From sequence record SRR31156797_16013: 32,044 nucleotides of DNA; one strand, 5' to 3'. A model generated the notes under the pieces. That model saw only the letters and a program-made list of their open reading frames with translations, was not told the DNA's origin and did no database searches. The first letter of the stretch is position 1, and the number at the start of each line of letters is the position of its first letter. This document shows, one piece after another, positions 1 to 32,044 of the stretch. The position numbers and the translations under genes were made by a program.

Positions 1-3
1 TTT

Positions 4-32
4 AAAAGCGATCATTTCTGGTCGCTTTTTTT
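4..32. terminator. Rho-independent terminator, probably bidirectional
   Basis: Stem AAAAGCGATCA / TGGTCGCTTTT (one G-U pair) with loop TTTC, T7 tract on the + strand, immediately after the stop codon of the minus-strand TonB receptor gene. Confidence 0.75.
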
Positions 33-2255
33 CTAAAACTTATATGATAATCTAATCCAATATGTTGGTTTTTCTAGCGCCGGTGTTCCATCAGAAAGAG
101 AAGCATCACCAGCATTACTATTCATTGGATACAATTGTTTCTGTGCTAGTGCATTTTTCACAGTAAATGATGCTTCGAAATGATCCCCCATGCTAATAAT
201 CCCACTAAAACTTAGAAGATGATTACCTTTAACAAGTTGGTCTATTGGTGAATACCATGAATAATAATACAAATAATTAGCTGCGAGAGATAAATTATCC
301 GTAAAATCAAACATTATATGAGCCCTCGAAACATTTTCAGGAAATGCCTTAAAGTTATCTTCTTCAGTAATATACATACTACCTTTTTGCTGATCATCTG
401 CGTTTAGTAACTTAACAAGCGAATGACTTGCACTCATTGATAATCTATCAATACTATAGCTAGCACACATCTCAAAACCCAACTGTTGAATAGCACCTTC
501 AGTATTTTTAAAATACCAGAATCCATTCCAGGTCCCAGGCACATCTGTTCCTATGGTAGGCATCTCATATTCAGAAGGATCCGCGTAAATAACACCTACA
601 TCAATTACATTCTCAATTTGATTAAAATAACCTACAGCTGAAATATTAAATTGATCATTCAACTTATAATCTAGTGCCACTTCAATACTATGCATTTTCT
701 CAGGTTTAACTTCATCTAAATCCTGGTTATAACCGGCAGTTAGATCATTAGCATCAATTGGAATATTAGCATTTCTAACTTTATTATAGTTATCCGCTCT
801 CAAAAAACCATCCCGCATATAGCCCCCACCATAGTGTAATCCAACAGCACCACGAAATCCTGCCTGATATGACACCCTGTATTTAAAATCATTATTTAAA
901 TCACCAAGTAATCCTATTCTCGGTGAAATATGATTACCCCAATATGGATGAATATCATATCTTAAAGCACCAAAAACACTAATGTTTTCTGTTAACTGAT
1001 AAAAATCCTCCAAAAATGCACTAAAAATCATGTATGAATCAGCATAACCCATAATATTATTTTTATTGGCACTATCAAGACGAGCTCTATTTCCTAATGA
1101 ATCTACAAATGCATTATCATAAACATTTAGGATAAAATTATTTCCATCAAAATTGTCCTGTCCAAATTGGTAAAAGCGTGATTCAAAACCTATGGCCAAT
1201 CTATTTCCCTCAAATAAGCCATCAAAATTTCCTATTACTTTATATCCACCTCTATTTTCTCTGGTACCACCCATAATCGGGCCATTAACTGAACTCAATG
1301 AAAAATTATCAATCGCTGCGTCAGCTGAAAATTTGATATTTAATTCTTCATTTATTTTTAAACGATACTCCGCCAAAAGAGAAATAAGTTGTTGTCCCAT
1401 TACATTTCTATCCCTGTAAAAATTATACAGATCATGCATATTATCAGCATACAATAAATTGACAGTAAGGTCTTTATAGAGCATATTACCCAAAAGCATA
1501 GTATTGTATGACCTTTTGAGTCTTGTACCTATATCAAAAACTTTGCCTCCCAAGTATCCATCATTATTTTGATCAGCAGACCAACCTTCATTGCGCAAAG
1601 ACTGCCCTTCATAATCAGTTTTAGAAAAATAAAAATAGCTCTGAAATTCTTCATCTTTATGCATTAACTCTGCAGTAAAGGTCTGGTATTTATCCTGACC
1701 AAGACCTAAATAGAGTTTACCCCCCATTTCATCATTAACCGATTGAATTGATTTACCATTTTTAGTAACAATGTTCAAAACTCCAAGTAAAGCTCCTTGC
1801 CCCAATGTTACGGAGCCAGGTCCACGGATCACCTCAATTTTTTCAATATATCCTATATTCGTAGAATTTAACAAAGCTGTTGGTGGGCCCCAAAACCACT
1901 CAGTATTCATATTTTGGCCATTTAAAAGAAATAAAACCTTAGAGTTGTTATCAGGAGCTAAGCCCCTAAAACCTGCTATCAAATCATCTTGATCCTCAAC
2001 CATAAAAAATCCAGGTACATAAACCATTATAGCTTCAGCTAATGTTCTGGCACCACTTAACTCCAATTGTTTTCTATCAATGATTGTAACACTCACAGGC
2101 TGTAACTCACTACTTTTCATCACATTCGAAGCAACTGTAACATCCATCAACTCATCAAATGACATAGCGTACAATTCTTTGAGTGTTGGAGATTCTTGCG
2201 CAAAACATTCAATACCAAAAATTATTGGCAATACCAAATACAATAATCTCTTCAT
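33..2255 (-). CDS. TonB-dependent outer membrane receptor (plug + beta-barrel)
   Basis: Signal peptide ending CFA|Q; plug motifs PVSVTIIDR, LNGQ and IEKIEVIRGPGSVTLG; barrel motifs ISPRIG and VKPEK; C-terminal YKF with terminal Phe. Confidence 0.92.
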   Translation of the reverse strand: MKRLLYLVLPIIFGIECFAQESPTLKELYAMSFDELMDVTVASNVMKSSELQPVSVTIIDRKQLELSGARTLAEAIMVYVPGFFMVEDQDDLIAGFRGLAPDNNSKVLFLLNGQNMNTEWFWGPPTALLNSTNIGYIEKIEVIRGPGSVTLGQGALLGVLNIVTKNGKSIQSVNDEMGGKLYLGLGQDKYQTFTAELMHKDEEFQSYFYFSKTDYEGQSLRNEGWSADQNNDGYLGGKVFDIGTRLKRSYNTMLLGNMLYKDLTVNLLYADNMHDLYNFYRDRNVMGQQLISLLAEYRLKINEELNIKFSADAAIDNFSLSSVNGPIMGGTRENRGGYKVIGNFDGLFEGNRLAIGFESRFYQFGQDNFDGNNFILNVYDNAFVDSLGNRARLDSANKNNIMGYADSYMIFSAFLEDFYQLTENISVFGALRYDIHPYWGNHISPRIGLLGDLNNDFKYRVSYQAGFRGAVGLHYGGGYMRDGFLRADNYNKVRNANIPIDANDLTAGYNQDLDEVKPEKMHSIEVALDYKLNDQFNISAVGYFNQIENVIDVGVIYADPSEYEMPTIGTDVPGTWNGFWYFKNTEGAIQQLGFEMCASYSIDRLSMSASHSLVKLLNADDQQKGSMYITEEDNFKAFPENVSRAHIMFDFTDNLSLAANYLYYYSWYSPIDQLVKGNHLLSFSGIISMGDHFEASFTVKNALAQKQLYPMNSNAGDASLSDGTPALEKPTYWIRLSYKF

Positions 2256-2355
2256 TGTATAAATATTTAGTTAATAGTTGGTGTGAGTAAATATAATAAA
2301 TTTACTTTATAAATAATAAATATAACGGTATTTGAATAGACTAAAATTCCTATAT

Positions 2356-3279
2356 CTATGCTTTTAAAAGGCTATTTATTTGGTTTATTTTTTCACTCAT
2401 AGTTAAAGTACCATCAATCCAATGAATTTTAATTCCATTTCGCTCCATTCGTCTAAACCAGGTTTTTTGTCTTTTCGCAAATTGATGAATGGCAATATTT
2501 AACCTTTCTACCATAGTATCATAATCTATTTTTCCAGTCAAATACCACGTTAGAAATTTATATTCAAGTCCGTATGAGACAAGTTTCTCTGGATCCACAC
2601 CCTGTTTCAATAAAGCTCTGGTCTCATCAACCATTCCCTCTTCTAACCTTTCATGTAACCTTTGGGTTATCCTATTACGAATAATTTTTCTATCAAAATC
2701 AGGTGCAATAACAAGTGATTTAATATTCGGCAATTCTGTTTCCTCAATATTATGCTCTTTATTAAATAATTCTATTTCAATGGCTCGAATTGCTCGAAGT
2801 TTTGTATCAACATCTGTTTTATTGTGCAATTTTTTCAGCCCGGAAAGCATTTCAGTGAGCTCCTCCAAAGTTTTCTCTTTCAGCTCTGCTCTCAGCTTCT
2901 CATTTTGGGGAACATCAAGTAATTTATACTGTTTTAATACTGATTCAACATACAGACCGGTACCTCCTGATAATATTGGAAATCGATTTCTTTCCTTTAT
3001 TTGATGATAAGCTTTATTAAAATCATTCTGAAAGTTAAAAACGCTATATGTTTCACCAGGTTCTTTTATATCAACCAGATGATATGGAATTTGAATACCG
3101 TCAACAATATAGTCAGCCAAATCTTTGCCGGTTCCAATGGTCATTCCCTTAAATACCTGCCTGCTATCAGCACTTATTATTTCACCATCTAACACTTTGG
3201 CCATACGTGCAGCAATCCCGGTTTTACCGGTAGCAGTAATTCCTGTTACTACAAGCATGTCATATTGAGAGAATTCCAT
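2356..3279 (-). CDS. miaA: tRNA (adenosine(37)-N6)-dimethylallyltransferase
   Basis: P-loop GITATGKT, IISADSRQ, IGTGKD, GGTGLY, FAKRQKTWFR. Confidence 0.92.
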   Translation of the reverse strand: MEFSQYDMLVVTGITATGKTGIAARMAKVLDGEIISADSRQVFKGMTIGTGKDLADYIVDGIQIPYHLVDIKEPGETYSVFNFQNDFNKAYHQIKERNRFPILSGGTGLYVESVLKQYKLLDVPQNEKLRAELKEKTLEELTEMLSGLKKLHNKTDVDTKLRAIRAIEIELFNKEHNIEETELPNIKSLVIAPDFDRKIIRNRITQRLHERLEEGMVDETRALLKQGVDPEKLVSYGLEYKFLTWYLTGKIDYDTMVERLNIAIHQFAKRQKTWFRRMERNGIKIHWIDGTLTMSEKINQINSLLKA

Positions 3280-3291
3280 ATCTTTTTAATG

Positions 3292-3299
3292 CAAAGATA
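3292..3299 (-). promoter_or_regulatory. Bacteroidota sigma-70 -7 element for miaA
   Basis: TATCTTTG on the minus strand (TAnnTTTG consensus), 12 nt upstream of the miaA ATG. Confidence 0.7.
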
Positions 3300-3342
3300 A
3301 AGCTGAATGACAAACAACCATTATTTATAAGCACTTTAAAAT

Positions 3343-3350
3343 TATATTTG
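3343..3350 (+). promoter_or_regulatory. Bacteroidota -7 element for the ArnT-like gene
   Basis: TATATTTG about 32 nt upstream of ATG 3383. Confidence 0.65.
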
Positions 3351-3382
3351 TAAAAATTTTAATTTCCTAAATACAATTAAAC

Positions 3383-5029
3383 ATGCAAAAAAGGTTGTTG
3401 ATTGGCTTAATTCTAATAGTTTTAGTTGCCGGGTTATTATCTCATCTGGGATTTCTAGGCCTAAGGGCTGAAGAACCTCGTAGAGCCATTGTAAGTATCG
3501 AGACATTCGAAAATGGAAACCTTATAGTTCCAACCATCCACGAAGAGACATATTACAACAAACCTCCTTTGTATAACTGGATCATTGCTTTTTTTTATTT
3601 AATCTTTCAATCATTTGATGAATGGGTAGTAAGACTTCCAGGAGTTTTATTCTTTTTACTTACAGGATTAATTACCTACCGTTTCACATCAAAATCTATT
3701 GATAAAGAACATGGAATATTAGCAGCATTACTATTTCTTACGAGTGCAGATTTACTCTTTTATGGTTCAATTAATGCAGGTGAAATTGATTTATTCTACT
3801 CTTTTATAGTCGTTTGGCAGGCTTTCATCATCTTTAGCTTCTTCCATAAAGGAAAGTACCTTCAGATGTTTTTATTTAGTTATATCTTAACATTCATTGG
3901 ATTATTTACTAAAGGTGTTCCCTCATTGGCATTTCAAGCTTTAACTATTCTGGTTTTATTTATTTATTATAAAAAATGGAAGCTACTATTTGGCTGGCAA
4001 CATATTTTAGGAATATTATTATTTGTAGCACTTACAGCAGGTTTTCTCTACTTATACGACGCAAATGGAAATCTATCCGGCTTTTTAACAAAGCAATTTG
4101 ATGAATCATCAGACAAATCATTTAACGAGGGATCAATGTATAGTATCTTCTCAGGTATATTTAAGTTCCCATTGCAATTTTTAATAATTGCTTTACCCTG
4201 GACATTGCTTCTACCCTTGGTTTTTCTTAAAAAGATCAGAGAACAAGTTAAAAAAAACAAACTCATTACTTTCTCAATAATTTTTATTCTGAGTAATATT
4301 TTAATCTATTGGATCTCTCCTGGTGTTCGGAATAGATATCTTTATATGTTCATTCCTTTTCTCACCATTATAATTGCAAGGATATTATTTGCTATCAGAG
4401 ATAATCTAAAAACAAAATCACTATATGAAAAATGGATTCCTCAGGTAGGAATTGTCATGTCCATAGCTGCACTGTTAGTTTTTCCGTTTTTCAATAAAGT
4501 TAGTCAGCATGCAGAATACAAATGGCTATTCATAGCAATCTTTGTTATTATTTTCATTTTTATTTTGGCAATTGCACACAACAAAAAACAAATGGGTTTG
4601 CTACTTTTCATTTTGGTTATAGGCCTCGGGCGAATTTGGTTTAACTATATGATTTTACCTTATTTAGAAAGCAGGTCAAATGGAATTTACTATGAAACTC
4701 ACATTTCTAATATCAATGCTATTACGAAGAAAGACAAAGTGTATTGGACAGGACAACCATACTTTGAAGAGCCTGAATTACAACTGTTTGGAATCAACGT
4801 AGAAGGTTCTAAATATTTCATACCACCACTTTTACCTTATGCATTACCTTATTACCAGTATGTACAGTCCGGACATTTGCTCACATATGATTCTGTACCA
4901 ACAAAAGACAGATATTATTTAGGCGCCGATACTCTTATTCAGGTTTCACATATTGATACCTTATATCAGTTCAAAGAAAAATGGAAAGGCAGAAACCTTA
5001 TCCTCTTTAAGCTTAAAAATGGCAGATAA
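3383..5029 (+). CDS. ArnT/PMT-family (GT-C fold, GT83/GT39-like) polyprenyl-phosphate-sugar transferase
   Basis: EEPRR acidic loop, YYNKPPLYNW, VVRLP, LFTKG, about 12 predicted TM segments. Confidence 0.85.
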   Translation: MQKRLLIGLILIVLVAGLLSHLGFLGLRAEEPRRAIVSIETFENGNLIVPTIHEETYYNKPPLYNWIIAFFYLIFQSFDEWVVRLPGVLFFLLTGLITYRFTSKSIDKEHGILAALLFLTSADLLFYGSINAGEIDLFYSFIVVWQAFIIFSFFHKGKYLQMFLFSYILTFIGLFTKGVPSLAFQALTILVLFIYYKKWKLLFGWQHILGILLFVALTAGFLYLYDANGNLSGFLTKQFDESSDKSFNEGSMYSIFSGIFKFPLQFLIIALPWTLLLPLVFLKKIREQVKKNKLITFSIIFILSNILIYWISPGVRNRYLYMFIPFLTIIIARILFAIRDNLKTKSLYEKWIPQVGIVMSIAALLVFPFFNKVSQHAEYKWLFIAIFVIIFIFILAIAHNKKQMGLLLFILVIGLGRIWFNYMILPYLESRSNGIYYETHISNINAITKKDKVYWTGQPYFEEPELQLFGINVEGSKYFIPPLLPYALPYYQYVQSGHLLTYDSVPTKDRYYLGADTLIQVSHIDTLYQFKEKWKGRNLILFKLKNGR

Positions 5030-5040
5030 AACGGGTATTA

Positions 5041-5952
5041 CTATTCTGTTTTGTTTTCAGAGTCAGCCTCCGGAATTTCCTTTTTATTATCACCATCATA
5101 AATGGGTGGCCTAACAAAGAAATAAACACCCGAAAAGTTCACAGTGATAGTTATAAAATATATTGATAAAGCCAGAGCTACAGACACTTCAGGATCTAAT
5201 CCAAACCATTTTGCTCCATATAGAAATACTAATTCTCTTAATCCCACACCACCAATAGAAATTGGAATTATAATAGCAATAGATGAAAGTAAGAAGATAA
5301 ATAAATAGCCTGGATAATGGTCAACTACTTGAAATGCAACCAATACCAGAAAAGCTGTCAATATTTGACCTCCCTGCACGAAAAGAGATAAGGCTGATAT
5401 TCTAAAAAACTCTTTTTTATATGATTTGAATAAAATTATTACAATAACCCACAAAGCAACATATGCAACAGGAATTAAGGCGATATACCACTCTTGGAGC
5501 GGTAATACGTAAGGCATAAATGCTGTAATAAATATGGCTAAAACAAGAATTGCATGTACGCCACTACCACGATCCAAAATTACTGCACCTAATGCTTTTT
5601 TTGTATTCACATTGGTATTCCTTTGAATCCACCATACCTTATATCCATCTCCACCTATACCACCAGGTAAAAAAGTATTATAAAACATGCATAACCAATA
5701 CAGCTTAAGGTTTAAAACATGGTTCATTCCAACTTTTATGGCATCAAATAAATATTTTAATCTAAATGCGGCAATTACTTTTGAAATAGCAAATGCTATA
5801 ATACCACCAACCAGTATGAATGGGTTTGCATTCCCAATGGTTTCAAAAACTTTCTTTCCATCAATTTTGGAGAAAACAAACCATAATGCCGCAACTACAA
5901 ACGCGACCTTAAAGGCCATTTTCAAATATTTGGTTATTTTATTCTTTTTCAA
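5041..5952 (-). CDS. UPF0104 / lysylphosphatidylglycerol-synthase TM-domain (flippase-like) protein; TTG start, alternative ATG about 5919
   Basis: FYNTFLPGGIGGDGYK, ILDR and PISIGGVGLRE motifs; polytopic. Confidence 0.85.
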   Translation of the reverse strand: MKKNKITKYLKMAFKVAFVVAALWFVFSKIDGKKVFETIGNANPFILVGGIIAFAISKVIAAFRLKYLFDAIKVGMNHVLNLKLYWLCMFYNTFLPGGIGGDGYKVWWIQRNTNVNTKKALGAVILDRGSGVHAILVLAIFITAFMPYVLPLQEWYIALIPVAYVALWVIVIILFKSYKKEFFRISALSLFVQGGQILTAFLVLVAFQVVDHYPGYLFIFLLSSIAIIIPISIGGVGLRELVFLYGAKWFGLDPEVSVALALSIYFITITVNFSGVYFFVRPPIYDGDNKKEIPEADSENKTE

Positions 5953-5972
5953 TTTGGGCTTTATTTTTTGAG

Positions 5973-5980
5973 CAAATGTA
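5973..5980 (-). promoter_or_regulatory. Bacteroidota -7 element for the UPF0104 gene
   Basis: TACATTTG on the minus strand 20 nt upstream of the TTG start. Confidence 0.6.
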
Positions 5981-6096
5981 AAACTTTATTCACAATTGTT
6001 ATATGAATATGGGGTGTTAAAACGATATGAACAAAAAAAACTACTGATAAAATCCACATATCATATCAAAAAAAGCCAATTACAAATCATAATTTA

Positions 6097-6104
6097 TATT
6101 TTTG
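6097..6104 (+). promoter_or_regulatory. Bacteroidota -7 element for the epimerase-GT4 operon
   Basis: TATTTTTG 16 nt upstream of ATG 6121. Confidence 0.6.
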
Positions 6105-6120
6105 CAAAAAACAATTGCGA

Positions 6121-7131
6121 ATGTCAAAAGTACTTTTAACCGGATCTGCCGGGTTCATAGGTTTTCATTTAGCCAAACATTTGATTCAAAAAGATTACCA
6201 AGTAATTGGAATTGATGAAATCAATAACTACTATGAAACCAGCCTCAAACTAGATAGGCTAAAGGAACTTGGAATTTCAGACCCTGTTTCAAATGAACAT
6301 TTAAAATCATCAATAGCTAATTTTTCTTTTCAGAAATTAAGTACTTATGATCGGGAAGCAGTTGAAGATTTATTTTCAAAGCACAAGTTTGATTATGTCA
6401 TTCATCTTGCAGCACAAGCCGGGGTTCGGAATAGCATAGATAATCCTTACGCATATACACAAAGTAATGTAGAAGGATTTTTACCATTGCTTGAAGCATG
6501 TAGGTATCATAAACCAAAACATTTCGTTTTTGCAAGCTCATCAAGTGTCTATGGGAACAGCAGCAAAATCCCTTTTAATGAAGATGATACTGTTGACCAT
6601 CCTATAAGCTTATATGCTGCAACTAAGAAAGCCAATGAACTAATGGCATATACATACAGTCATTTATATAATTTTTCTGTCACAGGACTTCGCTTTTTTA
6701 CAGTTTATGGTCCCTGGGGCAGACCAGATATGGCATATTTTAAGTTTGCAAAAGCCATTGTAGAAAATAAGCCCATTGATATATACAATAATGGCGATCT
6801 TAAAAGAGACTTCACATATATTGATGATATAACGAAAGGTATTGAAAAATTACTTAGCAAACCTTCTCAGGATCAGCCTTCATATGACATCTTTAATATT
6901 GGAAATTCATCTCCGGTAAAGCTTATGGATTTCATTTCCATTCTTGAGAAAAAGATAGGAAAAAATGCTATTAAAAACTATAAACCTATGCAACCCGGGG
7001 ATGTTTATGAAACCTATGCAAGCACCCAAAAATTAGATGAGAAAATAGGCTATAAACCAAACACAGAGCTTGAAACAGGATTAACCAAATTTGCAGATTG
7101 GTTTAAATCTTATTATAAAATAATTTTTTAA
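6121..7131 (+). CDS. NAD-dependent epimerase, UDP-glucuronate 4-epimerase type (CapI/LpsL/WbnF-like)
   Basis: TGSAGFIG, HLAAQAGVR, ASSSSVYG, YAATK, GPWGRPDMA, MQPGDV. ATG at 6121 preferred over TTG 6115. Confidence 0.88.
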   Translation: MSKVLLTGSAGFIGFHLAKHLIQKDYQVIGIDEINNYYETSLKLDRLKELGISDPVSNEHLKSSIANFSFQKLSTYDREAVEDLFSKHKFDYVIHLAAQAGVRNSIDNPYAYTQSNVEGFLPLLEACRYHKPKHFVFASSSSVYGNSSKIPFNEDDTVDHPISLYAATKKANELMAYTYSHLYNFSVTGLRFFTVYGPWGRPDMAYFKFAKAIVENKPIDIYNNGDLKRDFTYIDDITKGIEKLLSKPSQDQPSYDIFNIGNSSPVKLMDFISILEKKIGKNAIKNYKPMQPGDVYETYASTQKLDEKIGYKPNTELETGLTKFADWFKSYYKIIF

Positions 7132-7132
7132 C

Positions 7133-8296
7133 ATGCAGATAATCTACGTTCATACCGTTGATATAGGAAAACCATCTACGGCAATTAATTTTGTATTTTA
7201 TAATGCATTAGCTATTGCCAAGCAAGGAGTTGAAATTCATCTAATGTGTACAAATTCAAGTGATATTCCGGGAAAGGAACTACTTGAAAAACACTTTAAT
7301 GAAAAAATACCCGATAATTTACACCTACATGCTTTTCCTTATAAGAAAAAGGAGCATTTCAAGTTATACAAGAATGTATTAAGTAAGGTTAAGGAAATTG
7401 AAACAAATCAAACCATTTTCATTACAAGGACAATAGGTATTTTGCCGCATCTTTTTCTATTTAGTCGAAAAGGATATAAAATGAATACTTTCTTTGAACT
7501 ACATGATTTCTTTTACGATCTAAAACTGAAAAATGCACCCTCAAAAAATATTAATCCCAGAAAAAAAAGATATTACGAAAAACACTATTTCAAGCATACA
7601 AAAGGACTTATTTGTTTAAATAACGCCTATAAAGAGTTATATAGCAAATATTTCAACGAAGACCACTTACTTGTTTTTCATACAGGGTTAAATAAAATAA
7701 TAAAACCGAATTTAAATCGAAAGAACCAGGTAGTTTATACTGGAAGTGTGGACAATAATAAATATGCAATTGAGGATATATTTAAAGTTGCATCATTAAC
7801 TAATGAAAATATTCAATATAAAATTATTGGTGGACAAAATAAACAACAGTTAAATTTCTTAAATGAATTAGCTACAAAATATAAGGTTGAGAATAAATTA
7901 AAAATCATTCCATGGACTACAAGAGATAAAATATCCGAAATATTATCGGAGTCGAAAATTGGGATGCTTGCCTTAAGGAACACTTTTAGTAACAGACATT
8001 CCATTCCTCTGAAATTGCTTGATTATTATGCTCATGGTTTAGCCGTAATAGCACCTCCATACCATGCATTTGAAGAACTAATTACGGAAAGAAAACATGG
8101 ATTTTATTTAGATTGGGAATCTGAACATGAAAAAATTGCACAACAGATAGAGGCTGTATGTAAAGACGATGAAAAATTTGATCAATTTAGTAATAATGTT
8201 TATGCTAAAGCTGAGGATTTAACATGGAATAAAAGAGCACAAAAACAAATTGCTTATTTCAAATCCTTTTTAAACCACAATAGTCCATCAAAGTAG
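7133..8296 (+). CDS. Glycosyltransferase family 4 (GT-B fold)
   Basis: VVYTGS and the C-terminal PLKLLDYYAHGLAVI motif; starts 1 nt after the epimerase stop. Confidence 0.82.
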   Translation: MQIIYVHTVDIGKPSTAINFVFYNALAIAKQGVEIHLMCTNSSDIPGKELLEKHFNEKIPDNLHLHAFPYKKKEHFKLYKNVLSKVKEIETNQTIFITRTIGILPHLFLFSRKGYKMNTFFELHDFFYDLKLKNAPSKNINPRKKRYYEKHYFKHTKGLICLNNAYKELYSKYFNEDHLLVFHTGLNKIIKPNLNRKNQVVYTGSVDNNKYAIEDIFKVASLTNENIQYKIIGGQNKQQLNFLNELATKYKVENKLKIIPWTTRDKISEILSESKIGMLALRNTFSNRHSIPLKLLDYYAHGLAVIAPPYHAFEELITERKHGFYLDWESEHEKIAQQIEAVCKDDEKFDQFSNNVYAKAEDLTWNKRAQKQIAYFKSFLNHNSPSK

Positions 8297-8309
8297 TTTA
8301 TTAAAAGTA

Positions 8310-9800
8310 TTAAGGCTTTTTGTAAAATCTCTTTACAATTGGAAGTTTAGATAAATAAGGTTCAAATTCAGGTTGTAAATAAAGAAAAATGGCCAACGCA
8401 ATTAATGGAAACATTGAATTATAAGTAGTACCTCTCGCCGAATATATAATTATTGATGTAGCAGATAGTGGCATTGAAACAATCAAAATAATTAAATAGT
8501 TCCAAAGTTTCTTTTTCCATACAACATATAACACGTATAGCGCAAACCAGCCCAATAATGGAAGAGGCTGAGTAACTGTAAGTACCATTATAATCCTCAT
8601 TATCATAATATAAACAAGCCAGAAAGGATCGCTTTTTATATCAGAAAGTACTTTATCTTTAACAACTTGCTCATACTCCTCAATTTCATCAAACTTTTTA
8701 TAATAATATTTATTACTGTCATAATATAATCCGGTATGAAACTCATCATCATACGGAAGATCAATGCCATATTTGTCTTTTAACACAGGCACTGCATAAC
8801 GGTAAGCAACCTTATCATCCCATTCATAACCATATTTATAGTCCCAATCGCCTAAACCACAAAAAACCGGATGCCAAAACTTATGACCTGGAATTGTTGC
8901 GCCATTGTATGCGTTACCTCCTACCTTTTCAACAAACGTCTTTGTTTCAACAAACTTGGCATCGAAGTATTTTTGGATTTGATTTGACAGCAAATAATAT
9001 GAACTAAAAAGCAAAACAATAGAAATAAGTTTTAAAAATATATTCTTCCGAAATGCTAACAAATAAACAAGGAATGCAGCAACAATTACAACAACCACTT
9101 CATTTCTGATTTGAGCAGAAAAACCAATAATCAACCCAGTTAAAATCGGCATTAATATTACATCAATCCAGTTTATTTTTTTATTTAAAAGCCATTTTGA
9201 ATTAATCCCCATCAAGAAAATAAACGAAGCTCCCATAAGTCCAAAAATATTCTCATTTGTAAAAATCTCAAATAAGAAAAACGGACTAAAATTAGTGAGC
9301 AGCACAATTATCAATCCAAATAAAGGTTTCCTTGCTCTCCAAAAACCCCAGTATGCAATTGATAGCGATATCAAAAAAAACAGCGCATTGAATAGCTTAA
9401 CTGATGGATCTTTTGGACTCCCACGAACAAATGCAGAAGGTAGATAAGTAAATATCCTTGCATTTTCACCAAGTCTTGCCCAATGTTCATACTCCATCAA
9501 CAGACTATCCGGATAATTTAAAATTTGCTGCTCTGCTCCCGCCTTACTGTACTCAACAGTATCATTTAAAGTTAATAAGGGAAACAACCCCTTATAGTAA
9601 TAAAAATAGACAAATTTTTGAGCTTTTTCATGACTCAGTCCAACTGCATCTTTTCGACGCTGAACTTTTGGATAACCTGTAAAAGAAGTGAAAATATAAA
9701 TTACTGTATTAAAAGCAAATAAAAACAAGAGGACATATAATAAGCCTCTTCTTGACAATAAATAAGTGTTTGTTTTTTGAGTAATTAATTTACGAAACAT
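8310..9800 (-). CDS. Polytopic inner-membrane protein of unknown function, possibly a GT-C-type transferase
   Basis: About 9-10 hydrophobic segments and a large soluble loop (GHKFWHPVFCGLGDWD); directly downstream of the GT2 gene. ATG 9800 (TTG 9803 in the ORF track). Confidence 0.7.
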   Translation of the reverse strand: MFRKLITQKTNTYLLSRRGLLYVLLFLFAFNTVIYIFTSFTGYPKVQRRKDAVGLSHEKAQKFVYFYYYKGLFPLLTLNDTVEYSKAGAEQQILNYPDSLLMEYEHWARLGENARIFTYLPSAFVRGSPKDPSVKLFNALFFLISLSIAYWGFWRARKPLFGLIIVLLTNFSPFFLFEIFTNENIFGLMGASFIFLMGINSKWLLNKKINWIDVILMPILTGLIIGFSAQIRNEVVVVIVAAFLVYLLAFRKNIFLKLISIVLLFSSYYLLSNQIQKYFDAKFVETKTFVEKVGGNAYNGATIPGHKFWHPVFCGLGDWDYKYGYEWDDKVAYRYAVPVLKDKYGIDLPYDDEFHTGLYYDSNKYYYKKFDEIEEYEQVVKDKVLSDIKSDPFWLVYIMIMRIIMVLTVTQPLPLLGWFALYVLYVVWKKKLWNYLIILIVSMPLSATSIIIYSARGTTYNSMFPLIALAIFLYLQPEFEPYLSKLPIVKRFYKKP

Positions 9801-9806
9801 CAATAT

Positions 9807-10775
9807 TTATTTTTCATTTGAATCACTTTGTTCACCTATAATTGAATCGATAATATAAGGAGGTAAATTTTTAGTTTGCTGAAATACTTTACCCAGATAA
9901 TCGCCTATAATTCCAATAAGAATAAAAAGTATAGCAAATGCAAAGCTAATAAAAGTAATAATTGTAGTGTATCCATTTACAGGTCTGTCATAAAACCACA
10001 TAAATATGCTGTAACCAAATAGTATTAAACTATGAAGGCTAAAAAGCAATCCAAGAAAAATACCTGCTTTTAAGGGAGCCAGGGTATGAGTTGTAAATGC
10101 CGTAAAAGCTAACTTCATTAGTTTTGCAAAAGAATACTTACTTTCACCAGCCAGCCTGCCTGGTGCGTGAAAAGTTAGGAACACTTGCTGAAACCCTATA
10201 TTTTGAACTATACCCCTAATAAACATCGAATTATAACGATAATTTATTTTGATTTTGTCCGCAACTTTTCTGGAAATTAAAAAGAAATCTGTAGCATTGG
10301 GCTCAATTTTTTGATCAGATAATTTATTGAGTAATTTATAAAAGAAATAATTAAATAAACTCCTCAATAACCCCTTATCTTCCCTGGATTTCCGTACCAT
10401 ATTTACTACAGCTACTCCCTGAGTATATTTATCAAGCATTTGAGATAGCATTGCGGGAGGATGTTGCAAATCGGCATCCATACAAATAATTGCATCACCT
10501 GAAGCATAATCAATACCGGCAAGCATTGCTGCTTCATGTCCAAAATTACGTGAAAATGAAATTACACTTATCCTGTTATCATCTGCTTGAACCGAAGAAA
10601 GTTTCTCAATAGATGTATCTTTGCTACCATCATTTACATAAATTATTTCAAAATGATACAAACCTTTCAATTCTTCCGCAACTTTTAATATCTCACTATT
10701 AAAAGCTTCAATCATCTCCTCTTCATTATAAACTGAAACAACAATTGATATCTTTTGCTTTGTCTTACTTTCCAT
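9807..10775 (-). CDS. GT2 polyprenyl-phosphate glycosyltransferase (GtrB/ArnC/DPM1-like)
   Basis: YNEEE, VNDGSKD, FSRNFGHEAA, MDADLQHPP, RLAGESKY, two C-terminal TM helices. Confidence 0.9.
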   Translation of the reverse strand: MESKTKQKISIVVSVYNEEEMIEAFNSEILKVAEELKGLYHFEIIYVNDGSKDTSIEKLSSVQADDNRISVISFSRNFGHEAAMLAGIDYASGDAIICMDADLQHPPAMLSQMLDKYTQGVAVVNMVRKSREDKGLLRSLFNYFFYKLLNKLSDQKIEPNATDFFLISRKVADKIKINYRYNSMFIRGIVQNIGFQQVFLTFHAPGRLAGESKYSFAKLMKLAFTAFTTHTLAPLKAGIFLGLLFSLHSLILFGYSIFMWFYDRPVNGYTTIITFISFAFAILFILIGIIGDYLGKVFQQTKNLPPYIIDSIIGEQSDSNEK

Positions 10776-10964
10776 TGAGTATGTTTAAATAGCAAAAATG
10801 ACAAAAAAAATCGGAAAATACGAATAAGAAATTTGAAAGAAGTTAACTGTACCAATATCAGCTTAAATATTTTCTTTTAAACTGTAATAAAAATGCATTA
10901 ATGGATACCTATTCAACAGATAAACCTTTTTGAGGATTTATTCCAATAATCAGCATAATTATAC

Positions 10965-10972
10965 TAATTTTG
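10965..10972 (+). promoter_or_regulatory. Bacteroidota -7 element for dapB-lepB-lepB2
   Basis: TAATTTTG 60 nt upstream of the dapB ATG. Confidence 0.6.
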
Positions 10973-11032
10973 CCAAGTTTAAATAAAGCAAACGATTGAA
11001 TTTACAGTCGTTGGCACAAAAAAATAAAATGT

Positions 11033-11749
11033 ATGAAAGTTCTTCTTGTAGGTTACGGTCGAATGGGAAAAGAAGTACATGAATTGCTTAAAAACCGAAA
11101 TCATGAAGTTGTAAAAATCATAGATCAAAATAACCTTGAAGAATTAAATAATCTTGATGCTACTAAAATTGATGTAGCCATTGAATTTACACAACCTGAT
11201 GTGGCTTTCAACAATATTAGCAAGTGTTTATCACAAAAAATTCCTGCCATAACAGGAACAACAGGTTGGAACGATAAACTAAACGCAGCAGCACAAATAT
11301 GCCAGGAAAATGACACTGCCTTTCTCTATGCTTCTAACTTCAGTATTGGCGTAAATTTGCTTTTTGCGATGAATGAAAGACTGGCTGAATTAATGAATGG
11401 ACAAACTCAATATAGGGCTCAAATAACAGAAACTCATCACATACATAAGAAGGATAAACCCAGTGGCACAGCGGTTTCTCTTGCTGAGCAGCTTATAAAT
11501 GGTGTGGATCGGTACGAAGATTTTCAGTTAGATAACAAAAAAGATGGCATACTGCCTATGCATGCTATCAGAGAGGGTGAAGTTTTTGGCGATCATGAGG
11601 TTTCTTATAGCTCAGATGTGGATGAACTCAAACTATCTCATAGTGCGAAGAGTAGAAAAGGTTTTGCACTAGGAGCTGTTTTAGCAGCTGAATTTATTCA
11701 CAATCGTAAAGGTGTTTTCACCATGAAAGATGTATTAAAAATTAACTAA
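11033..11749 (+). CDS. dapB: 4-hydroxy-tetrahydrodipicolinate reductase
   Basis: GYGRMG, GTTGW, ASNFSIG, ETHHIHKKDKPSGTA, SRKGFALGA. Confidence 0.96.
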   Translation: MKVLLVGYGRMGKEVHELLKNRNHEVVKIIDQNNLEELNNLDATKIDVAIEFTQPDVAFNNISKCLSQKIPAITGTTGWNDKLNAAAQICQENDTAFLYASNFSIGVNLLFAMNERLAELMNGQTQYRAQITETHHIHKKDKPSGTAVSLAEQLINGVDRYEDFQLDNKKDGILPMHAIREGEVFGDHEVSYSSDVDELKLSHSAKSRKGFALGAVLAAEFIHNRKGVFTMKDVLKIN

Positions 11750-11764
11750 GATAAATCAATAAAG

Positions 11765-13159
11765 ATGATTAAATTTTGGAAAAACAAATGGTTTAAATTA
11801 GCCCTTGCAGGTGGTTTCTACTTGTTTTGGGTAATTTGGATGGATAGTTATTTATGGTTATTAGGACTTCCAATCATATTTGATATTTATATTACCAAAA
11901 AAGTACATTGGGCTTTCTGGAAAAAGAAAGGCGTTAAAAAACAAAAAAAGATTATCGAGTGGATTGACGCTCTGATATTTGCCGTGATTGCAGCATCATT
12001 CATACGTATGTTTTTTATTGAAGCTTTTACCATCCCAACCTCATCAATGGAGAAAACCATGCGTGTTGGAGATTATTTGTTTGTAAGTAAATACCATTAT
12101 GGACCTAGAAAACCAATGACGCCTATTTCATTCCCGTTTGTTCATCATACTATGCCATTGTCAACGTATACAAAAAGTTATTCAACTGCAGTTCAATGGG
12201 AATATGATCGAATGGGCGGCTTAACTGACCTTGAGAGAAATGATATCGTAGTTTTTAACTTCCCTGAAGGTGATACAGTTATTATTGATTACCAAAATCA
12301 AAGCTATTATCAAATCATAAGAAATGAAGCTCAAGCCATGATGAATAGTGACCGTATGCGGGGAGCTATCCATCCATATAAATTCTACGAAAAGAAAGTT
12401 CGTAATATGTTGCTATCGCAATATGAATGGCATGTGCGACCTTTAGATAAGCGGGAAAATTATATCAAACGTTGCGTGGCAGTTGCTGGCGATGATATTG
12501 AGATTAAAGACGGTATAATGTATATCAACGGTCAAAAACAAGAACGATTTGAAGATATGCAATACAAATATTACATATACACCAACGGACAAGCTATCAA
12601 TAAAAGAGTTCTAAGAGATATGGAAATATCTATGGAAGATCAAAGCCAATCTTTTATTAAAAGAGGGGTGTACATTTTACCATTAACAAAAAAAATGGTT
12701 GACAAACTTCGTACTTTTCCAATCGTAGATTCTGTTGTTAGAAAAATTGATCGCGGTGATCATTCAGACTATATTTTCCCTCATGATAGTCGTTATAAAT
12801 GGACACAAGATAATTTTGGGCCATTACATATTCCAAAAGCAGGAGAAACAATTAATCTAAACATGGATAATATTTCCATTTACAAACGACTAATCAAACT
12901 GTATGAACATAATGATCTTAGTATCAAAAACAATAAGATTTATATCAACGGTGAGGAAGCATCTTCTTATACCATTAAACAAGACTATTATTGGATGATG
13001 GGTGACAGTCGTCACAGTTCACAAGATTCACGCTTCTGGGGATTTGTACCTGAAGATCACGTTGTTGGAAAACCATTATTTATATGGTTATCGCTAGATA
13101 AAGATGAAACATTGTTCAATAAAATAAGATGGAACAGAATGTTCCGTTCAATTGATTAA
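11765..13159 (+). CDS. lepB: Signal peptidase I (long Bacteroidota type)
   Basis: IPTSSME (catalytic Ser94), GDYLFVSK, NYIKRC (Lys235), MMGDSRHSSQDSRFWG, IRWNR. Confidence 0.95.
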   Translation: MIKFWKNKWFKLALAGGFYLFWVIWMDSYLWLLGLPIIFDIYITKKVHWAFWKKKGVKKQKKIIEWIDALIFAVIAASFIRMFFIEAFTIPTSSMEKTMRVGDYLFVSKYHYGPRKPMTPISFPFVHHTMPLSTYTKSYSTAVQWEYDRMGGLTDLERNDIVVFNFPEGDTVIIDYQNQSYYQIIRNEAQAMMNSDRMRGAIHPYKFYEKKVRNMLLSQYEWHVRPLDKRENYIKRCVAVAGDDIEIKDGIMYINGQKQERFEDMQYKYYIYTNGQAINKRVLRDMEISMEDQSQSFIKRGVYILPLTKKMVDKLRTFPIVDSVVRKIDRGDHSDYIFPHDSRYKWTQDNFGPLHIPKAGETINLNMDNISIYKRLIKLYEHNDLSIKNNKIYINGEEASSYTIKQDYYWMMGDSRHSSQDSRFWGFVPEDHVVGKPLFIWLSLDKDETLFNKIRWNRMFRSID

Positions 13160-13193
13160 AAAGCATACTTTTTGTATGTATTGAAACGAACAA

Positions 13194-14093
13194 ATGAACG
13201 CTAAAATGAAGAAAGTATTAAAAATAGTTTTACCAATGGGCATTGTAATATGGATTGTCTTTCAATTTATGTTGACAAGACATACGCTTGAAGACTATAC
13301 AATGGAAGCCACTATTAAAAAAGGTGAATGTGTTTGGATCAATAAAATGGCTGTAGGAGCATATTTTATGGGAATGAAAATGCCTGGTCTTTCAAGCATT
13401 GAAAATAATGATGTAATCTATTTTGCCTACCCTGAAGATTTTGACAAACCAATTTACGATAAACGGCGTCTTGTATCGAGAGTAATTGGATTACCCGGAG
13501 ACCGGATTAGAATCAATTATACAGATATAACTGTAAACAAAATGCTGTTAACTAATCCGGAAGGTTTGCAAAAAGCATATCGTGTAATGCTCAAACCTGA
13601 TGCAGGGAAAAAACAATTCTTTGAAGAAAATGGAATTAGTGGCGCAAAAGCACTTGTTGATAGTTTAGAAATATATGAAGTTCCCCTAAGTGAGCAAATG
13701 GTTTCTAAACTTCGTGAAAATCCAAAAGTTGATTATGTGCGCATGATCAAAATGCGCAGAGGTGGAGCTTACCGTATTTTTCCTAAATCGCCATTTGTAT
13801 CATGGAGTGAAGATAATTATGGCCCATTACGTATACCAAAAGCCGGGGATGTTGTAAAACTTGACTACAGAAACATTGATTTCTACAAAAATATTATTGA
13901 TTATTTTGAAGGAAATAAATTCAGGCAGCACAACAGAGAGATATTCATTAACGGTAAACTTTCCAATTCATATACATTTAAAAACAACTACTACTTTGTA
14001 ATGGATGATAATCGTGATAGGATGTTCGATAGTCGTGAATTTGGTTTTGTACCCGAATCATATGTTTTAGGAAAGGTTTTAGGTATTGAATAA
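13194..14093 (+). CDS. Signal peptidase I paralogue (S26 family) with substituted catalytic residues; start may be ATG 13206
   Basis: Collinear with LepB (RVIGLPGD, DNYGPLRIPKAG, DSREFGFVPE) but Ser->Thr (DYTME) and Lys->Ser (LVSRV). Confidence 0.85.
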   Translation: MNAKMKKVLKIVLPMGIVIWIVFQFMLTRHTLEDYTMEATIKKGECVWINKMAVGAYFMGMKMPGLSSIENNDVIYFAYPEDFDKPIYDKRRLVSRVIGLPGDRIRINYTDITVNKMLLTNPEGLQKAYRVMLKPDAGKKQFFEENGISGAKALVDSLEIYEVPLSEQMVSKLRENPKVDYVRMIKMRRGGAYRIFPKSPFVSWSEDNYGPLRIPKAGDVVKLDYRNIDFYKNIIDYFEGNKFRQHNREIFINGKLSNSYTFKNNYYFVMDDNRDRMFDSREFGFVPESYVLGKVLGIE

Positions 14094-14182
14094 TCACCAG
14101 AAAATTAATAATTTAGCCGACAATAAAATAAATCAATAAGCCTTACTAATTAATAATAAAAGCAACTTTATAATTTAATATT

Positions 14183-15463
14183 ATGAAAAGAGATACCCAG
14201 GTATTTGATATCATTCAAAAAGAATATCAACGTCAAAAGAATGGAATTGAGCTAATCGCCTCTGAAAACTTTGTAAGTGAGCAAGTAATGGAAGCAATGG
14301 GTTCAGTAATGACCAATAAATATGCGGAAGGATATCCGGGAAAACGCTATTATGGTGGATGTCAACATGTTGACGAAACTGAACAATTAGCTATTGACCG
14401 CATCAAAGAGCTTTATGGCGCTGAATATGCTAACGTACAACCTCACTCTGGTGCTCAGGCTAACATGGCTGTATTTATGACTGTTTTAAAGCCAGGTGAC
14501 ACATTCATGGGGTTAGATCTATCACATGGCGGACACTTATCACACGGATCACCAGTAAATGCATCAGGTATTCTATATAATGCCATTTCTTACAAAGTAA
14601 AAGAAGATGACGGTAGAGTGGATTATGACGAAATGGAAAAAGTTGCATTGGCTGAAAAACCTAAAATGATTGTAGGTGGAGCTTCTGCTTATTCAAGAGA
14701 ATGGGATTATAAACGCATGCGTGAAATTGCTGATAAAATTGGCGCTATCTTTATGGTTGACATGGCCCACCCTGCTGGTTTAATTGCAGCCGGATTGCTA
14801 GACAACCCTGTAAAATATGCACATATTGTAACTTCAACTACTCATAAAACACTTCGCGGACCACGCGGAGGTATTATCTTAGTAGGAAAAGACTTTGAGA
14901 ACCCATGGGGAATCACCACTAAAAAAGGCGTAGTACGTAAAATGTCTTCACTACTTGATTCAGCTGTATTTCCGGGAACTCAGGGTGGACCGCTTGAGCA
15001 CGTAATTGCTGCTAAAGCAGTAGCATTTGGCGAAGCTCTAGATCCAAGCTACAAAGAATACCAAACACAAGTTAAAAAGAATGCTGCTGTTATGGCTGAC
15101 GCATTCATTAAAGCCGGTTATAAAGTTATTTCGGGCGGAACTGACAATCACTCTATGTTGATTGATTTGCGTACAAAAGCTCCTGAAATTACAGGTAAAG
15201 TAGTTGAAAACACACTAGTTAAAGCTGATATTACCATCAACAAAAACATGGTACCATTTGATAGCCGCTCTCCTTTCCAAACATCAGGATTGCGGGTTGG
15301 TACATCGGCTATTACAACCCGTGGTATGAAAGAAAACGAAATGCCTAAAATTGTTGAACTAATTGACCGTGTAATTATGAACATCGAAGATGAAAACGTA
15401 ATTGCAGAAGTTCGTAAAGAAGTAAATGAAATGATGAGCGACCGCCCAATGTTTGCGTGGTAG
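14183..15463 (+). CDS. glyA: Serine hydroxymethyltransferase
   Basis: [46 protein letters not shown] (PLP lysine). Confidence 0.98.
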
Positions 15464-15486
15464 TTAATCATTCTTTAAAATACTTG

Positions 15487-15516
15487 AAGTGCAGCCATTT
15501 GGTTGCACTTTTTTTT
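15487..15516 (+). terminator. Rho-independent terminator after glyA
   Basis: AAGTGCAGCC-ATTT-GGTTGCACTT followed by a T tract. Confidence 0.85.
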
Positions 15517-15606
15517 ATTTCCATAAAATAAAAAACTCTATACGTTGTTTTATTAATAGGAAGCATTAGTTTTACAAATAATTGTCAACATCCAATTAAT
15601 ACAGCT

Positions 15607-16626
15607 ATGAAAAAAATTGCATTTCAGTTATTACTAACATTTTTATCGATCTCCGTTTTTAGTCAAACAATCGACAGTCTTGTAAGAGAAGGTATTAAGC
15701 TACATGATCAGGGAAAACTCACTGATGCTATAGCTATGTATCAACAAGCGTTAGAGATTGATCCTGAATCTTCACTAGTACACTATGAACTAAGTTTATC
15801 GTATATGCATTTAAAAGAATATGCTAAATCAATTGAGCATAGTGACAAAGTAATAAAAGCAAATGGTGAACACTTACTACCAGCTTATATTTCAAATGGT
15901 TCGTGTTTGGATTATTTAGGCAAAACAAAACAATCAATAAAAGTCTTCAAAAAAGGATTGAAAAAATTTGGCCCACATTATTTACTTTCATATAATCTAG
16001 CCTATACTTATTATAGGACACAAAAAATTGAAGAAGCAATTGAACAATTAGAGGCGGCAATAAAGCACAACAATTATCACCAAAGCAGCCATTATTTATT
16101 GGGCATCATATTATCAGAGCAAAATCAAAGAGTTCAAAGCCTCTTAAGTTTACACTACTTTTTATTTCTGGAACCAAACTCAGATAGGTCAGAAATCGCA
16201 TACCAAGTTCTTTACCAACAATTTAATAGTGGAGCATCAAGGGATAAGAATAAACCAAATACAATAAATGTTAATATATCATCTGATCAAAGTTCAGAAT
16301 TCAGACCTGCAGATTTAATGATTTCAATGTTAGGAGCTACAAAATTCACAGAAGAGAATCAGGAAAAATCGGAAGAAGAGTTATTCATAGAAAATACTAA
16401 AAGCTTTTTCTCGATATTGGGTGAATTAAAAGAAAAAAACAATAATAAAAGCATTTGGTGGGATTTTTATATTCCATTTTTCTACAAATTAGCACAGTCA
16501 AATCATTTAGACACATATTGCAATTATATTAGTCAAATTGCCAATGAGTCTGCAAATGAATGGCTTAATAAAAATGAAGAAAAACTAAATGCATTTGATG
16601 CCTGGCTCAAAAAAACTTATAATTAA
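15607..16626 (+). CDS. Exported tetratricopeptide repeat protein
   Basis: Signal peptide ending VFS|Q; TPR patterns (AIAMYQQALEIDP, YNLAYTYY, HYLLGIIL). Confidence 0.85.
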   Translation: MKKIAFQLLLTFLSISVFSQTIDSLVREGIKLHDQGKLTDAIAMYQQALEIDPESSLVHYELSLSYMHLKEYAKSIEHSDKVIKANGEHLLPAYISNGSCLDYLGKTKQSIKVFKKGLKKFGPHYLLSYNLAYTYYRTQKIEEAIEQLEAAIKHNNYHQSSHYLLGIILSEQNQRVQSLLSLHYFLFLEPNSDRSEIAYQVLYQQFNSGASRDKNKPNTINVNISSDQSSEFRPADLMISMLGATKFTEENQEKSEEELFIENTKSFFSILGELKEKNNNKSIWWDFYIPFFYKLAQSNHLDTYCNYISQIANESANEWLNKNEEKLNAFDAWLKKTYN

Positions 16627-16630
16627 AACT

Positions 16631-16660
16631 AAAAATGAAAGCCGGCATAAACCGGCTTTC
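16631..16660 (-). terminator. Rho-independent terminator between convergent genes
   Basis: Perfect 9-bp stem GAAAGCCGG-CATAAA-CCGGCTTTC, followed by ATTTTT on the minus strand. Confidence 0.8.
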
Positions 16661-16669
16661 CAAAATAAA

Positions 16670-19600
16670 TTATTCCACTATAATTTTCTTAATAAATTGC
16701 TTGCCACTATTTTCAAACAATACATAATAAATTCCTGCAGGTTGGGCAGTTAAATCTATTTGTTGCGGTTGACTTAGATCAAGTGTTTTTTCTTCCAGTA
16801 AATTTGCTTTTTGATCTAATATTTTCACACTTACATTTCCTGTCATTCCTTCAACAGAGCCAATGTTAAACAGCCCATTACCCGGATTTGGAAAGATGTT
16901 TATATTAGCTTCTTTTACCACATCAATTCCAACACCATGAACTATAATGTAACCGCTTTTTGTTTCAGTATCGCTGTTATAGTCATTTGCTGCGATCAAA
17001 GTAACTGTATAAACTCCCGGCGCCAAGTATTTATGCGATGGAGATACTTCTACACTGGTATTATCATCTCCAAAATCCCAATCAAAGTCGTCGGCATTGG
17101 TAGACAGGTTAGTAAAGAATACGGTTAACGTATCGTAATTACTCTCTGTCGGACTACCTTCAAATTGAGCCACAGCTTGCAATGCATTTACTGTAATGTA
17201 GTTATTTTTTGTTTCAGTATCAGATCCGGTTGCATTTGTAGCTGTTAAGGCCACCGTATAACTTCCTGGTTCGGTATATTCATGCGATGGATTTTGATCT
17301 GAACTTGTACCAGTATCACCAAAGTCCCAGCTCCATGAAGTAGCATCAGTTGAAGCATCAGTAAATGAAACTGTTAAAGGTGCATTACCTGAAGTTGGAG
17401 AACCTGAGAATGCTGCCGTTGGCACAATTGAAATATCTACTGACGCTGTATTCGATTCTGCTGATGAACCGGTTGGATCAACGTAATTAGCAATCATATG
17501 GTAATCATAACTTCCAATATCCAAATTCATATCTGTATATGTTACCTGAGCAGGATCTGCTATTGTAGTCAATAGTGCGTCATTTCTATAAATTGTATAA
17601 TTATCAGGTATTGAACCAATATAGACATCATCTATACACAATTGATAGCCATCATTATATTCATATACAAAGGCTAATTGAATTGTTTCAGTAGCATATG
17701 CAGATAAATCTAACTCAACAGGAGAAGCATATTGGTTATTTGATGATTCATCAGATAAATCCAAAATACTTGTCCAGACCCCGTTGTCTTTAACATATAT
17801 ATGAAACAAGGTTTGAAAGGTTGAAGTACTATTATACCACATCCAGAAAGACAATTTAGTTGAAGCAGCCGGCACAAATTCAGGTGTAATCAGCCAATTA
17901 AAGTCAGGTGCAGTATAACCTAATCCTGCTGAGTAAACACCCGTATGTATATACTGCGGATCAGTTCCACCAAAAGATGTTTCATCAATTTGGCTCCATG
18001 TTGCTCCGGTTGGATCACTTAAAGCACCAAAGGCTGTGGTTGAATATTGCACATCCCATCCCGCAGGTGGCCATGTACCTTCAAATCCTTCTGAAATTAA
18101 TGGAGCATCATTAGGGACATTCCAGGTTAATACTACATCATCCTGGTTCTGCACATTAGCTTGTAAATTTGAAACAGGCGGAAAGTCTGGCATTTCTACT
18201 ACGGTAATATAGCTTGTTTTAGTCTCAGTATCTGAACCTTGACTATTCTCAACAGTAAGACTAACGTTATATGTTCCTGTTGCAGCATAACTAACCACTG
18301 GATTTTGTATATCTGAAGTGGATGGAGTAGCTCCGGTAAAGGTCCAGTCCCATGTATCTGGAGAATTTGTCGATAAATCATTGAATTGCACATTTTGTCC
18401 CACATACACAGTTGTATTAACAGCCTCAAAATCTGCCACTGGAGCGGCAGCAGGACTAGTATATAAATCACTTTCCCATAATCCTCTACCAAAAGTAGCA
18501 GCTCTTAATTTACTATTTGCAGGTGTTGCATCGTAGTATATTTCTAATTCAGTTACAACCACATTTGGCAAATTTGTCATAAATGGTACCCAATCAGCTG
18601 AACCACGTTTCATATAAACACCTCGGTCTGTTCCTACATATAATTCATTTAAACTAGTTTCTTGTTTATTGTGCACAATAGTCATTACAGGTAAATTTGG
18701 TAATCCACTGGATATATTTGTCCAACTTGATCCTCCATTTGTCGATTCATATACCCTGTTTCCATCATAACCACCCATTGTAACCCAAATGGTATTGGGA
18801 TCTGTTGCATGTATAGCTACATAAGTTATGCTGTAGTTATAAGTTGGTAGAGTACCAGTAATGTCTGACCAACTGGTTCCTCCATTTGAAGTATACCAAA
18901 TATCATCAGGGTCAGCAATCACCATCACACTGCTATTTGATTCAGCAATTGCAAGTGATCTAAACTTATCTGAGCTTTCTAGCGTGCCAAGTTGCGACCA
19001 ACTGTCACCTCTATTTGTTGATTTCCATATTTTATCGTAACCAACAATTAGGGTCTCATTGTCATTGGGGTCAATCACATAAGGTGAAACCCACCATCCA
19101 TTATTTCCACCTGTAATATTATCTGAAATAGTTGTATAATTTGACCATCCATTAGTAGTGCGATAAAGGGTTCCATAGACGTATGTTGCATATTGAACAT
19201 CAGAATTAACAGGGTCAATGGCACATTCCATTCCATCTCCACCTGTTACATCATCCCAAAAGCTACCATTATACATTTTGGAACCATTATCCTGATTACC
19301 AATTATGGTCATATCAGTTTCTGACTGACTTACGCCCAATCGATATATTTGCGTGATATACAAATCGTTACTTAAATCAGTCCAGGAAGTTCCACTGTTT
19401 GTAGTTTTGTAAATTCCACCATCATTTCCTTCGAAAAGCGTACCGTCACTCTCTCTGTATTTTAAAACGTGTTTATCGGCATGAACTTCAGGAGAGCCTG
19501 AAAAGTTATAACCAGTATAACTTGTCCACATATTATTGTTCACCCATGATGATCCACCATTAGCAGACCGCCAGGTATTTACACCTCCAATAAATACTTC

Positions 19601-20836
19601 ATTTTTATCGGTAGGATTTACAGCAATACATAAATCATATGAACCCTGCCCTGTATTTGAACCAGAGCCATCACTATAGTATCCAAGTAATGAACCATTT
19701 GTTGAGTTCCCATCAAACTCTAAAGTGAAATTGGCACCAGAATCTGTACTTTTATAAATACCTTTAAGTCCTCTATCGCTATTTGCAACTATAGCATACA
19801 CATATGTTGCATCATGAGGCGTAACGGCCAATTCTGCACGACGTGAACTTGCAAAATACTCAACTTGCGTCCAACTTGCACCATTATCTGTAGAACGATA
19901 AATTTCAGCTGCTGTATAATCACTTGTTGATGCATAAACCACATCTGAGTCTCCCGGTTTAAATTCCATATCAATGAAATAGGCGCCACTTTGTTCTAAT
20001 GTCCAACTTGTACCTCCATTTGTAGTGCGATAAATTCCATTTGTAGTAGCCGCTAACATAATTTGGCCATTCGTTGGATCAACCAAAATACGTCCTATTA
20101 ATTCTCTCTCATCAACATCAAAACTAAGACCAGTAGTAGTCCATGTTTGACCACCATCCGTTGATTTAAGTATTCCAATAGAATTATTGTCAGCCTTGAC
20201 ACCACCTCCTAAAGTCCAAGAGCTACCTCCATCGCGATCGCCAGTGGCTATATACATTGTATTTGATGTAGTAAAGTCATTAGCAAGGGCAATATCAGAA
20301 ACACCAATTACATCGTTGCCATCTGTCATACACTCCCAGGTTGATCCACCATTTGTAGTTTTCCACAATCCACCGGAGGGTGTTCCTATCCAAAATGTAT
20401 TGTTATCTGTGGGATGAAATTCAATGCAATTCACGCGTCCAAGCCCAGCATAGCCACCTGGAGTAGAACTTGGTCCTACAGCAGACCAATCACCTGAAGA
20501 ACTTTTTCCAGGATTCTCCGCTTTATATCTAGCAAACTGCGCAGCTGCACTAGTTTTAGGAAAGGCAGTTGTTGTCCTATTTACACGTAGGTCCCAAAAA
20601 TATTCCCACCGTTTAAAAAGTTTATATCCAGGCATTTTAACCCATTCTCCATCAATTAATTTTTTTCCTTCAACAATCTGATTTTCTGCTTCCCAACGAT
20701 CAAAAGCGTTTCGAAAATCGTTTAGGGTTAATTCTTCATTGTTTTTAGGTGTTTCAATGTATTCCATCCAGGGTTGTGAAACACCCAAAGAAGCAATGAA
20801 ACAGACCATTAAAATGGTAAGTAATAAATTTTTCAT
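16670..20836 (-). CDS. T9SS-secreted multidomain protein: VPS10/BNR (Asp-box) beta-propellers, PKD, FN3-nested cleaved-adhesin domain, two PKD domains, type A CTD
   Basis: Signal peptide ending VS|Q; about 10 S/T-x-D/N-x-G-x-S/T-W repeats; PKD motifs (WDWTF, WSWDFGD, WDFGD); CTD IFPNP...GIYYV...KKIIVE. Confidence 0.9.
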   Translation of the reverse strand: MKNLLLTILMVCFIASLGVSQPWMEYIETPKNNEELTLNDFRNAFDRWEAENQIVEGKKLIDGEWVKMPGYKLFKRWEYFWDLRVNRTTTAFPKTSAAAQFARYKAENPGKSSSGDWSAVGPSSTPGGYAGLGRVNCIEFHPTDNNTFWIGTPSGGLWKTTNGGSTWECMTDGNDVIGVSDIALANDFTTSNTMYIATGDRDGGSSWTLGGGVKADNNSIGILKSTDGGQTWTTTGLSFDVDERELIGRILVDPTNGQIMLAATTNGIYRTTNGGTSWTLEQSGAYFIDMEFKPGDSDVVYASTSDYTAAEIYRSTDNGASWTQVEYFASSRRAELAVTPHDATYVYAIVANSDRGLKGIYKSTDSGANFTLEFDGNSTNGSLLGYYSDGSGSNTGQGSYDLCIAVNPTDKNEVFIGGVNTWRSANGGSSWVNNNMWTSYTGYNFSGSPEVHADKHVLKYRESDGTLFEGNDGGIYKTTNSGTSWTDLSNDLYITQIYRLGVSQSETDMTIIGNQDNGSKMYNGSFWDDVTGGDGMECAIDPVNSDVQYATYVYGTLYRTTNGWSNYTTISDNITGGNNGWWVSPYVIDPNDNETLIVGYDKIWKSTNRGDSWSQLGTLESSDKFRSLAIAESNSSVMVIADPDDIWYTSNGGTSWSDITGTLPTYNYSITYVAIHATDPNTIWVTMGGYDGNRVYESTNGGSSWTNISSGLPNLPVMTIVHNKQETSLNELYVGTDRGVYMKRGSADWVPFMTNLPNVVVTELEIYYDATPANSKLRAATFGRGLWESDLYTSPAAAPVADFEAVNTTVYVGQNVQFNDLSTNSPDTWDWTFTGATPSTSDIQNPVVSYAATGTYNVSLTVENSQGSDTETKTSYITVVEMPDFPPVSNLQANVQNQDDVVLTWNVPNDAPLISEGFEGTWPPAGWDVQYSTTAFGALSDPTGATWSQIDETSFGGTDPQYIHTGVYSAGLGYTAPDFNWLITPEFVPAASTKLSFWMWYNSTSTFQTLFHIYVKDNGVWTSILDLSDESSNNQYASPVELDLSAYATETIQLAFVYEYNDGYQLCIDDVYIGSIPDNYTIYRNDALLTTIADPAQVTYTDMNLDIGSYDYHMIANYVDPTGSSAESNTASVDISIVPTAAFSGSPTSGNAPLTVSFTDASTDATSWSWDFGDTGTSSDQNPSHEYTEPGSYTVALTATNATGSDTETKNNYITVNALQAVAQFEGSPTESNYDTLTVFFTNLSTNADDFDWDFGDDNTSVEVSPSHKYLAPGVYTVTLIAANDYNSDTETKSGYIIVHGVGIDVVKEANINIFPNPGNGLFNIGSVEGMTGNVSVKILDQKANLLEEKTLDLSQPQQIDLTAQPAGIYYVLFENSGKQFIKKIIVE

Positions 20837-21271
20837 AGCACTAGAGTTGATTAGTATAAAAGTTGATTTAATTCGTGTTAGTTTAGTTAAGTAAATCTAT
20901 GGAATAAAATGATAAATTCCAGTTTTTTTATGTTAACCAAATTATATTTCTTATTAACAAATGCAGAAACTGACTATTTTATATTGAATATTGACAATTG
21001 ATTATTGATTAATGTTGAATTGCAATATGTTTGTTTAACCAAAGCAAACAATAATGCTCTTTTAGCACAGAACAACTAAGAATAGTATGACAGTAAATCA
21101 TGAATTTTTTAAAGGGTTCAAATAGCTTTTTGCTAAACACTCAATAAATGTATGGTTTACAACCATTGACTTTAAACTAATTTGTGCAACAAAATAATAA
21201 TTAATTACAAAGAATAATAAATTATTAATCAACAATTTAGTAGATTTATAAGATACTAAGCATTTTTTTAA

Positions 21272-22390
21272 ATGAAACTTTTTTCAAATACCATATTTTT
21301 AGCTTTTTGTGTGCTAATTATCTCAAATAATAACGGTACTGGACAGAATATAGTCAGCGAAGAATTCTATAATTTGAATACATCCATTTCTGGATATGGA
21401 GTGAAAAAGATGAAAAATCCAGCCATCTTTCAAGGCAATAGAAAGAAGCAAAATTATTTCGAAGGATGGTATTTCAAAATGGTATCAGCTGATGGTAAAT
21501 CTATAATTAGTATCATTCCCGGCATATCATTATCCAAAAAAGGTGGTGAAAAACATGCGTTTATTCAAGTTATTGACGGAGTTTCAACAAAAACCTATTA
21601 CAAAAACTTTCCTATTGATGCGTTCAAATTTTCCAATCAGCGATTTGCAGTCCGCATTGGTGATAATCATTTTTGCCAGGATAGTATAGTACTTAATATT
21701 CAAGATGATAGTCTAAAGTTAACTGGAAAAATAATAATGACAAACCAGGTGGACTTAACTCCAGATAAGCAAAAAAACAAGCGAATTATGGGAATCTTTC
21801 ATTTTGTGCCATTTATGCAATGCTATCATGGTGTTGTTAGTTTAACTCACGATCTTGAGGGAGACCTATCCTTAAACGGGCAAAATCTTCATTTTAATCA
21901 TGGAAATGGATATATTGAAAAGGATTGGGGACGCTCCATGCCTTCAGCCTGGATTTGGATGCAAAGCAACAGTTTCCAGTCAGAAAACACTTCATTTATG
22001 CTATCTATTGCCAATATTCCCTGGATGGGAGCACATTTTACCGGGTTTCTTGGTTTCTTTTTACACAAAAATGAGGTCCATCGATTTGGAACCTATACAC
22101 GTTCGAAACTAAAACTTGAATCATCTGAATCAAATGCTTTAAAGATTACTTTGAAAAATAAGAATCATACTTATTATATTGAAGCTGAACAACAAGGTTA
22201 TGGATCACTAATAGCACCAGTAAAAGGATCTATGGATCGACATATTTCTGAAGGGGTTGATGCAAAAATATCATTAAAAATCATAGATAGAAAAGATCAA
22301 ATTATATTCCATGACAGTACTACCATAGCCGGATTAGAAATAGTTGGCAATATTCAAATCCTCAAAAGCAAAAGACAGCGAAAGAACTAA
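21272..22390 (+). CDS. Tocopherol cyclase family protein with N-terminal signal peptide
   Basis: YFEGWYFK, IMG-x6-FMQCYHG, GYIEKDWGRSMPSAWIWMQSN, GLEIVG. Confidence 0.82.
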   Translation: MKLFSNTIFLAFCVLIISNNNGTGQNIVSEEFYNLNTSISGYGVKKMKNPAIFQGNRKKQNYFEGWYFKMVSADGKSIISIIPGISLSKKGGEKHAFIQVIDGVSTKTYYKNFPIDAFKFSNQRFAVRIGDNHFCQDSIVLNIQDDSLKLTGKIIMTNQVDLTPDKQKNKRIMGIFHFVPFMQCYHGVVSLTHDLEGDLSLNGQNLHFNHGNGYIEKDWGRSMPSAWIWMQSNSFQSENTSFMLSIANIPWMGAHFTGFLGFFLHKNEVHRFGTYTRSKLKLESSESNALKITLKNKNHTYYIEAEQQGYGSLIAPVKGSMDRHISEGVDAKISLKIIDRKDQIIFHDSTTIAGLEIVGNIQILKSKRQRKN

Positions 22391-22439
22391 TTGTGCATTA
22401 AGTTGTTATAAAAAGTACACTCACTAACTAAAAACAAGA

Positions 22440-22808
22440 ATGGGCTCACATCCACTTAATCTAACATTACGATTCGTATTAGAAATCGCGGCTCTCATAG
22501 CGATTGGCATTTGGGGTTGGGAACACAACGACAACGACCTAAAATATGTCCGATCCATCGGAATACCAATTTTTCTGGCTATTTCGTGGGGTGTATTTGC
22601 TGTAAAAGGTGATCCTAGTCGTGCAGGAAAACCTGCGATACCTGTTAAAGGATTCATTCGCCTGTTATTTGAATTAATATTCTTTGCATTTGCTGTTTGG
22701 GGTTTATATTCAATAGGATACACTACAATAAGTATCATAATGGGATCTGTTATCGCTTTTCATTATATCATTTCATATGATAGAATTGGATGGTTATTAA
22801 AACACTAA
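22440..22808 (+). CDS. YrdB family (DUF2568) small membrane protein
   Basis: NLTLRFVLE, WGVFAVKGDPSR, RLLFE; four TM segments. Confidence 0.75.
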   Translation: MGSHPLNLTLRFVLEIAALIAIGIWGWEHNDNDLKYVRSIGIPIFLAISWGVFAVKGDPSRAGKPAIPVKGFIRLLFELIFFAFAVWGLYSIGYTTISIIMGSVIAFHYIISYDRIGWLLKH

Positions 22809-22951
22809 TATTTATTTTCCATTTTTATCATTGAATATAAGCTAAGCAGTTCCTTCTTTGTAATACATCTAAAAAATACTAACTTCGTTGCTTCGAAGAA
22901 AAAAATTAATCGTTATTCTTAACATAAGTAAACGAGATAGCATAAATATAG

Positions 22952-24406
22952 ATGTTATTTAACTCAATTGAATTTGCGATTTTCTTACCCATTGTGTTTT
23001 TGTTGTATTGGTTTTTAAACCGAAAGAACATACAAATTCAGAATAGTTTACTTATACTAGCCAGCTATATCTTTTATGGCTGGTGGGATTGGCGGTTTTT
23101 ATCTCTTATAATCTTTAGTTCTTTTGTGGATTATTTTGTTGGTCTTGGTTTAGGAAAAACAGAACAAAAAAGAAAAAGAAAACTACTACTGCTTACTAGC
23201 ATCCTGGTAAACCTCGGATTCCTGGGGTTCTTTAAATACTTTAATTTCTTTGCCCAAAGCTTTGCAGATGCATTCACTTTATTTGGTCAACATATTGAAC
23301 CAACACGACTAAATATCATACTACCTGTTGGCATAAGCTTTTATACATTTCAAACATTAAGCTATTCAATTGATGTATACAAGAGAAAGATGGAACCCAC
23401 AAAAGATGCACTCTCATTCTTTGCTTTTGTAAGCTTTTTTCCACAATTAGTAGCCGGCCCGATTGAGAGAGCCACAAACCTTTTACCCCAATTCTATAAG
23501 AAAAGAAAATTTGATTATGGAAATGCTGTAGATGGTATGCGTCAGATTCTATGGGGATTATTCAAAAAAATAGTAATAGCAGATAATAGTGCTGAATTTG
23601 CCAACCAAATTTTCAACAATTCTGCCGATATGAATGGTAGCACACTGTTGCTTGGTGCCCTGTTCTTTACTTTTCAAATATATGGAGACTTTTCAGGTTA
23701 CTCAGATATTGCAATAGGTACAGCCAGATTGTTTGGGTTTAGGTTAATGCGAAACTTTGCATTTCCTTATTTCTCCAGAGATATTGCTGAATTTTGGCGC
23801 CGGTGGCATATTTCATTATCAACATGGTTTAGAGATTATCTTTACATTCCCCTTGGCGGTAGCAGAGGTAGTACAGCCATGAAAATTCGTAATACTTTTA
23901 TAATATTTATTGTCAGTGGATTTTGGCATGGAGCAAACTGGACATTCATCATTTGGGGAGCTTTAAATGCTATTTATTTTTTACCGTTATTATTGACAAA
24001 AAGAAACAGAAACTACATAGAAATAATTGCATTTGATAGAACATTTCCCCCTTTCAGAGAAATCATATCAATGCTCATCACCTTTGCTCTTACGATTTTT
24101 GCATGGATATTTTTCAGAGCTGAAAGCGTTTCTCATGCAATAAATTATATTGGAGAAATACTGTCTCCTTCGCTATTTGAAATCCCTAAATTTGATGGTA
24201 TTGCAAAAGCTATCATGACCTTCTTGTTTATTGGATTTTTCCTTATCATCGAATGGATTGGCAGAAAAGGTCAATATGCTATTGAAGACATAGATCATTG
24301 GTTTAATCGAGTTTTCCGCTGGAGTTTTTATGTGGTTATAATACTTCTAATATATTTCTATGGTAATAATGCCGGTAAAATTGAATTTATTTATTTCCAA
24401 TTTTAA
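22952..24406 (+). CDS. MBOAT family O-acyltransferase (AlgI/PatA/DltB-like)
   Basis: MLFNS, LPVGISFYTFQ, FFPQLVAGPIER, DFSGYSDIA, FWRRWHISLSTWFRDYLYIPLGG, SGFWHGA (catalytic His). Confidence 0.95.
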   Translation: MLFNSIEFAIFLPIVFLLYWFLNRKNIQIQNSLLILASYIFYGWWDWRFLSLIIFSSFVDYFVGLGLGKTEQKRKRKLLLLTSILVNLGFLGFFKYFNFFAQSFADAFTLFGQHIEPTRLNIILPVGISFYTFQTLSYSIDVYKRKMEPTKDALSFFAFVSFFPQLVAGPIERATNLLPQFYKKRKFDYGNAVDGMRQILWGLFKKIVIADNSAEFANQIFNNSADMNGSTLLLGALFFTFQIYGDFSGYSDIAIGTARLFGFRLMRNFAFPYFSRDIAEFWRRWHISLSTWFRDYLYIPLGGSRGSTAMKIRNTFIIFIVSGFWHGANWTFIIWGALNAIYFLPLLLTKRNRNYIEIIAFDRTFPPFREIISMLITFALTIFAWIFFRAESVSHAINYIGEILSPSLFEIPKFDGIAKAIMTFLFIGFFLIIEWIGRKGQYAIEDIDHWFNRVFRWSFYVVIILLIYFYGNNAGKIEFIYFQF

Positions 24407-24419
24407 GTAAATCTATAGA

Positions 24420-25301
24420 ATGCGAAAGTTTCTAATAAATATCAGCCTGTTCTTAACAATTTTAATAATCATAAATATTGTTTTAAATATTTATGCTGAT
24501 AAAATTTATCTGGCAAGCTATAAATTGCATCAATTAGAATATAATTCATATTTGCTTGGAGACTCACACGGAATTCCACTTGGTCAAAACTTAGAAAGTT
24601 ATGGTATATATAACTTTTCAGCCGAAAGCGACAGTTATATTGATATGAAGCGCAAACTCAATTTTCTTATAAAAAATACATCTGTTGATACTATTTTCAT
24701 TACAATTGATGATCATACCTTAAGTCCATACAGAGAAACACTCAACAATGCGGATAGGTCAGTGTATTATGCAACAATTGATGACTATGAAAATATATTC
24801 ATTTATGTCAAAGAAAAAATATTAAGTAAAATTCCATTTTTTCAACCAAAAATGGCATCAGTTTTAAAAGTATATTTCTACGCTCAGTTAAAATCACTTT
24901 TTAGCCATGGCACAGATAAAAAAGAGCAATCAAATGAATGGTCAAAATTGAACAGTGATAGGCGTATTAAAACTGCCCACAAAAGATTCTTAAAACAATT
25001 TCCTACCAAAGATAATTCAGAGCTGCTTAAAGAAACACTTTTAGAGATTGTAAAAAAATGTAAAAAGCATAAAATAACGCTTATCGGAATCCAATTTCCA
25101 TTAAGTCAAGAATATATCAATGCAATGGGGAACACTACTTATGGTGCTGCAGAACTTTTTAAAAGTTTAGAGATTAAAACTTTAGATTTCACAAACCTCT
25201 TTGTAAACCAGAAAGATTATTTTAAAGATCAGGATCATTTAAGTAAAAAAGGCAGTCGTATTTTCACTCAGAAGTTTATTGATAAACTTTCTCAATTGTA
25301 A
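24420..25301 (+). CDS. Membrane-anchored SGNH/GDSL-like protein, likely MBOAT partner (AlgJ/DltD-like)
   Basis: N-terminal TM anchor, block I LLGDSHG, block V FKDQDHL; 13 nt downstream of the MBOAT gene. Confidence 0.75.
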   Translation: MRKFLINISLFLTILIIINIVLNIYADKIYLASYKLHQLEYNSYLLGDSHGIPLGQNLESYGIYNFSAESDSYIDMKRKLNFLIKNTSVDTIFITIDDHTLSPYRETLNNADRSVYYATIDDYENIFIYVKEKILSKIPFFQPKMASVLKVYFYAQLKSLFSHGTDKKEQSNEWSKLNSDRRIKTAHKRFLKQFPTKDNSELLKETLLEIVKKCKKHKITLIGIQFPLSQEYINAMGNTTYGAAELFKSLEIKTLDFTNLFVNQKDYFKDQDHLSKKGSRIFTQKFIDKLSQL

Positions 25302-25350
25302 ACAACTTTATAACATTCCTCTATTGGTAAATAGTATAACAGGGAATAAA

Positions 25351-26343
25351 TTACAACGCAATATTCAAAGAAAAAACCTCTACAGGATGTTCTTTTCCTT
25401 TCAAATCAACTTCACCATGTGAAGTATAGTCCCATTTTTCATCTATTATATCTTTTACATCGTCTGAAAAAGCTATTGCTCTTCTAATTTTTCTCGTGTA
25501 GGCTTCCAGTCGGGATGCAACATTCACCGGATCACCAATAATAGTATAATCCTGCTTAAAAGATGATCCCATATTGCCCTCCATTACCTCACCACAACTA
25601 ATACCAAAACCTGTCCGCAGCTTTTTAATAATGGAGTTTTCTGTTTTGATATTTCGCTGCATGAGTTTTATTTCATCCAGAATTTCAACACATGCACGTA
25701 CAGCCTTATCTGCCTTCTCAATATCATAAAATGCCATAATACCATCTCCAAGAAATTTTGTTACTTCACCTCCATAAGCTGTAATATTATTGGAGCATAT
25801 TTCAAAGTATAAATTAATAAATTCAGATACCTCCTCTACCGGCCGATTTTCACAAATACTTGAAAACGAAACAATATCACCAAAAACAATCACTTTTTGA
25901 GTCTTTCGTAATGGCGAATCAAGCGGATTAAGGCCCATATTGAAAATATTAGAAACTGCAGGTTGGGTATATTTTAAAATAATGCTGTGCGAATCCATCA
26001 CATTTTGAAGCAAAATACGAATTGGCATCATTATATCAGTATTGTTCTCAGCCAGATTTATGGTCTTCATTGACCATTGGGGGAAAAGTCGTTCAGTAAT
26101 ATTTTGTTCTGTTTTTAAAGACATTACTTCCATATGTCTTTCATCCTCCTTTATATACTCATATACTTCATCAACAATTTGGTCCTCACCTTCAAGTATT
26201 TGAAAGAATAATCCCTGTACATAAATGAGTACACCTGTGATGTTTTTATCCTTATTATTCTCAGCTGATTCTCTTCCTATTTCTTCAATTTCAGAGCGAG
26301 GAAGAGCACTTGACATTCTGCTTATGTAAGTAATTCGCTTCAT
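25351..26343 (-). CDS. Photoactivated adenylyl cyclase (BLUF + class III AC; bPAC/BlaC/OaPAC-like), 330 aa
   Basis: ATG at 26343 (MKRITYIS). BLUF Y6, N30, NITGVL, FFQ48ILEG, DERH, W90-S-M92; cyclase FGD156, VTK196FLGD200, EGNMGS, D265-Y-T267, VN274VASR278, LKGK. Confidence 0.95.
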   Translation of the reverse strand: MKRITYISRMSSALPRSEIEEIGRESAENNKDKNITGVLIYVQGLFFQILEGEDQIVDEVYEYIKEDERHMEVMSLKTEQNITERLFPQWSMKTINLAENNTDIMMPIRILLQNVMDSHSIILKYTQPAVSNIFNMGLNPLDSPLRKTQKVIVFGDIVSFSSICENRPVEEVSEFINLYFEICSNNITAYGGEVTKFLGDGIMAFYDIEKADKAVRACVEILDEIKLMQRNIKTENSIIKKLRTGFGISCGEVMEGNMGSSFKQDYTIIGDPVNVASRLEAYTRKIRRAIAFSDDVKDIIDEKWDYTSHGEVDLKGKEHPVEVFSLNIAL

Positions 26344-26358
26344 GTAACACAAGTTACA
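26343..26358. promoter_or_regulatory. Palindromic putative CRP/FNR-family operator TGTAAC-ACAA-GTTACA
   Basis: Perfect 6-bp inverted repeat with TGTAA-N6-TTACA geometry, overlapping the first base of the PAC start codon. Confidence 0.45.
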
Positions 26359-26429
26359 AATTTTTGCAACACTATTCGTTCATCATCAATATTCTTTTTA
26401 TTAATAATTCATACTCTAGGAAATCATAA

Positions 26430-26437
26430 TAACTTTG
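26430..26437 (+). promoter_or_regulatory. Bacteroidota -7 element for the hemolysin III gene
   Basis: TAACTTTG 21 nt upstream of ATG 26459. Confidence 0.65.
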
Positions 26438-26458
26438 AAGTGATAAAAGTGAAGAATT

Positions 26459-27127
26459 ATGTCAAACAAAGCAATAGCCGGACGCTTCAGTAAAAAAGAA
26501 GAAATAGCCAACGCCATTTCCCATGGAATAGGTACAGCTTTATCAATAACAGGCTTGGTATTCATGGTGATTATTGCTGTCAAATTCGGTACAGTGAGAG
26601 GCGTAGTGAGTGCAAGTATTTTTGGCGCGACATTAATTCTCCTTTACCTCTCCTCTACTCTGAACCACAGTTTGAAGGTAGGTAGGGTAAAAGATTTCTT
26701 TCATAACTTTGATCAGGTTGCCATATACTTGCTTATTGCCGGAACATATACTCCCCTTGCTTTGGTAACGTTAAAAAATGATTGGGGTTGGACTATGTTC
26801 GGGTTTCAATGGGGTTTTGCTCTGGCAGGCATAATCGCAAAGTTTTTCTTACCTAATAAATTCGAAAAAGGGGTCAATATCTTTTTCATTGCTTCATATA
26901 TTATCATGGGCTGGATGCTGTTGTTTTTTCTAAATCCTCTTTTCCGCAATATGCCGAATATGGGCATGGTTTTTATTTTTATTGGTGGAGCTTTTTATAC
27001 ATTAGGCACTATCTTTTTTAAGATGGAAAAGATGCCATACCATCACCTCATTTGGCACTTATTTGTAATTGGCGGAAGTGTAATGCATGTATTGGCAGTG
27101 ATGATTTATGTGTTGCCTGTAAAGTAA
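26459..27127 (+). CDS. Hemolysin III / PAQR family membrane protein (TrhA-like)
   Basis: EEIANAISHG, SSTLNH, DQVAIYLLIAGTYTP, HLIWHLFV; seven TM segments. Confidence 0.92.
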   Translation: MSNKAIAGRFSKKEEIANAISHGIGTALSITGLVFMVIIAVKFGTVRGVVSASIFGATLILLYLSSTLNHSLKVGRVKDFFHNFDQVAIYLLIAGTYTPLALVTLKNDWGWTMFGFQWGFALAGIIAKFFLPNKFEKGVNIFFIASYIIMGWMLLFFLNPLFRNMPNMGMVFIFIGGAFYTLGTIFFKMEKMPYHHLIWHLFVIGGSVMHVLAVMIYVLPVK

Positions 27128-27363
27128 GATGCTATTTCATTTCCCATAAACTTAATTAAAAATCAAACAGTTAGGCCAAAACAACACATTATAAGTAACT
27201 TTAAAGAATCTGAGTTTAGTTCAATTCTTCGAATACCCAATATAATTTGAAATAGCCCTATAACAACAAATATATCTTAATTGCAATCTAACCTATATTT
27301 TTTCTAACATAATGCAAATCATTAAAAATTAATTAGTAACTTTAGGACTAAAATAATTTAATC

Positions 27364-28077
27364 ATGTTAAAACAAATCTATTTTATACTCTTCCTATTCT
27401 TAATTGTAAGTTGTGAAGAAGTAGAGCCAACTGACAACCCAAATATGAACTATCCTGAAGATATTATTGTTCAATACAAATTCGATGGAGATGCGAATGA
27501 TTATTCTCAATACAATCTTCATGGAGAAATTTTTGGTGCAACACTCACAACTGATAGATATGGAATAGATAATAAAGCTTTATATTTTGATGGAATAGAC
27601 GACTACGTAAAAGTAGAATATGACGAAGTCCTAAATATTGACACGCCCTTTACTTTTACCGCTTGGATAAATCCAGAATATCTAGTTCATGATATATATG
27701 CAGACTCATATGTAATTTTTGCACAATCTGCTCCCTATGATGAAATATACAGTCTAAATGTCAATTATAGATCTTTTATGTGTGGACATATCGGATATCA
27801 ATGTTACACCCCAGTTAATGAATGGACAATGTATGCTGTTACATTAGATAATGACAGCGTCATTTCTTTTTATAGAAATGATGTAAGAATTGCACGCACA
27901 ACCTTAACATCAATTATTTCAGCATTAAATGGAGAATATGATGGTGATCTATATATCGGAAAAGATGCAAACGAATTTTTTCAGTATTTCCAAGGTAAAA
28001 TAGATGATATAATAATTTTCAATCGGTGCCTGGATAAAGATGAAATTGTAGACTTGTATAATAATGAATATTTCTGA
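27364..28077 (+). CDS. LamG/concanavalin-like domain lipoprotein
   Basis: Lipobox IVS|C then EEVE; YKFDGDAND, DRYG...ALYFDG, TFTAWI, FQGKIDDIIIFNRCL. Confidence 0.85.
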   Translation: MLKQIYFILFLFLIVSCEEVEPTDNPNMNYPEDIIVQYKFDGDANDYSQYNLHGEIFGATLTTDRYGIDNKALYFDGIDDYVKVEYDEVLNIDTPFTFTAWINPEYLVHDIYADSYVIFAQSAPYDEIYSLNVNYRSFMCGHIGYQCYTPVNEWTMYAVTLDNDSVISFYRNDVRIARTTLTSIISALNGEYDGDLYIGKDANEFFQYFQGKIDDIIIFNRCLDKDEIVDLYNNEYF

Positions 28078-28383
28078 ATTCGGAGTTTTATTGATTAAAA
28101 GCTGCCAGTCCAATACACCAATAATCTATCGTTCACTTATAACTTTTTATTTCAATTGGTTTAAGATATAACTACAATAAAATTAAGTTATCCTGAAGTA
28201 ATTAAATAAAGTAAGTGCTTTTAATAGTATACAGATCCTACATTTTGATAAAGTCTACTGCAAAATCTGATACATTAATTTTAATAATAATTAAGATTTA
28301 TATGTAGTTGAAAACTTTCTTCTGTATTTTTCAGTTTATAGTTGTTAGTGAAGTATTGATTATAAATTGCGTGAGTAAAACGA

Positions 28384-29505
28384 ATGAAAAGGATATTAAA
28401 GATGATTGGACTTTCAATATTGGGAATTATTGTTTTAGGAGTTATTGGCATTGCATTGTTTATGACATTCAGTCCGCAATTTGGTGGTAGTTTATCGAAA
28501 CAGCAGAAAGCTGAATATGAAAAACTCGACAATTTCAAAAAAGGCAAATTCCAAAACCCGGAACCAAGCCCCATGGATATGAATTTCAGGAAGGTTTTTA
28601 AAGAGATGATGAACAAGTCACCAAACCGAAGTCCAAATGAAAATATCCCGGTAGAAAAAATTGATTCTGCAACCATTGCAAACTACAATTCAGAAAAAAC
28701 ACGACTTACCTGGTTTGGACACTCCACGTTTTTACTGGAAATGGATGGGAAAAAAATCCTCATTGATCCAATGTTGAGCAAAAAACCTTCACCTGTCTCC
28801 TTTTCCGGACCTACAAGATACTCAGATGAACTACCAATAACTGCCGAAAAACTACCCTACATTGATGCCGTAATTCTCTCCCACGACCATTACGATCACC
28901 TGGACTATAAGACCATTAAAGCTATCAAAGATAAAGTCGGACAATTCTACACTCCTTTGGGCGTTGGCAATCACCTGAAAAAATGGGGTGTGGATGAGGC
29001 GATCATTCATGAACTAAACTGGAGTGATAGCATCCAATTTGAACATATCAGTTTGGCTTGCACACCAGCACGTCATTTCTCTGGGCGTGGGTTATTTAAC
29101 CGAGCTACGACACTCTGGTGTTCCTGGGTAATCCAAGGAAAAAATGACAATATCTTTTTCAGCGGTGATAGTGGTTATGGTAAGCATTTCAAAGAAATTG
29201 GCGAACAATATGGACCATTCGATATCTCTTTAATGGAATGCGGCCAGTACAATGAAAACTGGAAACTCATTCACATGATGCCCGAGCAAACAGCCCAAGC
29301 AACAGTTGATCTGAAAAGCAAACTCATAATGCCCATTCATTGGGGCGCTTTCACCCTGGCTTTTCACAACTGGACAGATCCTATTGAACGATCACTTGTC
29401 AAAGCAAATGAACTGGGTATGCCCATGGCTACTCCAAGAATTGGAGAACCAATTATTATTGGATCGGAAGAGATTCCACAGGAAAAATGGTGGGAACAAA
29501 TTTAA
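28384..29505 (+). CDS. MBL-fold metallo-hydrolase, NAPE-PLD/RomA-like, N-terminally membrane anchored
   Basis: TWFGHST, SHDHYDHLD, PARHFSGRG, FSGDSGY, PIHWGAF. Confidence 0.9.
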   Translation: MKRILKMIGLSILGIIVLGVIGIALFMTFSPQFGGSLSKQQKAEYEKLDNFKKGKFQNPEPSPMDMNFRKVFKEMMNKSPNRSPNENIPVEKIDSATIANYNSEKTRLTWFGHSTFLLEMDGKKILIDPMLSKKPSPVSFSGPTRYSDELPITAEKLPYIDAVILSHDHYDHLDYKTIKAIKDKVGQFYTPLGVGNHLKKWGVDEAIIHELNWSDSIQFEHISLACTPARHFSGRGLFNRATTLWCSWVIQGKNDNIFFSGDSGYGKHFKEIGEQYGPFDISLMECGQYNENWKLIHMMPEQTAQATVDLKSKLIMPIHWGAFTLAFHNWTDPIERSLVKANELGMPMATPRIGEPIIIGSEEIPQEKWWEQI

Positions 29506-29567
29506 AATAAAGCCAAATAAGTCCATTGATTTTGGCTATTTTAGCTTTAACCAATAAACTAAAGTGT

Positions 29568-30200
29568 ATGAAAGTAATTTCCACCAATATTGGAGAAAGA
29601 AAAAAGGTAAAATGGGAGAATAAAGAGGTTTACACTGGAATTTATAAATACCCAACAAAAAAACCTATAGCGCTGGGTATTACAGACGTTGAAAATGACT
29701 TTGTGGTTGATCGCAGATACCACGGCGGCAATGATAAAGCATGTTATCTATATTCGGCAGATCACTACACATTCTGGAAAAAGCAATATCCTGATTTAGA
29801 TTGGCAGTGGGGTATGTTTGGTGAAAATCTTACTGTAGAAGTTTTGGATGAAGATTTGTTAAATATTGGCGATATTCTCAAAATTGGCGATACTGAAGTT
29901 CAGGTTACCCAACCCCGACAACCTTGCTTTAAACTTAACATCCGGTTAAAAGATAAACACGCAACGAAAAAATTTGTACAGGCAGAAAAACCCGGTGTTT
30001 ATGTGCGCGTTTTAAAAACTGGAAAAATTAAAGCAGGCAATACAGTTGAAATCATAAGAAAATTTAATAATAATCCATCCGTTAATATGATATACCACTT
30101 TCTATATCACCCTAAAGAAAATATAGAAGGCATTAAAAAAGCAATAGAGATACCGGAATTAGCTGAAAGTTGCAGAAACGATTTGAAAAAACTAGTTTAA
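29568..30200 (+). CDS. MOSC domain protein (YiiM-like)
   Basis: TGIYK, HGGNDKA, FGENL, QPRQPCFKL (conserved Cys). ATG 29568 preferred over TTG 29526. Confidence 0.88.
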   Translation: MKVISTNIGERKKVKWENKEVYTGIYKYPTKKPIALGITDVENDFVVDRRYHGGNDKACYLYSADHYTFWKKQYPDLDWQWGMFGENLTVEVLDEDLLNIGDILKIGDTEVQVTQPRQPCFKLNIRLKDKHATKKFVQAEKPGVYVRVLKTGKIKAGNTVEIIRKFNNNPSVNMIYHFLYHPKENIEGIKKAIEIPELAESCRNDLKKLV

Positions 30201-30206
30201 TAAACT

Positions 30207-30938
30207 ATGGAAAAATATAAGGACATCACCAGGCGTACGATTTATGCTATCATTCTCTTCGGAATTACAATGGGTATGTTCGAAGCTGCAGTAGTTATAT
30301 ACTTGCGGGAATTATATTATCCCGGCGGATTTACCTTTCCGCTGCAGCTTACATCAGAAAGTGTTGCAGTAACAGAATTTTTAAGAGAAATTGCATCGCT
30401 TTTCATGATTGGTACTGTTGCATGGTTAGGTGGTAAGACTTTCACACAGCGTTTTGCCTGGTTTCTAATTATTTTTGCAATTTGGGATATTTTCTACTAT
30501 GTTTTTCTAAAAGCCCTTATCGGTTGGCCTGAATCTTTCATGACCTGGGATATTTTATTCCTGATACCTGTACATTGGACCGGCCCTGTTATAACCCCCA
30601 TTATCGCTGCTGTATTGATGATATTGCTTGGCGCCTTTATGCTTCGTTTTTCAGTATTTCGGGAAAAGGCGGCGCGTATCAATCGCCGTGAGTGGTGGTT
30701 GTTAGGCAGCGGAGCGTTCGTTGTATTTGTCTCCTTTATAATTGATTACACGATTTATCTTTTTGAAAACTATGGCCACTTTAGCCAACCAGATTTGATG
30801 GATACGCTCAACAACCTCTCTATTAACTATGTACCTGCAAAGTTTTACTGGTGGATATATATATTAGGGATTGTGCTAATTATATCATCAATAATAATGT
30901 ACGCTCGACGCAATCAAAAAACGTTCATCAGCGATTAA
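30207..30938 (+). CDS. Hypothetical polytopic membrane protein
   Basis: About 6 TM segments; motifs EAAVVIYLR, EFLRE, WDIFYY, WDILFLIP; begins 6 nt after the MOSC gene. Confidence 0.75.
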   Translation: MEKYKDITRRTIYAIILFGITMGMFEAAVVIYLRELYYPGGFTFPLQLTSESVAVTEFLREIASLFMIGTVAWLGGKTFTQRFAWFLIIFAIWDIFYYVFLKALIGWPESFMTWDILFLIPVHWTGPVITPIIAAVLMILLGAFMLRFSVFREKAARINRREWWLLGSGAFVVFVSFIIDYTIYLFENYGHFSQPDLMDTLNNLSINYVPAKFYWWIYILGIVLIISSIIMYARRNQKTFISD

Positions 30939-31975
30939 TAGTCTTCTTCCTGACTTTTAACCAACTCTTTTGTGGATAATAGTCCACAAGCTGCAAAAAT
31001 ATCTTCGCCACGAGATGCTCTGATAGTTGTCAAAATACCCTTGTCGTTAAGCATTTCTTTAAACTTCAAAATTGTCTGGTCATCAGATCCTTCAAGGGTT
31101 GAATCAGGGATGGGATGAAAGCGGATTAAGTTAATTCGGCAACGCACACCTTTAAGTAATTTTACTAACTCATCCACATGAGCCATTGTATCATTTAGGC
31201 CCTTAAACATAATGTATTCAAATGAAACCCTGCGTTGCAAACCAAAATCAAAGCTTTTAATCTCACTCACCACATCTTTTAAAGCATATACACTTTCAAC
31301 AGGCATTAAGGCTTTACGCTCCTCATCACAAGGCGTATGCATGCTTACCGCCAGATGAGCTTCAGAATTTTCTAAAAAGGTTTTCATAGCCGGAATAATT
31401 CCAATGGTAGAAACGGTTATTCTTCTAGGACTCATTGCATAACCCCAATCCGCTGTTAGTATTTCAATACTTTTCAATACCTCTTCCAGATTATCGAATG
31501 GCTCACCCATGCCCATATACACAATATTTGAAATGTCCTGAAATTCATCAATGGACCGATATTGGTTTACAATTTCACCGGCTGTTAGATTACTTTGAAA
31601 TCCCTGGCGGGCAGTCATGCAAAACAAGCAACCCATTTTGCAACCCACTTGTGATGAAACACAAATTGTTTTTCTATCCTTATCCGGAATCATGGCTGTT
31701 TCAATGAAATTTTTGCCCTTTGCAGGGAAGAGATATTTTTTAGTACCGTCAGTACTCTCATCTACCTTTATTGAGGGAATCAATCCTACCTGAAAACCTT
31801 CAGAAAGCAGCTCTCTGTTTTTCTTTGAGATATTAGTCATCTCATCAATGGTAGATATCTCTTTCTTGTACAACCACTCACTAATCTGTTTTGCTGTAAA
31901 ACCTGGGAGTTTTAATTCACTGCAAATATCTTTTAATTCATTTAATGTTTTCCCGAAAAGATTTTCTTTACTCAT
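30935..31975 (-). CDS. rlmN: 23S rRNA (adenine(2503)-C2)-methyltransferase, radical SAM
   Basis: DGTKKYLF, IETA, CVSSQVGCKMGCLFC (CxxxCxxC), MGMGEP, RGEDIFAACG. Confidence 0.95.
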   Translation of the reverse strand: MSKENLFGKTLNELKDICSELKLPGFTAKQISEWLYKKEISTIDEMTNISKKNRELLSEGFQVGLIPSIKVDESTDGTKKYLFPAKGKNFIETAMIPDKDRKTICVSSQVGCKMGCLFCMTARQGFQSNLTAGEIVNQYRSIDEFQDISNIVYMGMGEPFDNLEEVLKSIEILTADWGYAMSPRRITVSTIGIIPAMKTFLENSEAHLAVSMHTPCDEERKALMPVESVYALKDVVSEIKSFDFGLQRRVSFEYIMFKGLNDTMAHVDELVKLLKGVRCRINLIRFHPIPDSTLEGSDDQTILKFKEMLNDKGILTTIRASRGEDIFAACGLLSTKELVKSQEEDY

Positions 31976-32044
31976 GTTTTGTATTTCAAATAATTATAAA
32001 TCTTATTTTATTCTAAACTTTTTTTCTTGAAAAAAAAAGTTACA

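What the first reader, a model, noticed from the sequence alone, without database searches (positions are those of the whole stretch)
25351..26343. Intact blue-light-activated adenylyl cyclase (bPAC/OaPAC type) in a Bacteroidota genome
Seen in sequence: a single BLUF domain joined by a helical linker to a class III cyclase. The photocycle residues Y6/Q48/W90/M92, linker L111 and Y125, metal ligands D156/D200, transition-state N274/R278 and ATP-selecting K196/D265/T267 are all present. Established knowledge (recalled, not computed): the order and spacing closely match bPAC (Beggiatoa) and OaPAC (Oscillatoria). The characterised single-BLUF PACs I know come from sulfur-oxidising gammaproteobacteria, cyanobacteria and spirochaetes. 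Inference: this heterotrophic Bacteroidota organism has a light-to-cAMP pathway, possibly acquired horizontally, and the enzyme is a candidate new optogenetic tool.
Basis: partly seen in the sequence, partly recalled or inferred. Interest (0 to 1): 0.85.

Follow-up and report, generated by a model that had tools for sequence, protein, structure and literature searches.

The report
Blue-light adenylyl cyclase in Salinivirgaceae
The gene encodes an intact relative of the known blue-light-switched cAMP-making enzymes bPAC and OaPAC in a marine-type Bacteroidales bacterium; it is a sound but fairly ordinary new member of a known enzyme family.

Summary
Window 25351-26343 (minus strand) is an intact 330-aa ORF: BLUF domain (1-93), helical linker, class III cyclase domain (151-324). 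It aligns end to end with the solved photoactivated adenylyl cyclases OaPAC (E 9e-101) and bPAC (E 2e-98). The AlphaFold model (pLDDT 92) hits only OaPAC/bPAC as full-length matches. A homodimer model passes its controls, 0.57 against 0.01. The host is a Salinivirgaceae (Bacteroidales): SHMT 91-92% to named Salinivirgaceae, and a T9SS cargo gene nearby. The gene is patchy: 1 of 13 family genomes, and 0 of 400 others in each of an order sample and a phylum sample. In the one positive genome it lies in the same syntenic slot. Its composition is native. PAC homologues are already annotated in Salinivirgaceae, Saprospiraceae, Lewinellaceae and Bacteroidales MAGs. This is therefore a new, uncharacterised member of a known kind. 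Clade-specific traits are a missing C-terminal tail and M74/L123 at the β4-α3 interface. Photochemistry and activity remain untested.

The parts
25351..26343 (-). Complete CDS of the 330-aa BLUF-cyclase protein (P0001); stop codon at 25351-25353
   Evidence: ORF list and translation. Full-length match to OaPAC and bPAC.
26065..26343 (-). BLUF flavin-binding photosensor domain, residues 1-93 (Y6, N30, Q48, D67-R69-H70, W90, M92)
   Evidence: Pfam PF04940, E 4.2e-28, profile 1-92 of 92. Residues checked. Model strands and helices.
25894..26064 (-). Linker, residues 94-150: long α3 helix (102-125; L111, V115, H119, S120, L123, Y125) and handle (128-135; P140)
   Evidence: DSSP on the AF2 model shows helices 102-125 and 128-135. 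Self-contacts 108/111/115 in the dimer model. Residue conservation.
25372..25893 (-). Class III nucleotidyl cyclase catalytic domain, residues 151-324 (F154, D156, K196, D200, N257, D265, T267, N274, R278, K315)
   Evidence: Pfam PF00211, E 1.3e-17. Foldseek to the bPAC cyclase domain 5mbg: TM 0.88 (target-normalised), rmsd 1.5 Å. Residues.
26344..26458 (.). 115-bp divergent intergenic region between the PAC gene and the HlyIII-family gene (26459-27127, + strand); presumed promoter region, not demonstrated
   Evidence: Sequence. Consensus scans give no significant signal: 8 sigma-70-like sites against 5.9 expected in the region scanned. The TANNTTTG motif lies only on the + strand at 26430-26437, upstream of the HlyIII gene.

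Best explanation
The gene encodes a soluble homodimeric photoactivated adenylyl cyclase of the bPAC/OaPAC type.

Inferred mechanism, by homology: each BLUF domain binds a flavin. Blue light rearranges the Y6-Q48-flavin hydrogen-bond network, with M92/W90 on strand β5. The change passes through the β4-α3 interface and the parallel α3 coiled coil (L111, V115) to the Y125-N257-P140 network and the 'tongue' of the cyclase domain. That raises the activity of two composite active sites formed across the dimer. D156/D200 bind metal on one chain. K196, D265/T267, N274, R278 and K315 bind ATP and the transition state on the other. ATP is converted to cAMP plus pyrophosphate.

In the cell this would add a light input to a cyclic-nucleotide network that the family already has.

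Shown here: domain architecture, residue conservation, fold, a dimer model, host taxonomy, distribution and synteny. Inferred: flavin binding, light dependence, product, and physiological role.
For: Pfam BLUF plus Guanylate_cyc, both well over their cut-offs.

End-to-end alignment to solved PACs: OaPAC E 8.9e-101, bPAC E 2.1e-98, one single-residue indel against OaPAC.

All photocycle, linker, metal, substrate and transition-state residues are present and match the majority residue among 193 homologues.

The residues named as functionally important in bPAC are all conserved once the numbering offset is applied: Tyr7, Leu112/Ile116, Tyr126-Asn257-Pro141, Thr267, Asp157/Asp201, Lys315, Arg278 (passages and section 13 part 1 of preprint PMC13001422).

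AF2 model: mean pLDDT 92.2, pTM 0.78. Foldseek ranks 1-23 are all OaPAC or bPAC chains aligned over 326-330 columns. The isolated bPAC cyclase domain fits at rmsd 1.5 Å.

Homodimer model: ipSAE 0.57 against a best control of 0.01. Runs agree in at least 94% of contacts and partner pLDDT is at least 83. This mark was reached by 21 of 30 proteins solved as pairs of one chain and by 0 of 23 solved as single chains. The interface uses α3 (108, 111, 115), the partner's BLUF sheet, and 196-200 against 258-274. Because like complexes are solved, this pass may come from memory.

Purifying selection: against the G800 orthologue dN is 0.16 while dS is saturated.

The three positions that Ryu et al. changed to turn bPAC into a guanylyl cyclase keep the ATP-type residues K196, D265 and T267. 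That three such mutations exist is from PMC4569695 passages. Which residues they are is recalled, not read.

Context: the PAC-bearing relative G800 has 13 cNMP_binding matches, 7 class III cyclase matches and this single BLUF.
Against: Nothing was measured: no spectrum, no activity, no evidence of expression.

The protein lacks the roughly 18-20 residues that follow the last β-strand in most relatives. It has 0 residues beyond the window's end, against a median of 18 in 193 sequences. It also ends before the position of E348, which PMC6937261 calls the last residue conserved between OaPAC, bPAC and Euglena PACα. No such short form was tested there.

Position 120 is Ser, where OaPAC has Arg. 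Preprint PMC13001422 reports that bPAC R121S raises dark activity. Position 123 is Leu, where 134 of 193 have Glu. Light/dark contrast could therefore differ from bPAC.

The monomer model superposes on the crystal chains only at TM 0.65 and rmsd about 15 Å over the full length, so the relative domain placement differs in the monomer prediction.

No promoter signal above chance.
Confidence: 0.85

Rival explanations
1. The protein is an active adenylyl cyclase, but its photoregulation is weak, absent or inverted (high dark activity). The cause would be that its clade has re-packed the β4-α3 coupling interface and lost the C-terminal tail.
For: S120 stands where OaPAC has R120. bPAC R121S is reported to raise dark activity (PMC13001422, section 13). 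L123 occurs in only 11 of 193 sequences and M74 in only 9 of 193; both are confined to the window's clade. In bPAC, Leu75/Leu77 contact Glu124/His120. The C-terminal tail is absent. In OaPAC the tail modulates activity (PMC6937261, Results).
Against: Ser is the commonest residue at position 120 in the family (69 of 193, against Arg in 36), so it is not a lesion. The whole photocycle set and the Y125-N257-P140 relay are intact. The BLUF domain is under constraint: dN 0.19 with dS saturated. A sensor that no longer regulated anything would be expected to decay. In OaPAC, shortening the tail raised light-driven output and left the BLUF spectral change intact.
Confidence: 0.08
2. The enzyme is light-regulated but makes a product other than cAMP, such as cGMP or another cyclic or linear nucleotide.
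For: Pfam PF00211 covers both adenylyl and guanylyl cyclases. Specificity is inferred from a few residues only.
Against: K196, D265 and T267 are the ATP-type residues, conserved in 190, 186 and 191 of 193 sequences, as in bPAC and OaPAC, which make cAMP. bPAC needed three specificity mutations to give cGMP, and even then inefficiently (PMC4569695 passages).
Confidence: 0.03
3. The gene does not belong to the Bacteroidota host. It would be a mis-assembled or mis-binned fragment, or a very recent transfer on a mobile element.
For: The gene is rare in the phylum: 0 of 400 other genomes in a phylum sample and 0 of 400 in an order sample. In PAC-less G655 the synteny breaks on the PAC side of the HlyIII gene.
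Against: The gene sits inside a 32-kb stretch whose flanking genes on both sides are 84-96% identical to those on a contig of a second Salinivirgaceae-family genome, G800, with PAC in the same slot next to HlyIII. Gene GC is 0.345 (z 0.06) and GC3 is 0.269 (z -0.2) against the other 24 ORFs. There are no flanking repeats beyond AT-rich chance matches. No integrase or transposase family appears among the window ORFs scanned. No PAC-like hit was found on 72,556 plasmids: all 34 matching records are under 60% identical, and the 15 listed are 26-33%.
Confidence: 0.02

Closest known systems
OaPAC, photoactivated adenylyl cyclase of Oscillatoria acuminata (PDB 4yus, 5x4t, 8qfe and others)
   Same: Same architecture: one BLUF, the α3 linker, and a class III cyclase. 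The alignment is collinear over 1-327 (E 8.9e-101) with one single-residue indel. Foldseek gives 46% identity over the aligned columns. The window is 48% identical by BLASTP to P0079, a 366-aa protein that scores 711.7 bits end to end against OaPAC. Shared residues: Y6, Q48, W90, M92, L111, Y125, D156, K196, D200.
   Different: The window protein is 330 aa against 366. It lacks everything after the last β-strand, including the nine C-terminal residues that inhibit OaPAC and the conserved E348 (PMC6937261 Results). It has S120 for R120, L123 for E123 and V115 for L115. It lies in a different, well-supported clade of the family tree; the OaPAC proxy P0079 falls outside the 44-row clade supported at 99.
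bPAC / BlaC, photoactivated adenylyl cyclase of Beggiatoa sp. (PDB 5m27, 5m2a, 5mbk and others)
   Same: Full-length alignment over 1-329 (E 2.1e-98). Foldseek identity 45-46%. Counterparts of Tyr7, Leu112, Tyr126, Pro141, Asp157, Asp201, Asn257, Asp265, Thr267, Arg278 and Lys315 are all present.
   Different: The window protein is 330 aa; I recall 350 aa for bPAC (PDB chains are 353). There is no C-terminal segment. Ser stands at the position of bPAC Arg121 and Leu at Glu124. This mapping uses the +1 offset given in PMC13001422. I had no stored bPAC sequence to align directly.
Unnamed Bacteroidota PAC homologues in public MAGs: 'family 3 adenylate cyclase [Salinivirgaceae bacterium]' PLX21420.1; Saprospiraceae, Lewinellaceae and Bacteroidales entries
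   Same: The Salinivirgaceae entry (P0272) is 330 aa, 76% identical and tail-less. It is identical to the protein in the same syntenic slot of G800. The Saprospiraceae and Lewinellaceae proteins (P0037, P0056, P0072, P0107) and the Bacteroidales MAG protein (L002) share the architecture at 46-51% identity.
   Different: The Saprospiraceae/Lewinellaceae/L002 proteins form a separate clade (support 98) with 6-26-residue tails, read off the A1 blocks and the L002 ORF length. None of these is experimentally characterised in any paper I could search.

Membership tests
BLUF-type photoactivated adenylyl cyclase (bPAC/OaPAC type) | N-terminal BLUF domain with the photocycle residues: Tyr on β1, Gln on β3, Met/Trp on β5, and flavin-contacting Asn | tested here: met
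   PF04940, E 4.2e-28, covering the full profile. Y6, N30, Q48, W90 and M92 are present. They are conserved in 187-192 of 193 homologues.
BLUF-type photoactivated adenylyl cyclase (bPAC/OaPAC type) | Single long α3 helix joining BLUF to the cyclase, with coiled-coil hydrophobics (OaPAC L111/L115) and the Tyr-Asn-Pro relay (OaPAC Y125/N256/P140) | tested here: met
   Model helix 102-125. L111, V115, Y125, P140 and N257 are present. Self-contacts at 108, 111 and 115 in the dimer model. The roles of these residues come from PMC13001422 section 13.
BLUF-type photoactivated adenylyl cyclase (bPAC/OaPAC type) | C-terminal class III cyclase domain with two metal-binding Asp, Lys plus Thr/Asp for ATP, and Asn/Arg for the transition state | tested here: met
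   PF00211, E 1.3e-17. D156, D200, K196, D265, T267, N274, R278 and K315 are present. The cyclase domain superposes on bPAC 5mbg at rmsd 1.5 Å.
BLUF-type photoactivated adenylyl cyclase (bPAC/OaPAC type) | Full-length collinear homology to a solved PAC | tested here: met
   OaPAC E 8.9e-101 over 1-327; bPAC E 2.1e-98 over 1-329. Foldseek ranks 1-23 are all PAC chains.
BLUF-type photoactivated adenylyl cyclase (bPAC/OaPAC type) | Parallel homodimer with composite active sites | tested here: inconclusive
   The model supports pairing: 0.57 against a best control of 0.01, runs agree in at least 94% of contacts, partner pLDDT at least 83. The mark was reached by 21 of 30 proteins solved as pairs of one chain and by 0 of 23 solved as single chains. 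Like complexes are solved, so the pass may come from memory. It shows likeness, not binding.
BLUF-type photoactivated adenylyl cyclase (bPAC/OaPAC type) | C-terminal segment after the cyclase core, up to the Glu conserved between OaPAC (E348), bPAC and Euglena PACα | tested here: not met
   The protein ends 0 residues beyond the last aligned strand; the family median is 18. The E348 statement is from PMC6937261 Results. This segment is modulatory in OaPAC, not catalytic. 20 of 193 homologues have fewer than 5 such residues, so I do not treat it as disqualifying.
BLUF-type photoactivated adenylyl cyclase (bPAC/OaPAC type) | Binds FAD/FMN and shows a reversible red shift under blue light | not testable with these tools
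   Needs purified protein and UV-vis spectroscopy.
BLUF-type photoactivated adenylyl cyclase (bPAC/OaPAC type) | Light-stimulated synthesis of cAMP from ATP | not testable with these tools
   Needs an enzyme assay or cyaA complementation in light and dark.

The most novel reading that the evidence does not exclude
The window protein may represent a naturally minimal, tail-less PAC lineage of 330 aa. Twelve of the 12 members of its clade have at most 3 residues after the cyclase core. The clade has a re-packed β4-α3 coupling interface (M74/L123 in place of L/E). The lineage has been kept by vertical descent in a sub-lineage of anaerobic Salinivirgaceae that scavenge cyanobacteria in microbial mats. 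There it could act as the only flavin light sensor, feeding a pre-existing network of about 13-15 cNMP-binding proteins. A non-phototroph could then track the diel cycle or its depth relative to its phototrophic prey. Its light sensitivity, dark activity or kinetics might differ usefully from bPAC.
Probability: 0.25. Interest if true: 0.5.

Novelty: new member of a known kind. Interest (0 to 1): 0.3.

Why it matters
PACs are widely used optogenetic actuators, yet only a few natural ones have been characterised (from recall: bPAC, OaPAC, TpPAC, LiPAC, NgPAC and the Euglena PACs). This clade offers a shorter natural scaffold. It lacks the C-terminal segment that throttles OaPAC (PMC6937261) and carries natural variation at α3 positions implicated in dark activity. 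It could therefore inform structure-function work or yield a variant tool.

For microbial ecology, it suggests that some non-phototrophic, mat-associated Bacteroidales couple blue light to cAMP signalling.

Neither point changes how PACs are understood. The gene family, fold and mechanism are known, and close homologues are already in public databases under generic names.

Tried and rejected
Closed or unavailable resources:
- No whole genome is held for the window, so 'own genome' searches were impossible.
- Paper supplements were stated to be closed, so I did not open them. Supplement S4 of PMC4844311, a list of BLUF-bearing species by phylum, might already list Bacteroidetes BLUF-cyclases.

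Searches that gave nothing useful:
- A metagenome-contig scan with the single protein found nothing.
- The repeat with clade alignment A2 returned 80 loci, none more than about 51% identical. Context conservation could not be tested there.
- RNA runs: no RNA holder was listed.
- Plasmids: 34 records matched, none at 60% identity or more; the 15 listed (26-33%) are Rhizobium, Sinorhizobium, Ensifer and Phyllobacterium records. No PAC.
- NCBIfam has no model that hits the protein.
- PMC10837130 held none of the residue terms I searched.
- PMC11629205 gave only irrelevant matches, 'black' for 'BlaC'.

Signals not above chance:
- Sigma-70-type promoter scan: 8 sites against 5.9 ± 2.7 expected.
- The Bacteroidetes -7 motif TANNTTTG (recalled) gave 45 matches against 51.8 expected, and none upstream of the PAC gene on its strand.
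- Flanking repeats: only short AT-rich pairs.

Incomplete or indecisive analyses:
- I could not place the OaPAC or bPAC sequences themselves in the tree, because PDB chains are not stored proteins. A 13-residue OaPAC motif was found in none of 395 stored proteins. I used P0079 as a proxy. P0084 proved closer to OaPAC than to bPAC, so bPAC has no proxy.
- The AU test on the 96-row tree did not finish in four calls. I replaced it with a 38-row set.
- I rejected the idea that S120 is an unusual lesion, because Ser is the commonest residue there.
- Neither 'two independent acquisitions in Bacteroidota' nor 'one' is established. The 96-row tree forces at least 2 changes. The 38-row tree does not. 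The AU test does not reject one clade (p 0.128).
Full report
**1. The observation**

The minus strand of the window carries an intact ORF at 25351..26343. The listed ORF starts at a TTG (26352). The ATG three codons downstream (26343) gives MKRITYIS..., the N-terminus shared by nearly all homologues. I take it as the start, giving 330 residues (P0001).

Pfam finds a complete BLUF domain at residues 1-93 (E 4.2e-28). It finds a class III nucleotidyl cyclase domain at 151-324 (E 1.3e-17). A weak third hit (TEX47, E 1.2e-07) overlaps the BLUF and linker region.

Against all PDB sequences, the ten best matches, all at E ≤ 5e-49, are the photoactivated adenylyl cyclases:
- OaPAC: E 8.9e-101, query 1-327 on chain 1-326.
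- bPAC: E 2.1e-98, query 1-329.

Isolated cyclases and short BLUF proteins follow at E 1e-18 and weaker. The printed OaPAC alignment has a single one-residue indel.

**2. Conservation, fold and assembly**

I collected 193 full-length homologues:
- 165 stored proteins that passed a coverage filter.
- The two N-terminally cut P0002 and P0004.
- 26 ORFs translated from loci.

In a MAFFT alignment of these, the window has the majority residue at all photochemical and catalytic sites:

| Site | Count of 193 |
|---|---|
| Y6 | 187 |
| Q48 | 192 |
| W90 | 192 |
| M92 | 187 |
| Y125 | 187 |
| P140 | 190 |
| D156 | 188 |
| K196 | 190 |
| D200 | 190 |
| N257 | 183 |
| D265 | 186 |
| T267 | 191 |
| N274 | 188 |
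| R278 | 176 |
| K315 | 164 |

These are the residues that preprint PMC13001422 names as important in bPAC and OaPAC. I read passages and section 13 part 1. The list there is Tyr7, Leu112/Ile116 (OaPAC L111/L115), the Tyr126-Asn257-Pro141 network, ribose-binding Thr267, metal ligands Asp157/Asp201, Lys315 and Arg278.

On numbering: the window equals OaPAC numbering, and bPAC minus 1, up to about residue 228. After the one-residue insertion it equals bPAC numbering.

An AlphaFold2 model built on 33 sequences has mean pLDDT 92.2 and pTM 0.78, with no segment below 50. Foldseek against the PDB puts OaPAC and bPAC chains at ranks 1-23, each aligned over 326-330 columns. The isolated bPAC cyclase domain (5mbg) fits at rmsd 1.5 Å. 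Full-length TM is only about 0.65 (rmsd ~15 Å), meaning the monomer model places the two domains differently from the crystal dimers.

A two-copy model passed its controls:
- Score 0.57 against a best control of 0.01.
- Runs agree in at least 94% of contacts, and partner pLDDT is at least 83.
- The mark was reached by 21 of 30 proteins solved as pairs of one chain and by 0 of 23 solved as single chains.

The symmetric interface runs along α3 (108, 111, 115), between α3 and the partner's BLUF sheet, and between 196-200 and 258-274 of the cyclase domains. This is the PAC arrangement. Since such dimers are solved, the pass may come from memory.

**3. Who carries it**

A 1388-aa neighbour ends in a Por_Secre_tail (T9SS sorting) domain. 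The window's serine hydroxymethyltransferase is 91-92% identical to proteins named Salinivirgaceae bacterium or Salinivirga sp.. Salinivirgaceae is a family of Bacteroidales. The host assignment to Bacteroidota therefore holds and can be narrowed to that family.

According to a passage in PMC12590107, citing Hania et al. 2017 (which I did not read), the type species Salinivirga cyanobacteriivorans comes from a hypersaline microbial mat. It specialises in degrading cyanobacterial biomass in the lower mat layers.

**4. Distribution and history**

The exact protein is not in the 15-billion-protein collection. The nearest relatives are 77-78% identical (P0271, P0002, P0004) and 76% identical (P0003). 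The P0003 cluster holds PLX21420.1, 'family 3 adenylate cyclase [Salinivirgaceae bacterium]'.

Overall numbers:
- 426 proteins match at E ≤ 1e-20 among 1970 candidates.
- 110 clusters at 50% identity match at E ≤ 1e-30.

Named hits include Saprospiraceae (3), Lewinellaceae (1), Desulfobacteraceae/Desulfonema/Desulfococcaceae and Oscillatoriales. In genome contigs, 11 of the 80 kept loci are full-length. They come from Riflebacteria, a Bacteroidales MAG, Pseudanabaena, Methylococcaceae (4, counting the Methylobacter genome), Nitrosomonas, Leptospiraceae, an unclassified gammaproteobacterium and an unclassified bacterium.

Whole-genome searches with P0001 at E ≤ 1e-30:

| Sample | Genomes with a match |
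|---|---|
| Phylum, even sample | 0 of 400, excluding the Bacteroidales centre G001 |
| Order of G001 | 0 of 400, excluding G001 |
| Family of G655 | 1 of 13 (G800, 76% identity) |

I chose G655 because its SHMT is 91% identical to the window's.

At least 64 of my 193 homologues are at least 65% identical to a Saprospiraceae- or Lewinellaceae-named protein. That set is biased towards the query's best hits. So the architecture is well represented in some Bacteroidota lineages in metagenomes while rare across the phylum.

Synteny. On the G800 contig the PAC gene occupies the same slot as in the window. Identities of the neighbouring genes are:

| Gene | Identity to window |
|---|---|
| RlmN | 96% |
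| 243-aa ORF | 93% |
| MOSC | 87% |
| MBL-fold | 86% |
| HlyIII | 91% |
| PAC | 76% |
| DUF2568 | 58% |
| tocopherol-cyclase-like | 64% |
| T9SS PKD protein | 84% |

In PAC-less G655 the HlyIII (80%) and MBL-fold (77%) genes are adjacent. The DNA on the PAC side of HlyIII encodes unrelated ORFs.

The PAC gene's GC (0.345, z 0.06) and GC3 (0.269, z -0.2) match the other 24 ORFs. Between the window and G800 copies dN is 0.16 and dS is saturated. No PAC was found on plasmids, and there are no flanking repeats of note.

Phylogeny. For the tree I reduced the 193 rows to 96. I kept the window, all named rows, the genome loci and the close clade. Other rows were dropped if at least 68% identical to a kept row.

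In the quick IQ-TREE tree (SH-aLRT support only) the results were:
- The window lies in a 12-row clade (support 98) with the Salinivirgaceae rows.
- The Saprospiraceae/Lewinellaceae/Bacteroidales-MAG rows form another clade (support 98). A starred branch (98) joins it with Desulfobacterota and Riflebacteria.
- Both clades sit in a 44-row clade (support 99) that also holds Methylococcaceae and Nitrosomonas rows.
- The cyanobacterial rows lie outside it, including P0079, which scores 711.7 bits end to end against OaPAC.

In a 38-row subset the three groups form an unresolved trichotomy. An AU test does not reject a single clade of the two Bacteroidota-associated groups (lnL difference 6.4, p 0.128). 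That grouping was chosen after seeing the tree.

Reading. The family's phyletic pattern mixes phyla and is patchy. That fits horizontal transfer somewhere in its history, or heavy loss. Within this Salinivirgaceae sub-lineage the gene is old, resident and under purifying selection. The number of entries into Bacteroidota is undetermined.

**5. How it most likely works**

By homology, blue light excites the flavin bound in the BLUF domain. Y6 and Q48 re-arrange, with M92/W90 on β5. The signal passes through the β4-α3 contact and the α3 coiled coil to the Y125-N257-P140 relay and the β4-β5 tongue of the cyclase. It then activates the composite active sites of the dimer to convert ATP to cAMP. 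These steps are inferred; none was measured here.

The ATP preference rests on K196, D265 and T267. PMC4569695 passages state that bPAC was turned into a guanylyl cyclase by three specificity mutations. That these are the equivalent three positions is my recollection of Ryu et al. 2010.

A receiving network is plausible. PAC-bearing G800 has 13 cNMP_binding matches, 7 class III cyclase matches and exactly one BLUF, the PAC itself. PAC-less G655 has 15, 5 and 0. The window itself encodes no cNMP-binding protein, and the gene has no evident operon partner. It is divergent from the HlyIII gene and convergent with a 293-aa ORF that matches no family.

**6. What is different**

(a) No C-terminal tail. 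The window and all 12 members of its clade have 0-3 residues beyond the last strand. The family median is 18, and 20 of 193 sequences have fewer than 5. In OaPAC the last nine residues inhibit activity. Truncations down to residue 348 gave 30-60 times more cAMP signal without altering the BLUF spectral shift (PMC6937261: abstract and Results read). The window protein ends about 19 residues before that shortest tested construct.

(b) The β4-α3 interface. M74 occurs in 9 of 193 and L123 in 11 of 193; both are confined to this clade. Most relatives have Leu and Glu at these positions. In bPAC, Leu75/Leu77 contact Glu124/His120.

(c) S120, where OaPAC has Arg. bPAC R121S raises dark activity. But Ser is the family's commonest residue at this position (69 of 193), so this is not peculiar to the window.

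These are variations within the known design.

**7. Comparison and novelty**

All sequence-testable defining features of a bPAC/OaPAC-type PAC are met. Flavin binding and light-driven cAMP synthesis cannot be tested here.

I found no paper in the searchable library that describes a PAC from Bacteroidota:
- Searches returned 0 papers.
- One search listed only unrelated microbiome papers.
- One search returned one 2014 review. Its text counts BLUF-bearing species per phylum, including Bacteroidetes/Chlorobi, but does not discuss BLUF-cyclases there (passages). Its supplement was not available.

Public databases already hold generically annotated homologues from four Bacteroidota groups. The verdict is a new, uncharacterised member of a known kind.

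**8. Scores**

| Item | Value |
|---|---|
| Confidence that this is a functional light-activated adenylyl cyclase | 0.85 |
| Interest | 0.3 |
| Boldest reading still open (a naturally minimal PAC lineage with distinct regulatory properties, serving light-guided behaviour of a cyanobacteria-scavenging anaerobe) | probability about 0.25, interest 0.5 if true |

Noticed in passing
window 22952-25301: A two-gene cassette lies between the PAC gene and the DUF2568 gene in the window. It is absent from the syntenic place in G800, where PAC and DUF2568 are adjacent. The two genes are an MBOAT-family O-acyltransferase (weak DltB-like hit, 147 bits against a cut-off of 375) and a 293-aa ORF that matches no Pfam or NCBIfam family.
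   Followed up: partly
window 27364-28077: A 237-aa Laminin_G_3 (concanavalin-like) protein with a lipoprotein-like N-terminus sits between the HlyIII and MBL-fold genes. Those two genes are adjacent in G655, and this ORF has no match on the G800 contig.
   Followed up: partly
window 26459-27127, 28384-29505, 30207-30938: Three genes next to the PAC gene have GC3 of 0.39-0.40: HlyIII, the MBL-fold gene and a 243-aa ORF with no family. RlmN has 0.33. The other ORFs of the window have 0.21-0.29. These high-GC3 genes are also among the most conserved against G800 (86-93%). This is unexplained.
   Followed up: no
window 16670-20836: A 1388-aa predicted T9SS cargo protein with Sortilin/Vps10 repeats, three PKD domains and a Por_Secre_tail. 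Its C-terminal part is 84% identical to an ORF on the G800 contig.
   Followed up: no
window 11765-14093: Two signal peptidase I (Peptidase_S26) genes lie in tandem, 464 aa and 299 aa.
   Followed up: no
L114-L160 (metagenome contigs): More than 40 metagenome loci match only residues 1 to about 92-127 of the PAC (BLUF plus α3 helix) at about 35-46% identity. Several have room on the contig for more. They may be short BLUF proteins related to the PAC sensor module, or the pattern may simply reflect how the scan chose its patterns.
   Followed up: no
P0128, P0132, P0156, P0129, P0141, P0146 and others: Some representatives carry the whole PAC module inside much longer proteins: 652-1209 aa, for example module at 482-790 of 804 aa or 881-1199 of 1209 aa. 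Others are 800-1000-aa proteins with two matched stretches at 26-30% identity. These may be fused or tandem PAC architectures.
   Followed up: no
P0278 and P0004: An SHMT 95% identical to the window's and a PAC 77% identical to the window's are each reported from a JGI contig of 59,786 bp. If it is the same contig, a third genome keeps SHMT and PAC linked as in the window, where they are about 10 kb apart.
   Followed up: no
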